In this document: positions 1 through 64,000 of the stretch, piece by piece | Layout of the letters: every line of letters starts with the position of its first letter | Position numbering within the stretch: position 1 is the first letter of the stretch | IMG/VR virus record: IMGVR_UViG_3300005611_000001 | DNA length: 64,000 nt | Direction: 5' to 3' (one strand) | From: a virus | Taxonomy: Duplodnaviria > Caudoviricetes | Position numbers and translations under genes: made by a program | Notes under the pieces: generated by a model | Database searches by the model: none | What the model was told of the DNA's origin: nothing | Seen by the model: the letters and a program-made list of their open reading frames with translations, nothing else

Positions 1-1
1 A

Positions 2-205
2 GTATCTCGTCGTTCTAAAATTAAATGGTTATTAAAAATTCATAATGATAATGCATCGAAGTATTTTGATAGTCTTCTTTCTTATGAGTTTCGAAATGAG
101 TTACAAGAGTACGCTGAAGAAATAAAAGAATTAGAGATCCTTCTTTGGAAATTTGAATTGCCCTTACCTCCGGAAAAAATTAATCCAGTGGGATACGAAG
201 CTTAA
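2..205 (+). CDS. 3' end of a hypothetical protein (truncated by window start)
   Basis: Open frame VSRRSKIKWLL...PVGYEA ending at TAA 203-205. Confidence 0.6.
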   Translation, partial: VSRRSKIKWLLKIHNDNASKYFDSLLSYEFRNELQEYAEEIKELEILLWKFELPLPPEKINPVGYEA

Positions 206-260
206 TCTTTTTTAACATGGAAATAAATTATGAAAGCAGGTAAAGTTTGGGGTACTACTG

Positions 261-530
261 ATGACATTGTTCGGAGAACCGTTGGACAAAAAATCGATTG
301 ACTCTGATCTAAAAGCCCTGTACTCTTCTGTGCAGGGCAAAGTTGATCGTCATCTAGTCGAAGCGCTGGCTGATATTCGAAATGGTAAAGACCCCGAGGT
401 TGTGCTGCGTAAGTTCAGCCGACTTGCAACAAACACTCTTATTCATGGCCCCACAAAAGTAATTCGCGATCAAGACAATCCTGAACTGATCAAAAAAATC
501 ATAGGTATTGAAAATGAAGATAAATCATAG
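261..530 (+). CDS. Small protein resembling the glutamyl-tRNA reductase dimerisation domain
   Basis: ALADIRNGKDPEVVLRKFSRLATNTLIHGPT resembles the HemA C-terminal motif (AL..L..G.DPE.VL...A..LTNKL.H.PT); no catalytic domain. Confidence 0.5.
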   Translation: MTLFGEPLDKKSIDSDLKALYSSVQGKVDRHLVEALADIRNGKDPEVVLRKFSRLATNTLIHGPTKVIRDQDNPELIKKIIGIENEDKS

Positions 531-807
531 TAATGCAATTTTTGACCTTGAGCAAGAATTTATTAACTGCTGGGAAATCATCGATGATGTGAAAATGATT
601 ACAGATTACTTCACAGATGATCCGAAGTGGAAAGAGATGGATCCTGTTCTTGCAGATGCTCTGATGAATAAATACTATGGGCTTGCAGAAGTCTATGAAC
701 TTAGAATGCAGAAAGCATGGAACACCTTTGAAACTGTCTGCCGTGAATATCACGCAGCCAGACGCGCATCAAAACAAACTTACGGAGTCGAGCATGAAAG
801 CGATTAA
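508..807 (+). CDS. Hypothetical protein
   Basis: 99 aa ORF overlapping its neighbours, phage-like codon usage. Confidence 0.7.
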   Translation: MKMKINHSNAIFDLEQEFINCWEIIDDVKMITDYFTDDPKWKEMDPVLADALMNKYYGLAEVYELRMQKAWNTFETVCREYHAARRASKQTYGVEHESD

Positions 808-1006
808 GAACTATTTCAAGACCCTCTTTCTTGAAGAGTATCAGGTTGTCATTTGGAATGACGGCGCTGATGATCGCACCATTTATGCTCTGAAAAAGAT
901 TGAGAAGATCGATTCGAACAATCTGGTCGGCGTTCTCACCACCGGTGAAAGATTCGAAATGTGTGTCCAAACACCTTTCAATTTCACCGTTAAAAAGATT
1001 CATTGA
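794..1006 (+). CDS. Hypothetical protein (start MKAIKNY)
   Basis: GGAG SD upstream of ATG 794. Confidence 0.7.
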   Translation: MKAIKNYFKTLFLEEYQVVIWNDGADDRTIYALKKIEKIDSNNLVGVLTTGERFEMCVQTPFNFTVKKIH

Positions 1007-1148
1007 TATCGATATATCAAAATATTCTAAACTTTTTTATGAATATTTCATGAAAGTCTAAGACAACCTTTATACATAATTGCGTGTAGAAAAGTAACAC
1101 TACACACCGCCATCCCCCACAAACAAATATTTTTGGAGAATTTTTCAA

Positions 1149-1349
1149 ATGAAAAATCTAGTTGCGTTCGTCTGTCTTTTTGCCTCTGCTGGTGCTCTTG
1201 CTGTCACTGATTCTTATGTTGCTCGCCTGAATGACCAAGGTGAGTACTGCGCTAAAATTAATGTTGGTATCGTTACCCCCTACTTCAAGACCAAGTGCTA
1301 TACGCTTGAGCAGTGGGAAGAGAACGGTTTCACGGTCGAAGTTAAATAA
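1149..1349 (+). CDS. Small exported protein
   Basis: Signal peptide MKNLVAFVCLFASAGALA, two Cys, GGAG SD. Confidence 0.75.
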   Translation: MKNLVAFVCLFASAGALAVTDSYVARLNDQGEYCAKINVGIVTPYFKTKCYTLEQWEENGFTVEVK

Positions 1350-1370
1350 GAGGTTGCGATCAGATAATCA

Positions 1371-1604
1371 ATGGCAAACACATTTAAGTTTTATCTTCCT
1401 TTAATAGTAATTTTTGCTCTTTGCGTTTTCGGTCTGTTCGCGCCTGTAATCTACAGCGATGTGTACGGTGAGATTCTGAACAACTCACCAACGCTTTACA
1501 TGCCGATGGTGAATGTTGATTATCTGACCAATGAAATGTGCAATGATCCCACCAAACTGCACTATGTTCTTTGCGGTCTTGATGACTTGAATACTGTAGC
1601 ATAA
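1371..1604 (+). CDS. Small membrane-anchored protein
   Basis: N-terminal hydrophobic helix, GAGG SD. Confidence 0.6.
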   Translation: MANTFKFYLPLIVIFALCVFGLFAPVIYSDVYGEILNNSPTLYMPMVNVDYLTNEMCNDPTKLHYVLCGLDDLNTVA

Positions 1605-1627
1605 TCGGTTATACTATATACTATAGA

Positions 1628-1927
1628 ACGCACTGCTTTGATCTAGAAGTGGCAAAGGCTACAATCAGACTAAGATCCCTCCATTAGGAGGGTACGCGGG
1701 GGAGGATCCCGCAGGCAGTGCGTCTCTTTAGAGTATAGATTGGGCAGAGCGAACATAACTTGGAACATAAACTCGTTGCTTCCAAGTGACTGACCGATTC
1801 CTAAGCGAGGTGCGGAATCCTAGCAATCTATAAAGTCCTAAGGATTTAAAATCCTGGGCAGATTAATCACCGTGCGTGAAACTCGTTTCGGTTTGATTAG
1901 CAGCGGGTGGAAGCCCCGCACCTTTTT
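1628..1927 (+). ncRNA. Unidentified structured RNA (multi-hairpin domains)
   Basis: ORF-free; helices ACGCACTGC/GCAGTGCGT, TATAGATTG/CAATCTATA, ACTTGGAA/TTCCAAGT, GATTCC/GGAATC; ends in a GC hairpin plus T run. Confidence 0.6.
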
Positions 1928-2004
1928 AGAATAGGCACTGAGTATGCTTAAGCATCAGTTAGTCCTGTAGAGTCGCAATCTTGGGCAACAGTGTCTGTTC
2001 TAAT

Positions 2005-2310
2005 TTATTCGATGAAGCGGAGAGAAAGGTGATCTGGACAGAGGTTCAACTCCTCTCACCTCCACCAAAAGCACATACGCTGGATATGCAGATAGCATAT
2101 TGAGACATAAGAAACATCAGGTATGTGCTTTTGATGGGGGTGTACTGGTTTCGACAGGTGCTAAGTATCAAAGTGGAGAATCGTCAAGCGCTGACGCTAA
2201 ACAGAGCAACCTAAAATAAACGCAAACGATGACGTTTATACCGAGGACTTTGCGCTAGCAGCGTAAACCTCGCGGGGTTCGCCGGAGCCTTGTTACCCAA
2301 GTCCGGCACT
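2005..2310 (+). ncRNA. ssrA: Circularly permuted (two-piece) tmRNA; acceptor piece ends CCA 2067, coding piece starts 2136; outer ends approximate
   Basis: T-arm plus CACCTCC-A-CCA (2057-2067) lies upstream of GGGGGTG...TTCGAC (2136); G3-U wobble; tag ORF 2222-2266 ANDDVYTEDFALAA-stop. Confidence 0.9.
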
Positions 2311-2329
2311 AATTCGGAGAAATCTACAA

Positions 2330-2596
2330 ATGAAACCATTCAGTCAATACATTACAGAGTATAATGATGAAACTCTTGTGAAGAAGATAAAGCACCCTAG
2401 TGGGACCGTTTTAATGATCTCTCGCTACAAGAACGGACCCGATGAAGGTAAGTACATTGTTCGTGTATCCAAGAGTAATTATGAACGTGGAAAGCAGAAT
2501 CGCACGATGCGAGCTATACACGATAAGCCTCTCGATGCAGAAGCAGCCGTCGCCCTTTTTAATAAAAGAAAGAAATCGATCTGGAAGAAAAAATGA
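2330..2596 (+). CDS. Basic small protein with capsid-targeting-like N-terminus (putative internal head protein)
   Basis: MKPFSQYITE resembles the T4 internal protein CTS MKTYQEFIAE. Confidence 0.75.
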   Translation: MKPFSQYITEYNDETLVKKIKHPSGTVLMISRYKNGPDEGKYIVRVSKSNYERGKQNRTMRAIHDKPLDAEAAVALFNKRKKSIWKKK

Positions 2597-2601
2597 AATC
2601 A

Positions 2602-2659
2602 TTTCGACAGTTCTTCGCCTGGCGGCGTAAACTTCGCGGGGTCGGCACTAATTCGGAGA
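2602..2659 (+). repeat. Degenerate partial copy of the tmRNA coding-piece 3' region
   Basis: 2625-2641 matches 2261-2277 (16/17) and 2643-2659 matches 2304-2320 (17/17). Confidence 0.85.
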
Positions 2660-2665
2660 GAGTGA

Positions 2666-3355
2666 GTGCGAACATTACTGATTAGTGATGTACATATTGG
2701 GTTCAAGTTTTCTAGAGCCAAAGATGCAGTGACTGTTCTTGAAAAAGAAAAGTTTGACAGACTGATATTAGTTGGTGACATTTTTGATATTCAAAATATG
2801 ATGCATCGTGCATACTGGGATGAACATCACACTGCCTTCCTTAAGAAAATCCTCAAACTGGCTAAGAAAAAAGAAGTCATTTATGTAATTGGCAATCACG
2901 ATTATCCTCTCTATCATCTACAAGAATACACCAAGAAAATAGCAGGCATTCATCTATGCCGAGAGTACACTTACACTTCGGGTGACAAGACAATTCACTG
3001 TGTTCACGGTGACCAGTTTGATTCTGTCTCGCGCAAGATTCAAGTTCTTGGTGATTTCTTCTATAATATGCTTCTGCATCTAAATCGTTTGATTGGCAGA
3101 ATTCAGACACTGTTCGGATTCAAGTATCGCTCTTTTAGCAAGTGGTGCAAAGACAAGGTTAAGAACACGATCAGCAAAGCATTCTCAATTGAAGAGAAAC
3201 TGCATGCAATAGATAATGTTGATGTTGTGATTTACGGGCATACTCATATGCCTTATATTAGCGACACTCTTATCAACACGGGCACCTTTGTTGAGATTGC
3301 AACTTATGTCATTGAAGAGAACGGTGTGTTCGAACTAAAGGATTTGGATAAATGA
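2666..3355 (+). CDS. Metallophosphoesterase, UDP-2,3-diacylglucosamine hydrolase (LpxH)-like
   Basis: SDVHIG, GDIFD, GNHD, HGD, GHTH motifs; GTG start. Confidence 0.85.
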   Translation: MRTLLISDVHIGFKFSRAKDAVTVLEKEKFDRLILVGDIFDIQNMMHRAYWDEHHTAFLKKILKLAKKKEVIYVIGNHDYPLYHLQEYTKKIAGIHLCREYTYTSGDKTIHCVHGDQFDSVSRKIQVLGDFFYNMLLHLNRLIGRIQTLFGFKYRSFSKWCKDKVKNTISKAFSIEEKLHAIDNVDVVIYGHTHMPYISDTLINTGTFVEIATYVIEENGVFELKDLDK

Positions 3356-4065
3356 AAGATTTGGTGACTATTGTAGTCCCTTGTAAGAACGAAGAAAAGT
3401 ATATTCAATACTTGCTGTGTCATTTAGCCTCACAAGAAGATGCAAAGGGTGTTCGGATTATCATTGCGGATGCTTCGACCGATTCTACGCGTAGAATCAT
3501 AAAAGAGTACGGTAAACTGTACGAGTTGAATTATGAGATTATCGAAGGCGGTCCTGTGTCTGTCGCGAAGAATAATGGTGCTGCGCTGGTCAAGACTCCA
3601 TATACTTTGTTTATCGACGCTGATGTACAATTCTTTTCAAGAACAGTAATCAAAGATACTATTGCTCAGATGATCGACGAAGACCTTGATTTAATTGGTC
3701 TGAATATCAAATGCTACGATAAAGACATTGTGGCTAAGATTGGATTCTTCTCTTTCAATATCGTCAATCGTATTATGTCGAACTTTATTCCGTTCGCAGT
3801 AGGCGCTTACTTTCTTACGAAAACATCAAAGTTCCGTGAACTAGGTGGATTCCCAAATAAGTATGTTACGAGCGAAGATTTCTTTTTAAGTAAGATGTAC
3901 GATCATAAACGATTTAGAATCGCAAAACATTATTTTGGGCAAGATAGTAGGCGATTCAAGAAGATGGGATATTTTGGTATGCTAGGATATCTTATCCAAA
4001 ACTTCTTGAATCGCAACAATAAAAAGTATTGGGAAGAGAAAGACTTCTCTAAGTACTGGGACTAA
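3352..4065 (+). CDS. Glycosyltransferase family 2
   Basis: TIVVPCKNEE, DASTD, FIDAD, SED motifs. Confidence 0.85.
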   Translation: MKDLVTIVVPCKNEEKYIQYLLCHLASQEDAKGVRIIIADASTDSTRRIIKEYGKLYELNYEIIEGGPVSVAKNNGAALVKTPYTLFIDADVQFFSRTVIKDTIAQMIDEDLDLIGLNIKCYDKDIVAKIGFFSFNIVNRIMSNFIPFAVGAYFLTKTSKFRELGGFPNKYVTSEDFFLSKMYDHKRFRIAKHYFGQDSRRFKKMGYFGMLGYLIQNFLNRNNKKYWEEKDFSKYWD

Positions 4066-4371
4066 CTATTTGAGATAAGTTACTTGCTCAACTCTACACA
4101 TTTGAGTTTCGCCATTTACGCTCATTTCGAAATGTGCATTCTTATGAACTCTGCTTTGCTTAATGCCAAACTTCGTTCTTTCATCAAAAACGATTGACAC
4201 AGAAGCACCTTCTAAGTTATGATTGTTGCATGTATGATCAATTTCCCACGCAGCATTTCGATCCGAAACATATATCTTTTCTGATCCAACTTGCCAAGTT
4301 TGCGATTGTTTTACGGGAAAGTTTGCATATGCGCACGGTGTTAAGAGTAATATAAGTAGTAATGCTTTCAT
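4066..4371 (-). CDS. Small exported protein
   Basis: Signal peptide MKALLLILLLTPCAYA; only convincing minus-strand gene in the window. Confidence 0.7.
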   Translation of the reverse strand: MKALLLILLLTPCAYANFPVKQSQTWQVGSEKIYVSDRNAAWEIDHTCNNHNLEGASVSIVFDERTKFGIKQSRVHKNAHFEMSVNGETQMCRVEQVTYLK

Positions 4372-4429
4372 GGTTATACTCCATATTAACTGAGTGTATA
4401 TAGTATATATACGAAATGAGACTTTCATA

Positions 4430-4585
4430 ATGCATAAAAAAGAAAAAAATGACCAATTACTGGTCAAGATCAATAAAGAGACGAAGAAGAAGTTTATCGA
4501 ACTTTGTGAGAAAGACGATACTACTGCGAGCCGAGAAGTTCGAAAGTTTATCGAACGATACATTGAAGGCTTTATTGACGAATGA
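4430..4585 (+). CDS. Ribbon-helix-helix-like DNA-binding protein
   Basis: LLVKINKETKKKFIELC...TASREVRKFI pattern. Confidence 0.6.
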   Translation: MHKKEKNDQLLVKINKETKKKFIELCEKDDTTASREVRKFIERYIEGFIDE

Positions 4586-4809
4586 CTTTAGAGCAACTGA
4601 TCGAAATAGCCAAAGAAGTCGAGGTTGCTGATCCCTTTGACTGGGCGGATGTGGCTATCGGCGAAGACGAAGCGTACCGTCTCATGGCGATGAATTTGAT
4701 AGGCGAAGACTTGACACCAGAGATCATGCTTGCTACAATTGTGAAGTTGTGTGTTGAGAACCTTGTGCTGAATCTGAGACTGTTGCAAAATGAAACCAAA
4801 GTTCCTTAA
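4582..4809 (+). CDS. Hypothetical protein
   Basis: 75 aa ORF coupled to its neighbours. Confidence 0.75.
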   Translation: MTLEQLIEIAKEVEVADPFDWADVAIGEDEAYRLMAMNLIGEDLTPEIMLATIVKLCVENLVLNLRLLQNETKVP

Positions 4810-5275
4810 TGCTTTTATGGATACCGCGCATCGCTTTGCGCAACTGAGTACTGCTCGCCGCGCCAAAGTCGGCGCTATTATCGTCAAAGACTCTCGGATC
4901 ATATCCATCGGCTACAACGGCATGCCTGCAGGCTGGGACAACAACTGCGAGCATGAAGACTGGCCAGACTGGATCGAAAACAACCCCAAAGCACTCCGTG
5001 ACCCGGCTTACCTGCGTCTCCAGACGAAGGACGAGGTACTTCATGCTGAGACTAATGCTATTGCAAAGGTAGCGCGTAGCGCTGAATCCTGTGAGGGTGC
5101 GACGATGTTCTGCACTCACCTACCCTGCATTCAGTGTGCCAAACTGATCTACCAGAGCGGCATCGCATGTGTCTATTATGATAACGATTATCATTCAGCG
5201 GTAGGTGTCGGCAAAGAGTTTCTGCTACGCTCAGGCGTACGCACGATCCACTGGCCAATGAAATCAATGACTTAG
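4790..5275 (+). CDS. cd: dCMP deaminase
   Basis: GYNG, HAETNAI, PCIQC zinc motifs. Confidence 0.92.
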   Translation: MKPKFLNAFMDTAHRFAQLSTARRAKVGAIIVKDSRIISIGYNGMPAGWDNNCEHEDWPDWIENNPKALRDPAYLRLQTKDEVLHAETNAIAKVARSAESCEGATMFCTHLPCIQCAKLIYQSGIACVYYDNDYHSAVGVGKEFLLRSGVRTIHWPMKSMT

Positions 5276-5323
5276 CGGGCTGACGAACGGGCATTGACAA
5301 TCCATGGTCGGATATGAGATAAT
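5262..5323 (+). promoter_or_regulatory. Early sigma70-type promoter with upstream IHF-consensus site
   Basis: AATCAATGACTTA 5262-5274; TTGACA 5294; TGn-GATAAT 5318. Confidence 0.75.
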
Positions 5324-5350
5324 TCTCATGTATTTGGTCTGGAGATACCT

Positions 5351-5791
5351 ATGATCGATATCACCATTCAAGGTCGGATCAAGAACAAGTCTCTTGTCCG
5401 ATTCTATATCGAATCCCTCATTCACGAGCTTGGCATGGGTAAGATGCGCAAGCCTGAGATTCTGGTCAAGTTTCGTACTAACGCTGGTGGCGCGTTCGGG
5501 CTGTGTGACGGCGCGAAGGGTGAGTACGCTGTCATCCACATCGCTCGTACCTGCCCTATCACTCAGCGCAAGCTTGGCTTTCTTGAAATGATGCAGACTC
5601 TCGCCCACGAAATGGTGCATGCGCGCCAGTTCATTCGTGGTGAGTTAAAGAACGAGTGTGGCTGGGCATGGAAGGGGCGCAGGGCTGACGGCTACAACTA
5701 TGACAATCAGCCCTGGGAAAAAGAAGCGTTTCGTCTTGAAAAGAAACTATTCATGAAGTGCTTCCCTCACTTTGCAGACTTCACTAACTAA
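5351..5791 (+). CDS. Zincin-like metallopeptidase
   Basis: HEMVH followed by QPWEKEA. Confidence 0.75.
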   Translation: MIDITIQGRIKNKSLVRFYIESLIHELGMGKMRKPEILVKFRTNAGGAFGLCDGAKGEYAVIHIARTCPITQRKLGFLEMMQTLAHEMVHARQFIRGELKNECGWAWKGRRADGYNYDNQPWEKEAFRLEKKLFMKCFPHFADFTN

Positions 5792-6099
5792 TGCTCTATC
5801 ACACCAACACCACCAGTTATGACTACAGCGGGCGTAAGCGTAAGAAGCGTAAAGCAAAGGGCGAAGTGTACGAGAAGTTCACACCGTCGTTTCGCCCTCT
5901 CACCAAGCCGCTGTACAGTTATCGTAGCAATCGCGACCAGTATCAGTCGTTTGATAGTGGCAAAATGAATGTTGAAAAGAAAGAGAATACCAAGTATACT
6001 GGTACTCTAGTCAAGGGCATTTCGACTCTTCACAAGTCTAATGCTGTGCCCATCATTGATGAGCGAGAAGCAAAAGAACATGCAAGCATGCGGAGATAA
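5791..6099 (+). CDS. Hypothetical basic protein
   Basis: 102 aa coupled ORF. Confidence 0.75.
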   Translation: MLYHTNTTSYDYSGRKRKKRKAKGEVYEKFTPSFRPLTKPLYSYRSNRDQYQSFDSGKMNVEKKENTKYTGTLVKGISTLHKSNAVPIIDEREAKEHASMRR

Positions 6100-6101
6100 T
6101 T

Positions 6102-6347
6102 ATGGCTGAGCGATATCGTCAAGAAATTACTGAGTGGGGCTGTGCGAATCACATATATATTACTGAAGGCCGAGTGCTTTTAGGCTATATACCGCGCGGT
6201 TCTAATCAAGAGATTCGATTCATGGCTCCCAAGAAGCAATGGTCTCCCTCTCATCGTAAGTTCCGCGATCTTTCTAAAACTGAAGTGAGACAGATTAAGG
6301 ATACTTTCGATGTACGAATACAGGAGCAAACTTTTAAAAGTAATTGA
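6102..6347 (+). CDS. Hypothetical protein
   Basis: 81 aa ORF, GGAG SD. Confidence 0.7.
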   Translation: MAERYRQEITEWGCANHIYITEGRVLLGYIPRGSNQEIRFMAPKKQWSPSHRKFRDLSKTEVRQIKDTFDVRIQEQTFKSN

Positions 6348-6795
6348 CGGTGACACCGTTGATGTGGATATCGAACTAGGCTTTGGCATTGTTCTAGCCA
6401 ATGAGCGCGTTCGAATCATGGGGATTGACACACCCGAGTCTAGAACATCTGACAAGGTAGAGAAGCTGTTTGGGCTTGCTGCAAAGAATCGGCTCAAACA
6501 GCTTCTTGGGAAGAATCCCGTTCTCAAGACGCAAATTGCTAAAGACGGCGAAGACATGAAGGGTAAGTTCGGGCGAGTGCTTGGTGACTTTGATGTCTAT
6601 GACGCTAAGAATGACGCCTGGCGCCCAGTCACGGATGTCATGATCGAAGAGGGTCACTGCGTACCTTACTTTGGCGGTAGCAAAGAAGAGGTTCAAGCGA
6701 AGCACATGGTGAATCGTGAGAAACTGCTCCGCGAAGGCGTGGTTGACCGTGCTGAGTACGACAAGGCTGTCGCTCTTCTGGAAAAGCGTAAGTGA
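6310..6795 (+). CDS. Staphylococcal nuclease (thermonuclease)-like protein
   Basis: VIDGDTV, RVRIMGIDTPE, KFGRVLG motifs. Confidence 0.88.
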   Translation: MYEYRSKLLKVIDGDTVDVDIELGFGIVLANERVRIMGIDTPESRTSDKVEKLFGLAAKNRLKQLLGKNPVLKTQIAKDGEDMKGKFGRVLGDFDVYDAKNDAWRPVTDVMIEEGHCVPYFGGSKEEVQAKHMVNREKLLREGVVDRAEYDKAVALLEKRK

Positions 6796-6915
6796 TTCAA
6801 TAAGTTATAAGCTTATAACAAAATATTCTAAAAACGTTCTATTTTTTTCTCAAAACATCTTGTGGTCCTCTCTCGGCTGTGATACCATTGTATTGTAGCT
6901 GAGAGAGGACACTAC

Positions 6916-7518
6916 ATGAAAGACCATGTACTTTACTCCAACTATCTAGTTCGCCATCGCCTCAAGCAAAACAGAGGTTCTCTCGGGCAACGCGATAGTG
7001 AAATGACCAAGACCTATCGTGCCGAGTGGGTTGCTCAAGCCGACATGCGTATGATGGATCTCTATCCCACCTTTTCTGATATCAAAGAAGCGCAGCGCTT
7101 CACGAAGAAAGTCTGTCGGTCCAAGACCTGGGCTAAACTCTACGAAGAGAATCGTGCTTCCAAGCCTACGAGTGAACTGCCCGTGCGTCTCAAGATGACG
7201 GGGCACGGTCGTAAGACTGCAGGCTTCACCAACGGGCGCCGTATTGTGCTTGACCCTCACTCTGGTATGAATGTCTATGTGCTGCTGCACGAGATGACTC
7301 ACTGCCTTGGGCATATGCACCATGGTCGGTCGTTCCGCCGTGACCTGCTGAAGCTGGTGAGTCGCTTCATGGGTCGCCCTCAAGCGAATGCTCTGAAGAA
7401 TGCATTCAAGGCACACAAGCTGCCCTGCGGCGATGCTCGCAAGCCTCTGACCTTCGAACAGTGGAAAGCGGCTCGTGATCGCATGGTAAATGCTCGCAAA
7501 AAAATGCTTGACTGTTAG
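6916..7518 (+). CDS. SprT-like zinc metalloprotease-domain protein
   Basis: LLHEMTH...HHGRSF. Confidence 0.7.
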   Translation: MKDHVLYSNYLVRHRLKQNRGSLGQRDSEMTKTYRAEWVAQADMRMMDLYPTFSDIKEAQRFTKKVCRSKTWAKLYEENRASKPTSELPVRLKMTGHGRKTAGFTNGRRIVLDPHSGMNVYVLLHEMTHCLGHMHHGRSFRRDLLKLVSRFMGRPQANALKNAFKAHKLPCGDARKPLTFEQWKAARDRMVNARKKMLDC

Positions 7519-7624
7519 ATTAAAATAGATTAAGCTTTACTCGTAACGTTGTGTTACACCTAATCGAGGCGTTGATGCCTCACAACCAAGAGTCGTAGAT
7601 GACTCACACTAAGGAGAAGTAACT

Positions 7625-9031
7625 ATGATTTTCAATACCGAAAAGAAGTACACCTACTCGTCCCTCCCTGGCGCTGAGCGTTCCGTCACTATCCGTGACT
7701 TTCTGTTCAACTATCTGCCTACCATTAATTGCATTCCCGAAGGTCAGCGCCTTGAGACTGAACCCAATATGATTGGTATCAGCCAGCCTTCGAAGGCGCA
7801 GGGCATCATCCAGTCTCTGTTTATGGGCATGGATCTTGGTACTATCGTTCTTTGTCAGTCTCAGGACGGTAAATGGTCTTTTGATTCCGTAGACGGCGGT
7901 CACCGCAAGCGAGCCATCAAGGCGTTCATCAACAACGAATTTCCCATGTTCAGCGACGGTCGCTACTTCCGAGACCTGACTGAGGAAGAGCGAGCCCGTT
8001 TCCTTTCGTCCGAGCTAACCGTGATCGTCTATGAAGGACTGACTCCCGAAGATATCGCCTTTATCTTCCAGTCCTTGAACAAGACTACTGACGTTAATCA
8101 CATGGAGATGCTCAACTCATACAACGTGATTCCCGTTGCAAAGATCATTCGCGAAACAGCGCGAGTAGTCTACGGCGTGAATAACGACTGCCATCCTCTC
8201 TTTGGAAATTACGAAAAGAATGGCACAGTCAAGTATGATTATCTCAACTTCGATAACGCTCGGTTGAAGATTGACAAGAAAGTGGCTCGTATCTTCTATC
8301 GCTACTATAATGGCGGCGGCCTTGGTCCGTGCGCTGAAGAAAATCTTGAAGAAATGTACAATGCATATCCTGACCTTCAGACTATGCTCAATCTGAAAAA
8401 GAAAGTAAACAAGTGTCTGTCTTTCATTCGCGATATGGCTGAGGTAGTCAACAAGACCTTGAGGCGTGGGCTGACAGAGAAAGAGTTTCGTATCTTCGAA
8501 CGGCTCTACATGTTCATGGAAACTGAGTTTGGCGATTTTAAGATCAATGATAAGACTGAGTTCGGTAAAGCAGTCATTTCCGCTTACCTGCCGTTCTTCA
8601 AGATGCCGTACGATTCACAGATTCCAGCGCTTCTTAAGAAGAGCCCGTTCGACAGCACGAAGACCATCGGCAAGCAGTTTAATGATGCTCTGAACGTATA
8701 CGACACTCTAGAACACGTTGAGTTTCCGATTGTCGAATTGATCAAGCGTCCAGAACTGAAGATTGAGCAACTGATCACGATCAAAGACAAGAATCGCTTG
8801 TTCAGCCGTACTGATCGTGAAGCCAAGCTTGCTGAGCAGGGATTTGTCTGCGCCATCGATGGCAAGCCGCTGTCTTTCGAAGAAGCTGAAGCTGCACACA
8901 TCATCGCACACAGCGTTGGCGGCCGTACCGTCTACAAGAACCTTGCGATGGTGCGAGCCAAGTACAATAAGATGATGGGCTCTATGTCAGTAGACGATTT
9001 TAAGAAAGTGTATATGCCTGTAGCTGCTTAG
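7625..9031 (+). CDS. DUF262 (ParB/Srx-like) plus C-terminal HNH nuclease, GmrSD-like
   Basis: DGGHR, FQSLN, C-terminal CAIDG...AAHIIAHSVGGRT..NL. Confidence 0.8.
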   Translation: MIFNTEKKYTYSSLPGAERSVTIRDFLFNYLPTINCIPEGQRLETEPNMIGISQPSKAQGIIQSLFMGMDLGTIVLCQSQDGKWSFDSVDGGHRKRAIKAFINNEFPMFSDGRYFRDLTEEERARFLSSELTVIVYEGLTPEDIAFIFQSLNKTTDVNHMEMLNSYNVIPVAKIIRETARVVYGVNNDCHPLFGNYEKNGTVKYDYLNFDNARLKIDKKVARIFYRYYNGGGLGPCAEENLEEMYNAYPDLQTMLNLKKKVNKCLSFIRDMAEVVNKTLRRGLTEKEFRIFERLYMFMETEFGDFKINDKTEFGKAVISAYLPFFKMPYDSQIPALLKKSPFDSTKTIGKQFNDALNVYDTLEHVEFPIVELIKRPELKIEQLITIKDKNRLFSRTDREAKLAEQGFVCAIDGKPLSFEEAEAAHIIAHSVGGRTVYKNLAMVRAKYNKMMGSMSVDDFKKVYMPVAA

Positions 9032-9139
9032 AACAAAATGTTCTGAAAAAGTTCTTGTATTTTGTTTCGAAATCGTTTATTCTGGTACTTGTCAGGTGGG
9101 GAGAAGCGCTCCCCACCACTTCAAACTCGGAGATATATC

Positions 9140-10087
9140 ATGGCACATATGGTTGAAACGATGGCTTACGCAGGTGAGCTTCCCTGGCACGGTCTCGGTA
9201 CGAAAGTGCCCGCTGACCTCACCCCTCGTCAGATGATGGACAAAGCTGGTGTTGACTGGCGCGTCAATCTGGTACCCACTTACGCTGATGTGAACGGGTC
9301 GAAAGTTTCGACTGGTCAGAAGGCTCTCGTGCGCGAGACTGACAATCGTGTACTGACCAACGTCGGTGGCAACTGGAACCCCGTGCAGAACGAAGAAGCG
9401 TTTGACTTCTTCACTGAGTACTGCCTTGCAGGTGATATGGAAATGCACACTGCTGGCTCTCTTGCTGACGGCAAGATCGTCTGGGCTCTCGCTAAAGTGA
9501 ACGAGTCGTTTGATGTGCTTGGCGAAGACCGTGTAGACTCTTACCTGCTCTTCTCTAACCCGCACCAGTACGGCAAGTCGCTGAACGTGCGCTTCACGCC
9601 CATCCGTGTGGTGTGCAACAACACGCTGACTCTCTCGCTGAGCCAGAGCGCTAAGAACGAGGTGACGCTGAATCACCGTCGGGCGTTCGATCCTCAGATG
9701 GTCAAAGATCAGCTTGGCATCGCCCACGAGAAGTTCGCTATGTACCGCGAAATGGCTCGGTTCCTGTCTAAGAAGCGCGCCAAGAATGGTGATGTGATTG
9801 CGTACTTCAACAATGTCTTCCCGCTGGCGAACAGCAAGACCGAGGTGCGTGACTACGCTGACCTCTCTCGCACCGCTAAGCAAGCGTATGATGTGCTTGA
9901 GACGCAGCCTGGCGCTGACATGGCGATGGGCACGTGGTGGAACGCAGTGAACGCTGTGACCTACCTGACCGATCACCAGCTGGGTCGCTCTGCTGACACT
10001 CGGATGCAGTCTGCATGGTTCGGTGCGAACCAAGCGAAGAAAGTCCGTGCAATGAACCTTGCTGTGGAGATGGCCGAAGCCGCGTAA
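9140..10087 (+). CDS. DUF932/DUF945 family protein
   Basis: MAYAGELPWHGLG, TPIRVVCNNTL signatures; GGAG SD before ATG 9140. Confidence 0.88.
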   Translation: MAHMVETMAYAGELPWHGLGTKVPADLTPRQMMDKAGVDWRVNLVPTYADVNGSKVSTGQKALVRETDNRVLTNVGGNWNPVQNEEAFDFFTEYCLAGDMEMHTAGSLADGKIVWALAKVNESFDVLGEDRVDSYLLFSNPHQYGKSLNVRFTPIRVVCNNTLTLSLSQSAKNEVTLNHRRAFDPQMVKDQLGIAHEKFAMYREMARFLSKKRAKNGDVIAYFNNVFPLANSKTEVRDYADLSRTAKQAYDVLETQPGADMAMGTWWNAVNAVTYLTDHQLGRSADTRMQSAWFGANQAKKVRAMNLAVEMAEAA

Positions 10088-10105
10088 GCGGCTTCACCTC
10101 TTATA

Positions 10106-10177
10106 AATCAACCACTTAGCCGAGCCGACAGCCGGTAGTTTTTAGGGGTTGACAGTAGTGCTGGATCGTGGTATTAT
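10106..10177 (+). promoter_or_regulatory. Early promoter cassette (IHF site, AGCCGACAGCCGGTA element, -35/-10)
   Basis: AATCAACCACTTA 10106; CCGAGCCGACAGCCGGTAG 10120; TTGACA 10149, 17 bp, TATTAT 10172. Confidence 0.8.
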
Positions 10178-10208
10178 ACGCTTGTCAACTGAGAAGAGAG
10201 ATAGAAAT

Positions 10209-10577
10209 ATGGCTTATGTTACGCAAGAAGAGAAGAAAGAAATCGCTCCGGTCGTCAAAAGCATCCTCGCTGAGTACGGTCTCAAGGGTACGCTTGGCAT
10301 CAACAACCACAGCACTCTTGTTCTCAAGATCAAGAACGCTGTTGCGATGTTCGCCCCTTACTTCCGCGATGACTTCGACCGTAAGTGGGGTCTTGATGTC
10401 AATGAGTACTGGATTGACCGTGACTACGCTGACAATCCGACCATTGTCGAAATGCTGACCCGTGTGGCTGACGCCATGAAGGGCAAGAACTACTTCAACA
10501 ACGATGATTTCATGACCGACTACTTCCATCGTAAGCACTACATCGACATCAAAGTTCTTGGTGAAGAGGGCAAGTAA
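10209..10577 (+). CDS. Hypothetical early protein
   Basis: MAYVTQEEKK start downstream of the promoter. Confidence 0.8.
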   Translation: MAYVTQEEKKEIAPVVKSILAEYGLKGTLGINNHSTLVLKIKNAVAMFAPYFRDDFDRKWGLDVNEYWIDRDYADNPTIVEMLTRVADAMKGKNYFNNDDFMTDYFHRKHYIDIKVLGEEGK

Positions 10578-10602
10578 AAGATAGACCTCAAAGCAGTACC
10601 TT

Positions 10603-10610
10603 TATAAATA
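10603..10610 (+). promoter_or_regulatory. T4-type late promoter
   Basis: TATAAATA upstream of the exported-protein operon. Confidence 0.75.
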
Positions 10611-10647
10611 CCCATACATTAGTCATTCTTTTGTATGGGTATTTGCT

Positions 10648-11196
10648 ATGCGTAAAATATTATTCTTTGCTTTGTTTGCACTGAGCTATGCTGCTCAAGC
10701 TGCTGAAGTGGGTCCGATCATCACTGAAGCAACCACTAACAGTACCGTCACCACGCAGTCTGATACGACGACCACTCTAAAGTCGCCGCCAGCGTCTGCC
10801 ATTTCGCCTACCATCAACACTTCGAACTCTGATCTATGTACCTTCGGAGTTGCTGGCGCGATTCAGACGCAGATTCTCGGCATCTCAACGGGTACTCAGG
10901 TGACGGACGAGAACTGCGAGCGCCTGAAGCTAGCCAAGACGCTCTATGACATGGGTATGAAGGTGGCTGCAGTGTCCACCATGTGTCAAGACAAGCGCGT
11001 CTTTGACGCAATGATGAGCGCTGGTACGCCGTGCCCATACGATGGAATGATCGGCGAAGACGCTAAGGCTGCATGGGCTGTGAACGAAGACCAGCAACCA
11101 AATGCTAAGAAGCAACAGGAGGGGATCAGCGATGGGTCTAAGACGCTGCTGGGCGGCGCTGGCGTTGCTAGCCTGCTCTTCTTACTGCTACTCTGA
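10648..11196 (+). CDS. Exported Cys-containing protein with C-terminal membrane anchor
   Basis: Signal peptide, SPPASAISP, four Cys, hydrophobic C-terminus. Confidence 0.8.
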   Translation: MRKILFFALFALSYAAQAAEVGPIITEATTNSTVTTQSDTTTTLKSPPASAISPTINTSNSDLCTFGVAGAIQTQILGISTGTQVTDENCERLKLAKTLYDMGMKVAAVSTMCQDKRVFDAMMSAGTPCPYDGMIGEDAKAAWAVNEDQQPNAKKQQEGISDGSKTLLGGAGVASLLFLLLL

Positions 11197-12004
11197 AGAA
11201 GTCTTTGGTACGACTCAGAACGCAGCCTCGACCGGGCTAAACTGGGTCATGACTGAGGTTCTACCGCAGCAAGCTGGCTTGACAGTCAATAGTGTCATCT
11301 ATCGTTACACCAGTGTCAAGCAGACTGAAGATGATATGCTGGTCCATGTGCAGAATCAGAACGCAGAAGCACCTGGATTCATCTTCCGAGAGACTGACGA
11401 CTGGTCTGGTCTGCCTGGTAACACGATCAACAAAGCAATCCCGGTTGCAAACATACCCATACAGTTATGGGGCGACGGGTCGATTGAAGTAGAAGGGAAG
11501 GGTGAAGTGACGAATGCTTCGGTGCTGTATAGCTTTCAGTTCGACCCATGCTTCGATCCTCAGAGCAATCCGTCATGCCCTGGCTATGTCGATCCGTTTG
11601 AAATGCTAATGAGTGAGATCAGTGTGAAAGATCCTCTCGACGATGATCTTCTGCAAGCAGAGTTAAGACGCAAATCGAATCTTGATGCACAAGAAGAAGA
11701 TGAGGAAGAGCGCCAGCGCCGTAGAATGAAATCAGATGATAAGGGAGACGACGACCGTCTTGAGGCTATCATGGGCATCGTCAACACTTCGCTACTCGCA
11801 ACAGAAGCAGCAGCGAAGCATGCTGAGCTTGCAGCACTAAATAGCATACCACAAACCTATTTTGCGGTGATCCCAGATACTAAATACGAAGAGACAGTTG
11901 TATTAAAAGACGGGAGGTTGCCGGAAAATAAAAGAGCAAGACGGGTCGGATTTGCACAACAATTGCTTCATGAAAAAATGGTGTCTTCTCAGTATGAAAA
12001 ATAG
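11132..12004 (+). CDS. Exported protein with beta-rich N-domain and charged C-terminal coil
   Basis: GGAGGGG SD, signal peptide, DPCFDPQSNPSCPGY. Confidence 0.75.
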   Translation: MGLRRCWAALALLACSSYCYSEEVFGTTQNAASTGLNWVMTEVLPQQAGLTVNSVIYRYTSVKQTEDDMLVHVQNQNAEAPGFIFRETDDWSGLPGNTINKAIPVANIPIQLWGDGSIEVEGKGEVTNASVLYSFQFDPCFDPQSNPSCPGYVDPFEMLMSEISVKDPLDDDLLQAELRRKSNLDAQEEDEEERQRRRMKSDDKGDDDRLEAIMGIVNTSLLATEAAAKHAELAALNSIPQTYFAVIPDTKYEETVVLKDGRLPENKRARRVGFAQQLLHEKMVSSQYEK

Positions 12005-12040
12005 TCAAAAAATCGACACCACGATTAAGGAGAACAAGTA

Positions 12041-12541
12041 ATGTTCAAGAAATCCCTGGCTGTAGCAGCAGCCACACTTATCGGGATGAATGCTATAGCT
12101 GAAGATGTGACGATCACAGGGACAGTGGCTTCGAAGTGTGTAATCACAACAGACACTGTTGGTATTTACGGAAACCCTACTCCTAGTGAGCTTAGCACTG
12201 CACCTGCAGACGGTGGCGTTCTGCCCATCGTTCGCTATGATGTGCTTCAGGCCAACTTCTACAAAGCCCGCATCACTTATCCAGAGTCTTTCTCTGAGAG
12301 CCCTGCGCTTGATGATGTTGTGACATGGACTGGTGATGTGACGGTTGCAGAAGTCACTGATGCTGGCATGTCCGCATATGACGCAGCAAAGGTTGAGTTT
12401 AACAATGTGACCGAAGTTGATCTAACGATTGCGGGCAGCACATGGTTCCAAGTTGAATCGACTGCAGACTATGGTGTGACAAAAGCATTTCCTGCAGGTA
12501 CTTATCGCGCGATTGTAAGCGCAGACTGCATCGCACTGTAA
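12041..12541 (+). CDS. Fimbrial/pilin-like subunit
   Basis: Signal peptide, mature N-terminus EDVTITGTVASKC, C-terminus PAGTYRAIVSADC. Confidence 0.65.
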   Translation: MFKKSLAVAAATLIGMNAIAEDVTITGTVASKCVITTDTVGIYGNPTPSELSTAPADGGVLPIVRYDVLQANFYKARITYPESFSESPALDDVVTWTGDVTVAEVTDAGMSAYDAAKVEFNNVTEVDLTIAGSTWFQVESTADYGVTKAFPAGTYRAIVSADCIAL

Positions 12542-12544
12542 TCC

Positions 12545-12919
12545 GTGCGCTATATTATGATGGCGGTGGTGATGTCGCTGAGTGGGTACGCGAGTGCCCA
12601 CCAGTGGCTTCCTACTTACCCTAAGCTTGAGCCGTCTTATGTTTCGGGTGTGCTTAGAGTAAAGATGGAGCTATTTAATAGTCGAAGTGATGTACGATAC
12701 TACGAGTTAAATGTTTACGATAAAGACTTTAGGTCGATAAAATTTGCAACACAAGAACGAATCATTGAAGTTGATCATTTGAAGCGAAAGAATGTTGAAA
12801 TATACATTCGTGAACAGGACAAAGGCATTGCGACATATGTCTGTTCTAAATCTAAATTACTGAAGGGTACAGGCGGAGCGACACTCGTCTCTTCGCAGAT
12901 ATGCTCAAAAATAAAATGA
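12545..12919 (+). CDS. Periplasmic pilus chaperone-like Ig-fold protein
   Basis: Signal peptide, beta-strand pattern, position after the pilin-like gene; GTG start. Confidence 0.5.
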   Translation: MRYIMMAVVMSLSGYASAHQWLPTYPKLEPSYVSGVLRVKMELFNSRSDVRYYELNVYDKDFRSIKFATQERIIEVDHLKRKNVEIYIREQDKGIATYVCSKSKLLKGTGGATLVSSQICSKIK

Positions 12920-13338
12920 GATTATTATTAGTTTTGTTATTGGTGATTTGTGGAAATGCATTTGCTCAGAGCAGTTTGAATCTTGCAATTCCACAAAGCC
13001 CACAAAGTTTCCAGCAAGACAGAGTTCGCGCTGGTGATCTTGAATGTTCAGCAGCAATTGGTTCGTCAACAAATGTTGAGTTTGGGGTTGTTGGAATATT
13101 AAATCAAAACAACCCATTTCAAAATCAGTTTGGTATTGATCCCATAACTGGGCAATACTCTGATAGATTTGTAAGGGATGTTGGTGTATATGGTCGAATT
13201 AACATACCGATCGGTGCACCTAAAGAGCGATTAAATTGTAATTTACTTTATACTTTAGAATTAGAAAGGCGCAAACTTGAAGTGATGAAATTAAGGCAGG
13301 AGATCGCACAATTAAGACGACTTCAGTTTGAGGAATAG
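12916..13338 (+). CDS. Exported protein with C-terminal coiled coil
   Basis: Signal peptide, DRVRAGDLECSAAIGS, LELERRKLEVMKL. Confidence 0.75.
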   Translation: MRLLLVLLLVICGNAFAQSSLNLAIPQSPQSFQQDRVRAGDLECSAAIGSSTNVEFGVVGILNQNNPFQNQFGIDPITGQYSDRFVRDVGVYGRINIPIGAPKERLNCNLLYTLELERRKLEVMKLRQEIAQLRRLQFEE

Positions 13339-13340
13339 AA

Positions 13341-13886
13341 ATGTCTGACAAAGATTTAGGCGAGAGTCTAGAAAACTTTGAAGATGAAATAGAGAATTTA
13401 AAAAACACTAAGTTTACATTATTTGGTATTGCAATGACACCTACAACAATAGGTGCTGCATTTGCATTAATTGGTACAATACTTGGTACTCTCTATGGTG
13501 GGTTTGAAACATATAAAGCTTTTCAAGAAATGGCTGAGAAGTTAGAAGTATTAGATATTGAGGCTGTTGAAGCCCGTAATGTTGCTATTGAAAGAAAACT
13601 TGATGATGCTATTGATTATACTCGTGATATAAAGAATAGCCTTAAAGATGATATAATTAGAATTGAACAAGTAACAGAACGAACAAGTAATAGAGTTAAA
13701 ACAGTACAAGATGAAATAGACCAGCGATTAAGATTATTATCTGATATTAATCGTGAAACAGAAAAAGATGTCCGAGATACTATGCGAGACACCGAGAATC
13801 GCATAGAGTCGAAGATGGAGAAGCTGGACAAAGACCTCCGTGAGACACTGCAAAAGGCTCTTGACAATCCTCTTGCTGACGGCTAG
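13341..13886 (+). CDS. Membrane-anchored coiled-coil protein
   Basis: TM segment near residues 30-55, long heptad region. Confidence 0.75.
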   Translation: MSDKDLGESLENFEDEIENLKNTKFTLFGIAMTPTTIGAAFALIGTILGTLYGGFETYKAFQEMAEKLEVLDIEAVEARNVAIERKLDDAIDYTRDIKNSLKDDIIRIEQVTERTSNRVKTVQDEIDQRLRLLSDINRETEKDVRDTMRDTENRIESKMEKLDKDLRETLQKALDNPLADG

Positions 13887-14055
13887 CGCTGGATGCGCTA
13901 CGACTGACACGCTGGAGCAAGCTAGGAACGCGCAGGTGCGACACCTGCGCGAAGCCTGTATGAACCGTGCAGTCCAATCTACCCTTCCCTCACCGCTCGT
14001 CAGAGCGTCCACAGTGCACCAGTGCCACGCATGGGCACGGTCTCAGGTGCAATAA
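13840..14055 (+). CDS. Putative lipoprotein overlapping the previous gene
   Basis: MRHCKRLLTILLLTASAG-C lipobox-like; GTG start. Confidence 0.45.
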   Translation: MRHCKRLLTILLLTASAGCATTDTLEQARNAQVRHLREACMNRAVQSTLPSPLVRASTVHQCHAWARSQVQ

Positions 14056-14066
14056 GAACCCCGTTT

Positions 14067-14122
14067 TTAGAACAAAATATTCTAACAAAACCGTTGACAG
14101 CACCTCGGATCCGTGAGACAAT
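14067..14122 (+). promoter_or_regulatory. Early promoter with TTAGAA-N7-TTCTAA inverted repeat
   Basis: Inverted repeat 14067-14085; TTGACA 14094, 17 bp, GACAAT 14117. Confidence 0.75.
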
Positions 14123-14152
14123 ACTCGCGTTGATTGAGAGAGGTGACCACAC

Positions 14153-14365
14153 ATGGCTAAATTTCGACAGTTCTCTAACGATCCCTTTCAGCGAAAGATG
14201 AATCCTACCACTGGCTCTTGTTCTGCCAGCGCGCAAGTGTCTAAGATTCTCACTCCTTGGCGTAACAAAGACATAGAAGCTGCTGAGAAAGGCGACTGGT
14301 CACTTCTGCTGGCAAAGGCTGAAGCACAGACTCGACGCTTTCGTAACGATTTTTACGCATATTAA
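14153..14365 (+). CDS. Hypothetical early protein
   Basis: GAGG SD, 70 aa. Confidence 0.75.
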   Translation: MAKFRQFSNDPFQRKMNPTTGSCSASAQVSKILTPWRNKDIEAAEKGDWSLLLAKAEAQTRRFRNDFYAY

Positions 14366-14389
14366 TCAATGACTTAAGAGGCTATTCTA

Positions 14390-14530
14390 ATGCGAAATCT
14401 TGATGATCTTTACAATGAGTTGGTCTGCCTCTGCGAAGTGCGAGGCGAGCTTTCGCCCGAAGATAATGCTCGTATCGAAGAGCGCATCGCAGAAATCCAG
14501 AAGCAAATCAATGAGTTGGAGAATAGCTAG
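14390..14530 (+). CDS. Small hypothetical protein (46 aa)
   Basis: MRNLDDLYNELVCLCE..., GAGG SD. Confidence 0.65.
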   Translation: MRNLDDLYNELVCLCEVRGELSPEDNARIEERIAEIQKQINELENS

Positions 14531-14532
14531 TC

Positions 14533-14586
14533 AGCCGACAGCCGGTAGTTTTTTCGCTTGACAGATAGCCAGATCCGTGAGACAAT
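14533..14586 (+). promoter_or_regulatory. Early promoter cassette
   Basis: AGCCGACAGCCGGTAG 14533; TTGACA 14558, 17 bp, GACAAT 14581. Confidence 0.8.
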
Positions 14587-14617
14587 ATGCTTGTTGATTG
14601 AAAAGAGAGATAGAAAA

Positions 14618-14785
14618 ATGGCTGAAGAAATTGCTAACTACATTGCCGCTTGCGACCTCAATATCGCCAAGTACGAGTTGATTGAAGACAAAGAGGAGCG
14701 TGAGCGCGCTCTGGAGGCGGCTTACGGCATGAAGGCTGACTTCGAAGTGTTGCTCAATAACCTCAAACTTTCTGGCTTAGCGTAA
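14618..14785 (+). CDS. Hypothetical early protein
   Basis: MAEEIANY start after the promoter. Confidence 0.7.
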   Translation: MAEEIANYIAACDLNIAKYELIEDKEERERALEAAYGMKADFEVLLNNLKLSGLA

Positions 14786-14789
14786 GATT

Positions 14790-15038
14790 ATGAATAAGTT
14801 GAAAATCGGTGACAAGGTTCGGTGGCTCAGTTCTGGTGGCATGTCGACCGGGGTGATCAAGAATATTGACCTCAGCTTGAACGGACATCAAGAGCTAATT
14901 CCCTGGCTCTCAATTGACTGTGATGCTTGGCGCTGGGTCCTCGAAGGTGAAGGCACCAAACTCGTTTCTTGTAATCGTGATGTCCGTCTCTGTGGTACTC
15001 ACGATTACCTGAAGAGAATGAAACTGGAGATTATATGA
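14790..15038 (+). CDS. Hypothetical protein (SH3/KOW-like start)
   Basis: LKIGDKVRW. Confidence 0.65.
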   Translation: MNKLKIGDKVRWLSSGGMSTGVIKNIDLSLNGHQELIPWLSIDCDAWRWVLEGEGTKLVSCNRDVRLCGTHDYLKRMKLEII

Positions 15039-15343
15039 TCATTGCAGGTACTACGATTACTCGTCGGTTCTTCTCGGACCCCGGCCACGGCTGGCTCCGT
15101 GTCCCTCACTCTGACCTTGACGCGCTCGGTATTCGCGACAAGATTACCATGTTCTCCTATTACAATGACCGCTTCGCTTACCTTGAAGAGGATTGCGACT
15201 TGTCCACTTACATGATCGCTCTTCGCGAGGCTGGTGTTAAGATCAACATCGCTGACAGCACTTCGAACAGCCCGTCTCACATCCGTCGGATGAAGCGTTT
15301 CGAAGGCATCACTGACTTCGACAACCTCTGGGAGGTGGCTTAA
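15035..15343 (+). CDS. Hypothetical protein
   Basis: DPGHGWL...YLEEDCD; coupled ORF. Confidence 0.75.
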   Translation: MIIAGTTITRRFFSDPGHGWLRVPHSDLDALGIRDKITMFSYYNDRFAYLEEDCDLSTYMIALREAGVKINIADSTSNSPSHIRRMKRFEGITDFDNLWEVA

Positions 15344-15345
15344 TC

Positions 15346-15708
15346 ATGTATAAAGATCATAGCGAAATCCCTGCTAAGTATCGCCGCTTGATTCTTGATG
15401 AGTTTATGGTCAAGCGAGTTTCGAAAGTTCCTCTGTCTGCTTGTAATGAGTTCATTCAAGAATGTCTTCGCGAAGAGACCGAGATGGAGAACCTCAAGAA
15501 CTACGAGGTGATTGTCTTCCGAAACGGTGCTAAACGAGAGTATAAATTCAAAGATTCTGAGTCGGCTTTTGTTGCATTGGACCGTGAAATAGGATATGAT
15601 GTACATGACTCGGCTTTGGTAGCCGTTCTCAAGCAAGCCGATCGAATCGTGCGGGCTTATGTTAAAGGGAAATGGATTGATGGACGAGAAAGCATTTACA
15701 CTATTTGA
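15346..15708 (+). CDS. Hypothetical protein
   Basis: GGAGG SD, 120 aa. Confidence 0.7.
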   Translation: MYKDHSEIPAKYRRLILDEFMVKRVSKVPLSACNEFIQECLREETEMENLKNYEVIVFRNGAKREYKFKDSESAFVALDREIGYDVHDSALVAVLKQADRIVRAYVKGKWIDGRESIYTI

Positions 15709-16213
15709 TGTGTACGAGTTCGCCCGAACTGCTCACGAAGGGCAGATTCGTAAGTACACCGGTGAGCCTTACATTAGCCACCCATTTGCGGTGGCTGAGT
15801 CTGTGGCAGATCATGTAGACGACAAGGTGGCGATTGCTGCTGCGGTTCTTCATGACACTGTTGAAGACACTGATGTTACTCTAGAGGAGATTGCTGAGAA
15901 GTTTGGTGACCGTGTTGCTGAGTATGTTTGGTATCTGACCAAGCCGCCTGCGTTCGTCGGTAATCGTGCTAGGCGTAAGTTACATGACCGCAACCGTCTC
16001 AAGGAAGCACCTGAGATTGTGCGCTTCATCAAGGTGATGGATGTGTGGCACAACTATCACGGTATTCGCGAGCATGATGCGAAATTCTATGAGACTTGGC
16101 GAGAAGAGGTTCGCGATCTATTATACATAATGGATTCGCTGATCATTGTAAAGCAGTTTGCTGGCGACGATTTCGCCTATAACGAGTTTCTACCCTGGTT
16201 TGGAGACCTTTAA
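15680..16213 (+). CDS. HD-domain hydrolase, RelA/SpoT (Mesh1)-like (p)ppGpp hydrolase family
   Basis: AHEGQIRK..GEPYISHP, AAVLHDTVEDT, IKVMD. Confidence 0.85.
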   Translation: MDEKAFTLFDVYEFARTAHEGQIRKYTGEPYISHPFAVAESVADHVDDKVAIAAAVLHDTVEDTDVTLEEIAEKFGDRVAEYVWYLTKPPAFVGNRARRKLHDRNRLKEAPEIVRFIKVMDVWHNYHGIREHDAKFYETWREEVRDLLYIMDSLIIVKQFAGDDFAYNEFLPWFGDL

Positions 16214-16485
16214 TGATTACTGTAGTTCGTATGGAAAGCGCGCCTGATGATGTTGTGATCGATCAGATTGGTTGGTATGCAGACAAATACAAAATGAAAC
16301 ACATTTACAATTTTGTCAAGTTTCATGCCACTTACATTGCCAAACAAGCGCCTAATTCGCTAGTTGAAATGAAAGAGTTTGAAGGGTTCCCTCATGCGTC
16401 TGTGTGGGTAGAGGATCGTGTTACTCACGAGATTTTTGCCACTGATGCTGAAGTGATGTATACAGCAAAAGAGTTGGCTGCGTGA
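16213..16485 (+). CDS. Hypothetical protein
   Basis: Coupled ORF. Confidence 0.7.
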   Translation: MITVVRMESAPDDVVIDQIGWYADKYKMKHIYNFVKFHATYIAKQAPNSLVEMKEFEGFPHASVWVEDRVTHEIFATDAEVMYTAKELAA

Positions 16486-16670
16486 GCGCTAAATATGCTG
16501 TGAAAACACCCTTTGAAGATGATTTGTTATTTGTCACTGAGGGCGATTCTAAATTTCAACTACGAATCAAAACATTTAATACGGCTGAAGATGCACGAGA
16601 TTTTGCCAAAGACTTTGGTGAAGGCTGTGTTGTTGTCGAATTAGATGACGACTACGAGTTACTACTATGA
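16482..16670 (+). CDS. Hypothetical protein
   Basis: Coupled ORF, GTG start. Confidence 0.65.
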   Translation: MSAKYAVKTPFEDDLLFVTEGDSKFQLRIKTFNTAEDARDFAKDFGEGCVVVELDDDYELLL

Positions 16671-17077
16671 TAAAAATGTTGTGGCGAATTGCTGGGTTGT
16701 TCTTTGTTGGTTGTGCGTACATTGGTGCAATCGTGCCCGGTATTCCCACAACGGTCTTTCTAGTTCTTGCTCTGTGGTGCTTTAGTAAGAGTTCTGAAAA
16801 GTTACGACTCTGGATTTGGGAGCATCCTATCTTCGGTTCGTATGTGCAAGACTGGTCACATAAAAGAATATACCCCACCCGAGCCAAGTATATCATGCTC
16901 AGTTGCTGCGCAGCGAGTTACACTTGGCTTCTATACATACAACTCAAACCCATTGCTCTGATCGGCATTGCAGCGTTCATGCTGTTCTGGCTATTTTGGG
17001 CATGGCGTTATCCAGGTTCGCACGAAGAGTATGATCGCCGAGTAGCGCAAGGAGAAAAAATCGGATGGCTAAAGTGA
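16667..17077 (+). CDS. YbaN/DUF454 family inner membrane protein
   Basis: GAIVPGIPTTVFLVLALWCFSKSS...HPIFG signature. Confidence 0.85.
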   Translation: MIKMLWRIAGLFFVGCAYIGAIVPGIPTTVFLVLALWCFSKSSEKLRLWIWEHPIFGSYVQDWSHKRIYPTRAKYIMLSCCAASYTWLLYIQLKPIALIGIAAFMLFWLFWAWRYPGSHEEYDRRVAQGEKIGWLK

Positions 17078-17178
17078 AGACTTGCGCGCACTGCGGTAAG
17101 AAGTTTAGGGTTGTCATTGACCACCCGTCTGTGTTATACTGTTCGTATGAGTGCGGCAAGAAGGCAACGGGCGCCTAA
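17074..17178 (+). CDS. 34 aa C2-C2 zinc-finger peptide
   Basis: CAHCGKKF...YCSYEC; GTGA overlap. Confidence 0.55.
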   Translation: MKTCAHCGKKFRVVIDHPSVLYCSYECGKKATGA

Positions 17179-17196
17179 ACTAAGAGGTAATATGTA

Positions 17197-17415
17197 ATGA
17201 GTGATTTTACTGAGAAGTATTTTGATAACTTGCTTGAACTGTGCAAGTACTGGATGATTGGCTTTGGTATGCTTACATATCCGCTTTGGATCATCAAAGC
17301 AGTCTCTCTATCTGACTGGGTTACTGTTGGTCTTATGGCGTTCACACCGGTGATGGTCGCGGCCTTCGCCTTTATCATGACTTTTCAACGTTACAAGGAT
17401 CAGCAAAAAGGTTAA
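17197..17415 (+). CDS. Small membrane protein
   Basis: Two hydrophobic segments, GAGG SD. Confidence 0.7.
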   Translation: MSDFTEKYFDNLLELCKYWMIGFGMLTYPLWIIKAVSLSDWVTVGLMAFTPVMVAAFAFIMTFQRYKDQQKG

Positions 17416-17418
17416 AAA

Positions 17419-18057
17419 ATGTATACAAGAGAAATAATGGTTTCGACCGACTTTCCTGAGTTCGATAAACTTTTCGATGCCTCTTATCCAAGTATCGAAA
17501 CAGACACTTATGATTGGAACTATATGCCGTTTCCAGTTGGCGCAACATATGAAGATAAGAAGCAAGCGTTTCGTACACTAGCACAAGAATACATGGATAA
17601 CCCGCTGGGGCGAGGGCTTCTTTGGAGAAAGAACGGAAAGGCGATTAACTTCTCTGTTGGTGTTGCTGACACTGGCAGACCAACTCATCTGAAATGGTTG
17701 TATGGTTTGTACGGTCCTGATTCGAACGGCTCTATGTCTTGGACTCATGATCCAGAATACCACACGACTAACATCGACTACTTTATCAATGTTTTGAAAT
17801 TGACTAGTCATGAAATGCAGTGTTTAAAAGACTCCCCTATTCATAAACACTTTTTGTATCTTCAAGACACCGAAGCGCATAAAGTGATCACTGTAATAGA
17901 AGCAGGCGATGCGTCACAAGATCCGATTTATGGGCCAGATGGCTTTCAGCATTCAGACCCAGCCCTTGTTGCACTTGTAAAAAACACTGTCAGAGTTGTG
18001 CATACATATCCGTCGATTGATCCTGTTCTTGACAGTGCAACACCTCCACTTTTCTAA
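17419..18057 (+). CDS. Hypothetical protein
   Basis: 212 aa ORF ending before a terminator. Confidence 0.75.
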   Translation: MYTREIMVSTDFPEFDKLFDASYPSIETDTYDWNYMPFPVGATYEDKKQAFRTLAQEYMDNPLGRGLLWRKNGKAINFSVGVADTGRPTHLKWLYGLYGPDSNGSMSWTHDPEYHTTNIDYFINVLKLTSHEMQCLKDSPIHKHFLYLQDTEAHKVITVIEAGDASQDPIYGPDGFQHSDPALVALVKNTVRVVHTYPSIDPVLDSATPPLF

Positions 18058-18072
18058 GAGCATTTTCATTTC

Positions 18073-18100
18073 AAAGGCGCCTTCGGGCGCCTTTTTTTTT
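18073..18100 (+). terminator. Rho-independent terminator
   Basis: AAAGGCGCC-TTCG-GGCGCC plus T run. Confidence 0.9.
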
Positions 18101-18106
18101 ATTTCT

Positions 18107-18114
18107 TATAAATA
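18107..18114 (+). promoter_or_regulatory. T4-type late promoter
   Basis: TATAAATA. Confidence 0.8.
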
Positions 18115-18154
18115 ATTGAAACATTGTTTGTGTATCAAAGGCGTTCATCGATAA

Positions 18155-19087
18155 ATGGCTAATTTGTCGGGAAGAGAAATCTACAAATATCAGTTTCGTG
18201 TTGAAGTCTTTATTCAAAAGTACGAGACGAAATCTCCGTTTGAATTAGTAAGCGGAAAGAAGATCGAACTTGTAAAAGACAATAATGTTATTAAAGCATT
18301 AAAAGAACAGAGAATAGTTTCAACCTTAAATTTGTTGGGTGTTGATGGTAATACATATAAGTTTAAAGACTTACTGAAATCTAGTGAGTTTGGGGGTAAA
18401 GGCGCTGGTGGTTCGACGATTAAGGAAGATCGTGAACTTATGTCTTTACGCGATCAGTTAGAAGCGATAAAAAAAGAAATTAAAAGTGTGACAGTGCCTA
18501 TTCAAATTGGAAATAAAACATATCATGCAGAAGGTGCTGAGTCAACACCAGGAACACCAAAGTCGGACTTTCACTTGTTGGACAAAGACGGTAAAGAAAT
18601 AGTTTGGATATCACACAAAGACGGTAGTCGCCCAAACGACTTTCAACAATGGGGCGGTATATCAGAAAGAAAAGAACCTAAAATATTTAAACATCGTGAA
18701 ACGCAGAAGTTCATTAACGATCTAAAAGAAATGTATCCCGACGGTTTGCCAAGAGCAACTTCGCTGTACAGAAAAATTGAAGACAAGAATTTGAAAATGT
18801 TGTCTGTGTATGGTAATGAATACGGTGGGCGATTGAGTAGACAGAACTGTACGATACTGATTCAGGGGCCTGTAAAATTAGTAAAGAAAAACAAAGTGTA
18901 TGTTTTCGAATCAAATCACATACACGCAAATGGAGAGTCTGTAGACTCAGGTGGTTTTGAACCAGTTTTCATGGCAATCTACAAAGGCGATCGAAGTGAC
19001 GCTGGTGTAAAAGGGACTCGTATCGTAATCATGCCCATTCAAGGGCGTAAAGCGAAACAATTTACTAAAGACAAGATGGTAATCTAA
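18155..19087 (+). CDS. PD-(D/E)xK-like nuclease-fold protein
   Basis: TPKSDF...WISHKDG resembles a restriction-endonuclease active site. Confidence 0.55.
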   Translation: MANLSGREIYKYQFRVEVFIQKYETKSPFELVSGKKIELVKDNNVIKALKEQRIVSTLNLLGVDGNTYKFKDLLKSSEFGGKGAGGSTIKEDRELMSLRDQLEAIKKEIKSVTVPIQIGNKTYHAEGAESTPGTPKSDFHLLDKDGKEIVWISHKDGSRPNDFQQWGGISERKEPKIFKHRETQKFINDLKEMYPDGLPRATSLYRKIEDKNLKMLSVYGNEYGGRLSRQNCTILIQGPVKLVKKNKVYVFESNHIHANGESVDSGGFEPVFMAIYKGDRSDAGVKGTRIVIMPIQGRKAKQFTKDKMVI

Positions 19088-19160
19088 TGAGTGATAATAA
19101 GACAACCCTTGCTGATTTTTTCAAAGCAATTGCTGAAGAAAAAAGGAGGTTAAGCCGATT

Positions 19161-20387
19161 ATGTTTGATTCTTTTCAACAGTTCATAACAGAACAAAAAA
19201 ATACTCATATGACACATATTGAGGATAAAGTTCTGTACGGCGGTGTTAACGGGACTCGTCAAGCAATTCTTGCTTTGCGTGAGTTGCGTGACATGCTAGC
19301 AGGTAGTAAACAGAGCAAAGTGTCTGTGAAGTGGGACGGAGCACCCGCCATCTTCGCAGGCACTGACCCTCGTGACGGTAAGTTCTTTGTAGCAAAGAAA
19401 GGCATCTTCAATAAGAATCCCAAAGTCTATAAGACAGCCGCAGAAATTGACGCAGACACTTCGGGTGATCTTGCAACTAAACTGAAAGACGCTTTGACTT
19501 ATCTTCCTGAACTTGGTATTAAGGGAGTGATTCAGGGTGATTTTCTTTTTGGAAAAGGCGATCTTGCAAAAAAAAAGATCGACGGTAACACATATGTTAC
19601 TTTCCATCCAAATACCATTGTATATGCAGTGCCTGTAGATCAAGCAAAAGATATTCTTCAAGCAAAGATCGGTATTGTATGGCACACTACATATACTGGT
19701 AACACTTTCGAAACTATGAAGGCTTCGTATGGTGTGAATGTAAGACAACTTAAAGCTAGCAAAAATGTATGGTCGCAGGATGCAATGCTTCGCAATGTTC
19801 AGAATGCGACTTTGACTAAAAGTGAAACGGAGACAGTAAATGAATATCTTTCGCAAATTGGTAAACTTTTTAACTCCATCAGTGGCACAACCCTCAGAGC
19901 CCTTGAAGGAAATCCAACCCTCGCCCAGCACATTGAGCAATACAACAACACCTTCGTCCGTGCCGGCACCGTCATTGGAAACTCCCAAGCCCACACCACA
20001 AAGCTCGTCCGCTGGATCAAAAACAAGTACAAAGCCGAAATCGACAAGCGCAAAACCGCGAGCGGCAAAGCCACGCAGCAGAAAAAGCTCGACGACCTCC
20101 TCTCGTTCTTCTCAGAGGAAAACAAAGCAAACCTCGTAAAAATGTTTGAGTTGCAAAAATTAATTGTTCTTGTCAAACTAAAACTTATAAATAAATTAAA
20201 CCAGTTGAGTAATCTTGAAACTTTTGTTAAAACACGCAAGGGTTTCAAGGTTACTGGGCAAGAAGGTTATGTGGCTATTGACACACTTGGTGGTGACGCG
20301 GTGAAACTTGTTGATCGTATGGAGTTTTCATACAACAACTTTTCACCTGATATTTTGAAGGGATGGGATAAACCAACGAGAAACTAG
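19161..20387 (+). CDS. Ligase/capping-enzyme-fold nucleotidyltransferase (DUF6267-like) with CTS-like N-terminus
   Basis: Motif I KWDG, motif III-like IQGDFL, motif IV EGYV, motif V KLV. Confidence 0.7.
   Translation: MFDSFQQFITEQKNTHMTHIEDKVLYGGVNGTRQAILALRELRDMLAGSKQSKVSVKWDGAPAIFAGTDPRDGKFFVAKKGIFNKNPKVYKTAAEIDADTSGDLATKLKDALTYLPELGIKGVIQGDFLFGKGDLAKKKIDGNTYVTFHPNTIVYAVPVDQAKDILQAKIGIVWHTTYTGNTFETMKASYGVNVRQLKASKNVWSQDAMLRNVQNATLTKSETETVNEYLSQIGKLFNSISGTTLRALEGNPTLAQHIEQYNNTFVRAGTVIGNSQAHTTKLVRWIKNKYKAEIDKRKTASGKATQQKKLDDLLSFFSEENKANLVKMFELQKLIVLVKLKLINKLNQLSNLETFVKTRKGFKVTGQEGYVAIDTLGGDAVKLVDRMEFSYNNFSPDILKGWDKPTRN
19840..20139 (+). CDS. Overprinted +1-frame Ser/Pro/Thr/Lys-rich protein inside the ligase-like gene
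   Basis: GGAG SD 7 nt before ATG; host-gene third positions switch to C over about 19873-20135. Confidence 0.6.
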   Translation: MNIFRKLVNFLTPSVAQPSEPLKEIQPSPSTLSNTTTPSSVPAPSLETPKPTPQSSSAGSKTSTKPKSTSAKPRAAKPRSRKSSTTSSRSSQRKTKQTS

Positions 20388-20388
20388 T

Positions 20389-20838
20389 ATGCTAAGTTTT
20401 AAAGATTTTTTAACTGTTGATTATACTCCTGGTATGCCAGAAGAAATCTCTTATGCTGCTATGAAGCGTAAGCGAGGGCGTATTGGAGAAGAAGCAGAGC
20501 AGACAGACGAAGCGCTTAACTTTGCGCAGCGTCGCCAGCGCGCTCGTATCATGAAGAAGTATAAGACCAAGATTGCCATGGGGCGCAAGAAGGCTATGCG
20601 TCGCACTGCGGACACTGGTCGTATTAACAAGCGCGCAAGAAAGCAAGCAATTAATCAAATGTTTCTCAAACTGTCTAAGGGTGTACCTCGTGATGAACTA
20701 CCAGCGTCTCGCCGTCAAGAAATTGAAAAGCGTCTTGAGAAGCTAAAGCCTCGTATTGAAAAGATTGCTCGTAAGCTGATGCCTCAGGTGCGTAAGAGAG
20801 AAAGAGAACGCAAGCAGAGTGCGCAGAGTCAGAAATGA
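20389..20838 (+). CDS. Highly basic protein with CTS-like start
   Basis: MLSFKDFL; Arg/Lys-rich after an acidic linker. Confidence 0.8.
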   Translation: MLSFKDFLTVDYTPGMPEEISYAAMKRKRGRIGEEAEQTDEALNFAQRRQRARIMKKYKTKIAMGRKKAMRRTADTGRINKRARKQAINQMFLKLSKGVPRDELPASRRQEIEKRLEKLKPRIEKIARKLMPQVRKRERERKQSAQSQK

Positions 20839-22262
20839 GCTTTCCATCATTTAAACAATATCTCGTAGAAGAACAGCGAGAGGTATTCTTCACCTTTGGG
20901 CGAATGAATCCTCCGACGATTGGTCATGGCAAACTAATGTCTGTTCTTGCCACTAAAGCAGGCAAGAACCCTTACAAAGTTTATCTTTCTCAGTCTTTTG
21001 ATCCCAAAAAGAATCCGCTCACATATGAGCAGAAAATCAAGCATGTGCGTAAGATGTTTCCCAAGCATGCGCGCAATGTTATTCTGAATAAGAAACTGCG
21101 CAATGTTTTTGAAGTAGCATCTGCGCTATACGATCAAGGCTTCAACAAAATTACTATGGTTGTTGGTGCTGATCGTGTCACCGAGTTTAAGACTCTTCTA
21201 GAGAAATACAATGGCGAAAAAGGTCGTCATGGTTTCTATAATTTCGAAAAAATTAATGTCGTCTCTGCGGGTGATCGTGATCCTGATGCAGAAGGCGTCG
21301 AAGGCATGTCCGCATCGAAACAGCGCGAGAACGCGAAGAATAATGACTTTACCACATTCTCGCAAGGCGTGCCTAACACCATGTCGAACAAAGACGCAAA
21401 GCGTTTGTTCAATGATGTACGCGCGGGCATGGGGCTGAAAGAAATGACCCAGTTCAAGAATCACATTGAACTAGAGCCTGTGTCTGAGACTCGTGAGAAG
21501 TTTGTTGAAGGTGAGTTGTTTAATGAAGGCGATAATGTTATAATAAAGAAAACTGGCGAGACTGGTTATATTCATCGTCTCGGCACCAACTATGTCATCA
21601 TTGCACTAGAAGAAGGAAATATTTCGCGTCAGTGGATTGATGATGTAGAACTAGACGAAGCAGGTTATGGCGGCAGTGGTATTCTGCGTGATATCGCACC
21701 TGCACTAGATCGATTCCTTGACAAGACCATCAACCGCAAGCAGTATGAGCGAGCGGTTCGTATGTTCCTTGATCTTCGCAAAAAGAATCCAAACGATGCG
21801 AGAAAAAATCTTGTCAAAGCAGCGCGGATCACAAACACAGATGTTCGCACACTTGACAAACTATTCCGCAATCTAGTTAAGAAAGGTAAGATGCCTAAGC
21901 ATCTACTCAACTACGAGCCTACATTTGTCGAAGAAGTTTCAAAAGAAAAGATCAATGCTCAGCCCAAGAAGCACACTGATCGCTGGTATAAAGATCAGCC
22001 TGAATGGGGTACTCCCGAGGCATCAAGAAAAGCAAAGAGCAAAGTTCCTGGTCAAGAAACTGCGCATGTCCACACCAAGTCTCCTATGAACGAAGATGAA
22101 CTTGACAGTGCAATGCAGCGCATTCGAATAGACAAGCAGCAAGATCGTGAAGCAGAGCGCAGAGATCGCGAAAGAAGAGAGCGAGACTATGATCGTATTC
22201 TTGATCGCGCAAGGCTCGCTCGTGCAAGACGCAAAAACCGTCAGACAACACCAAAAGTATAA
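20835..22262 (+). CDS. Cytidylyltransferase/NMNAT-like (HIGH-superfamily) protein with C-terminal extension
   Basis: FGRMNPPTIGH, VVGADR, MSASKQR. Confidence 0.85.
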   Translation: MSFPSFKQYLVEEQREVFFTFGRMNPPTIGHGKLMSVLATKAGKNPYKVYLSQSFDPKKNPLTYEQKIKHVRKMFPKHARNVILNKKLRNVFEVASALYDQGFNKITMVVGADRVTEFKTLLEKYNGEKGRHGFYNFEKINVVSAGDRDPDAEGVEGMSASKQRENAKNNDFTTFSQGVPNTMSNKDAKRLFNDVRAGMGLKEMTQFKNHIELEPVSETREKFVEGELFNEGDNVIIKKTGETGYIHRLGTNYVIIALEEGNISRQWIDDVELDEAGYGGSGILRDIAPALDRFLDKTINRKQYERAVRMFLDLRKKNPNDARKNLVKAARITNTDVRTLDKLFRNLVKKGKMPKHLLNYEPTFVEEVSKEKINAQPKKHTDRWYKDQPEWGTPEASRKAKSKVPGQETAHVHTKSPMNEDELDSAMQRIRIDKQQDREAERRDRERRERDYDRILDRARLARARRKNRQTTPKV

Positions 22263-22265
22263 ATA
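22258..22265 (+). promoter_or_regulatory. T4-type late promoter
   Basis: TATAAATA. Confidence 0.8.
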
Positions 22266-22295
22266 CAATTATAACTTAGCAGGAGATTTTCTTTA

Positions 22296-23435
22296 GTGAA
22301 AACTTTTAAAGACCTTTCTGAAAAATTGAAAAAAGACAAGGACGATCCCTGCTGGAAGGGATATGTTCAGGTGGGCATGAAAAAGAAAGATGGCAAAGAA
22401 GTGCCTAACTGTGTGCCCAAAGAAGGCGTAGAAGAAGAAAAAGATACGCACAAGACGAAAGATGGGCGTACTGCTAAGAAAGGTCTTTGGTACAACATCA
22501 ATCAAAAGAAGAAGCGCGGCGAAGCCCCTGCTAAGAAGGGTGATCCTGATTATCCCAAAACATTAAACATCGAATCTATTGAAGAAAAGGCTGTGTCGAA
22601 AGCACAGCAGCGTTTCATGGGTATGGTGCGCGCTAAGCAGAAGGGTGAAATGGACGACGCGTCTCCTGAAGTTGCTAAGGCTGCTGCATCTATGAGCAAG
22701 AAAGATGTAAAAGACTTTGCGAAGACTAAGCACAAAGGTCTGCCTGCTAAGAAAGAATCTGTAGAAGAAGCATTTTCTCCAAAAGAAGTTAAAATGGCTG
22801 TTGGTATTGCTTCTGATCCTCGCTACAAAAAAGGAAACTATACTGGTGCTGTTGAGAAAATTGAAAAGATTAAAAAAGGTCTTTCTAATCATTCTCAAGT
22901 GGCAGCAGTTCTCAAGCGCCAAAACGAAAATGTTAATGAAGCAAAAGTATCTGTTGGTGATCGCGTTACTCTTAAGCCTAACAAGAGTGTTCTTGATCGT
23001 TCTCTCATCGGTAAAGCAGGCGTAATCACAAACATGCTTGACGGTGAAGCAATGGTTAAGTTTGCAAATGGTCGAACAATTGCAGTTTCACCAAGCCATC
23101 TAACAGTCAATGAAGAATCTATGAACTTCTTTCAATTCCGTGAAGCACTCAAAGAAGCGAAGGGTTCTAACTATCAAATTTATCACAAGACTTACAGCGC
23201 TGCTGTTCAACATGCTGTCAATCATGTCTTTGATAAGATGGGTTACGAAGTCGACTCGCAAGACTTTTTCAATAAGGTCTCAAGCGGACCTCGTAAACCA
23301 TCACCGGGTAAGACCAACTCTTTCAGCATTGACCTGTTCGATAAAAGAACTGCAAAGCCTGTTCGTCAAAAACTTCACATGCAAGTTTATGGCATGGACA
23401 GTGGTAAATACGAACTGAACATGTATGTGGCATAA
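22296..23435 (+). CDS. Modular Lys-rich putative prohead core/internal protein
   Basis: CTS-like start, DPCWKGY...VPNCVP module, modules bounded by (I/V/L)xE. Confidence 0.75.
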   Translation: MKTFKDLSEKLKKDKDDPCWKGYVQVGMKKKDGKEVPNCVPKEGVEEEKDTHKTKDGRTAKKGLWYNINQKKKRGEAPAKKGDPDYPKTLNIESIEEKAVSKAQQRFMGMVRAKQKGEMDDASPEVAKAAASMSKKDVKDFAKTKHKGLPAKKESVEEAFSPKEVKMAVGIASDPRYKKGNYTGAVEKIEKIKKGLSNHSQVAAVLKRQNENVNEAKVSVGDRVTLKPNKSVLDRSLIGKAGVITNMLDGEAMVKFANGRTIAVSPSHLTVNEESMNFFQFREALKEAKGSNYQIYHKTYSAAVQHAVNHVFDKMGYEVDSQDFFNKVSSGPRKPSPGKTNSFSIDLFDKRTAKPVRQKLHMQVYGMDSGKYELNMYVA

Positions 23436-23710
23436 TGAAAACATTTAAATCTATTAGAGAACAGCGCGATAACGAAATGGAAAAGGCTGAGATGGCTGAG
23501 CAGCAACTCCATTTCATTTGCTATGCCGTAGACGAAATTCTTGAGTATGTTCAAGAAGGCGGTGAAATCGAAGAGTGGTATCAGAACAAACTGAGTAAAG
23601 TACACAGCGATGTAGAAGGGCTTTACTCTTATGTGCAAGGCGAAAAGCATCGTATGAAAAATGACGATGAAGACGATGACGACGATATGGTGCCTGGAAT
23701 GTATCGATGA
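23435..23710 (+). CDS. Acidic protein with CTS-like start
   Basis: MKTFKSIRE. Confidence 0.75.
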   Translation: MKTFKSIREQRDNEMEKAEMAEQQLHFICYAVDEILEYVQEGGEIEEWYQNKLSKVHSDVEGLYSYVQGEKHRMKNDDEDDDDDMVPGMYR

Positions 23711-24054
23711 AAAAATTTAGCGACCACAGAGCAGACGAAATCGATTGCGCTTGCGAATCAATGTATGAAGAATTGGTTTTCGAAGCAGCAGAGTATCAGG
23801 GTAAGAAAGTTACGCTGAACAATCCGTTTCGTACACCTGGTGGTCCTAAAAAGTTTTCTGTCTATGTCAAGAACGACAAGGGCAATGTAGTAAAAGTAAA
23901 CTTCGGCGATCCTAATATGGAAATTAAGCGCGACGATCCCGGTAGAAGAAAGAATTTTAGAGCTAGGCACAACTGCGACAATCCTGGCCCTAAATGGAAA
24001 GCAAGGTATTGGTCTTGCTATCAATGGCGAAGCGGCGCCAAAGTAGACAACTAA
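23707..24054 (+). CDS. Putative virion protein
   Basis: VKVNFGD...RRKNFRARHNC..ARYWSC. Confidence 0.75.
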   Translation: MKKFSDHRADEIDCACESMYEELVFEAAEYQGKKVTLNNPFRTPGGPKKFSVYVKNDKGNVVKVNFGDPNMEIKRDDPGRRKNFRARHNCDNPGPKWKARYWSCYQWRSGAKVDN

Positions 24055-24075
24055 ATCGGATGGAGCGATTGACGC

Positions 24076-24366
24076 ATGGCAACACGAGAAACACAGTCGG
24101 CGCGACTAGATCGCATCGAAGGCAAAATCGACAAAATGACGGACGCAATCATTCAACTTGCAAAGGTTGAAGAGAAGATTGCTGATCTAGAAGAGCGTCG
24201 AGAAGAGCAGCACGAGAGACTAAATAGATTATCAGGTAAAATCGATAACATCGAAAACAGTGTGACTTCTCTTGTCGAAAAAGTTGCTGTCAATCAAAAG
24301 ATTAGTTGGCTTGTGATCGGTGTATGTGTCGCCGCCCTTGCTGCCCAGTTTGGCATTTCAGTTTAA
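24076..24366 (+). CDS. Coiled-coil protein with C-terminal TM segment
   Basis: Heptad pattern then WLVIGVCVAALAAQFG. Confidence 0.7.
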   Translation: MATRETQSARLDRIEGKIDKMTDAIIQLAKVEEKIADLEERREEQHERLNRLSGKIDNIENSVTSLVEKVAVNQKISWLVIGVCVAALAAQFGISV

Positions 24367-24378
24367 ACGGAGAAAACA

Positions 24379-26121
24379 ATGAACTCTGAATACATCAAAA
24401 AAATTCAATCGCTTTGGCTAGAAGTGGTTGAAGGCAAAAAGAAGCTTGATCCTGTCGATTCGAAGGCTCTCAAGAAAGATTATGATGATCGTAAAGACAA
24501 AGACCTCGACAATGATGGCGACACGGATTCTTCTGACGAGTATCTTCACAATCGTCGTAAGACCATTGCCAAGGCGATGAAGAAAGAAGATACTGATCTT
24601 GAAGAAGCCACTGGCAAAGACATTGCTGCTAAGATGATGCGCAGCAAAACAATGAAGCCTTTTGCATCTAAAGTCGCTAAGATGGCTAAAGTTTCTGCTG
24701 GTGACCTTGAGAAAATGCTTCCTGATTATGTTTCGGGCGGTGAGATTCGCAAACTGTTTGAAGAGTCTGTAAACGAAGAAGTCTGGAAAGAAATTGAGAC
24801 TTATGCTAAGAAGCATGGCGGCATTGACAAAAACGATATGATGAAAGTCGCAATGATGCTCAAGAAGGGTGACCGTAAAGGCGCTGTCAAGTATGCTCGT
24901 GGTCTAGACACTGATCCTCGCGATTGGCTTCTAGACAAAATGGACGAAGCTGTTGAACTTGATGAAGTCTCTGCCAAACTCGCTCGTAAGGCTGCTGCGT
25001 CAAGCGCAGCAAAAAGTTTTGAATACGGCAGTTCTGCGTATGGCCCTGGTTCTGACAAAGAGACTGATCGCCTAGACAAGAAGGCTGATAAAGCCCGCGC
25101 TCACGTTCAGAAGCGTCAAGGTGATAAAGGTGTCAAGAAAGTCGATAGAATGACTGGTAAACTGATCTATGGTAGAAACGAATCTGTAAACCTTGACGAC
25201 CTGATTGATAACTTGAGCGAAGAACAACTTGACGAAATCTCTGCAAAGCTCGCTCGTAAAGCGGCTGCTGCTAGTCAAGCAAAAAGTTTTGAATACGGCA
25301 GTTCTGCATACGGTCCCGGCGCTGACAAAGAGACGGATCGTCTAGACAAGAAGGCTGACAAGGCTAGAGCGCATGTCCAGAAGCGTCAGGGCGACAAAGG
25401 CGTTAAAAAGGTCGACAGAATGACTGGTAAACTGATCTATGGTAGAAACGAAGCAGTTGATATCTCCACCAAATCTGTAGATAAAGCACTGTCTCATGAC
25501 TGCGCTAAGCATGTTGCTTCTGAGCAATGGGGCTTTGGTGAGTGCATCCCTGGTCAGCACACTCTAGTCGAGCAATCCGACGGTACTGCAATCGTGACTC
25601 ACTACGATGTGATGTTTGAGCATGGTGTTGAGTTTGATGTGCCTGTCGAGGATCTGACCATTCTTGTGTCTGAGTCTCACAAGCACACTGCTAAGAAGAT
25701 GAAAGAAGGCGATATGTCGAAAGACAAGGCTAGTCACGATACTGGCGGTTTTAGAATCTCTAATCAAGATGCTCAAGCAGCAAAGAAGCGCCTTGCTGAT
25801 CGTCTGAAGCAGCGTCGTATGAAGAAAGAAGGCGTTGAAGAAGGCAAGACTTACGGTGAGCGTACTAAAGGTGCTGCTAAGGCAGAGACCATGAAAGATA
25901 AGTTCAAGGGCAAAGCAGCACTAGACATGGCGAAAGATGCGAACATGGACAACCCTGAACTTGCGGCTGATGATGCAAAGGGGCATGAAGATGCAACCAA
26001 AGCAGGTCGTGCAGTGAAAGGTCAAGCACCTATGCGCCCTGGTGAAACTCGCGTCGGCGATAAGAACATCGTAAACCCCGTTAAGGGTGCAGTAACCCGC
26101 ACTACAGGTAAGGAGGGATAA
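24379..26121 (+). CDS. Large modular putative prohead core/internal protein
   Basis: DLDNDGD Ca-loop-like motif, many LxE sites, internal duplication. Confidence 0.75.
   Translation: MNSEYIKKIQSLWLEVVEGKKKLDPVDSKALKKDYDDRKDKDLDNDGDTDSSDEYLHNRRKTIAKAMKKEDTDLEEATGKDIAAKMMRSKTMKPFASKVAKMAKVSAGDLEKMLPDYVSGGEIRKLFEESVNEEVWKEIETYAKKHGGIDKNDMMKVAMMLKKGDRKGAVKYARGLDTDPRDWLLDKMDEAVELDEVSAKLARKAAASSAAKSFEYGSSAYGPGSDKETDRLDKKADKARAHVQKRQGDKGVKKVDRMTGKLIYGRNESVNLDDLIDNLSEEQLDEISAKLARKAAAASQAKSFEYGSSAYGPGADKETDRLDKKADKARAHVQKRQGDKGVKKVDRMTGKLIYGRNEAVDISTKSVDKALSHDCAKHVASEQWGFGECIPGQHTLVEQSDGTAIVTHYDVMFEHGVEFDVPVEDLTILVSESHKHTAKKMKEGDMSKDKASHDTGGFRISNQDAQAAKKRLADRLKQRRMKKEGVEEGKTYGERTKGAAKAETMKDKFKGKAALDMAKDANMDNPELAADDAKGHEDATKAGRAVKGQAPMRPGETRVGDKNIVNPVKGAVTRTTGKEG
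24958..25452 (+). repeat. Intragenic tandem duplication, 225 nt (75 aa) unit, period 270 nt
   Basis: 24958-25182 and 25228-25452 both encode LDE(V/I)SAKLARKAAA...KLIYGRNE. Confidence 0.95.
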
Positions 26122-26373
26122 ATGAAAGAGATTCGTACGCCTCACTGGGCTCCAGCAGGGACATACCCAACCGAAAGAGGTTGGGTCACCCCTTGGGGCG
26201 AAGTGATTAAAAAGCAGAAGTTTACTGCTGAACAGATTGCTCACTGGCACGGCAACACTGCTCTGCCTAAGCAAACACTCCATGAAGCACCGGTCATTGA
26301 AACAGTAATTGAAAAAGAAGTTGAACACTTTCACTATGGAGACGATGAAGACCTAGAACCTGAAGAGGTCTAA
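26122..26373 (+). CDS. Hypothetical protein
   Basis: GGAGG SD, 83 aa. Confidence 0.75.
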   Translation: MKEIRTPHWAPAGTYPTERGWVTPWGEVIKKQKFTAEQIAHWHGNTALPKQTLHEAPVIETVIEKEVEHFHYGDDEDLEPEEV

Positions 26374-26375
26374 TC

Positions 26376-26705
26376 ATGGCAGAAGAAGAAAAAAAAGAGA
26401 AGGGCTATCATCCCGCAGACACAAACGGTGATGGTCATGTGTCTGAAGAAGAACACCGCATGTATATGGAGTTTAAGCGAAAAGAACTGGAGGATGCTGA
26501 TGCGATGCGCGATGCGCAAAGAAATATGACATGGTTTGCGTTGTTTGGTTTGTTACTATATCCTTTTGCTGTTGTACTTGCAGACTGGATTGGGCTTGAC
26601 AAAGCCTCTGAAATTCTAGGAGACATGGCTGCTACATACTTTGTTTCTGTTGCTGCTATTGTTGCTGCATTCTTTGGTGGGCAAGCGTACTCTGCTAAAA
26701 AGTAA
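26376..26705 (+). CDS. Membrane protein with EF-hand-like loop (holin-like topology)
   Basis: DTNGDGHVSEEE plus hydrophobic helices. Confidence 0.6.
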   Translation: MAEEEKKEKGYHPADTNGDGHVSEEEHRMYMEFKRKELEDADAMRDAQRNMTWFALFGLLLYPFAVVLADWIGLDKASEILGDMAATYFVSVAAIVAAFFGGQAYSAKK

Positions 26706-26721
26706 AGTAGTTTGACCTAAG

Positions 26722-26750
26722 AAACCCGTCGAGCAATCGGCGGGTTTTTT
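26722..26750 (+). terminator. Rho-independent terminator
   Basis: AAACCCGTCGA-GCAA-TCGGCGGGTTT plus T run. Confidence 0.85.
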
Positions 26751-26758
26751 TATAAATA
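26751..26758 (+). promoter_or_regulatory. T4-type late promoter
   Basis: TATAAATA. Confidence 0.8.
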
Positions 26759-26786
26759 CAGAAAATATCTATTTGTTATAGGGACC

Positions 26787-27161
26787 ATGATGCTTTTATT
26801 TGATGAACTTAATGAAGATACTTTTCTTCTGTATGCAGCGCGAAGTTATTATAATCCCACTTGTATTGATGCAGAAGAATTCTACGAAGATGTTAATCGC
26901 TTCAAGTATCTCAAACGGCTTGTCAAACGATACGAAGACGGCGGGAAGCTTTCTGTTAATCTCATACTAAATCATCTGGTTGTAATCTTTAATGTTTTTG
27001 GTATTGACACGGGATTGAGGATGTTAGAATATAAAGTATTTACTGAAGAAAATCTACCAATTCTCAAGCCCTTTCTCATATATTTGAACGTAATACCAAA
27101 CGATAAATATACAGGCACAGCAATGGACGAAACTGTTGTTGAAGAACTGAGGAACATATAG
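26787..27161 (+). CDS. Hypothetical late protein of a type recalled from T4-like phages
   Basis: YYNPTC..EEFYED..RFKYLKRL. Confidence 0.8.
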   Translation: MMLLFDELNEDTFLLYAARSYYNPTCIDAEEFYEDVNRFKYLKRLVKRYEDGGKLSVNLILNHLVVIFNVFGIDTGLRMLEYKVFTEENLPILKPFLIYLNVIPNDKYTGTAMDETVVEELRNI

Positions 27162-27742
27162 TGTCATTAGCATCAAGAGCAGGCGATCTTTATTATTCTT
27201 TTCGTTTTGTAAAACTTCTCACAACACCGTGGGAAGAAACTGACGCATACAAGCTTGGTATTATCGATGAAAATGGCAAGCGTGTCAAAGCTGTTAAGCT
27301 TGATAATGACGAAAAGAAATCCGCATACACAACTTTCATTCGTTTAGTCTTCAACATCAAAAGACTGCTAGAGAAAGTTCCTGGTGGTAAAAGCACTCTA
27401 GCGTCTTATGCAGCAGCGCTGTTTCTTCTCAAAGAGAAATATTCTTTGAGTGATGCAACCGTTCACAAAATTTTAAAGCAATCAAACATCGATCCTCTTG
27501 ATTTTCTTGAAGAAGGTTGTTACTGGTACGTTCTGGAGAGCAAGCAGTTGTCGCCTGGCATTTATCGTCTACGCGAAGAGCGTATTACAAATCTAGAAGA
27601 AATGACTTTATCAAAAGATCAGATTCGCGTCGAAGATGGCGCATATCCTGTTGGTTCAATTCTCGGTTTAGATATATATCAAGTGACTCATTTAAATACG
27701 AATCAACCAATGTATGTCACAGTGGGAGAGCTTTACAAGTGA
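27161..27742 (+). CDS. Hypothetical late protein
   Basis: RFVKLLTTPW..AYKLGIID; GTG start. Confidence 0.8.
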   Translation: MSLASRAGDLYYSFRFVKLLTTPWEETDAYKLGIIDENGKRVKAVKLDNDEKKSAYTTFIRLVFNIKRLLEKVPGGKSTLASYAAALFLLKEKYSLSDATVHKILKQSNIDPLDFLEEGCYWYVLESKQLSPGIYRLREERITNLEEMTLSKDQIRVEDGAYPVGSILGLDIYQVTHLNTNQPMYVTVGELYK

Positions 27743-27912
27743 AATCGTTCAAGCAATTTGTTGAAGAGCCTACAATGACTACAGGTCCTGGCATTGCTGG
27801 TACTTCGAAAAACGATCCCGCAGACTGGATGTACGGCAAGAAGAAGAAGCGTCGACCCCTCACCAGACGCTATATTGAAATCAACGGCAAGTTCAAAAAG
27901 CAGCAAAAATGA
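27739..27912 (+). CDS. Small protein with CTS-like start
   Basis: GTG-KSFKQFVEE. Confidence 0.65.
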   Translation: MKSFKQFVEEPTMTTGPGIAGTSKNDPADWMYGKKKKRRPLTRRYIEINGKFKKQQK

Positions 27913-28199
27913 TTCGTTTGCTGCCCGTTCTGCTATTGTCAGGATGTGCAGTTGCATGGTCGCCTGATATGATTCGCGACGAACAGCCCGACGAAACTTT
28001 TCTATATACATTAAGCATTACGGGAACATATCCCAAGAAACAATTTATGAATGCGCAAGAAAGAGCAGCGTATACACAACTGCCTCCGCATGCGCAAGAT
28101 AATATGATGAAGTATTATAAACAAAGAGAGAAAGACAGAGAGCGGTCGTCTGAATTACTTAATTGCTGGTTAAAAATACCACCGAATTTGGAGTGTTAA
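27909..28199 (+). CDS. Putative lipoprotein
   Basis: LLLSG-C lipobox. Confidence 0.65.
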   Translation: MIRLLPVLLLSGCAVAWSPDMIRDEQPDETFLYTLSITGTYPKKQFMNAQERAAYTQLPPHAQDNMMKYYKQREKDRERSSELLNCWLKIPPNLEC

Positions 28200-28202
28200 A
28201 TT

Positions 28203-28649
28203 ATGTTTGCGTTTATTAAGATGTTGCCTTTGATTCTTTTGCTTGGTGGAGGCGCATATGCCTATCATACAACCAAAGTGAGTGAGTTGTCAAGTGTCAT
28301 TTCACAAAAAGAAGCAGCAATCACCATTCTAGAAACAAATCAAGAAAAGTTGCTTGAAGCAGAAGCGAAGAATCGCAAAGCTCTTGAGACGATGCAGGCT
28401 GATCTAGAGAAGCAGCGTCAAGCATTCACTAATCTTTCTACCCAACATGCTCAACTTGCAAAAGAGCGTGATGAGTACATGTCTGTCTTTCGTAAACACG
28501 ATCTGACTAAGCTTGCTAGACTCAAGCCAGGTCTAATCGAACCCCGTATTAATAAAGGCACTGAAGCAGTATTTCGACAAGTAGAACAAGATAGCCGTGA
28601 AGTAGACCAAGCTGATGATGAAGTGGAGGTTGCAAATGAAGAAGGTTAG
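28203..28649 (+). CDS. Putative i-spanin
   Basis: N-terminal TM then coiled coil; overlaps a lipoprotein gene. Confidence 0.65.
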   Translation: MFAFIKMLPLILLLGGGAYAYHTTKVSELSSVISQKEAAITILETNQEKLLEAEAKNRKALETMQADLEKQRQAFTNLSTQHAQLAKERDEYMSVFRKHDLTKLARLKPGLIEPRINKGTEAVFRQVEQDSREVDQADDEVEVANEEG

Positions 28650-29097
28650 TGTTATACTGCTCGCGTTGATTTTGTCTGGATGTTCTACATTCGGGCTGCC
28701 TAAGTTCGGTTTTGGTAAAAAGCCTGAACCCGAGCCTCTCCCCCCTAAGATTGTGACAGTGACTGAGACTGTGCCTCTGCGCATCTATCAGCCACCGCTA
28801 CCTCAAGAAATCGCTCTTGAGAATGTGAAGTTCTTTGTGATTACTAAAGACAACTTAGAAGAACAAACTGCAAAGATTGAGAAAATTCTGGGTGGTGACT
28901 TGGTAGTGTTCGCTCTGACACCTCAGAGCTATGAGAACATGGCGTTTAATCTGCAAGAGATTCGTCGCTATGTTCGCCAGCAGAAAGAGATTATTCTATA
29001 CTACCGCGAAGCAACAACTGGTGATGAAGGCACTGACGCTGATGACTGGCTTGAAAAGAACAAAGAAGTAGTAGAAGAACAGCAAAAGCCTAATTGA
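28636..29097 (+). CDS. Putative o-spanin lipoprotein
   Basis: LILSG-C lipobox, Pro-rich linker. Confidence 0.65.
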   Translation: MKKVSVILLALILSGCSTFGLPKFGFGKKPEPEPLPPKIVTVTETVPLRIYQPPLPQEIALENVKFFVITKDNLEEQTAKIEKILGGDLVVFALTPQSYENMAFNLQEIRRYVRQQKEIILYYREATTGDEGTDADDWLEKNKEVVEEQQKPN

Positions 29098-29101
29098 TCT
29101 T

Positions 29102-29150
29102 ACACTAGATATAGTGTATCATAAATGATTCATAACACTATAAAATGATC
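29102..29150 (+). promoter_or_regulatory. Tandem NrdR-box-like operator upstream of nrdA
   Basis: ACACTAGATATAGTGT 29102-29117; weaker ACACTATAAAATGATC 33 bp downstream. Confidence 0.6.
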
Positions 29151-29198
29151 CATATGTGGATCATTAGTACCCTTTACGCTTAAAAAAGAGAGAAACGA

Positions 29199-31181
29199 AT
29201 GTCAGTCACAATCGATTTATCGCGGGACGAATTGCTAGAAGATTACGCGGTAGGAATGCTTAAAGATTTTTATCTGAACGAATATGAAAACTCACCACAA
29301 GAAGCATATGCTCGCGCTGCAAAGGCATGGGCAACATACAAAGACGAAATGGATGTGCAACTGGCTAAAAGACTTTACGAGTATGTTTCGAAAAAGTGGT
29401 TCATGTTCGCATCGCCTGTTTTGTCGAATGCACCCAACGGGCACGGCAAGGGCAAGGGAATGCCTATCTCGTGTTTTCTCACTTATGTGCCTGATACACT
29501 TGAAGGATTAATTGATCACTCTAGTGAACTGCGATGGCTTTCCGTGCTTGGTGGCGGCGTAGGCGGTCACTGGAGCGATGTTCGTACTGTATCTGACATT
29601 GCGCCTGGTCCAATTCCGTTTCTGCACACTGTAGACGCTGACATGATTGCGTATCGTCAAGGCAAGACTCGCAAGGGTTCTTATGCTGCGTACATGGATG
29701 TCTCTCATCCTGATATCGTAGAGTTTCTGAATATGCGTATTCCTACAGGCGATGTGCAACGCAAAGCGTTGAATTTGCACAACGCCATCAACATCACTAA
29801 TGAGTTTATGCAAGCAGTTGTTAGCAACAGCGATTTTGATTTAAGAGATCCAAAAGACGATGCAATCAAAGAAACGATCAATGCTCGTAAACTGTGGGAG
29901 CGTATTCTTGAGATTCGTTTTCGTACTGGCGAACCTTATCTAAACTTTATCGATACCGCAAACGATGCGCTACCTCAAAATCTCAAAGACCTTGGGCTTA
30001 AGATTCACGGTTCGAATCTTTGCAATGAGATTCACTTGCCAACTTCGGCTGACAGAACTGCTGTGTGCTGCTTGTCTTCTCTCAATCTAGAGTATTATGA
30101 TGAATGGAAAGATACGAATATTGTGCGTGATCTTATTCGCATGCTTGACAATGTCCTGCAGTACTTTATCGACAACGCACCTGATTCTATCTCAAGGGCT
30201 AAGTACTCGGCTGAACGAGAAAGATCCATTGGCTTGGGCGCTATGGGATTCCACTCTCTCTTACAGAAACATGGAGTCGCATGGGAAAGTGAAACTGCGA
30301 AAGAGATCAATACGGTTGTCTTTGAGCGTATCTCCAGCCAAGCAAACGAAGAGACTAGACTTCTCGCGCAAGAGCGAGGCGAATATCCTGACGGAGTGGG
30401 CACCGGTCGACGCAACGCACATTTGCTCGCTATCGCCCCAAATGCGTCCAGTGGTGTTATCTTGTCCACCTCGCCATCCATTGAGCCTATCAAAGCATGC
30501 GCATACACACACCGTACTCGCGCCGGTTCATTCTTGGTGAAGAATAAGTATCTTGATAAACTGCTGACCGAGAAGGGCGAGAATAACGAATCAAACTGGA
30601 CTTCAATCATCACCAACAAGGGTTCTGTTCAGCACCTGCCATTTTTGACTGAAGGTGAGAAAGCCATCTTCAAGACCGCACAAGAACTTGATCAAACCTG
30701 GGTTGTGCAACATGCTGCGGATCGTCAAAAGTATATCTGCCAAGGGCAATCTGTGAATCTATTCTTTCCCGCTGGTGCACCAAAATCGTATGTAAATAAA
30801 GTTCATATCAAGGCATGGAAAGAAGGGCTCAAGGGTCTGTATTATCTGCGCACCGAAGCCAAGTCTCGCGCAGAAAATGTGTCTGAGAAAGTCGAGCGCG
30901 TAGCACTGCAAGACGACAAAAGAAATATTGTCTATAGCAAAAAGAACTGCCCGTTCTGTGCAATGGCGATGGAAGAACTGAAGTTGCGTGGTATTCCATT
31001 CGACAAAATTGATCTAGAAGAAATTGGCAAGACCGCAGCAGAAGTGACTGGAAGAAAAGTGAGTACTGTTCCTCAAATTTATATTGGGGGTAATTATATT
31101 GGTGGTTATGAAGACCTTATGGCGTTTCTAAATAACGCACCTGTCGAAGAATCTGATGAATGCAAGGCTTGTGAGGGCTAA
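29199..31181 (+). CDS. nrdA: Class Ia ribonucleotide reductase alpha subunit with fused glutaredoxin
   Basis: SNLCNEI, IAPNASS, GLYYLR; then CPFC...TVPQIY Grx and terminal CKACEG. Confidence 0.93.
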   Translation: MSVTIDLSRDELLEDYAVGMLKDFYLNEYENSPQEAYARAAKAWATYKDEMDVQLAKRLYEYVSKKWFMFASPVLSNAPNGHGKGKGMPISCFLTYVPDTLEGLIDHSSELRWLSVLGGGVGGHWSDVRTVSDIAPGPIPFLHTVDADMIAYRQGKTRKGSYAAYMDVSHPDIVEFLNMRIPTGDVQRKALNLHNAINITNEFMQAVVSNSDFDLRDPKDDAIKETINARKLWERILEIRFRTGEPYLNFIDTANDALPQNLKDLGLKIHGSNLCNEIHLPTSADRTAVCCLSSLNLEYYDEWKDTNIVRDLIRMLDNVLQYFIDNAPDSISRAKYSAERERSIGLGAMGFHSLLQKHGVAWESETAKEINTVVFERISSQANEETRLLAQERGEYPDGVGTGRRNAHLLAIAPNASSGVILSTSPSIEPIKACAYTHRTRAGSFLVKNKYLDKLLTEKGENNESNWTSIITNKGSVQHLPFLTEGEKAIFKTAQELDQTWVVQHAADRQKYICQGQSVNLFFPAGAPKSYVNKVHIKAWKEGLKGLYYLRTEAKSRAENVSEKVERVALQDDKRNIVYSKKNCPFCAMAMEELKLRGIPFDKIDLEEIGKTAAEVTGRKVSTVPQIYIGGNYIGGYEDLMAFLNNAPVEESDECKACEG

Positions 31182-31184
31182 ACT

Positions 31185-31676
31185 ATGAAATACTATATTA
31201 TTGAACCAAAATTCAAGAAGTCGCTTGTCGAAGGCGAATGGTACGAGCGCGAAGACGGTGCTAGGATTCTAGTACAAACTCTTTGGAGAGGCGGGTCGTT
31301 TAAACTGTCCGTGCCTGAAACTGAGAGTGAAATGAAAGAACTTCTTGGCGACTCATACGACGAGGATGATGTCGAGTACTATACTTGGCTTCCTGAAGAA
31401 GACGATGATTATATCGAACTAGATGATTATCAGTTTGAAATGCTTTCGACTTGGGATGGCTGCTCAGAAGACTACGAAATTTTTAAAGTTGAAGATGAAG
31501 ACGAAGTTGAAGCAATCACCGAAGCACTTGATGAGAATGGTATCAGTGGGCTGTGGGACGGTGAAGGCGCGCTTGAAGGATTTGATGCAGACTATTGTTA
31601 TTACGAAATTCAAGGTGGATGTGTTCTTACAGAGTGTGACGAAGATGGAGAGCCTTTAGAAAATGAAGATCAGTAA
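31185..31676 (+). CDS. Acidic hypothetical protein
   Basis: Asp/Glu-rich 163 aa. Confidence 0.75.
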   Translation: MKYYIIEPKFKKSLVEGEWYEREDGARILVQTLWRGGSFKLSVPETESEMKELLGDSYDEDDVEYYTWLPEEDDDYIELDDYQFEMLSTWDGCSEDYEIFKVEDEDEVEAITEALDENGISGLWDGEGALEGFDADYCYYEIQGGCVLTECDEDGEPLENEDQ

Positions 31677-32229
31677 GATTGATACTTATGAAGGCATAAG
31701 AACAAAACAATCAACTCATATATTTCAAACTTTTCCTGTTCTTCTTGGGCAAGGCGGATTTTATAGAGTTATAGAGATTGGAACGTATGCGGGCGGTCTG
31801 TCACTGTTTATTAGCAAGATTGCTCCAAACGTAGAATATCTTGGATATGAAATTGATCCAAACGTTATTCATCCAAATGCGTCCCATCTAAATATCAGAA
31901 CTGTCAATTTCGCAGAAGAAAAAGAGTTCATTCGCGAGTATATTTCTCGTGAAGGAAGATGCCTTGTTCTTTGCGATGGTGGTAATAAATTGTATGAATT
32001 TGCGACGCTTGCGCCGTTGATAAAACTCAATGATGTTATCATGACACATGACTATCTTGATGATACAAAACACGATGTCTCTGTATATCAATCAGTCGAA
32101 AGGTTTCGAAAGCCAGAAACCACTAAAACGATGCTGTTACCAATCGCAAAAGAAAACAATTTAACTGATGAATGCAATATAGATTTCACACACTCTCTAT
32201 GGAGTCATTGGACTAAAAAGGAAGATTAA
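31663..32229 (+). CDS. SAM-dependent methyltransferase-like protein
   Basis: VIEIGTYAGG, CDGG. Confidence 0.65.
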   Translation: MKISKIDTYEGIRTKQSTHIFQTFPVLLGQGGFYRVIEIGTYAGGLSLFISKIAPNVEYLGYEIDPNVIHPNASHLNIRTVNFAEEKEFIREYISREGRCLVLCDGGNKLYEFATLAPLIKLNDVIMTHDYLDDTKHDVSVYQSVERFRKPETTKTMLLPIAKENNLTDECNIDFTHSLWSHWTKKED

Positions 32230-33191
32230 TGGCACTACTAGATTTTAGCACCACATACAAGCCCTTTCAATACCCCTGGGCTGTAGAGCTTTCGAAGAAG
32301 CACGAAGAAGTCCACTGGATCGAAGACGAAGCAGAACTGTCTGAAGATGTACAGGACTGGAAGACAAAGCTGAGCGAAGATGAGAAAGAGTTTATCACTC
32401 ATATCCTTCGTCTGTTCACTCAGAGCGATGTGCAAGTCGGTGAGAACTACCACGAGCTTCTGATTCCGAAGTTTAAGAATAATGAAGTGCGTAATATGCT
32501 ATCGTCGTTTGCAAGCCGTGAGGCGGTGCACCAGCGCGCCTACGCGCTTTTAAACGATACCCTCGGTCTTCCTGACGAGGAATATCACAAGTTTCTAGAG
32601 TACAAGGAAATGGCTGATAAGGTCGACTTCATGAAAGAAGGCGACATCACTACGCATACAGGCCTTGCGCTCGCGCTGGCTCAGTCGGTCTTTAACGAAG
32701 GGCTCGCCGTGTTTGCTTCGTTTGTCATGCTGCTCAACTTCCAACGTCATGGTAAGATGAAGGGCATGGGCACGATTGTCGAGTGGTCGATCCGTGACGA
32801 GACTCTGCATGTTCAAGGCAATGCAAAGCTGTTCCGCACTTTCTGTGAAGAGCGTCCGCGCATTGTAAATGATGAACTGAAGTCCAAGATTTACGAAATG
32901 GCAAGCACTGCAGTCAAGCTTGAAGATAAGTTTATCAATCTTGCATTCAAAGGCAATGATGTGCAGGGCTTGACCAAAGAAGAAGTGCGCGCATATATAA
33001 GACACATTGCTGACCGTCGCTTGCTGCAGCTTGGTCTCAAGACCAAGTTCAAGCAGAAAGACAATCCTCTACCTTGGCTTGATTGGGTGTTGAATGGTGC
33101 TTCTCACGATAATTTCTTTGAGAAGCGTGTCACCGAGTATTCTGTTGTCGGCATGGAAGGTGATTGGGGTTGGGACGAGGATGCTGCATAA
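32229..33191 (+). CDS. nrdB: Ribonucleotide reductase beta subunit
   Basis: EAVHQRAY, EGLAVFASF, RDETLH, NFFE di-iron motifs. Confidence 0.95.
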   Translation: MALLDFSTTYKPFQYPWAVELSKKHEEVHWIEDEAELSEDVQDWKTKLSEDEKEFITHILRLFTQSDVQVGENYHELLIPKFKNNEVRNMLSSFASREAVHQRAYALLNDTLGLPDEEYHKFLEYKEMADKVDFMKEGDITTHTGLALALAQSVFNEGLAVFASFVMLLNFQRHGKMKGMGTIVEWSIRDETLHVQGNAKLFRTFCEERPRIVNDELKSKIYEMASTAVKLEDKFINLAFKGNDVQGLTKEEVRAYIRHIADRRLLQLGLKTKFKQKDNPLPWLDWVLNGASHDNFFEKRVTEYSVVGMEGDWGWDEDAA

Positions 33192-33335
33192 ATGGAAGAA
33201 TATCAATACGAAGTCAAATGTGTTTTATGCAGTACCGAGTTTACAATTATAATAGAAGACGAAGATGAAAAGCCAGTATATTGCCCAATGTGTGGTAGTG
33301 AGGCTATCGACGTTGAGCTTGTAGACTTCGATTAG
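33192..33335 (+). CDS. Small zinc-ribbon protein
   Basis: CVLC...CPMCG. Confidence 0.7.
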   Translation: MEEYQYEVKCVLCSTEFTIIIEDEDEKPVYCPMCGSEAIDVELVDFD

Positions 33336-33339
33336 TTTC

Positions 33340-33759
33340 ATGTGGTATTATAATAATAAAATCTTTGAGCCCACAGAAGACGAGATATCAGCCTATGTGG
33401 GCTTTGTTTATGTAATTACTGAACTAGATACTAATAAGAAGTATATTGGTAAGAAGTTTTTCTGGGCGATTCGTAAGCTACCGCCACTCAAAGGGCAGAA
33501 ACGCAAGCGCATCAAGAAAACGATGTCAGACTGGAAAGACTACTATGGTAGTTCCGAAGAACTGAAGTCGCTTGTTGAATCAAAAGGTGGTGACGCATAT
33601 CGTCGAGATATTTTAAAATTATGTAAAACAAAGGGCGAATGTTCGTATTACGAAGCTAAATATCAGTTTGAGAAGGATGTTTTATTGCGTGATGATTACT
33701 ATAACGAGTTTATTGGTTGTAAGATTCACTCAAAACATCTGAAGACTCAAGATTTATAA
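33340..33759 (+). CDS. GIY-YIG-like protein
   Basis: FVYVIT...KKYIGKK, YYGSS. Confidence 0.75.
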   Translation: MWYYNNKIFEPTEDEISAYVGFVYVITELDTNKKYIGKKFFWAIRKLPPLKGQKRKRIKKTMSDWKDYYGSSEELKSLVESKGGDAYRRDILKLCKTKGECSYYEAKYQFEKDVLLRDDYYNEFIGCKIHSKHLKTQDL

Positions 33760-33762
33760 ATA
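33755..33762 (+). promoter_or_regulatory. T4-type late promoter
   Basis: TATAAATA before the P-loop kinase gene. Confidence 0.75.
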
Positions 33763-33787
33763 ACTATATCACTCACTGAGATAAGAA

Positions 33788-34489
33788 ATGTCTCCTATGA
33801 TTTTAAAATTCTCCTCTTGGATTCGTCATCTTGACGAAGGTGTCAATGATCCTGCAATCTTTAAAGCAGTGTTTCTTGCAGGTGGTCCTGGCTCTGGTAA
33901 ATCGTTTATCGTTGGTAAGACTGGTCTGCCTGCAATGGGCTACAAAGTCGTAAACTCTGACGATGCTTTCGAAGCAGCGATGAAAAAAGCTGGTATGACA
34001 ATGGATCCCGAGAATATCTTTTCTACTCAAGGGCAAGAGCTTCGCGGTAAAGCTAAGACTTTGACAGCAAAGAAGCAAGCGACATATATCACTGGTCGGC
34101 TTGGTATTGTCGTCGATGGCACTGGTAAAGATCCCGACAAGATTGCAAAGCAAGCAATCAACATGCGCGCGCTCGGTTATGATGTGGCTATGATCTTCGT
34201 CAATACCGATCTGGAGACGGCTCTGGAGCGCAATAGAATGCGCGAACGCTCTCTACCCGATGCAGAAGTCGAAAAATACTGGAAAGCTGTTCAGCGCAAT
34301 ACTGGGCGTTTCCAGCAGATGTTTGGCAAGAATAACTTCCTTGTAGTTGATAACTCTCAAGGCAAAGACTATCAGAAAGAAACTCTTCGTGCTTATCGCG
34401 ATGTTCAGAAATTCACTAACAAGCCGCCCGAGAATGAAAAGGCGAAGAAGTGGATTGATCAAGAAAGGCAGAAAGCAAGAAGAGATTGA
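33788..34489 (+). CDS. P-loop kinase (Zeta toxin/AAA_33/Pnk-like)
   Basis: GGPGSGKS, VVDGTG, ERNRMRER. Confidence 0.8.
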   Translation: MSPMILKFSSWIRHLDEGVNDPAIFKAVFLAGGPGSGKSFIVGKTGLPAMGYKVVNSDDAFEAAMKKAGMTMDPENIFSTQGQELRGKAKTLTAKKQATYITGRLGIVVDGTGKDPDKIAKQAINMRALGYDVAMIFVNTDLETALERNRMRERSLPDAEVEKYWKAVQRNTGRFQQMFGKNNFLVVDNSQGKDYQKETLRAYRDVQKFTNKPPENEKAKKWIDQERQKARRD

Positions 34490-34552
34490 CAAATCTCAAA
34501 ATTCATGATAAAATAAAACTCCCCGCGTCAGGGAACAGAGTATATAATATAG

Positions 34553-34999
34553 GTGATCATTATGGCAGTATCTGCAAGGAAACTAGAAGTATTCGAAATC
34601 TTGGAAAAAGTAGAGAATGCTAAAACAAAAAAAGACAAGATTGCAGTTCTACAAAAAAACGAAATCATGCCTCTTCTAGATGTTTTGAGAGGGACATTCG
34701 ACGAAACCATCCAGTGGAATCTACCTGGTGGCACACCTCCCTACACACCTAATAACGAAGAATCTTATCCTTCGTCTCTTTTAAGACAGCACCGCAACTT
34801 TAAATATTTCGTAAAAGGTCTGCGCGAAAGCAGCAGGCTTAACCCTATTCGTCGCGAGCGTATGTTCATCGACATACTTGAGGCGATACACCCCAAAGAT
34901 GCTGAACTATTAGTATCTATGATCAATAAAAAAAGCCCCATGAAAGGATTGACCAAGAGTCTAGTTAAGGAGGCATTTCCGCAGTTGATCCGAGACTAA
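34553..34999 (+). CDS. Hypothetical protein of a type recalled from T4-like phages
   Basis: WNLPGGTPPY, FIDILEAIHPKDAELL; promoter TTGACA 34486 / TAAAAT 34509. Confidence 0.75.
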   Translation: MIIMAVSARKLEVFEILEKVENAKTKKDKIAVLQKNEIMPLLDVLRGTFDETIQWNLPGGTPPYTPNNEESYPSSLLRQHRNFKYFVKGLRESSRLNPIRRERMFIDILEAIHPKDAELLVSMINKKSPMKGLTKSLVKEAFPQLIRD

Positions 35000-35043
35000 T
35001 TATGATCCAAGTAAAACAAACAGATGTATAGTAAGGAGCGCCT

Positions 35044-35214
35044 ATGGTCGAATCCAATCAAATTGAGCGATTGAAGAAAGATTCTAGAGAACTTGGACAT
35101 TATATTCATAAACTGAACAAACGAGGTAAAACTGAGATAGCACACAAGATTGCTAAACGACAATCATTTTTAGACGCAGCAATATCTCAGGTAGAATCTC
35201 GCGCAAGGGGGTGA
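35044..35214 (+). CDS. Small hypothetical protein
   Basis: AAGGAG SD, 56 aa. Confidence 0.7.
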   Translation: MVESNQIERLKKDSRELGHYIHKLNKRGKTEIAHKIAKRQSFLDAAISQVESRARG

Positions 35215-35227
35215 TCCACATCTAATG

Positions 35228-35258
35228 GTGAGCCTCGGTTTCGGGGCTCACTTTTTTT
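35228..35258 (+). terminator. Rho-independent terminator
   Basis: GTGAGCCTC/GGGGCTCAC stem plus T7. Confidence 0.85.
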
Positions 35259-35277
35259 GGATTTACAGGAAACTAAA

Positions 35278-35514
35278 ATGCCATTATATACAATGAGAAA
35301 CAAGACAACAGGAGAAGTAGAAGACAAGATGCTAAAGATTGCTGAAATGCAAGCACTTGTAGAATCAGGTGAATGGGAGCAAATCATTGGTGGCGCTGCT
35401 CTCGTTACACACACAGGCAATATTGTTAATAAAACACCCGACAGTTGGAAAAGTCATTTGAAAAGCATAAAGAAATCAGCAGGTAGACAAGTCGCAAATA
35501 CCATTAAGCTATGA
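35278..35514 (+). CDS. Hypothetical protein
   Basis: MPLYTMRNKTTGE start. Confidence 0.75.
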   Translation: MPLYTMRNKTTGEVEDKMLKIAEMQALVESGEWEQIIGGAALVTHTGNIVNKTPDSWKSHLKSIKKSAGRQVANTIKL

Positions 35515-36215
35515 CGATGACTAGAAAACAACAGAATGGCGAGTCGATGAACATTCGCATCGACGATCTAGTTACTATCGATCCTATCACCGAACATCAG
35601 AAAGAAGTATTTGATGCGTGGCGTGATGGTGATCACATGGCTCTTGTGGGTACAGCAGGTACAGGTAAGACTTTTCTTGGCATGTATCTTGCGCTTGAAG
35701 AAGTCATGGACAAAAGCACACCATACGAATCACTTCGAATCATTCGCTCAGTCGTACCTACACGAGACGTAGGTTATTTGCCTGGTACGATTGAAGAAAA
35801 ACTCAATGCATACACAAGCCCTTATCGTGCAATTGCTGCTGAACTATTTGAAGACGACCGAGCATATGACAAACTTATACATAATAAATATGTGACATTT
35901 GAGTCGACCTCGTACATTCGTGGCTTGACATTTGATCACAGTATCATCCTTGTTGATGAAATGCAGAATCTAAACTTCCATGAGCTTGACTCTATCATCA
36001 CACGAGTAGGTCAGGGTTCGAAGATTATCTTCTGCGGTGATTATCATCAGTCTGACTTCAAGACTGAGAACGATAAGAAAGGCATTAATCAATTTCTAGA
36101 TATTCTAGAGCAACTTAGGAACTTCTCAATTATTCATTTTACATGGGAAGACATTGTACGAAGTGGTCTTGTAAGAGACTACATCATGACAAAGGAATGG
36201 ATGGGTTTACAATGA
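35511..36215 (+). CDS. phoH: PhoH-like ATPase
   Basis: GTAGTGKT, RSVVPTRDVGYLPG, RGLTF, DEMQN, GD..Q.D. Confidence 0.93.
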   Translation: MTMTRKQQNGESMNIRIDDLVTIDPITEHQKEVFDAWRDGDHMALVGTAGTGKTFLGMYLALEEVMDKSTPYESLRIIRSVVPTRDVGYLPGTIEEKLNAYTSPYRAIAAELFEDDRAYDKLIHNKYVTFESTSYIRGLTFDHSIILVDEMQNLNFHELDSIITRVGQGSKIIFCGDYHQSDFKTENDKKGINQFLDILEQLRNFSIIHFTWEDIVRSGLVRDYIMTKEWMGLQ

Positions 36216-36658
36216 ACAGAGACGCAGTTTACGAGCAACTTAAAATCGACGAAGGTGTAGTGTATGAAATCTACAATGATCACCTCGGCTACCCAACATT
36301 TGGAGTCGGTCATCTTATCACAGAAAGTGACGAGGAATTCGGACAACCAGTTGGAACTCCAGTTAGTGAAGAAAGAGTCCGGGCGTGTTTTGACCGAGAC
36401 CTTGAAACTGCCATCGGAGAGTGTCACACTCTATACGGAGAAGGGGCTTTTGGAGAATTCCCTGACGAAGTACAGCAGGTCTTGGTTAACATGATGTTTA
36501 ACATGGGTCGCCCGCGCCTGAGCAAGTTCAAGAAGTTCAATGCTGCACTTGAAGCACACGATTGGGCAACTGCAGCAGTTGAAGGGCGCGACAGTTTGTG
36601 GTATAATCAAGTCACGAATCGAGCAGAACGCTTGATGGAGCGACTGGAGGCAGTATGA
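36212..36658 (+). CDS. Phage lysozyme (T4-lysozyme/GH24-like)
   Basis: IDEG...GYPTFGVGH, NMMFNMG, SLWYNQV.NRA. Confidence 0.9.
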   Translation: MNRDAVYEQLKIDEGVVYEIYNDHLGYPTFGVGHLITESDEEFGQPVGTPVSEERVRACFDRDLETAIGECHTLYGEGAFGEFPDEVQQVLVNMMFNMGRPRLSKFKKFNAALEAHDWATAAVEGRDSLWYNQVTNRAERLMERLEAV

Positions 36659-36756
36659 AACTGAAGCATCCGATCTACAACTGTCAGTTCTGGTCTTATA
36701 AGACCAATTTTTTTCTACCCTACGATGAATGGCTCAAGGAAACCTGGTAATTAATC

Positions 36757-36903
36757 ATGGCAAAAACAGTTAAGACGGGGCAACCTATTCGCCCCGAGCC
36801 TACTATCAAATCGACCTCAATTGGTCGAGGAATGATCAAAACTTCTTCGATGAATAAGAGTAAGCGTCGCAACTACAAAGCATACAGAGGGCAAGGTCGT
36901 TAG
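36757..36903 (+). CDS. Small basic peptide ending YRGQGR
   Basis: 48 aa Lys/Arg-rich ORF. Confidence 0.65.
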   Translation: MAKTVKTGQPIRPEPTIKSTSIGRGMIKTSSMNKSKRRNYKAYRGQGR

Positions 36904-36905
36904 TT

Positions 36906-37076
36906 ATGGCAAAGTACAGTCGGTTTGATTCCCGAAACAAGAAGCGCAATAAGCATAAGAATCAATATCTTGACAGAGGCAGATCCAATGCCGATGTCAA
37001 GCGCCCAAAATATCTTGACGAAGATGAAACACTCTACGAGAAGTATAGGCTAGAAAAGCTATCAAATCTATATTGA
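36906..37076 (+). CDS. Small basic protein
   Basis: MAKYSRFDSRNKK. Confidence 0.65.
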   Translation: MAKYSRFDSRNKKRNKHKNQYLDRGRSNADVKRPKYLDEDETLYEKYRLEKLSNLY

Positions 37077-37077
37077 C

Positions 37078-37941
37078 ATGAAACTTGAACTATATCATGA
37101 TCCTTTGAAAGGTCACCCTTATCTTTTTACTTATGGAAATGAAGTAGATTGGAAAGGAACCGAAGGCGTAGGCGACATTCTTTTTGGAATGAATGCTGTA
37201 CACATGATGACGCATTTGATTCGAAAGCGAAGATCGCTTAAGCAAATGCAGATGAATGTTTTCTGGCAGCATGATGATAAATTTCTTTTTCACTTCGAAG
37301 ACCCAGAAACAATAGCTGAGCGTGGCGATTATCTACATTCTTTCTATCACGATTCAGATGCTGTGCATATAAATCATATTTTTAATTCTACTGATTATGA
37401 AATAGCAAGGCTTCGTCACAGAGGATTTCAAAGACAAGTGGGTAACATGCAAGTGCTTGACGGAATACCAACGTGGGCGTTTCGTCGTGATGCATGGTGT
37501 CTCAATCCTAACCCAAAGAAAGTTGTGTTCTGGAGACCACTTTTCAATAAAGCACCGCCGTGGGGTTGGAAAAGATCGTTTGATGACAATGATTGGGAAA
37601 AAATATTAGATATTCTAGACAGCAAAGGCTTTACTCTGACAGAAATCACTTATCGAACTCCTGTCAGAGAAGCCTTTTATCATATTAACACCAGTAGATT
37701 TTGCATTTTTTATGATGGCATGTGGCAATACATTGCGAAGAATTTGTGCAAGCCTGTAATTTCTTTAGGCGATAGCACAATCGCAAAAGTACACAGCCCA
37801 CAGTGTTTACACTTTAAAAAAGCTGATGACAAACGAGATAATCTCTTTGATTTCTTGATAGATATGCCAAACAGTCTGAAAAGACTTGACCACGTGGCGA
37901 ATAAATATCGTAAATTCATTCTAAGTGAGTTGCAGTTATGA
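37078..37941 (+). CDS. Glycosyltransferase-like protein (GT-B/GT9-like)
   Basis: G.GD near N-terminus, YDGMWQYIAK..CKP near C-terminus; island context. Confidence 0.5.
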   Translation: MKLELYHDPLKGHPYLFTYGNEVDWKGTEGVGDILFGMNAVHMMTHLIRKRRSLKQMQMNVFWQHDDKFLFHFEDPETIAERGDYLHSFYHDSDAVHINHIFNSTDYEIARLRHRGFQRQVGNMQVLDGIPTWAFRRDAWCLNPNPKKVVFWRPLFNKAPPWGWKRSFDDNDWEKILDILDSKGFTLTEITYRTPVREAFYHINTSRFCIFYDGMWQYIAKNLCKPVISLGDSTIAKVHSPQCLHFKKADDKRDNLFDFLIDMPNSLKRLDHVANKYRKFILSELQL

Positions 37942-38906
37942 AAATTGATAGAGCAGTAATTGAAATTCAAGGCGGTTGTAATTATTCTTGTAGCATGTGC
38001 CCTCAAGATATGAGAACTGGTGGTCGAGAAAAATCTTTCATTACCAAAATGTCGCTGATGGAATTTGAAGACAATGTGCGTGACTGCGCAAAGCACGGGC
38101 TGCGTGTTGTAAATCTAGAAGGCTCGGGCGAACCTACACTGAATCGCCAATTGTTCGAATATATTAAGATTGTCAAGAAGTACAATGCCAAAGCATTTGC
38201 ATTCTCTAATGGGTTGCGTATGCACGGCGACTATATGAAACAGTGCGTTGATGCAGGGTTAGACTTCTTTCGTTTTTCCTTTATTGGTTCAACGCCCGAC
38301 GAATATAATCAATGGATGTATAACACAAAAGGTGGGAACTTCGAAACCATTTTTAATAACATTACCGAAATGCAAAAGTATGTAGAAGAGTCTGGCAGCG
38401 ATTGTGTAGTTGCAACTTATCATTTGATTACAGAAGAAGATGTGAATGCACAAGAACTGCAACTAAATAGGTACAAAGAATTAGTGGCTGCTCTTGGTGT
38501 GAAGACAGAAATTTGGAAACTTCACAACTGGAGTGGTGTATACAAACCTACTTACGAAAGAGAGGGTAAAGTAAAAACTTGTGGACGCCCATTTAGCCCT
38601 GATGTTGTTATTCGTGCTGGTGGTATTGACGGCAAACGGGGTGCTGTTGCTCCTTGCTGTCAAGTTCTCGGCCGAGACTCAGAAGCAGTCCTTGGTCACA
38701 CGAGCGAGTTATCCATTCAGGAAATTGTCGAAGGTCCAGAGTACGAAGCGCTAAGAGAAGGGCATCGTACAGGCAACTATCCTGACTATTGTAAATCGTG
38801 CGACTTTTTGATTGACGATCCTGAAGTGCTTGTGTATACGAATCATGAGCGCGATCTTTATAAAATGCATGGTACAGAATTCGATCTGAACGATTACCGT
38901 GTCTAA
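37938..38906 (+). CDS. Radical SAM/SPASM protein
   Basis: CNYSCSMC, GSGEP, C-terminal Cys cluster. Confidence 0.9.
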   Translation: MKIDRAVIEIQGGCNYSCSMCPQDMRTGGREKSFITKMSLMEFEDNVRDCAKHGLRVVNLEGSGEPTLNRQLFEYIKIVKKYNAKAFAFSNGLRMHGDYMKQCVDAGLDFFRFSFIGSTPDEYNQWMYNTKGGNFETIFNNITEMQKYVEESGSDCVVATYHLITEEDVNAQELQLNRYKELVAALGVKTEIWKLHNWSGVYKPTYEREGKVKTCGRPFSPDVVIRAGGIDGKRGAVAPCCQVLGRDSEAVLGHTSELSIQEIVEGPEYEALREGHRTGNYPDYCKSCDFLIDDPEVLVYTNHERDLYKMHGTEFDLNDYRV

Positions 38907-39531
38907 AGATATCGAACTACCAGAAGTTTGGATGATTGCTATTACTGGCAATCCGATTTCCGAATATTATAAAGTTCGAATGGCTCCTTACTGGGAGCGC
39001 GAAGGCTTCAAAGTAAATACATTTGAAGCTGTAGTTCCTGAAACTTTACACTTACAAAAAGATTTAGTTTTTGGAAGTAAGTTTTCTTTTAAGACTGAGA
39101 AGTATAGAAGGTTTACAAGAACTGAGCTTGCGATTTGGTACAGTCATTATAACACATGGAAAATGTGTTGGGAATTGCAGAAACCAATTATTGTGACGGA
39201 GCATGATGTAAGACCCTGTACAGAATATCATTACAAAAAATTCCCTCATGAAGCAGTATATAAACACGATATCTGCTGCCTTGCTCATGATCATAGGGGA
39301 TTTAAAAAAGGTGGAGAAAGAATATGGGCTAAATTAGCAGGTGGTGCATATTACATAACCCCAAATGGAGCTAGAGAGCTTTTAAAAGCTAGAAACATTC
39401 GCCCAAAAATACAGTACAACTCAGATGCATGGATACATAGAACATGTGACAAATTTGGTCATTGGGCACCAGAAATCTGCACACAGTTTAAAAACCCTAA
39501 AGTTGGTTATACGATTGAGCATAAATCATGA
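38899..39531 (+). CDS. GT25-like glycosyltransferase
   Basis: SHY..W, VTEHD, GAYYITP..A. Confidence 0.65.
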   Translation: MSKDIELPEVWMIAITGNPISEYYKVRMAPYWEREGFKVNTFEAVVPETLHLQKDLVFGSKFSFKTEKYRRFTRTELAIWYSHYNTWKMCWELQKPIIVTEHDVRPCTEYHYKKFPHEAVYKHDICCLAHDHRGFKKGGERIWAKLAGGAYYITPNGARELLKARNIRPKIQYNSDAWIHRTCDKFGHWAPEICTQFKNPKVGYTIEHKS

Positions 39532-40319
39532 AAAGACTAATCTATCAAGTATGTTTAGGTAATGCAAAAAATTCAAAGCTTTATAAAAAGTGTATTGAAA
39601 GTGTTGCACATTACAGTAAAAAGCACGGTTTCGATCATTATGTGCAACAAACTCCTATTTTAAAAATAAGGCCAGATATTTTTACGATGAATCGCAGTAA
39701 AGAATCGTTCGAAAAACATGGCGGTTATTTACCCATCTACGAAAAAGAAAACGCCTTTGATCGTCTTGACGAGTATGATCAAATTGCTATCATTGACGCT
39801 GACATCTATATTCGACCAGATGCTCCTAATATTTTCGAAGACTTTGGTACACACAAAGCGTTTGGCGCAGTTGTTGAGCGCGAAATGCCAATCACGCAAG
39901 AATATAAAAGAAAGATCATTCAATACTCTGCGATGCAATATACACCTTTATACAAAAAAGTAGATTTCAAAAATAATTCGTTGGGCTTCGAATTTTTTAA
40001 CATGGGCATGATTTTGATCAATAGCAAATTGTTCAAGCCATATCTAAATAATCAAACAGCAAAGCAGTTTATCGAACGGGCAGAATTTAAAGATTTTGTT
40101 GATGGTATAGGTGCATGGAAGTGGAGCACCGATCAAACACTATTGAACTATTTCATTAAGAAGTATAATGTACCAGTTAAGAAAATGCATTGGAAATGGA
40201 ACGGTTTATACACAGCAAATTATCAAATTGAAGAATGTCATTTTGTTCATTTCTTTTTGAAAGATAAACTTCCAAATCGTGGTGAAAATGTCGAAGAACT
40301 TATGAAGGAAATCGAATGA
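39528..40319 (+). CDS. GT8-like glycosyltransferase
   Basis: IIDAD, FNMG, DQTLLN, HFF. Confidence 0.75.
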   Translation: MKRLIYQVCLGNAKNSKLYKKCIESVAHYSKKHGFDHYVQQTPILKIRPDIFTMNRSKESFEKHGGYLPIYEKENAFDRLDEYDQIAIIDADIYIRPDAPNIFEDFGTHKAFGAVVEREMPITQEYKRKIIQYSAMQYTPLYKKVDFKNNSLGFEFFNMGMILINSKLFKPYLNNQTAKQFIERAEFKDFVDGIGAWKWSTDQTLLNYFIKKYNVPVKKMHWKWNGLYTANYQIEECHFVHFFLKDKLPNRGENVEELMKEIE

Positions 40320-41422
40320 CAAGTTACGAAGAGAAGACACAGAAGTACAGCACTTGGGGTGACAAATATCTTCAGCATACTGATGTGTTGTATTCTATTC
40401 AGTACGAAGATACTTTTAAGCCTATTAATGTGCAGTTGTGTCTTTGCGAAGTCTGTGACAGTGACTGCCCATTCTGTTCTGTGGCTGCACGACCACTAAA
40501 GAGCTACATTGAGTGGGGTAAATTAGTCAAGCTTCTAGAAGATTTTCGTTCGCTCGGAGCAAAAGCATTAGAGATTACTGGTGGTGGTAATCCAATGCTC
40601 TATCGTGACAAAGCAGCAAAAAAAGATATCAATGATGTTGTGAGACTTGCTGCACATTTAGGGTTCGATGTAGGTATTATCACAAATACGGAAAAGCTTG
40701 AGCGTCATTTAAAACCAGAAGTCTACGATTCTATCAATTGGATTCGCGTCAGTCTAATCAAGCTTGACGAAGGAAAAGCGCCTGAAGACTATGACTTTGG
40801 TTCTTTCCCGAAAGACAAGATTGGTCTTAGCTATATTATTTACGATAGCACAAATGGTGTGCCCGACGAACTGTCAAGAACAAACAAACCATATGTCGGT
40901 ACAACCGTCGAGTCGATTCAAAGAATTGCTAAACTTATCGAACTGAATCCAGAAATCAAATTCTGTCGCATTGGTGGTAACGCGCTAGTCGAAGGATATC
41001 AAAGAGAAATTCAAAATAGATTTAGAAGTGTTGTCGAAGAAATTGATGTACAGTCTAAATTCTTTATTAAAGATGTTTGGGACAACTGCAAGCCGTTCGA
41101 CGATGGCTGCTATGTAGGCTTGACTCGCCCATATATTGCGCCGCATCCCGAAGGTGGTGATTATCAAGTGTATGTCTGTACGAGTCACGTTCTGGAAAAG
41201 CGCACATATGATCTAGAGTTTTCTCTAGGCAGCATCGATGATGTTATTGACATTTGGAAAAACTGCAACATCGAATATGCTAAAACTGGCATTCCGTATC
41301 GTATTCGAAACAGCGACGATGGCTGGACTAAAGCATGCCCTAATTGTTTCTATTATAACAACAACCGTTTGCTTCATACAGTTGCGCAACGCATGGACAT
41401 AAATGATAGGAACTTTGCTTAA
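40316..41422 (+). CDS. Radical SAM/SPASM protein
   Basis: CDSDCPFC, TGGGNP, C-terminal CPNC. Confidence 0.88.
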   Translation: MTSYEEKTQKYSTWGDKYLQHTDVLYSIQYEDTFKPINVQLCLCEVCDSDCPFCSVAARPLKSYIEWGKLVKLLEDFRSLGAKALEITGGGNPMLYRDKAAKKDINDVVRLAAHLGFDVGIITNTEKLERHLKPEVYDSINWIRVSLIKLDEGKAPEDYDFGSFPKDKIGLSYIIYDSTNGVPDELSRTNKPYVGTTVESIQRIAKLIELNPEIKFCRIGGNALVEGYQREIQNRFRSVVEEIDVQSKFFIKDVWDNCKPFDDGCYVGLTRPYIAPHPEGGDYQVYVCTSHVLEKRTYDLEFSLGSIDDVIDIWKNCNIEYAKTGIPYRIRNSDDGWTKACPNCFYYNNNRLLHTVAQRMDINDRNFA

Positions 41423-42003
41423 TGTATAATGAAGATTATTACAAAACAAATAACTATAAAGATTATTTGATTCGTGGTGAAGGTCCTCATTATAAAATTA
41501 TGGCAGAAGAAATAACAAGTCTGCTCAAAAAACTTTGTCGCCCTCACGACACAATACTAGATTTCGGGTGTGCGGTTGGATTTTTTATGCAAGCAGTCGC
41601 TCCGTATGCAAAGACAGTTGACGGAGTTGACTTGTCCAAATGGGCAAGGGGTGAATGTAAAAAGAAAGGATTCTCAGTGACAGAAGAAGTCATGTGGGAA
41701 AGAGAATATGATGTAGTATACGGGCTAGATGTATTAGAGCATTTACCTGAAGATGAGCTTGTGAATTTTTTCGAAAACATAAAAGCAAAAACCGTCGTTT
41801 ATAAAATTCCAGTTTGTAATGAAACTGAAGGCAAATATGTGTTAGAATGTGCAGAAGTAGATCCAACACACCTCATTCGTTGGACTAAAACTGACTGGAG
41901 AAAATTCTTCGAATATTATGGCTATTATTGTTTAGATGTAAATCTTGACAAAATATACTCAAGTGAAGGTGGTTTTTGTGGTATTGCGATCAAACAAACT
42001 TAA
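41422..42003 (+). CDS. Class I SAM methyltransferase
   Basis: ILDFGCAVG, DVLEHL. Confidence 0.85.
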   Translation: MYNEDYYKTNNYKDYLIRGEGPHYKIMAEEITSLLKKLCRPHDTILDFGCAVGFFMQAVAPYAKTVDGVDLSKWARGECKKKGFSVTEEVMWEREYDVVYGLDVLEHLPEDELVNFFENIKAKTVVYKIPVCNETEGKYVLECAEVDPTHLIRWTKTDWRKFFEYYGYYCLDVNLDKIYSSEGGFCGIAIKQT

Positions 42004-42823
42004 AATTCATCCCACTGCAAAAATTGCAGATGATGTAGTCATTGAGTGTGATGTCTTTGAACTAGGCGCTCATAGCTACATTGGTCCTGGTTGTAAAATT
42101 ACATGTAAAGAATTTCGTGCAGGCGACTATCTGTGGATGCCTGCAAACGTTGACGTTGGGCGTGGTGGCTGTACTGGTCCAAACTCAATCGTCCAAATCG
42201 GTAATAGCGTAGGCATCTTCGAAGGCTGTGTAATCAATCCTAGCGAAAGCGTCACTATTGGCTCAAACGTAGGTATTGGTGCAGAGTGTTTAATCTGGAC
42301 TCATGGCGCGTGGCTAGATCCTCTACAAGGATTTCCCTTTGCATTCGATGATGTGTCTATAGGTGATAATGTGTGGTTGCCTGCCAGATCAATTATGCTC
42401 CCGGGTACAAGTATTGGCAGTAATTGTGTAATTGGAACAGGTTCTATTATTACGAAAGACATACCTGATGGCTCTCTTGCAATGGGTTCGCCGTGCAAAG
42501 TCATCAAAGAAAATGCTTATCCTATCGAAAGAACACAAGAAGAAAAAGATCAGATTCTACAAAAAATTGTTGACAAGTGGAATTATGATCTGCTGTCTCA
42601 TAAAGGTTACGAACCAGTGCCTGCGTTTGTTGAAGACGGAAAAATATTTGTCGAAGCAGCTATACTAAATACGAACACATACACGGTCGAGGGCGAAGAT
42701 TCGCTTTTAAGTGAAGACCTTAGGGATTATTTACGCCGTCATGGCATTCGCATATATAATGGCAAATCATTTAAATCATTAAAGGCGACATATGAAACTA
42801 GTTTTATCACCACATCCAGATGA
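41945..42823 (+). CDS. Hexapeptide-repeat acyltransferase (true start probably slightly downstream)
   Basis: IGSNVGIG, IGDNVWL, IGSNCVIGTGS, GSPCK. Confidence 0.85.
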   Translation: MTKYTQVKVVFVVLRSNKLKIHPTAKIADDVVIECDVFELGAHSYIGPGCKITCKEFRAGDYLWMPANVDVGRGGCTGPNSIVQIGNSVGIFEGCVINPSESVTIGSNVGIGAECLIWTHGAWLDPLQGFPFAFDDVSIGDNVWLPARSIMLPGTSIGSNCVIGTGSIITKDIPDGSLAMGSPCKVIKENAYPIERTQEEKDQILQKIVDKWNYDLLSHKGYEPVPAFVEDGKIFVEAAILNTNTYTVEGEDSLLSEDLRDYLRRHGIRIYNGKSFKSLKATYETSFITTSR

Positions 42824-43397
42824 TGCTGAGTACAGTGTAGCAGCCACCATTCTTAAGAATCCACAGACAGAATATGTCGTTTATGTCTGTTCTATTGGTG
42901 GTGATAATGACGACACAACTTCCGTCAATCGCATGGAAGAATCTCATGCGTTTTGGAATCACTTTCCTAATGTTCGATTTGTGGGGCATGTCGGTCAAAC
43001 AATTGCTAATTTTAAAGATTGGGAAATCGTGCAGCAAATCGACGAACTTCTAAAATTATATCCTGAGGTTGATACTGTCTACGTCCCTCCTCTTGAAGAC
43101 AATCATTTCGAACATCGAAAAGTTAGCGAGAGCGCTAGAGCATCTTTGCGTGGTAAAAATATTTCTTTGATTGAGTATCATACACCTTCGACTCGCTCAA
43201 CATGGAACGCAAATCATTTTGTTGACGTTACAGACTTTTATGAAAAGAAAGTCGAGTACCTCCAAGAATTTAAATCTCAACTACATAGAAATTATTTCAA
43301 TGAATATAATCTTAGCATTTTTCATGAAGACTATTTTTGTAGACTTCGTGGTATGCAAAAGGTTGAAAAATTCAAAATAGAGTTTAAGTTTGAATGA
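42792..43397 (+). CDS. PIG-L/LmbE-like deacetylase
   Basis: SPHPDDAE, HFEHR, HKSQ-like FKSQ. Confidence 0.8.
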   Translation: MKLVLSPHPDDAEYSVAATILKNPQTEYVVYVCSIGGDNDDTTSVNRMEESHAFWNHFPNVRFVGHVGQTIANFKDWEIVQQIDELLKLYPEVDTVYVPPLEDNHFEHRKVSESARASLRGKNISLIEYHTPSTRSTWNANHFVDVTDFYEKKVEYLQEFKSQLHRNYFNEYNLSIFHEDYFCRLRGMQKVEKFKIEFKFE

Positions 43398-43939
43398 ACG
43401 TCTATACTATAAAGAACATACTAGACGATGAAAGTATTCGTAATTTAAAGTCTTGTTATGAAGAGATAATACCACTCTTCGCTCATCAAGATTATAATCT
43501 TTTTGATCTTGAAAAAAGAAATATTCCTAGTAAGCTTTTCCAAAAATATGAAAAAGACTTTTTAAAAATTCACAAAATTGGCAAAGAAAAAAATTTAGCT
43601 CCAATGAATTCATATTTTTTGAAATATGAAAAAGACTCTTTTACAAGATTGCACCGCGATGACGAAAACATTGTCAAGTTAACTATCGTAACTTTAATAG
43701 AAACTAGCAATCTTGTTGGAGGAGAGACGCTTATTTTGAATAGATATGGTAGAAAAGGTCGCCCTAAACACAAATATGCAAAAAGAAGTGAAAAAGCACC
43801 TCCATATGATAAAGATATCATACCTACAATTGTAGACTTGAAAGATGGTGAGTCTGTAATCTATGACGGAAAAGTTTTGCATGGGGTGACTAAAGTCACT
43901 GAAGGTCATAGAATTGTGTTGGTGACTTGGTTCAAATGA
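43394..43939 (+). CDS. 2OG-Fe(II) oxygenase
   Basis: LHRD...GGET...HGVTKVT.GHRIVLVTW. Confidence 0.8.
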   Translation: MNVYTIKNILDDESIRNLKSCYEEIIPLFAHQDYNLFDLEKRNIPSKLFQKYEKDFLKIHKIGKEKNLAPMNSYFLKYEKDSFTRLHRDDENIVKLTIVTLIETSNLVGGETLILNRYGRKGRPKHKYAKRSEKAPPYDKDIIPTIVDLKDGESVIYDGKVLHGVTKVTEGHRIVLVTWFK

Positions 43940-44433
43940 TTTTAATTTCGCACAGAGGCAATGTTAACGGACCAAATCCTGAACAGGAGAACACACCTGT
44001 TGCGATTGATTCTGTTCTAGAGCGAAACCTATTTTGCGAAGTTGATGTTTGGCGTATCGACGGTAAGTTCTATCTGTCGCACGATCCACCGGACAAAAAG
44101 AAACATTACATACACTTTTCGTTTTTCGAACAGCGAGCCAAAAATCTTATCATTCACTGCAAGAACATCTACGCTCTGCAGTATTTTCATGAAGCGATAT
44201 CTGACGGCTTTCATTATTTTTGGCATCAAGACGACGAATACACACTGACAAGCTGGAATTGGATCTGGGCATATCCTGGTAAAACTGTTCCGTATTTCTC
44301 TGAGATGATTAGCGTTGCTGTCATGCCTGAATCGACGCTATATGAAATGAATGAGAATCAATTTAAAAACTTTGCTGCTGTCTGCACTGACTATGTGAAT
44401 CAATATGATCAAGTTAATACTGTTCGACCTTGA
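43936..44433 (+). CDS. Glycerophosphodiester phosphodiesterase-like short protein
   Basis: ISHRGN..PEQEN, EVDVW, LSHD, IHCK. Confidence 0.7.
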   Translation: MILISHRGNVNGPNPEQENTPVAIDSVLERNLFCEVDVWRIDGKFYLSHDPPDKKKHYIHFSFFEQRAKNLIIHCKNIYALQYFHEAISDGFHYFWHQDDEYTLTSWNWIWAYPGKTVPYFSEMISVAVMPESTLYEMNENQFKNFAAVCTDYVNQYDQVNTVRP

Positions 44434-45763
44434 CGGCGTACTCATTGACGCAAAGCATATTCATTACGAAACGCTAAACACAGCGCTTGGGTATGAGTAT
44501 GCAATCACGCCCGAAGAGCATCTAAACATCTATGACGGGCATAAGACGCGCCAGAAACTTGACATGCTTACGCGCAATAAAGGCTTGCCTCTTGAGTTAC
44601 ACGATAAAGTCTACGACGAAAAGCAAGAACTGACACAATTAGAGATTCGCAATCTCAGACCGCAAAGACACATTGTCGAACTGTTTGAGAAATTGGTTGT
44701 AAATGGTTATAGAATTGGTGTCTGCTCAAACAGTATTCGACAGACGGTCTTGACAGCGCTTGCAAAGTCTGATTTAATAGAGTACTGCTCGGTCATCATA
44801 TCGAACGAAGATGTAAAGAACAGCAAGCCGCATCCAGAAATGTACTGGAAAGCCATGTCGATGATGAAATGTCTGCCTGACGAGACTATCATTGTTGAAG
44901 ACTCACCGCCTGGTTTGCTAGCCGCAGAGCGCTCAAGAGCCAAATATATAAGAGTAACGGATCCGTCGCAAGTGACGGTCGACAACATCATGCCTAAGAT
45001 CAATGGAGAGCCCATAGTGAATAAGTGGAAAGACGAGAAGCTAAACGTATTGATTCCTATGGCAGGTGCTGGCTCTCGTTTTGCTCAAGCAGGCTATACA
45101 TTTCCCAAGCCTCTTATTCAAGTCAATGACAAACCCATGATTCAAGTTGTTGTCGAGAACCTGGGGCTTGATGCTAACTTTATCTTTGTCGTTCAGAAGG
45201 CTCACCGCCAGCAATTCAATCTTGATACGATGCTTGGGTTGATCGCACCTAATTGCAAAATTGTCGAAGTTGATGGCATGACAGAAGGGGCTGCTTGCAC
45301 TGCACTGCTAGCAAAAAAGTTCATTGACAGTGACGCGCCTTTGTTCTTTGCAAACAGTGACCAGTATGTCGAGTGGGATCCAGTCGAGTTTATGTATCGA
45401 ATGCAAGAGACTCAAGCAGACGGCGGCATTGTGACTTTCAAAGCAACTCACCCCAAGTGGTCGTTTGCAAAGGTCTGTGAAGAAACAAACTGTGTGACGC
45501 AAGTCGCTGAGAAGAATCCGATCAGCGATAATGCTACTGTAGGCTATTACTACTGGAAACGAGGCAGTGACTTTGTGAAGTATGCAGAGCAGATGATCGA
45601 AAAGAATGTGCGCGTTAATAATGAGTTTTATGTGTGCCCTGTCTTTAACGAAGCTATCGAAGATGGTAAAGAAATACGCATTCACGAAGCAAGTAAGATG
45701 TGGGGCTTGGGGACTCCCGAAGACCTTGAATATTATCTCAAGAATTTTAAGCATGAAATATAA
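44405..45763 (+). CDS. HAD phosphatase fused to sugar nucleotidyltransferase
   Basis: FDLDGVL, KPHP, VEDS; then IPMAGAGSRF..PKPLI, LGTPED. Confidence 0.88.
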   Translation: MIKLILFDLDGVLIDAKHIHYETLNTALGYEYAITPEEHLNIYDGHKTRQKLDMLTRNKGLPLELHDKVYDEKQELTQLEIRNLRPQRHIVELFEKLVVNGYRIGVCSNSIRQTVLTALAKSDLIEYCSVIISNEDVKNSKPHPEMYWKAMSMMKCLPDETIIVEDSPPGLLAAERSRAKYIRVTDPSQVTVDNIMPKINGEPIVNKWKDEKLNVLIPMAGAGSRFAQAGYTFPKPLIQVNDKPMIQVVVENLGLDANFIFVVQKAHRQQFNLDTMLGLIAPNCKIVEVDGMTEGAACTALLAKKFIDSDAPLFFANSDQYVEWDPVEFMYRMQETQADGGIVTFKATHPKWSFAKVCEETNCVTQVAEKNPISDNATVGYYYWKRGSDFVKYAEQMIEKNVRVNNEFYVCPVFNEAIEDGKEIRIHEASKMWGLGTPEDLEYYLKNFKHEI

Positions 45764-46415
45764 AGAGCCTTCTAATTGGGTTTTACCTAAACACGATACT
45801 TTTTTTAAAAAGTTTAAAGATCGTGGTGAACTTTATTCTATGACTTTGCCTGACTGGGAAATTGCTGAGCAATATCTAAATCAAAAACGCGGTTGTTTAG
45901 ATATTGGTGGGCATGTTGGAACAACCGCGCTTCGTTATGCAAACAACTTCGAAAAAGTTTATACTTTTGAGCCGCTCTACCATGAAGCACTCAAAAAGAA
46001 TCTTGTTGATGTTACGAATCTTAAAATTTATCCTTATGCAGTGTCTGATAAAGAAGAAGAAATGACAATGATTCATAGAACAGGCAACACAGGTCTGTCT
46101 ATGATAATTACCGAAGAAACTAAGCACTACAAGAACCGTGCCGGATACGACCCCAAAGAAATAAAGATGCAAACCAAAGTTGTTGATGATTATAATTTTA
46201 CCGAAATTGACTTTATTAAAATCGACACCGAAGGCTTTGTGCTGCGACCTCTCAAAGGCATGCTTAAGACTCTAGAGAATAATGACTGGCCACTACTGCA
46301 AATTGAGTTTAACAACCTCAACCCCAACACTGAAGAGTGTTTTAAACTTCTCAAAGAATTAAACTATACTAAAGTAGATCAGTTTCATGTAGATCATTTC
46401 TTCCAGCGAGTCTGA
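45753..46415 (+). CDS. FkbM family methyltransferase
   Basis: DIGGHVG, TFEP, IKIDTEG. Confidence 0.85.
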   Translation: MKYKEPSNWVLPKHDTFFKKFKDRGELYSMTLPDWEIAEQYLNQKRGCLDIGGHVGTTALRYANNFEKVYTFEPLYHEALKKNLVDVTNLKIYPYAVSDKEEEMTMIHRTGNTGLSMIITEETKHYKNRAGYDPKEIKMQTKVVDDYNFTEIDFIKIDTEGFVLRPLKGMLKTLENNDWPLLQIEFNNLNPNTEECFKLLKELNYTKVDQFHVDHFFQRV

Positions 46416-46416
46416 T

Positions 46417-47154
46417 ATGAGAGTTGCGGTATGTATTTCTGGCGTTTGTGCTAGCAAGAATCCTAACACAAATCTAAAAAAGAATCATGACAGACTTCAG
46501 CAGTTCTTTCCTGACTATGACTTTCACTACGCTACTTGGGGCTCATATGCAGATGCGTTCGAACAAAACTTTCCGAACGAAAACTGTCTGTACTATCCTG
46601 AACCCATTATAAATTATCACCCATACTTTGACATTCCCAAAGAACTGTGGGAATCGAATCGTTTTGACGAGACTAAAAAGTTTGTTACTCGTGGTGGTCT
46701 GCAGCGCCGCGAGTGGACTTCTCATCACACAAAGCAGCACTTGATTCATGCGTGGTTGTGTGATACTATAAAAGACTCATATGATATTGTGATTCGTGCA
46801 AGATTCGATACATGGATCTATAAACACGCAAATTTCAAATCCTATATACAAGACACATTTGAGAACAATCGAATCAACGCATTCTCTGCTACCAAGCAGA
46901 ATTACTTTGACAAACTAAAAGAGTTTGATACGAGTACGATAGGTCGCCATCATCATTGGATTGTCGATCAGATGATCATTCATCCAATGAGTTTTATGAA
47001 TCGAGAATATGTTGAGCAGTTGCATAATGAGAAACGTCTGCATCCCGCAGAAATGGGTTGGTATCAAGTGTTAAGTAAGCCAAATGGCAATCGTCATCGA
47101 TGCTTTGACGGTTGGGTCAATCATGATAAAAATGTATTAGGAAGATTCTTTTAG
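46417..47154 (+). CDS. Glycosyltransferase-like protein (VAVCISG family)
   Basis: MRVAVCISG, YDIVIRARFD. Confidence 0.55.
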   Translation: MRVAVCISGVCASKNPNTNLKKNHDRLQQFFPDYDFHYATWGSYADAFEQNFPNENCLYYPEPIINYHPYFDIPKELWESNRFDETKKFVTRGGLQRREWTSHHTKQHLIHAWLCDTIKDSYDIVIRARFDTWIYKHANFKSYIQDTFENNRINAFSATKQNYFDKLKEFDTSTIGRHHHWIVDQMIIHPMSFMNREYVEQLHNEKRLHPAEMGWYQVLSKPNGNRHRCFDGWVNHDKNVLGRFF

Positions 47155-47825
47155 TGAAGAACATTATTCTACAGCATTACACAGGCGAGCTTGGTGAGTT
47201 AGAAGAACTATCAAAAGCGAACATGGAAGCATATGCAAAGTTCTGTGGTGCTGACTATCATCTAGTTCGTGGCAATGTCTTTCGCTCTCATCTAAGCGCA
47301 CCCTGCCAAAAGATGATCATGCTTGATGAGCAGTTCGACGAATACGATATTGTGGTCATGATTGACATCGACATGTTCACGCGCAAGGGCATGAAAAAGA
47401 ACATCTTTACAGACGATACAGGCGTTGGTCGTCACTACGGCATTCAAGAAACACTGGTCAAGAATCTTCAGCGCAGATTTCCACTTCTCGGCGATCCTAA
47501 ATATCCGTACTGGGGTGGTTCGATCTATCGTCTAGAGCGAGAAGTTCGACAGCGCTTGCGAAAAGAAATGGTTGATAGTGAAATGAATATGTTTCATAAT
47601 AACTATGAAGACGAAGGCATCATGCACCGGCTCGCAGTTCGTGCAAACATGAAAGTCGATAAGAATACCTATCTCACAAAAGACCTCTGGAATCGCAGCA
47701 GTTTTCAGAATGATGTTGATAGTGGGTACATTATTCATATTCGACCAAAAGTCTTTCAAGGTGGACCAAAACGCCCCAAGATTGAAAACTATCGTAAACT
47801 AGTCTCACAGGGAATTCTTGAATGA
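47154..47825 (+). CDS. GT8-like/nucleotide-diphospho-sugar transferase
   Basis: MIDIDM, DEGIM; GTG start. Confidence 0.6.
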   Translation: MKNIILQHYTGELGELEELSKANMEAYAKFCGADYHLVRGNVFRSHLSAPCQKMIMLDEQFDEYDIVVMIDIDMFTRKGMKKNIFTDDTGVGRHYGIQETLVKNLQRRFPLLGDPKYPYWGGSIYRLEREVRQRLRKEMVDSEMNMFHNNYEDEGIMHRLAVRANMKVDKNTYLTKDLWNRSSFQNDVDSGYIIHIRPKVFQGGPKRPKIENYRKLVSQGILE

Positions 47826-48757
47826 AAGTATTGATTACAGGTATGGCAGGCTTCATTGGCTTTCACACCGCAATTCGTTTTCATATGGAAGGTTATAAAG
47901 TCATTGGCTTTGATAACTTCAACACTTATTATGATCCAACATTGAAGTACACTCGCGCAGGTATTCTAAATGAGCGCTACAATATTCAATGCCCTTTGAT
48001 TGACCTGAAACGCAAAGACGAAGTTGTTGGTTTTATTAAGCGTGAAAAGCCCGATCTTGTTGTGCATCTTGGTGCAATGGCAGGTGTGCGTTATTCGATG
48101 GACAACCCGCAAGAATACATTGACAACAATGTGACTGGTTCGATGAATGTTATCCTTGCATGCGAAGAGGCAGGCGTCGAGAATGTTATCTTTGCTTCAA
48201 CTTCTTGTGTGATGCATGGCAACAAACTACCCTGGAGAGAAGACGACCATCTCTATCAGCAAATCAATCCTTACGGCTACACTAAATGTATCAATGAATC
48301 ACAGTTCGCAATCTCTAAGATTCCGAACGCGGTTGGTATGCGATTCTTCACAGTCTATGGTCCATGGGGTCGCCCTGATATGGCGTTGTTTGACTTCACT
48401 AAGAACATTCTTGCATGCAATCCTATCACGCTGTTCAACTATGGCAACATGAAGCGCGACTTCACTTATGTTGAAGATATCGTACAAGGTATCTGGCTTG
48501 TGTCTCAGAACATGACACCTCGCGACATGTACAACATTGGCTATGGTAAGCAGGTTGAACTGGAGCGATTCGTTTCTGCGATTGAGCGCTCATTGAATAG
48601 GACTGCAATTCGTGAGTATGGTCCTAAGCATCCCGCTGATGCAACTGAGACTTGGAGCGATACGACGAAACTACAGAAACTTGGATATAATCCATCTACG
48701 CCTATCGAAGTTGGTGTTGAGAACTTCGTTCGCTGGTACATGGATCATTACGCATGA
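47822..48757 (+). CDS. NAD-dependent epimerase, UDP-glucuronate 4-epimerase-like
   Basis: GMAGFIG, AGVRYS, YGYTK, RFFTVYGPWGRPDMA. Confidence 0.92.
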   Translation: MKVLITGMAGFIGFHTAIRFHMEGYKVIGFDNFNTYYDPTLKYTRAGILNERYNIQCPLIDLKRKDEVVGFIKREKPDLVVHLGAMAGVRYSMDNPQEYIDNNVTGSMNVILACEEAGVENVIFASTSCVMHGNKLPWREDDHLYQQINPYGYTKCINESQFAISKIPNAVGMRFFTVYGPWGRPDMALFDFTKNILACNPITLFNYGNMKRDFTYVEDIVQGIWLVSQNMTPRDMYNIGYGKQVELERFVSAIERSLNRTAIREYGPKHPADATETWSDTTKLQKLGYNPSTPIEVGVENFVRWYMDHYA

Positions 48758-49614
48758 AAAATGTAATCTATCAATACTGGGACGGTAATGTTCGCCCGAG
48801 CGCGCAGTATGGTTCTGACTGCATGCGCGCATACGCAGAGCGTATCGGTGCTGATTATGTGTTTGAGCGCAATGCGAACTTTGGTAAGAAATTTGGCTTG
48901 GGTCGAGTAGCACCATACTACGGTTGTTTCAAGCCGGTCTTTGATGACAAGTACCTTGAGTACGACAATGTTTTGTTCTGCGATACTGATATCTTTCCCG
49001 TCGAAGGCTTGACTGAAAACATTTTCAAAGCATTCAATGGTGAACTTGCTATGGCTCAAGAGCCTCTGCAACCAATGTATCGTTATGATAAGAAACTAAA
49101 GAAGCAATGCAATGAAATGACTGAGACGCGCTGGATGACTTTGGTGCGTGATAAGTATGGGTGTAAACTGCCCTATGACGATCAAGGGCGTCTGCTTGTA
49201 TATAATTCTGGTGTTGTACTATACTCTAATTCAGGGCTGCGCAAATGTCGAGAGCAGTTTAAGCCTTTTTCAGAATATGTGAACATGGTTGATCGTGATT
49301 CGATGTGTGGTGGTAAAGTCTACGGTACTGATCAAGGCTATCTACACGCGATGGCATTCTCAATGGATATCGATTTTTTTGAGTTAGACGTAGAATGGAA
49401 TCGATGCATCACCTGGGATCCTTATGATGAAGGTACCACAATATTTGGTCGATCAGTTTCTCGCCGCGCAGTTGATCCAAAAACACCTAACACCAAATTT
49501 GTGCATATTCAAATGCGCGGTGCTGACAATCAGTCTAATGAGTGGCACTGGCAAGTAGCAAACAAACCTAAGAGCGAATGGCACCAGATGAAAAATGGGG
49601 TAGTTATTCGATGA
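48754..49614 (+). CDS. GT8-like glycosyltransferase
   Basis: FCDTD, YNSGV, DQGYL, VHI. Confidence 0.7.
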   Translation: MKNVIYQYWDGNVRPSAQYGSDCMRAYAERIGADYVFERNANFGKKFGLGRVAPYYGCFKPVFDDKYLEYDNVLFCDTDIFPVEGLTENIFKAFNGELAMAQEPLQPMYRYDKKLKKQCNEMTETRWMTLVRDKYGCKLPYDDQGRLLVYNSGVVLYSNSGLRKCREQFKPFSEYVNMVDRDSMCGGKVYGTDQGYLHAMAFSMDIDFFELDVEWNRCITWDPYDEGTTIFGRSVSRRAVDPKTPNTKFVHIQMRGADNQSNEWHWQVANKPKSEWHQMKNGVVIR

Positions 49615-50120
49615 TCTATTGTATTGGTCTGTCACGCACAGGCACCACAAGCTTCAGTGATTTTATGAAACTTGTGGGATACAACATTATTCACTACCCC
49701 AATGAGACGCAACTCTTTGGGGGTTTTGGCGATGGTGCAAGCGACATTCCAGTCGCGTATCATTATAAGAAACTAGATAAGATGTTTCCCAACTCAAAGT
49801 TTATTTACACTGTACGAGAAGACTGGGTCGATGCAGTAGAGCCATATTTTCTGAGAAAGAAAGGTCGCGCGAATCAAGCAAGTTCACAACTTGAACTTCG
49901 TAAAAATGTTTATGGAAGCGTTGATTGGGATCGCAAGCTGTATGGCGAAGCGTATAAAAAACATGACGTTGATGTGCGAGAATACTTTAAAAACAGACCT
50001 GATGATTTTCTGGTCGTAGATATTATCGGTGGTGATCCTACAACTCAGTTAAAAAAGTTTCTTAATATCGAGTCGAATATTGTAGAATACCCTAAATCAA
50101 ATGCAAGGGTTGGATGGTAA
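49611..50120 (+). CDS. Sulfotransferase-family P-loop protein
   Basis: IGLSRTGTTS (5'-PSB-like), FIYTVR. Confidence 0.7.
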   Translation: MIYCIGLSRTGTTSFSDFMKLVGYNIIHYPNETQLFGGFGDGASDIPVAYHYKKLDKMFPNSKFIYTVREDWVDAVEPYFLRKKGRANQASSQLELRKNVYGSVDWDRKLYGEAYKKHDVDVREYFKNRPDDFLVVDIIGGDPTTQLKKFLNIESNIVEYPKSNARVGW

Positions 50121-50765
50121 ATGAAAACACTACTACAAATCTGTAACGAAAATAAGTGTGACAAAGGAACTGAAGCGTCAACTGCGCATCACTATTATCG
50201 CGTATATGAAAAAGACTTTGAATCTGTCAGAAATGATCCAATCAATATTTTAGAAGTAGGCATACTAAAAGGTTCAAGCCACAAATGTTGGCTAGAATAT
50301 TTTCCAAACGCACAAATTTATGGCATTGATACTTTTGAAAGAGTGCCGCCAGAAAAGATTCCTGTTCTTTCTGATCCTCGCGTTCATTATATCAAACACG
50401 ATAGCACCGACATGGAGCTACCAAACGTAATTCGAAAAGAATGGGGTGACGTTCGATTTGATTTTATCATTGATGACGGTCTTCATATGCCAACAGCAAA
50501 TCGGAAGACATTTGTAAATCTTATCGACTTTATGAAAGAAGATGGTGCTTATTTTATCGAAGATATTTTTCCTCTACATATTCTAACACCCGAACAATGG
50601 AAACATTCTTGGCTGCAAAGACTGCCTCGCGAATACAACATGGGCACTTGGAAATCTTTTATGGACACACTTCGCCCTTATAAAGTTGGTACTTGGGATT
50701 TTCGAAGACAGTCTAGAAAACCAGATAGTGTGATCTATAGAATCTCAAGGAAAGATAATGAATGA
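50121..50765 (+). CDS. Class I SAM (sugar O-)methyltransferase
   Basis: DKGT, ILEVGI, IDDGLH, IED. Confidence 0.8.
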   Translation: MKTLLQICNENKCDKGTEASTAHHYYRVYEKDFESVRNDPINILEVGILKGSSHKCWLEYFPNAQIYGIDTFERVPPEKIPVLSDPRVHYIKHDSTDMELPNVIRKEWGDVRFDFIIDDGLHMPTANRKTFVNLIDFMKEDGAYFIEDIFPLHILTPEQWKHSWLQRLPREYNMGTWKSFMDTLRPYKVGTWDFRRQSRKPDSVIYRISRKDNE

Positions 50766-51456
50766 TGCTTATGTCATTACACTCAAAGACGATGCGCTGT
50801 CGAACGAGTGTGCAGACAAATTAATAATGTCCCGAGCGGGTAATTTTGATAGTGAAATCACTAAGTTTGATGCAATATTACCCGAACGGGTAATTTCTTT
50901 GATGAAGCTCCACAATCTAAAGTGGAACTATCCGATGAGCGAATCCGTGCTTGATATGCAAACGGGCATGTGGAAGCACCCATACAAAACTGCTGTGACT
51001 GAGAAGCGTATTGCCTGCTTTTTGTCTCACTATCTTCTGTGGCAAAAGTGTGCGAAAAGTAAAGATGGCATGTTCATTTTTGAGCATGACGCTATATTCA
51101 TTAATAAAGTCGAAGTTGGATTGCTAAATCAATCTAAGTGTGATATCATAGGGCTAAACGATCCGCGTGGTGCTACACGCCGCGCCGCGCAATATCACAC
51201 TGCTGTTCAAAACTCTAAAAATGCTATTGTAGGCGTACCTAAGATCGATATCGATCAAATTCCTCAGGGTCTGCCTGGCAACTCTGCGTACTTTATCAAG
51301 CCCGAAGGTGCAGTGAAACTGTTGCGGCTTGTGAATGAATACGGTGCTTGGCCAAATGATGCAATCATGTGTCGTCAACTGATGCCTCGCCAGCTTGGTG
51401 TTCTTCGCAACTATGCAACTAAAGTTCAAGGCGTTCCCTCTACTACTACACTATGA
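50758..51456 (+). CDS. GT25-like glycosyltransferase
   Basis: ACFLSHYLLW, FEHDA, SAYFIKP. Confidence 0.75.
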   Translation: MNDAYVITLKDDALSNECADKLIMSRAGNFDSEITKFDAILPERVISLMKLHNLKWNYPMSESVLDMQTGMWKHPYKTAVTEKRIACFLSHYLLWQKCAKSKDGMFIFEHDAIFINKVEVGLLNQSKCDIIGLNDPRGATRRAAQYHTAVQNSKNAIVGVPKIDIDQIPQGLPGNSAYFIKPEGAVKLLRLVNEYGAWPNDAIMCRQLMPRQLGVLRNYATKVQGVPSTTTL

Positions 51457-52247
51457 AAATTGGTATTTTTGTATCTGGTCAAATAAGAGAATCTTATGCG
51501 ATTCTTTCTCGGAATATTGAATTTCTAAAGCATGCTTTTGACAATGCAGAAATGATTTATGGTGTTTGGGATTATGACGAGAAAAAGCATAAAGAATTTT
51601 TAGACACACTAGACGGACCGATTGAAATTATAGAAGATTTTGAGATACATTATAGACCTTACCTTGATAATCCCGATGCTGTTGATCATTATCAGTATCG
51701 CAAAAAGTTTGCAAATCCAAATCCAAAAAGGCATCCACATCAAACAAAACAGATGCTAGTTCATAACATGCTTTTAAAAAAGTATGGTGAAAAATACGAT
51801 GTGATTGTCAGAAGCAGATGGGACACCACTGTTTCACCTTTTATAGATTTTACAATCTATGCAAAAGAAGTGTATAATACCCCATGCACAATGAATATTT
51901 CTGTGCGGAAAGACTATGAAAATAGAATTTTTGATGTTCGCGAATTTGCTAGTGATTTCTTTCCTTATATGAATCACAGAGACGATAAGACACAAAAAAT
52001 TCATAGAAGAAAAGTCAACGGAATGTTTCTTGATAACGGTATTATTGTTCACCGATATGATGATTGGAATTTCGAAGCTGTAGATAGGCTACATAATAAT
52101 TGTAAATTATTAAATGCTGAATTTGGGTGGTGGCAGATTCTAGTCGAAAACACAAAACATCATCGATGGATTCATTATGATGGTGGTGCGTCCACATCGC
52201 GCGGTGTTATCAAAAAAGAAAAAGAGATTATAAAGAGAATAGTATGA
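51453..52247 (+). CDS. Glycosyltransferase-like protein (paralog of 46417)
   Basis: IFVSGQIR, YDVIVRSRWD. Confidence 0.55.
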   Translation: MKIGIFVSGQIRESYAILSRNIEFLKHAFDNAEMIYGVWDYDEKKHKEFLDTLDGPIEIIEDFEIHYRPYLDNPDAVDHYQYRKKFANPNPKRHPHQTKQMLVHNMLLKKYGEKYDVIVRSRWDTTVSPFIDFTIYAKEVYNTPCTMNISVRKDYENRIFDVREFASDFFPYMNHRDDKTQKIHRRKVNGMFLDNGIIVHRYDDWNFEAVDRLHNNCKLLNAEFGWWQILVENTKHHRWIHYDGGASTSRGVIKKEKEIIKRIV

Positions 52248-52888
52248 AATCTTTTGTGATTACAATTAAGTCAGAGCCAAAGTCTGTTGAAATTGCTCAG
52301 CGGTGCATCGATTCTATGCCTGAATATGATGTGCAGATGTTTGATGCGATTACACCTAAAGACGATCCTCTGAAAATCGCAAAAGAGAAAGGCATTCCTC
52401 TGCATCTTTTCAAAGAAGGATATTCGCGCATCGAAAATTGCGTCTCTGCGTTTCTCTCGCATCATACGCTGTGGGAAATGTGCTACCGTGATAAAGAAGA
52501 ATATCAAATCTTTGAGCATGATGCTGTCTGCATTAATAACATTCCCAAATTTATACCTTATCAAGGGTGCATTTCTTTGGGTGCGCCTAGCTATGGCAAG
52601 TTTGTCGTGCCGACAAGCATCGGTGTTATTCCGCTCACGAGCAAAGCATACTTCCCAGGTGCGCATGCATACCGATTAAAATCAATTGGTGCGCGTACAC
52701 TTATCAACCGTGCAAAGCAAGACGCAAGACCGACTGATATCTACTTAAATCGTGATTACTTCCCATGGCTTGAAGAATACTATCCTTGGCCTGTGGTCGT
52801 AAAAGAATCGTTCACTACAATTCAAAAACTTGAGGGCTGTGTTGCAAAGCATGGCTATAAAGGTGGCTATGAAATTCTTAAAGTCTAA
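52244..52888 (+). CDS. GT25-like glycosyltransferase
   Basis: SAFLSHHTLW, FEHDA, AHAYRL. Confidence 0.75.
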   Translation: MKSFVITIKSEPKSVEIAQRCIDSMPEYDVQMFDAITPKDDPLKIAKEKGIPLHLFKEGYSRIENCVSAFLSHHTLWEMCYRDKEEYQIFEHDAVCINNIPKFIPYQGCISLGAPSYGKFVVPTSIGVIPLTSKAYFPGAHAYRLKSIGARTLINRAKQDARPTDIYLNRDYFPWLEEYYPWPVVVKESFTTIQKLEGCVAKHGYKGGYEILKV

Positions 52889-53537
52889 TAAGCGCTGCTT
52901 TCTGACCGGCTGTGATTCAAATACAGAGTGGCAACTTAAATGGTTTCTTGAGAATTATCTCAAGCACAATGACACACCTATTGTGTTCGCAGACTTTGGT
53001 GTGTCTGACGAAATGCGCGCATGGGTCTATCAAGTATCTGAGTTTGCTGATATTATCACAGTGCCCAAGCAAAGCACGGGTGGATGGTTCTATAAGCCGT
53101 CTGCTCTGCTTGCTTCGCCTTGCGTAGAAACCTGTTGGCTTGATACTGACATTGAAGTGCTTGGTGATGTGTCTGGTATTTTTAAATATGTCGAAGACAA
53201 CAAACTAGCGATGGTCGAAGACAAGCCCTGGAGCAAGCGTCGCGGTGAGAAATGGCACAACTCTGGTGTGATAGCAATTCGCGGCAAACCTGCTATACTA
53301 CACAAATGGGCAAATGAGTGCAGAGGTAGACCCAAGGTTGGTGATCAAGAAGTTCTGCATGAAATTGTAAACTTGACACCGCTTTTACGCATGACTCATA
53401 TCACTGATTTACCGAACATATATAATTGGCTTCGCATCCAAATCATAGACGGCGAAGATTCAACTAAGAAACTTGCAATGCACTGGACTGGTCAAAAGGG
53501 CAAAGATCAAATAAGGAAAATGATGTACAATGGCTAA
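52869..53537 (+). CDS. Nucleotide-diphospho-sugar transferase-like glycosyltransferase
   Basis: WLDTD, NSGV, GDQE, HWTG. Confidence 0.7.
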   Translation: MKFLKSNKRCFLTGCDSNTEWQLKWFLENYLKHNDTPIVFADFGVSDEMRAWVYQVSEFADIITVPKQSTGGWFYKPSALLASPCVETCWLDTDIEVLGDVSGIFKYVEDNKLAMVEDKPWSKRRGEKWHNSGVIAIRGKPAILHKWANECRGRPKVGDQEVLHEIVNLTPLLRMTHITDLPNIYNWLRIQIIDGEDSTKKLAMHWTGQKGKDQIRKMMYNG

Positions 53538-54279
53538 AGTGATTCATATACTTGGTAATGGTGATAAGGCGCATTATTATCAACGCGAGCCTCGCAAGGG
53601 CATGAAGATTCTTTGCAACATGCCGCCTTTCGAAGTGCCTTCTAACGAAGTCTATGCTACTTGTATGGTAGACTTTAAAATGATGATGGCATTAACAGAA
53701 GGTTCTGTGAATCTTGACAGATACATGTGGGTGCTCGGTACGCGCCCTCGTGTCTGGATGTATGAGCGCAGCGCGTTCTATCTAAAGTACGCACCGAACA
53801 TCAAAGAGTTCTATACGCATGTACCTAAGTATGCAGGAAATGCGACGAACTTTAATTGTGGGCATATGGCAGTTCACTACGCAGCGAATCGTCACAAAGC
53901 TGATGAAGTCCATCTTTACGGCTTTGATTCTATTCTTGATTTCAATATGCGTAGCGTCACTGATCTTGTCTTGTCGAGTGATAGGGGTGATGTGAACAAC
54001 TATCGCTTGTTGAATAACTGGCGCCCGATCTGGCGTGATATCTTTCGAGAGTTTAAAAATACAAAGTTTGTGCTGCATCACAACCACGATAATCTCAAGA
54101 TTCCAAGGCTTGACAATGTTGAAGTAAAAGTGTATGATGATAAGATATCTGCAACTCAAAAACGTAAAGACGTAAGTGATATTAGTGATGGTCGTGGTAT
54201 GGATCATCCTTTAAATACAGAACCTTTGAATCGTAAGCAGCGCAGAGCGCAAGCAGCACAAGAGAGAAAAGCGAAATGA
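53530..54279 (+). CDS. Rossmann-like protein (sialyltransferase/MptE-like fold?)
   Basis: ILGNG start, LYGFD; call tentative. Confidence 0.45.
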   Translation: MAKVIHILGNGDKAHYYQREPRKGMKILCNMPPFEVPSNEVYATCMVDFKMMMALTEGSVNLDRYMWVLGTRPRVWMYERSAFYLKYAPNIKEFYTHVPKYAGNATNFNCGHMAVHYAANRHKADEVHLYGFDSILDFNMRSVTDLVLSSDRGDVNNYRLLNNWRPIWRDIFREFKNTKFVLHHNHDNLKIPRLDNVEVKVYDDKISATQKRKDVSDISDGRGMDHPLNTEPLNRKQRRAQAAQERKAK

Positions 54280-54605
54280 TCAAAAAGCCAGACTTCGATG
54301 ATTGTGTTGAAGTTTTACAAGATGGCGTGAAAGATACGACTAGTGATCTTTCTGCCTTTCTTGGCGAAGATGAAGTAATGACAGATAACTGGCGTGACCA
54401 CTGGAAGGGCATGCCTGAGTTTGTGCAAGAAGACAAAAAGCCATACAAGAAAATTAATGTCTGCTTTCAGACCAAAGAAGACTTCGAAGCTTTTCGTGCT
54501 TTGATGCAGCAGCCTATTACTGATAAAACCAAGACGATTTGGTATCCGCCATTTGATCGTGAGAAAAACTCTCTGTTTACTTGGGTAGAAGATGAAGCAG
54601 AGTAA
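54276..54605 (+). CDS. Small protein of the type found next to TAGT/GREB1-like glycosyltransferases
   Basis: WKGMPEFVQED...F.TKEDF..F...Q.IT.KTKTIWYP. Confidence 0.55.
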   Translation: MIKKPDFDDCVEVLQDGVKDTTSDLSAFLGEDEVMTDNWRDHWKGMPEFVQEDKKPYKKINVCFQTKEDFEAFRALMQQPITDKTKTIWYPPFDREKNSLFTWVEDEAE

Positions 54606-55461
54606 ATATCCAATCTATGTAATTTCAAAGAATCGCGCGGAGACGATGTACACCTCGCGTTCTCTGAACGATATGGGCTGTGAGCATACTATCGCTGTCG
54701 AACCTCAAGACGTTGATGCATACAATCGTGCATTCTACAAGTTTGGTATTACTACTGCAAAACTGCTAGAACTGCCGTTCAGTAATCATGGCATGGGTTC
54801 TGGACCTGCTCGTAATGCATGCTGGGAAGACTCTATCGCGCGAGGTGCGAAGCGTCACTGGATTCTTGACGACAACATTCAAGACTTCTATCGTCTGCAT
54901 AATAATGCACGGTATCGTGTCAAGTCACCCGTGTTCTTTCGCGTGATGGAAGACTTTGTAGATCGCTATAAGAATGTAAGACTTGCAGGTCCTCGCTATC
55001 GTTTCTTCTGTGCGTCTGATCAGAAGTATCCTGCGTTTATTAAGAATACTCATATCATGAGTACGATTCTGATTGATAATTCACTAGACATTCGTTGGCG
55101 CTCCAAGTATAATGAAGATATTGACCTGTCTCTGCGTGTTCTGAAAGGTGGTGACTGCACGATTCTGTTTAATGCGTTTCTGCAAGGCAAGTGCGCAACT
55201 CAGACTGTCACCGGTGGTAATACTGAAGAAGTCTATCAAGCAGATAAGTTAGACTACGAAGACACCACGCAAGAGAAGACCATGGTGCTGTACAATCTGC
55301 ATCCCGATGTGGTGCGTGTTGTGAAGCGTTATGGGCGCTGGCACCACGATGTGAACTATGATCGTTATCAAATCAACAAACTACAGTTCGTAGACGGATT
55401 TGAATTACCGAAGCGCATAAACAACTACAATATGAAACTGCTGAAGAAAGTTAATGTTTGA
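54592..55461 (+). CDS. TET-associated (TAGT/GREB1-like) glycosyltransferase
   Basis: PIYVISKNR, HWILDDNI, KYNEDIDLSLR, GGNTE. Confidence 0.7.
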   Translation: MKQSKYPIYVISKNRAETMYTSRSLNDMGCEHTIAVEPQDVDAYNRAFYKFGITTAKLLELPFSNHGMGSGPARNACWEDSIARGAKRHWILDDNIQDFYRLHNNARYRVKSPVFFRVMEDFVDRYKNVRLAGPRYRFFCASDQKYPAFIKNTHIMSTILIDNSLDIRWRSKYNEDIDLSLRVLKGGDCTILFNAFLQGKCATQTVTGGNTEEVYQADKLDYEDTTQEKTMVLYNLHPDVVRVVKRYGRWHHDVNYDRYQINKLQFVDGFELPKRINNYNMKLLKKVNV

Positions 55462-56134
55462 ACATGTGAAAGTAGACTTAGGGTACGATGATCTAGATGC
55501 TGTGACTAGCGATACTGGCAGACTCTACGAAACACCTGATGGTGTAAAGTACCCTTCGATCACCACTGTGCTTTCGATTCTAAGCGAAGAGGGTATTCGC
55601 AAATGGAAAGAAAGAGTCGGTGAAGAAGAAGCCGCGAAGATTTCGTATCGTGCTTCGACTCGTGGTACTGCAGTTCACGAAATCATTGAAAAATATATTG
55701 ACAACATAGAGAATTTTAAAGATGGATTTTCACCTAACATTATTGCTTCTTTTTTCGACGTTAAGCCTATCCTTGATACTCGTATTCGAAGAGTATTTGC
55801 GCAAGAATCGCCTCTATACTCCAAGCATTTGGGGGTTGCTGGTCGTGTTGATTGTGTCGCTGAATTTGACGGTGTACTCTCAATAATAGACTTCAAGACT
55901 TCACGCAAGCCTAAGAAGAAAGAATATATAACGAACTACTTTATGCAAGAGTCTGCATACGCTATTATGTGGGAAGAACGAACGGGCATGCCTATCGTCC
56001 AACTTGTCACGATCATTGCAGTAGACGATGAAATGCCTCAGGTGTTTATTGAGCATCGTGATAACTGGACAAAGCCATTGCTAGAGACAATTAAGAAATA
56101 TAATAATAGAGGTGAGAATGTTATTTGCAATTGA
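55454..56134 (+). CDS. PD-(D/E)xK (Cas4/RecB-like) exonuclease
   Basis: YPSITTVL, RGTAVH, AGRVDC, IDFKTS. Confidence 0.88.
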   Translation: MFEHVKVDLGYDDLDAVTSDTGRLYETPDGVKYPSITTVLSILSEEGIRKWKERVGEEEAAKISYRASTRGTAVHEIIEKYIDNIENFKDGFSPNIIASFFDVKPILDTRIRRVFAQESPLYSKHLGVAGRVDCVAEFDGVLSIIDFKTSRKPKKKEYITNYFMQESAYAIMWEERTGMPIVQLVTIIAVDDEMPQVFIEHRDNWTKPLLETIKKYNNRGENVICN

Positions 56135-56828
56135 TGATCGCGAAAAAATTTCGGTATATGAACATAAGAATGTTAAAGCATATGTGCGCGAAGGCACCTC
56201 TGATTCTTTTATTGTAGAAGAAGTTCTGGGTGGTGAATATAACAAACTCAACATTCAAGAAGGCGATGTAGTCGCAGACTTTGGTTTGAATATAGGAATC
56301 TTCGCATGTTGGGCATCGATGCGAGGTGCGAAAGAAGTCTGGGGTTATGAGCCTGACGAAGACAATTTTGAACTTGCAAAACGTAATGTGGGCTTGAATG
56401 GTTTTGCGAATAGGTGTAAACTATTCAATGACGCTGTTGTTGGCAATGGCGATAAAACTCGCCGATTCTCAGTGAATGTTAAGAAGAACAAAGCTGCACA
56501 TTCGCTGGTGACAAAACGGGGTCGCGACACCTGCATTGTAACCTGCAGGAACTTTAACACTGTACTTGAAGAAATGAGACCAAATGTAATCAAGATGGAC
56601 ATCGAAGGCGGCGAGCTTGAGATTCTGCGCAATCTCAAACCTGGTATTCTGTCGGGTGTTCGTGAGTTTATCATGGAGTTTCATCATGCCCATCTAAATG
56701 ATATTGGCTCTGAAGTGATCTTTAAAGAAGTGATCGATATTATGCAGAGCCACTTTGATACTGTTAAGTATCGTGCAGAACCCAAAGGTGCATGGGTAAG
56801 CAACATCTACTGTTATAACGAGAACTAA
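56118..56828 (+). CDS. FkbM family methyltransferase
   Basis: DFGLNIG, YEP, KMDIEGGE. Confidence 0.85.
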   Translation: MLFAIDDREKISVYEHKNVKAYVREGTSDSFIVEEVLGGEYNKLNIQEGDVVADFGLNIGIFACWASMRGAKEVWGYEPDEDNFELAKRNVGLNGFANRCKLFNDAVVGNGDKTRRFSVNVKKNKAAHSLVTKRGRDTCIVTCRNFNTVLEEMRPNVIKMDIEGGELEILRNLKPGILSGVREFIMEFHHAHLNDIGSEVIFKEVIDIMQSHFDTVKYRAEPKGAWVSNIYCYNEN

Positions 56829-57359
56829 ATGAACGTAAGAGAAGAGACCCGAGAACTACACGATAAAGTTGAGCAGACTGCCTTTGCACAAAGACTGCTT
56901 TCGGGCGACTTTACAAAAGATGATTATGGGCGCTATCTGTTAGCCCAAGAAGCAATCTTCGATGCACTAGAGAACTGGGACGAATATGTAATACCACACT
57001 CTTCTCTTTATCGTTATGAAAATATTATACAAGACTATGCTTATTTAAATATTGAAGAGAAACCCGAAACTCCTAGTGCAGCAATTAAATACGGGCACTA
57101 CCTTAAAGGTTTTACTGAATATGATGATGTAAAGAAAAACTCTCATTTATATTTGAACTATCTTGGGCTTATGTTTGGCGGTAGTATTGTTGCAAAGAAT
57201 ATTCCAACCGAAGGTTTAATGTATCAGTTTGATAATCGAACTGAATGTATTAAAGCAATACGCGAACTTGAACTAGATATAGAAGAAGTTAATCGCGGAT
57301 TTGAATATCACATTCGTATTATGGAACAATTAGAAGAGTTGCGAAATAATGAATCTTAA
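56829..57359 (+). CDS. hemO: Heme oxygenase
   Basis: TRELHDKVE proximal His, YLGLMFGG distal helix. Confidence 0.85.
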   Translation: MNVREETRELHDKVEQTAFAQRLLSGDFTKDDYGRYLLAQEAIFDALENWDEYVIPHSSLYRYENIIQDYAYLNIEEKPETPSAAIKYGHYLKGFTEYDDVKKNSHLYLNYLGLMFGGSIVAKNIPTEGLMYQFDNRTECIKAIRELELDIEEVNRGFEYHIRIMEQLEELRNNES

Positions 57360-57984
57360 AGACGAGTTAATTGAATTAACTCAAATGATGCAGGATTTAA
57401 TTCTAGAGCAGAATGATGTTAAAGAATTAGAGACTGAAGATTATGGTTGGGAGAACTATCGCTACGAGTCTCCTCTGTTTCGTCTGGCGCATGTTGAGCG
57501 CTACTTCAAAGATGGGTTGATCGTCGCCCATGTTACTTGCATTCCGCATGTAAATAACCCTTCGTCTATCTTCGGCTTCGATGTGGTGGGCAGCGAGAAG
57601 ACGGGCAAGATCAGTGGCGCGTTCGTGGACTGGTCTCCAACGCTCTATGACAAGCGCTGGCACTATACCCGATGGAGTAGCCCGCGCATACTGCCCGAGT
57701 GGGCTACCGTCTTCTCAGACGACTTCCTGGCGATCCGCCCCAATGAAAATGAGCATGATCAACTGTTCGACTTTGCTTACGGTGCATTTTGTCACTATTT
57801 TGAGACACTGAATAAATCAACAGTATCTAATGACCCCAAGGTGATTGAACTGATTCGCGAGAAGCAGACTGAGTACTGTGAGAAGCAGGCTTCGAACCCC
57901 CGTACCTTTGCCGCGCTCAAGCAGCAGATAGGTCCAGAGCGCGCTAGACACTTCATGGAGAACATTCTGTTCCCCAAACCGTAA
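57349..57984 (+). CDS. pcyX: Ferredoxin-dependent bilin reductase, PcyA/PcyX family
   Basis: RLAHVE, AHVTCIP, IFGFDVV, FVDWSP, LPEWATVFS. Confidence 0.75.
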   Translation: MNLKDELIELTQMMQDLILEQNDVKELETEDYGWENYRYESPLFRLAHVERYFKDGLIVAHVTCIPHVNNPSSIFGFDVVGSEKTGKISGAFVDWSPTLYDKRWHYTRWSSPRILPEWATVFSDDFLAIRPNENEHDQLFDFAYGAFCHYFETLNKSTVSNDPKVIELIREKQTEYCEKQASNPRTFAALKQQIGPERARHFMENILFPKP

Positions 57985-58086
57985 GTGATTGATTTTATTA
58001 CTTATTCTTTTCAAAGCGTTTGTGACCCTTCTTATGAAAAAATATTCTAAAAAACCTCTTGTATTCTTCTCTGGTTGTGGTATAAT
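57982..58086 (+). promoter_or_regulatory. Early promoter with reverse IHF-consensus site
   Basis: TAAGTGATTGATT 57982; AAAATATTCTAA; TTGTAT 58059; TG-TATAAT 58081. Confidence 0.75.
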
Positions 58087-58116
58087 AGCTGCGTAAACCA
58101 ATGAGGAGATTGCACT

Positions 58117-58296
58117 ATGACCGTTGAAACAGTAGAGCAGTTCTTAGCGCGAGGCGGTAAGATTCAGTATTTACCGCCTCAGAAAGTGAAAAAGTCTCTA
58201 AACATGTCTCCTAAAATGGGACACAAAGAGTCGTCTTACAACGTTGGCCTGTCGAAAAAGTGGGCGCGTGAACTTGCAAACCGGAGTGCAGCGTAA
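58117..58296 (+). CDS. Small early protein
   Basis: VEQFLARGGKIQ, GAGGAG SD. Confidence 0.75.
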   Translation: MTVETVEQFLARGGKIQYLPPQKVKKSLNMSPKMGHKESSYNVGLSKKWARELANRSAA

Positions 58297-58529
58297 TGAA
58301 CGAAAAATTTGATCGTAATCGTATTATGGATTCGATGGGCTCGCTGACTGAAGTGATTGACGATTATATTCATTGGATCGACATGCATAAAGGTCGTGCG
58401 TCGACTATCGATGAGCAGTTCAGTGAAGGCCTGCAGCATATCATTGACGATATGCGCAAGTTCCATTCAATCTGGGAGGAGCGGAGTTATCTCCGGGGCC
58501 GACATCGCATCTGGGAGGAGCGTGAATAA
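58296..58529 (+). CDS. Hypothetical protein
   Basis: Coupled ORF. Confidence 0.7.
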   Translation: MNEKFDRNRIMDSMGSLTEVIDDYIHWIDMHKGRASTIDEQFSEGLQHIIDDMRKFHSIWEERSYLRGRHRIWEERE

Positions 58530-58723
58530 TGTATGACATGCGACATGGCGGTCCCTATGATCGTGGTGGTGCTGACAAGCACTACGGTCGTGAGTACGAC
58601 CCCCACTACTATGTGGGGGCGACTTACTCTAGCGAGCGTGTAGAGCTTGCGAATATGACTCCTGCAGAGATTGCTGAGTACACTGCGGGTTACCGCGATT
58701 GCACTTCTGAAAAGGTTTGGTGA
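58529..58723 (+). CDS. Hypothetical protein
   Basis: HGGPYDRGGADKHYGR. Confidence 0.75.
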   Translation: MYDMRHGGPYDRGGADKHYGREYDPHYYVGATYSSERVELANMTPAEIAEYTAGYRDCTSEKVW

Positions 58724-58724
58724 T

Positions 58725-58889
58725 ATGAATCATGACGTTTACTTTGAGTTTCTGAACGACCTTCGTGAGTCTGGTTTGATCAACATGTTCGGCGCACCCA
58801 GGGAGCTCCGTGAGGTTTTTGGGCTGAGCAAAGCCGAGTCGATTGATGTGTTCACTGCATGGGCTGAAAACTTCTCAAAGGAGTCTTAG
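58725..58889 (+). CDS. Hypothetical protein
   Basis: LRESGLINMFGA. Confidence 0.75.
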   Translation: MNHDVYFEFLNDLRESGLINMFGAPRELREVFGLSKAESIDVFTAWAENFSKES

Positions 58890-58890
58890 T

Positions 58891-59070
58891 ATGTACGATT
58901 TGGTGTGTGTTCTGACGGGCGAAGTGGTCGCCTCTACGAATTGCTATTCTGAGGCGGTTGAGCTTCAATATGCGTATCGTGAAGTTGACAACATTGGGTT
59001 AGAGATAGTTGACACTAATCCTGTTCCAAGGCAGTTGACACCCGAAGAGAGAATGACTATAATCCTCTAG
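58891..59070 (+). CDS. Hypothetical protein
   Basis: AGGAG SD. Confidence 0.65.
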   Translation: MYDLVCVLTGEVVASTNCYSEAVELQYAYREVDNIGLEIVDTNPVPRQLTPEERMTIIL

Positions 59071-59136
59071 TGTTTCGATGAGGCTTGTTTTCGAAGATTG
59101 CTACATATTGCTATGTGACAAGCCTCGTCACTTTTC

Positions 59137-59213
59137 GGCCCGTTAGTTCAGTTGGTTAGAACGCCGCCCTGTCACGGCGGAGGCCACCGGTTCGAGTCCG
59201 GTACGGGTCGCCA
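59137..59213 (+). tRNA. tRNA-Asp(GTC)
   Basis: Cloverleaf, CCGCC-CTGTCAC-GGCGG, encoded CCA. Confidence 0.95.
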
Positions 59214-59249
59214 AAGAATTTGTCCTGCTAAAAGGGCAATAGGGCAATG

Positions 59250-59378
59250 TCCATATCCGATTGTGGATGTTGTCTAACGTGGAATCAACCACGGTCGTTA
59301 ATCGGATACTGCTATGCTGGGCGTCGGCGTAGCGGGAAAATAATCCTCTCTGGCTGACCGGTGGGGATAGGGCGCCCC
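59250..59378 (+). ncRNA. Structured intergenic RNA within the tRNA cluster
   Basis: TATCCGATT/AATCGGATA and GGGCGTC/GGCGCCC closed domains; no tRNA cloverleaf. Confidence 0.5.
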
Positions 59379-59385
59379 AAATTAC

Positions 59386-59460
59386 GGGCGTGTAGCTCAG
59401 CGGTAGAGCAAGAGGCTTTTAACCTCCTGGTCCGGGGTTCAAATCCCTGTACGCCCACCA
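59386..59460 (+). tRNA. tRNA-Lys(TTT)
   Basis: Cloverleaf, CCA. Confidence 0.95.
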
Positions 59461-59465
59461 ATCAA

Positions 59466-59542
59466 CCGAGTTTAGCTCAGCCTGGTAGAGCACCTGCTTT
59501 GGGAGCAGGGGGTCGTAGGTTCGAATCCTGCAACTCGGACCA
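59466..59542 (+). tRNA. tRNA-Pro(TGG)
   Basis: Cloverleaf, CCA. Confidence 0.95.
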
Positions 59543-59546
59543 AGTT

Positions 59547-59622
59547 GGGCCTGTAGCTCAGTGGTGAGAGCATCCGTCTTATAAGCGGGAGGTCGGTGGT
59601 TCAATCCCCCCCAGGCCTACCA
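59547..59622 (+). tRNA. tRNA-Ile(TAT)
   Basis: Loop CT-TAT-AA; wobble-rich anticodon stem; CCA. Confidence 0.85.
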
Positions 59623-59626
59623 GCAT

Positions 59627-59703
59627 GCGCCCGTAGCTCAGTTGGATAGAGCAATTGCCTTCTAAGCAATCGGTCAGAGGTTCGAATCCTCTCGGGCGTA
59701 CCA
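59627..59703 (+). tRNA. tRNA-Arg(TCT)
   Basis: ATTGC-CTTCTAA-GCAAT, CCA. Confidence 0.95.
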
Positions 59704-59708
59704 TTTTT

Positions 59709-59794
59709 AGGGAGGCGCCGGAGTTGGAGAGCCGGAGCAGACTGTAAATCTGCCGCCTCAGGCTGAGTCAGTTCGAATCTGACCCTCCCTACCA
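59709..59794 (+). tRNA. tRNA-Tyr(GTA)
   Basis: GCAGA-CTGTAAA-TCTGC, long variable arm, CCA. Confidence 0.93.
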
Positions 59795-59795
59795 A

Positions 59796-59856
59796 AATCA
59801 ATGACTTAGCCGAGCCGACAGCCGGTACTTGCTATTCTCTGTGGTCCTGATACCAT
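59796..59856 (+). promoter_or_regulatory. Early promoter cassette
   Basis: AATCAATGACTTA 59796; CCGAGCCGACAGCCGGTA 59810; TTGCTA 59829; TGn-TACCAT 59851. Confidence 0.75.
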
Positions 59857-59878
59857 ATACAGGTGACTTGAGAGAGGA

Positions 59879-60403
59879 ATGAGAATGAATCGCATTGATA
59901 TGCCCAAGCGTGTCAGCCTCGGCAATGACTATCCCGATGGTACTTTCGTCGGCAAACTGCGAGGCATGCTGGTCTATCTAGAGGGTGAGGTCGGTGATGA
60001 TTTCCTTTGTGTCCGTGTCTATCGTAACGAAGAACTGGCGAACGGCAAGCACAATGTCATCGCTGACCTGATGCTCTCAACCGAGTATTGCAAAGGCGCG
60101 TATCATGTTGATTTGATGCGGGTATCTTACCGCTACCAGGGGCATGGTATTGCGCCTTTGTTGTATGCGTTCCTGTTACGCAAACTAGGCATCATTCTAC
60201 AGGCTGGGACGGCTCAGAGCGGTGGTGGACGGCGGCTGTGGGCTGAGCTTGCTAAGATGAAGGGTGTCACCGTATTCGCTGCTACCAAGCGCGCCAAGAG
60301 CGCTCTGGTGATCGATCTTGACAAAGACGATGAAGAGTTGACACACGAAAGTGTCAAGTTGTATGACGGTCGTACCATCTACACCTTCGCTGTCGCAGCC
60401 TAA
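59879..60403 (+). CDS. GNAT-fold acetyltransferase-like protein
   Basis: VSYRYQGHGIAPLLY motif A, QSGGGRRLW. Confidence 0.75.
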   Translation: MRMNRIDMPKRVSLGNDYPDGTFVGKLRGMLVYLEGEVGDDFLCVRVYRNEELANGKHNVIADLMLSTEYCKGAYHVDLMRVSYRYQGHGIAPLLYAFLLRKLGIILQAGTAQSGGGRRLWAELAKMKGVTVFAATKRAKSALVIDLDKDDEELTHESVKLYDGRTIYTFAVAA

Positions 60404-60460
60404 CCGAGCCGACAGCCGGTAGTTTTTGGGGTTGACAGGCACCCGGATCCGTGAGATAAT
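60404..60460 (+). promoter_or_regulatory. Early promoter cassette
   Basis: CCGAGCCGACAGCCGGTAG 60404; TTGACA 60432, 17 bp, GATAAT 60455. Confidence 0.8.
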
Positions 60461-60488
60461 AGCGGCGTTGATTGAGAGAGGACAGATT

Positions 60489-60911
60489 ATGAAACTCGTC
60501 ATCACCACGCAGTACCTTGAGAACTACGCCTCCGAGGGCTCTGTTCCCTACTGGAAAGCCAAGGGCGGCGAAGTCTATGTCGTCCGCGATCTGACCTGGA
60601 ATCAGGTCGAGCGGATCGAAGCGGAGGGTATTCCGACCCTCACTTCTCTCATCGAATACTCTAATGAGTGTTCGCGCGAGTACATCCTCAACACCGCCAT
60701 CGTCGAGAACGACGGCTACGAGTGCGAGTCGTGGGAGTCGGTCGTCGAACTGTCTTACGACCGCGTTAACCGATGCTGGGCGGCTTCTCGCACGACCCAT
60801 CGTGACGAGTGCTGGGTCGACGGCATCGACTACAAGGTCGAGTGTTGGGTCCTGAATACCGACGGTAGTAAAAAAGATTATACTTGCGCTTATTATGGAG
60901 CAGCAGCATGA
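60489..60911 (+). CDS. Hypothetical early protein
   Basis: TQYLENY...YWKAKGG; GAGG SD. Confidence 0.8.
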   Translation: MKLVITTQYLENYASEGSVPYWKAKGGEVYVVRDLTWNQVERIEAEGIPTLTSLIEYSNECSREYILNTAIVENDGYECESWESVVELSYDRVNRCWAASRTTHRDECWVDGIDYKVECWVLNTDGSKKDYTCAYYGAAA

Positions 60912-61084
60912 AGACTGAGAATCATCCCGAAGGCACGAACACGGAAATCAATCTGAGCCGTGATCTTGCTAGTGCCATTTACTGGGCAGTTGAAGAGTAC
61001 ATGGAAGAACTGCCTGATAATGTTATGAAAGCGTATCGTGAGTTGCGCGATCATTATGTGGAAAAGGGGCTTGTGAATGTCTGA
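60908..61084 (+). CDS. Hypothetical protein
   Basis: ATGA-coupled. Confidence 0.7.
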   Translation: MKTENHPEGTNTEINLSRDLASAIYWAVEEYMEELPDNVMKAYRELRDHYVEKGLVNV

Positions 61085-61289
61085 TTTCGAAAACCCGCTG
61101 TCTGATTTCCGGAAGAAGTTGCATCTTTATAAGACTGCCTTCTCTCCTCTGTACGATACCTATGTGGGAATTCAGAAAGTTCGGGAAGATGAGGACGGAT
61201 TCCCCATCCTTGATTGTACTGTTGCAGGCATGAGCAAAGATGTGTTAGTATTATTTCGACCTCATGAATTGAAGGATTTTTGTCTATGA
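61077..61289 (+). CDS. Hypothetical protein
   Basis: Coupled ORF. Confidence 0.7.
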   Translation: MSDFENPLSDFRKKLHLYKTAFSPLYDTYVGIQKVREDEDGFPILDCTVAGMSKDVLVLFRPHELKDFCL

Positions 61290-61447
61290 AAGAGCAAACG
61301 AAAGCAGAGCAGATTGAATCTATTCAGCGTTTGATGGAAGACATTGAGATTCGTTTGCCCTACGCTGATGGTCCGGCATACTATAATGATCTTGAGCGAC
61401 TCCGTGACCTGCAGGCAGAACTGAAGGCACTAGAGGAGAGTGAGTGA
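61286..61447 (+). CDS. Small hypothetical protein
   Basis: 53 aa coupled ORF. Confidence 0.65.
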   Translation: MKEQTKAEQIESIQRLMEDIEIRLPYADGPAYYNDLERLRDLQAELKALEESE

Positions 61448-61626
61448 TGAACGAACAACCAAAACTGCGAGTTTCCGATGTTGGTGTGATCTCTGTGGAT
61501 TCCAACGATCTGGCTCGCAGCAAAGCAGGCAGAAAACAAATCGAGGCGCTTGAACGCTTAACGAAAAACCGTCGAATTCCGCCGACATTTGCTTCAGCCG
61601 CGATTGCAATAGCAAAGGGAGAGTGA
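61447..61626 (+). CDS. Small hypothetical protein
   Basis: GGAG SD. Confidence 0.6.
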   Translation: MNEQPKLRVSDVGVISVDSNDLARSKAGRKQIEALERLTKNRRIPPTFASAAIAIAKGE

Positions 61627-61629
61627 GTA

Positions 61630-61941
61630 ATGCGCGACTACGACGAGAACTACGAATGGTGGCAGGAGACTCGGGAAATGGTGACAGAGCAGGCTAAGTA
61701 TCACGTTGAGGACTGGGTATGGAAGAACATAAACGACGCCGACTCAATGCAATATTTCTTTGAGACTATGGGCTTGGACCCCTTCGGGCTTGCTACGATC
61801 ATGCTAGAGCATAAAAGCCATGCGGATCGGGTTAAGGCTATCCTCGATGAGTATGAGAAGGACGTAGAGGAGTTCCTAATCTGCTCCGATGCGTTCCACA
61901 AGAAGATGGAAGCCATGCGGATGGGCGACTATGACATTTAA
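61630..61941 (+). CDS. Hypothetical protein
   Basis: GGAG SD, 103 aa. Confidence 0.7.
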   Translation: MRDYDENYEWWQETREMVTEQAKYHVEDWVWKNINDADSMQYFFETMGLDPFGLATIMLEHKSHADRVKAILDEYEKDVEEFLICSDAFHKKMEAMRMGDYDI

Positions 61942-62131
61942 GATCGACGAGATCATTTGGGATGCCGAGGAGGGCAACCTTGGCGTAATGTATGAAGGGG
62001 ACCCCACCGACGAGCAGGCAGCGGTGGTCTCCGCCATGATGCAGGCCTTCTCCCGCCTAATCGTTAAGCAGCAGGAGGAGGCGGAAAAGATTATGGCTAA
62101 ATGGGAGGCGGCAGGGGAGATCAAGCATTGA
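61931..62131 (+). CDS. Hypothetical protein
   Basis: MTFKIDEIIW start. Confidence 0.6.
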   Translation: MTFKIDEIIWDAEEGNLGVMYEGDPTDEQAAVVSAMMQAFSRLIVKQQEEAEKIMAKWEAAGEIKH

Positions 62132-62300
62132 TACTCGCTAAGGACTTCAACTACCTATTAGGCAAGCAGGACGGCTACGCTCAGGCCCCCTTTAACGTCC
62201 ATATAGGGGGCTCGTACGAGAAGGGATACAAGGAAGGGCAAAAACTGTATACTGATCAGCAGCGTAGGGGGCAGGGCCCCCGTTAGAGCCGGGGGCTTAG

Positions 62301-62801
62301 ATGCTGAAGATCGAATATCGCAAGGCGGTAGACCTTACGCCGTATGAGAACAACAGTCGGACTCATAGTAAGGAACAGGTCGGTCAGATCGTAGAATCCA
62401 TCAAGGAGTTTGGATTCACGAATCCAATCCTGATTGACGAAGATGGCGGGATTATCGCAGGCCACGGCAGGCTAGAAGCCGCTACCGCGCTCGGGATGGA
62501 AGAAGTCCCTACCATTACGCTAGAAGGGCTCTCAGAGGCCCAGAAGCGCGCCTACGTTATAGCTGATAACAAACTGGCTTTGAACGCTGGCTGGGATTTT
62601 GAGATGCTAAAACTTGAGTTTGAAGAGTTAAGCAATCTGAAGTTTGATTTTGAGCTTACAGGATTTGCGCAGTTTGAGCTTGCTAACATATTTGACGATG
62701 GTGTAAGGGAGGTGCAACAAAGCAAAACAAAAGAAATTGATGTTGACAGCTTTGATGCGGATCATCAGTGTCCAAAGTGTGGATTTGAATTTAATGATTA
62801 A
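62301..62801 (+). CDS. ParB/Srx N-terminal domain protein
   Basis: PYENNSRTHS..Q...I.EFGFTNPILID, AGHGRL, ADNKL. Confidence 0.9.
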   Translation: MLKIEYRKAVDLTPYENNSRTHSKEQVGQIVESIKEFGFTNPILIDEDGGIIAGHGRLEAATALGMEEVPTITLEGLSEAQKRAYVIADNKLALNAGWDFEMLKLEFEELSNLKFDFELTGFAQFELANIFDDGVREVQQSKTKEIDVDSFDADHQCPKCGFEFND

Positions 62802-63876
62802 AAAACCTGATTGTGCCTGGAATCTATCAGACCTTAAATTAGTGCCTCAAAACGGATTTAAGGTAATGTCTACGTTTTCATGTGGTGGTGGGTCTACTAT
62901 GGGTTATAAATTAGCAGGGTGTACTGTAATTGCTGCTAACGACATTGACCCTGAAATGGCATGGCATTACAAAGCAAACCATAATCCCAAGCATTATTTT
63001 CTTTGTCCTATCGGTGAACTTATAACTGCTGACTTGCCGCAGGAATTATTTGAGCTTGATATTTTAGACGGATCACCACCTTGTAGCACGTTTAGTATGG
63101 CTGGAAGTCGCGAAAAAGCATGGGGTAAAGATAAACACTTTAGAGAAGGGCAGGCAAAGCAAGTATTGTCTGATTTGTTTTTTGACTATTTAGACTTAGT
63201 AGAAAGGTTAAAACCAAAAGTTGCTATTGCTGAAAATGTTAAAGGTATGCTTATTGGAAACGCAAAAGGCTATACTAAAATGATAATGCAGCGATTTAAA
63301 GAAATTGGTTACCGTGCTCAGGTGTTTCTTGTTAATGCTGCTGATTGCGGCGTTCCTCAGCGTAGGGAGCGTGTATTTTTTTGTGCGGTTAGAGATGATC
63401 TTAATTTGCCAGCACTTAAACTAAGTCCGCAGCATAGGTGGATAAGTGTCGCAGAGGCTACTGCTGACCTGCAGGTTTTAACAAAAGAAGAAATTGAAGA
63501 AACAAAGCCCACCCTAAATGATTTGAAATGGTGGCCAAAAACTAAGCCCGGCTCTGATTATGGCGTTGCAGCATTAAGGGAAACAGGTAAGCCGACAGGA
63601 TTTTCTACAAAAAAACTAAATGGAGATATTCCATCTAATACATTAACAGCGACTGATATGTTCAAGCATTGGCAAGAATGCCGAAAATTAACTTTTAGAG
63701 AATGGAAACGCCTTGGCTCTTTTCCTGACGACTATCAGGCAAAAACAGATAGAATTGGAAAATATATGATAGGAATGAGTGTGCCGCCAAAGATGACTGA
63801 GCAGGTAGCAAAAGCCGTTATACAGCAGTGGCTAGAACCTATATCAAAAAATATTGATATAGATAAGGTTGCCTAA
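62794..63876 (+). CDS. dcm: DNA (cytosine-5)-methyltransferase
   Basis: FSCGGG, GSPPC, ENVKG, PQRRERVFF, GMSVPP. Confidence 0.9.
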   Translation: MIKKPDCAWNLSDLKLVPQNGFKVMSTFSCGGGSTMGYKLAGCTVIAANDIDPEMAWHYKANHNPKHYFLCPIGELITADLPQELFELDILDGSPPCSTFSMAGSREKAWGKDKHFREGQAKQVLSDLFFDYLDLVERLKPKVAIAENVKGMLIGNAKGYTKMIMQRFKEIGYRAQVFLVNAADCGVPQRRERVFFCAVRDDLNLPALKLSPQHRWISVAEATADLQVLTKEEIEETKPTLNDLKWWPKTKPGSDYGVAALRETGKPTGFSTKKLNGDIPSNTLTATDMFKHWQECRKLTFREWKRLGSFPDDYQAKTDRIGKYMIGMSVPPKMTEQVAKAVIQQWLEPISKNIDIDKVA

Positions 63877-64000
63877 TGCCAGCAGGCCGACCAAGAAAAG
63901 AAATAGACTGGAGCATAGTTGATAGCTTGTGTGGTATTCACTGCACGGGAGATGAGATAGCGAGCGTCTTAAATGTTCACTACGACACGCTAAACAACCG
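63876..64000 (+). CDS. 5' part of an HTH/terminase-small-subunit-like protein
   Basis: MPAGRPRKEIDW...CTGDEIASVLNVHYDTL; truncated by window end. Confidence 0.55.
   Translation, partial: MPAGRPRKEIDWSIVDSLCGIHCTGDEIASVLNVHYDTLNN

Follow-up and report, generated by a model that had tools for sequence, protein, structure and literature searches.

Why would a phage keep a predicted ligase-type nucleotidyltransferase and a predicted NMNAT-like enzyme side by side in a late gene cluster, each behind an N-terminus resembling the head-targeting signal of T4 internal proteins? The question is raised by four genes, here called A to D, in a stretch of 64,000 nucleotides from a virus of the Caudoviricetes (IMG/VR record IMGVR_UViG_3300005611_000001), the whole of which is referred to as the window. 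We put the probability at roughly 0.6 that this is a T4-like, Kyanoviridae-related myovirus and that the region is an internal-head-protein cassette with a packaged, injected enzyme cargo. The locus is laid out as follows.

18073-18094, plus strand: intrinsic terminator-like hairpin, 9-bp GC-rich stem and then a T-run, at the end of the upstream unit
18107-18114, plus strand: TATAAATA late promoter, T4-type late consensus; gene A starts 41 nt downstream
18155-19087, plus strand: gene A, 310 aa, phrog_13937, possible PD-(S/Q/N)xK endonuclease
19161-20387, plus strand: gene B, 408 aa, Pfam DUF6267, predicted ligase-type covalent nucleotidyltransferase domain
20186-20193, plus strand: second TATAAATA late promoter, within the B coding sequence, with gene C about 200 nt downstream
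20389-20838, plus strand: gene C, 149 aa, Lys/Arg-rich
20835-22262, plus strand: gene D, 475 aa, HIGH-type nucleotidyltransferase
22258-22265, plus strand: further TATAAATA, preceding the next leader-bearing gene (22296-23435)

The arrangement supports a late operon. Genes A and B are separated by 73 nt, with AGGAGG ahead of B, a single nucleotide lies between B and C, and C and D overlap in ATGA. The terminator and the promoter that the original prediction had placed ahead of four same-strand genes were both found, and its assignment to a late operon is borne out by the TATAAATA promoters in the window and at related loci. Six copies are present in the window, all on the plus strand, as compared to 2.1 expected, and across the related loci 190 copies are on the plus strand versus 7 on the minus strand. 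The copy inside B is conserved at the nucleotide level, 76 nt upstream of motif IV, in 62 of 83 loci; the residues encoded by the flanking codons vary (I/L before; K/I/S/T/R after), while the T and A of the promoter are kept.

In T4, the internal head proteins IPI-III and Alt are targeted by a capsid-targeting sequence (CTS), processed by gp21 and injected. The T4 genome encodes the sequence MKTYQEFIAE twice, in which targeting depends on residues 4 and 7 and processing on residues 8 and 10 (PMC9026906). The leaders and domains of B and D are positioned as follows.

19161-19193, plus strand: B leader MFDSFQQFITE, CTS-like, N-terminal to the Pfam domain and disordered in the structure model
19818-20207, plus strand: helical insert of B, about 130 aa (residues 220-349), between motifs IIIa and IV
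20835-20870, plus strand: D leader MSFPSFKQYLVE, CTS-like
20871-21449, plus strand: HIGH-superfamily nucleotidyltransferase domain of D, with GRxNPPTxGH and GMSASKxR
21507-21671, plus strand: KOW/Tudor/SH3-like beta-barrel of D (residues 225-279)
21672-22262, plus strand: variable C-terminal region of D, with an Arg/Lys-rich tail at the end

Compared to the T4 sequence, the leaders are aromatic at the positions matching 4 and 7 and aliphatic at 8, with a Glu at 10. A strict CTS-like pattern was matched by 3 of the 115 N-termini in the window, as compared to 0.13 expected (P about 3e-4). Conservation in orthologues spans 84 loci: the strict pattern is present in 51 of 81 B orthologues and 49 of 62 D orthologues, the remainder being mostly near-variants. 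The leader is kept among orthologues that are 40-60% identical, and in unrelated families (homologues of A, B, C, D, E and G). A gp21-type protease (PF03420) was identified in T4 and in each of the four related phage genomes that were searched. The CTS-like starts originally proposed for B, C (MLSFKDFL) and D are thus present and conserved in orthologues, and at the sequence level this supports the leaders of B and D as genuine, conserved T4-CTS-like propeptides. With such T4-style leaders, B, C and D probably enter the head and are injected along with the DNA.

Published virion proteomes of relatives bear on this. In S-SM1, the T4-GC190 protein (SSM1_190) was recovered from virions (25 counts), as were the products of the neighbouring GC1453, GC1454 and GC1455 (PMC3037559, Table S8), and ORF154 of S-CREM2 was likewise detected in virions (PMC10665884). 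Both are homologues of D and carry leaders of the same type (MKKFSAFLNE in S-SM1; MKNFSSFLTE in S-CREM2, 37% identity to D), which supports the D family as virion proteins in two cyanomyoviruses. The B homologues of the same two phages are both leaderless and are absent from the detected-protein lists of both proteomes, so that the presence or absence of a leader tracks virion detection. The original suggestion of head-packaged enzymes therefore holds in these relatives for the leadered D homologues but not for the leaderless B homologues, and since the cyanophage B is leaderless and undetected in virions, packaging of B appears to be lineage-specific rather than family-wide. T4-GC190 is a cyanomyovirus core gene that adjoins a DUF6267 gene in S-SM1 and S-CAM9. 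It has been listed as a virion-associated cytidylyltransferase, with no discussion of the targeting leader, the NMNAT-like fold or the link to DUF6267 (PMC3037559, PMC10665884).

Gene B contains KWDG (residues 57-60), QGD (125-127), EGYV (368-371) and KLV (382-384), in the ligase motif order recognized at the outset, in a nucleotidyltransferase domain with motifs I, III, IIIa, IV and V. Across 70 diverse homologues, residues K57, D59, G60, D127, E368, G369 and K382 do not vary. The ligase-type fold that had been anticipated also emerged from structure prediction (pLDDT 93.8, pTM 0.91): the best six VIA structural matches are all RNA ligases (NgrRnl, REL1, two Trl1 entries, T4 Rnl1 and T4 Rnl2), with modest Z scores of 7.1-8.2 over 167-203 residues, in a range where, according to the guidance for the aligner, values below 8 may reflect a common arrangement. 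In Foldseek, the matches with a probability of about 0.3 or more were ligases only (DNA ligases and RNA-editing ligase 2). Profile searches gave no link to any ligase family, although PF09511 was weakly touched by 3 of the 70 homologues. B thus shares with the RNA ligases (T4 Rnl1, Trl1, T4 Rnl2, REL1, NgrRnl/DraRnl) the modelled nucleotidyltransferase-domain fold, as well as motifs I (KxDG), III, IIIa, IV (EGxV) and V, invariant and in the same order. It differs in having a single Lys in motif V, the 130-residue helical insert (residues 243-317 of which weakly match the YqeY/GatB tail) and no OB domain, Rnl-type C-domain or DNA-binding domain. The model supports B as a divergent covalent nucleotidyltransferase with an RNA-ligase-fold catalytic domain; as part of the preferred reading, it would most likely self-adenylylate on K57 and seal or adenylylate polynucleotide ends. 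The family matches proteins in 468 phage records.

Gene D has the TIGH core noted in the original prediction, at residues 28-31 of a modelled HIGH-type fold (pLDDT 88.5), and its description as NMNAT-like agrees with the fold searches. The structural Z scores are 12.7 for NadM, 12.6 for archaeal NMNAT, 11-12 for NadD and 11.0 for PPAT, as compared to 8.5-9.5 for cytidylyltransferases, and Foldseek gave a probability of 1.0 to NadD, NMNAT and PPAT. The predicted fold is therefore supported as NMNAT-like rather than cytidylyltransferase-like, although phage records, like PHROGs 395 and 3041, label it "cytidyltransferase". With the NMNATs (NadM, archaeal NMNAT, NadD, NadR), D shares the HIGH Rossmann-like fold, (T/H)xGH and an SxxxxR-type motif, and its start, GRxNPPxxGH, resembles the GRFQPxHxGH of archaeal-type NMNATs. 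No equivalog or Pfam-threshold match was found for D, the sole Pfam match being PF01467 at 20.9 bits (cut-off 21). Unlike NMNATs and the NARP2-type phage NAD+ salvage enzymes, D has a KOW-like barrel plus a basic tail, and no Nudix or kinase domains. The barrel matches the PHF19 Tudor domain, NusG KOW, DSIF KOW6-7 and Hpy99I (Z 7.2-8.2, rmsd 1.0-1.3), and the total length among close homologues ranges from 264 to 629 aa as the C-terminal region varies.

The remaining genes are less distinctive. The nuclease fold originally ascribed to gene A is putative: its support is limited to a weak language-model lead to the HinP1I/MspI families and the conserved pattern D138...S153-H-K155, which hint at a PD-(S/Q/N)xK endonuclease, and a profile search against PDB returned no match. 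Here gene A starts without a capsid-targeting leader, whereas its orthologues in other phages carry one. The N-terminus of gene C is leader-like (MLSFKDF..VDY), without Glu at position 10, and C is probably a basic DNA-associated internal or filler protein. Other leader-bearing genes are found in the window, and the three between 22296 and 24054 extend, judging by their N-termini, the putative internal-protein cassette:

2330-2596, plus strand: 88-aa ORF starting with MKPFSQYITE, a near-perfect CTS-like leader
22296-23435, plus strand: leader gene, N-terminus MKTFKDLSE
23435-23710, plus strand: leader gene, N-terminus MKTFKSIRE
23707-24054, plus strand: leader gene, N-terminus MKKFSDH
33755-33762, plus strand: TATAAATA ahead of a P-loop kinase gene
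33788-34489, plus strand: P-loop kinase (Zeta_toxin/AAA_33) with a leader-like N-terminus

The commonest arrangement among the 84 loci is B-C-D, with 42 loci having the three genes in this order. Fusions are found with DUF6267 preceding the nucleotidyltransferase (P0245, P0288, P0346, P0350) and in the reverse order (P0360, P0315). The conserved adjacency, together with the two fusion orders, points to joint action of B and D; the fusions may instead have arisen by polyprotein-style shuffling among modules that are packaged together, with no chemistry in common.

Four rival readings were weighed. B could mainly be a DNA nick-sealing ligase that replaces a missing T4 gp30 and acts in the cytoplasm during replication and packaging, its leader being incidental or secondary. 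The quasi-core gene for gp30 is missing from some marine cyanophages (PMC2993671), and searches of C48C1, S-SM1 and the complete relative G001 turned up neither a DNA ligase (PF01068/PF01653) nor Rnl2. Nearly all Kyanoviridae-type phages have B, its cyanophage version is leaderless and not among the listed virion proteins, and its highest-probability Foldseek matches are DNA ligases. However, DLP_6 has both a gp30-type ligase and a leadered B, the more sensitive structural search ranks RNA ligases best, and an OB or DNA-binding domain is lacking. T4 replication enzymes are moreover early or middle genes, whereas B sits in a late operon here, and we consider this role unlikely. Somewhat less doubtful, yet still tentative, is an injected counter-defence kit, in which B and the kinase at 33788 would repair RNA against anticodon nucleases and D would independently restore NAD+ against NAD-depleting defences. 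The RNA-ligase fold of B, with Trl1 and T4 Rnl1 among the best matches, and the weak PF09511 matches are consistent with such a role. In other phages (P0241, L038) a kinase of the 33788-34489 type is fused to DUF6267, recalling the Trl1 ligase-kinase architecture (9r3w, Trl1-LIG-KIN) and the T4 Pnk/Rnl1 pair, and the 33788 kinase and T4 Pnk are both members of Pfam family AAA_33. NMNATs are the nearest structural neighbours of D, and DLP_6 encodes NAMPT too. Nevertheless, no phosphatase or CPDase that could heal 3' ends was recognized in the cassette, Tpt1 was not found in the relatives, and neither a 33788-type kinase nor NAMPT was detected in C48C1, S-SM1 or G001. In these three phages NMNAT alone therefore cannot rebuild NAD+ from nicotinamide, and the partner genes for NAD+ salvage or a complete RNA-healing pathway are missing from most relatives.

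That D is a cytidylyltransferase activating sugar- or polyol-phosphates so that glycans or surfaces can be modified, and present in virions only as a contaminant or structural moonlighter, would fit its database label, PF01467 as the sole Pfam match and the many sugar-modification-like genes among the ORFs at 37-57 kb. We regard it as very improbable: NMNAT, NadD and PPAT outrank every cytidylyltransferase, D neighbours internal-protein-like genes rather than glycan genes, and it has a conserved leader, a late promoter and homologues in two independent virion proteomes. Finally, the common N-termini might be a by-product of a shared translation-initiation region or recent duplication, with none of the proteins packaged in this phage, as the missing cleavage Glu in C and the leaderless gene A could indicate. 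This seems very improbable, as the leader is kept at the protein level across divergent orthologues and unrelated families, and matches functionally mapped T4 positions, and its presence or absence goes with virion detection in S-SM1 and S-CREM2.

The internal-head-protein cassette is thus the reading we prefer. It resembles the T4 IPI/IPII/IPIII/Alt system in being expressed late, in having an N-terminal propeptide about 10 residues long in which the key positions are shared and a Glu precedes the putative cleavage point, in its basic partner proteins, in a gene content that differs between related phages and in the gp21-type protease found in relatives. It differs in that the leaders are offset by one or two residues and that the cargo would consist of ligase-fold and NMNAT-like enzymes, whereas T4 IPI is a restriction inhibitor and Alt an ADP-ribosyltransferase; it differs from NARP2-type NAD+ salvage in that most relatives have no NAMPT partner and the D family is a virion protein. 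For this phage, we infer packaging, cleavage and injection, as well as the substrates and any role in early infection. Transcribed late from the TATAAATA promoters upstream of A and inside B, the proteins B, D and probably C would be made with a propeptide of about 11 residues that mimics the T4 capsid-targeting sequence and, by analogy with IPI-III, docks them on the scaffolding core of the prohead. A gp21-type protease would then cut after the Glu, and the mature proteins, that is the ligase-fold B, the NMNAT-like D with its KOW-like barrel and basic tail, and the basic C, probably a DNA-bound filler, would remain in the head beside the DNA and exit with it at infection.

The locus lies in a T4-like myovirus of Kyanoviridae type, as judged from protein searches. 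When the phage collection was searched for nearly identical DNA, nothing matched the window. The four open reading frames, the terminator and the promoter were all found at the places originally predicted, and the claimed peptide motifs and N-termini were present in the translations.

Features of the cassette and of the distant kinase gene
18073-18094: GC-rich 9-bp hairpin with a T-run, upstream of the promoter at 18107-18114
18107-18114, plus strand: late promoter, match to the T4-type consensus TATAAATA, ahead of gene A
18155-19087, plus strand: gene A, open reading frame
19161-20387, plus strand: gene B, open reading frame (DUF6267)
20186, plus strand: late promoter TATAAATA inside gene B, conserved across related loci
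20389-20838, plus strand: gene C, open reading frame (basic protein)
20835-22262, plus strand: gene D, open reading frame (NMNAT-like)
33788-34489: stand-alone P-loop kinase (Zeta_toxin/AAA_33 type) with a leader-like N-terminus, behind TATAAATA at 33755-33762

Genes B and C are separated by 1 nt, C and D share an ATGA overlap, and AGGAGG is located upstream of B. The late promoter consensus occurs six times in the window, every copy on the plus strand, as compared to 2.1 expected copies. The copy inside gene B is found within the final 150 nt ahead of motif IV in 68 of 83 related loci, and at an identical offset in 62 of them. In these loci, the preceding codon is ATT or CTT (Ile/Leu), while the following codon is AAA, ATA, AGT, ACT, AGA or AAG (Lys/Ile/Ser/Thr/Arg). 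The eight bases of the promoter thus stay constant although the amino acids on either side change, which is good evidence that this copy works as a late promoter for C and D. With the promoter consensus at both 18107 and 20186, the cassette would be transcribed late.

Identity of the B protein to its homologs is 69% in phage C48C1, 48% in Stenotrophomonas phage DLP_6, 46% in Methylophilales phage Melnitz and about 37% in pelagiphage HTVC008M and in many cyanomyoviruses. DUF6267 matches 468 phage records and forms 2,554 representative clusters (50% identity, E-values up to 1e-3), and at least 8,000 close homologs were recovered for each of B and D. The order A-B-C-D is retained in DLP_6 and B-C-D in C48C1, while D directly follows B in phages S-CAM9 and S-SM1. 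Wherever the flank suffices in the set of 80 IMG/VR loci and four reference phages, B-C-D is the most frequent gene order. When a collection of bacterial and archaeal genomes was searched, nearly all DUF6267 matches fell on contigs of metagenome-assembled genomes rather than on isolate chromosomes. Many of these contigs are short or have the size of a phage genome, and the family thus looks phage-borne. In the homolog from the complete 146.6-kb relative G001 (contig positions 38619-39776), one in-frame TAG is located inside the DUF6267 match.

The original prediction assigned gene B a ligase-type fold from the motifs KWDG, QGD, EGYV and KLV, and the predicted structure agrees with this assignment. 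In an alignment of 70 homologs with 36-59% identity, which also served as input to AlphaFold2, the residues K57, D59 and G60 (KxDG), K80, D127, N151, Y155, H175, K339, E368, G369 and K382 are invariant, and they run in the canonical ligase order of motifs I, III, IIIa (N151/Y155), IV (EGxV) and V (Lys). Motif I reads KIDG in the homolog of cyanophage S-CREM2. The model has a pLDDT of 93.8 and a pTM of 0.91, with disorder confined to residues 1-10. When scanned against 48,161 representative PDB chains, the top six matches were all RNA ligases (NgrRnl, Z 8.2; REL1, 7.9; two entries of Trl1, 7.8 and 7.7; T4 Rnl1, 7.2; T4 Rnl2, 7.1), at scores that are borderline by the structural aligner's own guidance. 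Each alignment covered 167-203 residues corresponding to the nucleotidyltransferase domain of the respective ligase, and more RNA and DNA ligases followed below. Foldseek gave no significant match (E about 0.1), and the hits with a probability of at least about 0.3 were ligases only, for the most part DNA ligases plus RNA-editing ligase 2. Capping enzymes were set aside as a candidate class, none being present among the best 50 structural matches.

At the sequence level, Pfam gives DUF6267 alone for B (E 4e-104, residues 14-395), with no membership in the curated ligase families PF09511, PF09414 or PF01068. PF09511 was weakly matched by three of the 70 homologs, the best with an E-value of 6e-4. 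Aligning the DUF6267 profile to T4 Rnl2 with hhalign paired EGYV with motif IV only, at an insignificant probability of 0.1. Neither single sequences nor profiles of A, B, D and the kinase found anything significant among PDB sequences; the profile searches were empty for B and without a match for A, and the best hit for D was a plant NMNAT at an E-value of 0.7. Because profile methods join B to no ligase family, we have not filed it under any named one. What persuades us that B has a predicted ligase-type nucleotidyltransferase domain is the combination of uniformly RNA-ligase best matches, invariant motif residues and weak PF09511 matches, and the protein is most likely, on the basis of this model, a lysine-adenylylating polynucleotide ligase-like enzyme. 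It resembles known ligases in the fold of this domain and in motif order but differs in that the model stops soon after motif V, with neither an OB domain nor an Rnl-specific C-terminal domain, and in that a helical insert of about 130 residues (residues 220-349; 19818-20207) separates motifs IIIa and IV. The sole non-generic match of the insert was to YqeY/GatB-tail domains, a weak similarity (Z 6.4-7.0) that may be due to chance for helical bundles. The tail domain of GatB, which binds tRNA, has this YqeY fold as well.

Gene D is labeled "cytidyltransferase" in PHROGs, falls just below the PF01467 cut-off (20.9 bits against 21) and has no match in NCBIfam. Its N-terminal 215 residues are strongly conserved in thousands of metagenomic proteins with total lengths of 264-629 aa. 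The invariant positions are GRxNPPTxGH at residues 22-31 (G22, R23, N25, P26, P27, T28, G30, H31), D113-R114, R148-D149-P150, S159, K162 and R164, and the protein has a HIGH-type fold with (H/T)xGH and a C-terminal SxxxxR-type motif. With a model of residues 1-300 (pLDDT 88.5), Foldseek returned NadD, human NMNAT and PPAT at a probability of 1.0. The full structural scan placed NadM (Z 12.7) and the M. jannaschii NMNAT (12.6) highest, followed by several NadD (11-12), PPAT (11.0), NadR (10.6) and TmcAL (10.2). Cytidylyltransferases of the CTP:glycerol-3-phosphate or phosphocholine type scored 8.5-9.5, below the 10.2-12.7 of these enzymes, and were rejected as the closest neighbors of D. From this ranking, D is by its modeled structure a HIGH-superfamily adenylyltransferase-like enzyme closest to NMNATs, although the fold does not specify the substrate. 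The predicted NMNAT-like transferase at 20835-22262 has thus held up, both in its TIGH core and in its structural neighbors, the NMN/NaMN adenylyltransferases. A KOW/Tudor/SH3-like barrel is made up by residues 225-279 (Z 7.2-8.2, rmsd 1.0-1.3), and the C-terminus is rich in Arg and Lys. The DLP_6 genome encodes a NAMPT-family protein (PF04095, E 2.5e-46; record positions 99852-100601) alongside a 722-aa homolog of D.

Gene A may encode a HinP1I/MspI-like type II restriction endonuclease with a PD-(D/E/Q/N)xK core. Its language-model neighbors included clusters in which 10-14% of the members carry PF11463 or PF09208 (HinP1I/MspI-like families), and D138 together with S153-H154-K155 is invariant in nine homologs. 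An HD_4-domain phosphohydrolase (15659-16213) and a DUF454 membrane protein (16667-17077), both lacking an N-terminal leader, are encoded just upstream of the cassette.

In the T4 capsid-targeting sequence (CTS), MKTYQEFIAE, residues 4 and 7 serve in targeting and residues 8 and 10 in processing (PMC9026906), and ten CTS residues suffice for the loading of foreign proteins (PMC9026906; PMC3012670). This sequence is encoded twice in the T4 genome. A strict CTS-like pattern was matched by three of the 115 N-termini in the window, as compared to 0.13 expected, namely those of B (MFDSFQQFITE), D (MSFPSFKQYLVE) and an 88-aa open reading frame (MKPFSQYITE). The leaders of B and D fit the CTS positions when shifted by one to two residues, and the C leader matches positions 4, 7 and 8 and lacks the Glu. 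Looser versions were found on C and on the genes at 22296, 23435 and 23707. Orthologs of B begin with M..F..[FY]ITE followed by the domain start QKNTH, and those of D with MI.SFK.YLVE followed by EE..FTFGR. The suggestion that B, C and D carry T4 CTS-like leaders is thus borne out for B and D by the excess over expectation and by conservation in orthologs, and for C in a looser form that lacks the Glu. Unrelated proteins of related phages are headed by the same type of leader. A gp21-type protease (PF03420) is encoded in C48C1, DLP_6, S-SM1, G001 and T4; its gene is not located within the window. By analogy with T4, B, C and D are probably loaded into the capsid, trimmed by the protease and released from the head together with the DNA. 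The 88-aa open reading frame (2330-2596), with its near-perfect T4-like leader, lies a long way from the cassette and matched no family.

We compared these leaders to two published virion proteomes. In S-SM1 virions, T4-GC190 was detected with 25 counts, as were its neighbors GC1453, GC1454 and GC1455 (PMC3037559, Table S8). T4-GC190 is a homolog of D with the leader MKKFSAFLNE, and GC1455 starts with MLSFKELQE. The B homolog of this phage, GC71, has no leader, its first residues already belonging to the conserved domain, and was not among the detected virion proteins (PMC3037559, Table S8). Likewise, ORF154 of S-CREM2, which is 37% identical to D and has the leader MKNFSSFLTE, was detected in virions, and the leaderless DUF6267 protein ORF87 is not listed in that virion proteome (PMC10665884). 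In these two phages, a leader thus accompanies virion presence and the lack of a leader accompanies non-detection. From the sequence comparison, the leader would have been gained by B in the clade of the window. Gene A is leaderless in the window, DLP_6 and S-CAM9 (start MANLS or MASLS) and has CTS-like leaders such as MLSFKSFIVE and MLNFKEYLKE in five other loci (L041, L043, L045, L046 and L076). As the leader of gene A varies between phages, gain and loss seem to be frequent.

Proteins in which DUF6267 is fused to a PF01467 domain were identified with B before D (P0245, P0288, P0346, P0350) and with D before B (P0360, P0315), and phrog_455 spans both domains. In addition, L038 and P0241 carry a Zeta_toxin/AAA_33-type P-loop kinase as an N-terminal fusion to DUF6267. 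The stand-alone kinase of the window weakly matches a polynucleotide-kinase PHROG, and T4 Pnk belongs to AAA_33. In C48C1, S-SM1 and G001, AAA_33 gave short P-loop matches only, and NCBIfam returned nothing useful. These fusions suggest a joint function, but shuffling of co-packaged modules could equally explain them. We have not taken the B-D fusions to prove a common chemistry, since co-packaged modules may be fused as protease-cleavable polyproteins. Co-folding of B (12-408) with D (13-285) gave a score of 0.00, which speaks neither for nor against binding. Short modules of the proteins encoded at 22296-26121 recur in many PHROGs, among them the C-terminal regions of the "cytidyltransferase" families phrog_764 and phrog_22379, as would fit a shuffling of modules between internal head proteins. 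The gene directly before that of the kinase encodes a SegE-like GIY-YIG homing endonuclease (33340-33759; PF19835, E 5e-38), for whose family the PHROGs name "NAD synthetase" looks like a mis-annotation.

What the two enzymes do was assessed from the partner genes in related phage records. That B acts as a DNA ligase is a genuine alternative: no canonical DNA ligase was found in C48C1, S-SM1 or the complete relative G001, and gp30 is dispensable or absent in this group (PMC2993671), but DLP_6 has a canonical DNA ligase as well as B. The related phage records searched contained neither NAD-dependent ligase (PF01653) nor Rnl2 (PF09414). A role of B in RNA repair and of D in restoring NAD+ lacks the expected partners. 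Tpt1 (PF01885) was absent from the records searched, and of the NAD+ salvage genes expected near D (NAMPT, Nudix or RNK), NAMPT was present in DLP_6 alone and absent from C48C1, S-SM1 and G001. The most far-reaching reading that we can offer is that DUF6267 is an unrecognized polynucleotide, probably RNA, ligase family near-universal in marine T4-like phages, that it forms a two-enzyme unit with an NMNAT-like adenylyltransferase, and that leader gain moved this unit into the capsid in one large clade, where it would provide end repair or a supply of adenylyl donor at DNA entry, before phage gene expression. We consider this reading unlikely as a whole, with a probability of about 15%.

That leaders direct proteins into T4 heads is well established, and the presence of the cyanophage "cytidylyltransferase" in virions was also known already. 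To our knowledge, the known cargo of this system is small and consists of inhibitors, Alt and basic fillers. Literature searches on DUF6267 and on phage cytidyltransferase returned no papers, and a search on RNA repair returned nothing on the DUF6267 family. In the literature searched, the predicted ligase fold of DUF6267, the NMNAT-like nature of D, the CTS-type leaders of B and D, the gain and loss of these leaders in particular lineages and the embedded conserved late promoter all appear to be new.

A T4-type head-loading system thus appears to carry two nucleotidyltransferases, whose families are highly represented in viromes from aquatic habitats. DUF6267, a Pfam domain of unknown function, gains a testable predicted activity, lysine adenylylation and end joining, and the widespread "cytidylyltransferase" annotation of D is corrected to an NMNAT-like adenylyltransferase. 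Since the B enzyme has a leader in the clade of the window but is leaderless in cyanophages, nature itself supplies a comparison for the role of the leader. If it is true that these enzymes act at entry, they would represent a new class of pre-made phage effectors.

Follow-up and report, generated by a model that had tools for sequence, protein, structure and literature searches.

A probable overprinted gene in the +1 frame of a phage DUF6267 gene

Comparison of 115 homologous genes indicates that a +1-frame open reading frame (ORF) embedded in a DUF6267 gene of a tailed phage is, with high probability, a genuine overprinted protein-coding gene occupying positions 19840-20139. The window, by which we mean the whole stretch of DNA analysed, comprises 64,000 nucleotides of the IMG/VR record IMGVR_UViG_3300005611_000001 (Duplodnaviria; Caudoviricetes). 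An earlier sequence-only reading of the window had proposed dual coding at this place, and the comparative evidence supports that proposal. Conservation of the ORF, of its start, of its Shine-Dalgarno (SD) sequence, of its composition and of synonymous sites in relatives, together with the joint loss of these traits in some lineages, leads us to the verdict of an overprinted gene. The 99 aa ORF and the GGAG seven nucleotides before its ATG are both present as had been described, and their coordinates are collected in Table 1.

Table 1. Host gene, putative overprinted ORF and associated signals in the window
Feature	Position	Strand	Remarks
Host (older) gene	19161..20387	+	408 aa; Pfam DUF6267 / phrog_455
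+1 ORF, putatively overprinted	19840..20139	+	99 codons + TAA, inside 19161-20387; starts MNIFRKLVNFLTP
Shine-Dalgarno GGAG	19829..19832	+	7-nt spacer to ATG; host codons ACG GAG (Thr-Glu)
N-terminal 12 codons MNIFRKLVNFLT	19840..19875	+	predicted amphipathic helix; T-rich host third positions
C3-rich, T3-poor host patch	19873..20135	+	encodes hydrophilic Ser/Pro/Thr/Ala-rich and Lys/Arg-rich +1 body
Best-conserved +1 segment, residues 55-79 SSSAGSKTSTKPKSTSAKPRAAKPR	20002..20076	+	class A consensus SS.GSKTSTKKKST.AKP.KA
Stop TAA of +1 ORF	20137-20139	+	

The host gene belongs to a co-directional gene run and is adjoined by a cytidylyltransferase-like gene. A Pfam search aligned the DUF6267 profile to its product over profile positions 1-373 of 376 (E 3.8e-104), and the PHROGs match was phrog_455. 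Homologs of the host gene were found in 92 GenBank phage records, comprising cyanophages and phages of Pelagibacter, Methylophilales and Stenotrophomonas; the closest GenBank homolog of the protein is that of phage C48C1 (69% aa identity). The host had been labelled ligase-like. No ligase-family match was obtained in Pfam (DUF6267 only), by phmmer against the PDB or with Foldseek, and the label, which came from motif resemblance only (KWDG and others), is unconfirmed. K57-W58-D59-G60, of the form of ligase motif I (KxDG), is invariant among 29 host-protein homologs, and the structure model is weak around it (pLDDT <50 over residues 48-60). The model of host residues 220-351 is a helical bundle of good confidence (pLDDT mostly 76-94). 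No N-terminal transmembrane segment was evident in the host protein sequence. In all classes of relatives described below, host-protein conservation is lowest in the overlapped segment, with an aa identity of 0.56-0.67 vs 0.74-0.88 in the flanks.

The abrupt switch of the host gene to C-ending codons, on which the proposal of dual coding was built, is readily confirmed. Over 19873-20135, host codon position 3 is C at a frequency of 0.56 (C3), T at 0.07, A at 0.22 and G at 0.15, as compared with C 0.15 and T 0.41 in the upstream flank and C 0.12 and T 0.38 in the downstream flank. Codon positions 1 and 2 stay nearly constant between patch and flanks. The patch tops the 64 kb window both in C content (0.373 per 150 nt) and in C-G skew (0.213), and it is the highest 40-codon C3 window among 70 genes (0.65 vs a mean of 0.22, sd 0.09). 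The composition switch is an extreme outlier; the length of the ORF is not.

When the host protein was held fixed and its synonymous codons were redrawn from the usage of the flanks or of the window, open frames of this length arose with P = 0.03-0.04, 9th in rank among 140 frame tests in the window. Permutation of codons inside the patch left the frame open with P = 0.30, showing that the C bias alone suffices for an open frame. Openness follows mechanically from the bias, since C at host position 3 falls on position 2 of the +1 frame and forms no +1 stop there; the +2 frame is also partly opened by the patch (70 codons). The length of the ORF in the window was therefore rejected as evidence. 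Since tests within the window are not decisive, the direction of cause must come from relatives.

The same figures suit a reading in which selection acts on a C-rich, G-poor unstructured tract (an RNA or DNA element that binds protein or resembles a Rho-utilisation site) and the ORF is its untranslated by-product. The chance opening of the frame given the patch codons, the strongest C-over-G skew in the window and the partial opening of the +2 frame are all in its favour, and so are two results detailed below, namely RNA no more structured than shuffles and a +1 sequence conserved mostly as composition. We consider this tract improbable as the selected element in view of the start signals, base composition and synonymous constraint found among relatives.

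Relatives were recovered by two IMG/VR searches. The first, made with the host protein, provided 80 loci of the 594 homologs reported, at 70-96% aa identity. The second, with an alignment of +1 proteins as query, provided 71 loci; all 71 matches to the +1 protein lay inside DUF6267 genes and none stood alone. The merged, codon-aligned sample contained 115 distinct genes and was divided into four classes, the counts of which are enriched for carriers because the second search used a +1 protein query. Class A (n=52) has an ORF of 80-101 codons and a patch C3 of at least 0.38; class B (n=32) has an ORF of 60-96 codons and low C3; class D (n=7) has an ORF of 55-57 codons; and in class C (n=24) the ORF is broken. 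The ORF is present in about 80 of the IMG/VR loci retrieved, which correspond to 53 distinct gene sequences. Relatives at 90-98% identity were also seen in contigs from freshwater, estuary and aquaculture sequencing runs. The ORF is spanned by one RNA-library contig, which says nothing on transcription start, strand or translation.

Among these 115 distinct homologous genes, none combines the C bias with a broken +1 frame, the case that the sequence-only reading had named as speaking against it. The ORF is intact, at 80-101 codons, in all 53 genes whose patch C3 is 0.36 or more, and C3 reaches at most 0.31 in a broken gene. The association extends to the 3′ boundary. Where the +1 stop lies at alignment columns 328-331, C3 is 0.57 and then 0.47 in the last two bins and 0.06 afterwards; where it lies at columns 312-319, C3 is 0.26 and then 0.17 in those same bins. 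In class D the patch is shorter and ends near the earlier stop of that class. The claim that the bias ends at the +1 TAA was thus confirmed in the window, and the bias of relatives likewise ends at their own +1 stop.

Start signals were conserved along with the frame. The ATG occupies the identical alignment column in 51 of the 52 class A genes, and carriers without ATG at that column (L016, L032 and L061) have an in-frame ATG 2-3 codons upstream; no ATG is nearby in 14 class C genes. GGAG or GAGG occurs 5-13 nt upstream in 47/52 class A and 18/32 class B genes, and in 1/24 broken genes. The SD of most carriers is provided by ACG GAG, a synonymous choice in the host frame. In one subclade it is instead AGGAG, read through ACA GGA GAA, so that the host residue changes from Glu to Gly and the SD is retained. 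Persistence of the +1 ORF and its SD, proposed earlier as a check, was thus observed in carriers, compensating variants included. An independent-pairs test of SD against ORF found only 4 supported pairs and had no power. A C-rich tract does not predict a conserved ATG, shifted replacement ATGs or an SD formed via different host codons, nor the disappearance of SD and ATG along with the patch.

These signals also bear on programmed +1 frameshifting from the host frame, the product of which would join the N-terminal two-thirds of the DUF6267 protein to the basic tail. Synonymous sites are indeed highly conserved just past the overlap start, around AAA CTT TTT AAC, which could mark a shift site, and prfB relies on a slip of this CTT-to-TTT kind. 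However, the putative slip site is not followed by a stop or rare codon, and the motif differs among carriers (AAACTATTTAA, AAATTGTTTAAC). A +1 stop directly precedes the ATG in most carriers and would confine any shift to a window of a few codons, and the well-spaced SD and ATG, conserved and compensated, also count against frameshifting. We regard frameshifting as very improbable.

In the patch core of relatives, T at host position 3 falls to 0.00-0.08 vs 0.3-0.4 in the flanks, with A at flank level and G somewhat lower. T never forms a +1 stop, and stop avoidance therefore does not account for its loss. Mutation moreover favours T here, and an element selected merely for C-richness would tolerate it, so that the near exclusion of this neutral pyrimidine counts against selection for such a tract. 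The loss is what avoidance of hydrophobic +1 residues would produce, rather than avoidance of stops or C-richness as such. At position 2 of the +1 frame, T would give Phe, Leu, Ile, Met or Val, and C would give Ser, Pro, Thr or Ala; the predicted product is Ser/Thr/Pro-rich, as had been expected from the register of the bias. Because host position 3 is +1 position 2, selection on a +1 product would alter host codon endings, and selection for a hydrophilic, stop-free product would convert T-ending host codons to C-ending ones. Over 19840..19875, the T-rich host third positions give Ile, Phe, Leu and Val in the +1 frame, and the T endings of this helix region may be conserved because hydrophobic +1 residues are wanted there. 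Codon choice also depends on context, TTA, CTA, GTA and ATA being used only ahead of codons with an initial C or T.

Synonymous divergence was compared on sets thinned to <95% nt identity (28 class A, 26 class B and 22 class C genes), whose flanks diverge alike at third positions (0.56, 0.53 and 0.58, respectively). In class A, ORF codons 1-12 have a third-position divergence of 0.228, the minimum over 395 windows of twelve codons (mean 0.50, sd 0.09); the corresponding value is 0.404 in class B and 0.605 (rank 240) in class C. A second class A trough, of 0.28-0.29, lies over the motif SKTSTKKKST. At alignment columns 280-300 of the first class A sample, third positions diverge less than first positions (0.251 < 0.307). 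A Synplot-like ratio of observed to expected changes is 0.74 inside the overlap and 1.07 outside in class A, and overall synonymous constraint was not found in class B (1.01) or class C (1.07). The suggested analysis of synonymous-site conservation thus yielded a trough in the class A overlap only, with peaks of constraint at the N-terminus and the basic motif.

RNA structure does not explain this constraint, since it is not conserved: RNAalifold returned 0 pairs around the start, and the region is no more structured than shuffles (z +0.52). The latter value would suit an unstructured C-rich tract, as noted above, but such a tract leaves unexplained why the strongest synonymous constraint falls on the T-rich 12 codons that precede it. 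Rho utilisation is associated with at least 80 nt of C-rich, G-poor, unstructured RNA that ribosomes do not occupy; the tract agrees in composition and lack of structure, but it lies inside a translated gene, where a rut-type site would be ribosome-covered.

Frame-specific comparisons gave small differences. Over residues 55-79, column conservation is 0.75 in the +1 frame vs 0.71 in the host frame. Overall +1 identity (0.54) and +2 identity (0.49) differ by a small, non-decisive amount. Host position 2, which is +1 position 1, is no more constrained in carriers than in ORF-less relatives, and host position 1 vs position 2 divergence, taken as a frame-specific signal, likewise showed a small difference that is not decisive. 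Beyond the N-terminus and one basic motif, +1 conservation is mainly compositional. The +2 frame and both relevant antisense frames were rejected as the selected frame, being interrupted in carriers.

Avoidance of stops was measured on the host-protein search only, over the whole clade defined by the flank tree with its broken members included, a design that is not circular. Over ORF codons 1-66, 40 changes of +1-stop state were counted by parsimony vs 94 expected from the flanks (Poisson 2.5e-10), stop gains being rarer than in the flanks by a factor of about 2.4. The share of at-risk sites taken up by stops is 10.6%, vs 37-41% in the flanks. Class B also shows stop avoidance and context-dependent codon choice; judged from these sequences, class B (67-83 codons, low C3) may be either a functional short form or a decaying one.

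The deficit of stop gains argues against a patch without function, i.e. a recombined donor piece or mutational oddity whose ORF is inherited passively. Such an origin would suit the mosaic nature of phage genes and the variability of the overlapped segment, which is greater than elsewhere in the host protein. Yet C alone rises and G3 does not, unlike what a GC-rich donor would bring; bias and ORF persist across lineages with 52-56% flank third-position differences; and the patch is present in independent metagenomes. We regard passive inheritance as very improbable. A foreign GC-rich insert was specifically rejected, the DUF6267 profile being gapless throughout and the rise being limited to C.

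The history of the ORF was examined on a flank-only tree. ORF, ATG and SD are absent from five basal lineages, that of C48C1 among them. In the remaining clade of 78 rows, class A lies on the deepest branches of every subclade, with classes B, C and D nested within; class A and class B proteins are linked by two intermediates (L090 and L091). In nested lineages, ORF, ATG, SD and bias were lost jointly. Six cultured relatives (DLP_6, Melnitz, HTVC008M, S-PM2, P-HM2 and C48C1) have no start at the site and 3-12 +1 stops. The +1 ORF is thus phylogenetically restricted relative to its host gene, being absent, together with its ATG, SD and bias, from these cultured phages and from the basal lineages. 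The simplest reading of the sequence comparison is one gain followed by several truncations or losses, and recombination of the overlapped segment is possible. The gene would have had a single origin, in the ancestor of one clade of uncultured aquatic T4-like phages and within the helical region of the host protein, where that protein varies most; several sublineages would later have lost it or cut it down to 67-87 codons. Repeated loss implies that the gene is dispensable.

If the overprinted gene is expressed, ribosomes would initiate independently on the same mRNA at GGAG-N7-ATG and make a product of ~10 kDa, with a short amphipathic N-terminal helix followed by a disordered, strongly basic Ser/Thr/Pro/Lys/Arg tail. 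The predicted window protein has a mass of 10.5 kDa and a pI of 11.8, with 17 K+R and 3 D+E; it contains 23 Ser, 14 Thr, 14 Pro and 11 Lys residues and no Cys. For class A proteins the medians are 11.0 for pI and +16 for net charge, and the composition is 20% Ser, 17% Lys, 13.5% Thr and 10% Pro. AlphaFold2, run with 18 homologs, predicted a helix at residues 3-11 and disorder in the remainder (pLDDT 64, pTM 0.14), a model that matches the amphipathic helix and disordered basic tail proposed earlier.

No usable homology of the 99 aa product was found in Pfam, PHROGs or a set of 5.8 billion proteins, and its best ESM Atlas score, 0.89, is below the Atlas threshold. Tblastn of the +1 protein against 50,697 GenBank phage records gave no match, a result weakened by the low-complexity filter. 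At the N-terminus, FRKLVN is similar to the pattern F-x-x-[FY]-[IL]-[TV], fitted post hoc, with which the three adjacent genes (19161, 20389 and 20835) begin. The class A protein alignment contains no conserved (L/I)-x-E site after the helix.

By analogy, the predicted product might be a polycationic nucleic-acid-binding protein, possibly packaged like the internal proteins of T4; we put this forward tentatively, as something rather unlikely. The T4 internal proteins IPI-III are small, basic and head-packaged, with an N-terminal capsid-targeting sequence. The window protein is similarly small and basic, with an N-terminal helix resembling the starts of its neighbours, a likeness that serves as a lead only; unlike T4 head-packaged proteins, it has no conserved (L/I)-x-E prohead-protease site after the helix. 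Basic, disordered tails are also found in histone H1-like or SPKK-type DNA-binding proteins. The tail of the +1 protein resembles these in being rich in Lys, Ser, Thr, Pro and Ala, with a pI of about 11 and predicted disorder, but differs in having no sequence-family match and no regular repeat. A fuller scenario, in which a working polycationic internal or nucleic-acid-binding protein arose de novo by overprinting, its helix mimics the capsid-targeting starts of its neighbours and birth, tail extension, truncation and loss can be read as a series from the members of the family in natural populations, seems to us quite unlikely as a whole.

A known precedent for the arrangement is Rz1 of phage lambda, the o-spanin, encoded in the +1 frame inside Rz with its own SD and ATG and having a Pro-rich product. 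Rz1, which carries a signal peptide and a lipobox Cys, is a lipoprotein whose functional partner is Rz, the i-spanin. The present ORF is likewise wholly embedded in the +1 frame of a phage gene, with its own SD and ATG. In contrast to Rz1, the window protein and nearly all its class A homologs are without Cys, and the window protein is without a signal peptide. An Rz/Rz1-type spanin pair was rejected since the 99 aa protein has no Cys and its host is a DUF6267 gene, not an i-spanin gene, whose product would have an N-terminal transmembrane domain.

Viral overlapping genes carry a signature of enriched C, Ser, Pro and Arg and depleted T (Pavesi et al. 2018, PMC6195259), and those that arose de novo by overprinting have been reviewed (Pavesi 2021, PMC8227390). 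As in such cases, a same-strand alternative-frame ORF of restricted range is embedded in an older, widespread gene; its predicted product is enriched in Ser, Pro and Arg and disordered; C is enriched and T depleted; and the older frame shows fewer synonymous changes. Most documented viral overprinted genes belong to small RNA or ssDNA viruses under genome-size pressure, unlike the T4-like dsDNA phages studied here, related IMG/VR contigs of which reach about 150 kb. A further difference from documented viral cases is that one gene family shows full-length, shortened and lost states.

Taken together, these results give good support to the ORF as a candidate case of a gene born de novo through overprinting. 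It lies in a large dsDNA phage, a setting of weak genome-size pressure. Its function would be relevant to phage biology only if the protein is made. Standard gene callers discard embedded genes, and in practice these may be flagged where host codons change sharply from T endings to C endings between an SD-ATG and a +1 stop. The natural variants of this family (99, 87, 83 and 67 codons, or lost) constitute a usable system in which to study how a new disordered protein may be shaped while an older, folded helical domain stays functional.

Relatives of the region 19623-20386, which contains the candidate overprinted gene (the +1 ORF, 19840-20139), were found in sequencing runs. In an aquatic metatranscriptomic library (run X15), a contig of 1658 nt with about 95% identity covered the overlap in full, and DNA contigs from freshwater, estuary and aquaculture runs shared 90-98% identity. 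The segment of the DUF6267 host protein that carries the overlap (residues 220-351) was confidently modelled as a predicted helical bundle, even though no other part of the protein evolves faster. Modelling was poor (pLDDT below 50) around the invariant KWDG and over the C-terminal 60 residues.

Third-position divergence was low (0.25-0.35) at about 20280-20345 (host codons about 373-393), a stretch that spans the conserved segment EGYVAID...KLVDRMEFSYNNF and lies 45-110 nt upstream of the next gene start, 20389. This was common to all classes of homologous host gene, including those lacking the ORF, and may reflect codon bias, the initiation region of the next gene or structure.

Synonymous resampling, in which codons are redrawn with the protein fixed, identified other alternative frames. 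The +1 frame of 10149-10577 (open over 99 codons at 10159) and the +2 frame of 27161-27912 (76 codons at 27511) far exceeded the expected length (P < 0.004 each), probably because frames or starts were wrongly picked in the mechanical gene list rather than through dual coding. A second long +1 ORF gave P = 0.02 on the window sequence alone, over moderate C-richness (C 0.34 at 30324-30563).

Second +1 ORF, and three gene starts that share an N-terminal pattern
Feature	Position	Strand	Detail
+1-frame ORF	30097-30540	+	inside gene 29199-31181; 147 aa counted from its ATG, 149 codons between flanking stops
Gene start	19161		MFDSFQQFITE
Gene start	20389		MLSFKDFLTVD
Gene start	20835		MSFPSFKQYLVEE

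The +1 ORF within the DUF6267 host gene begins similarly to the three tabulated gene starts, with MNIFRKLVN.

The pattern M-x(1-4)-F-x-x-[FY]-[IL]-[TV], fitted post hoc, opens these three consecutive genes and none of the 67 other window genes checked. Their N-termini are reminiscent, by analogy, of T4 capsid-targeting sequences.
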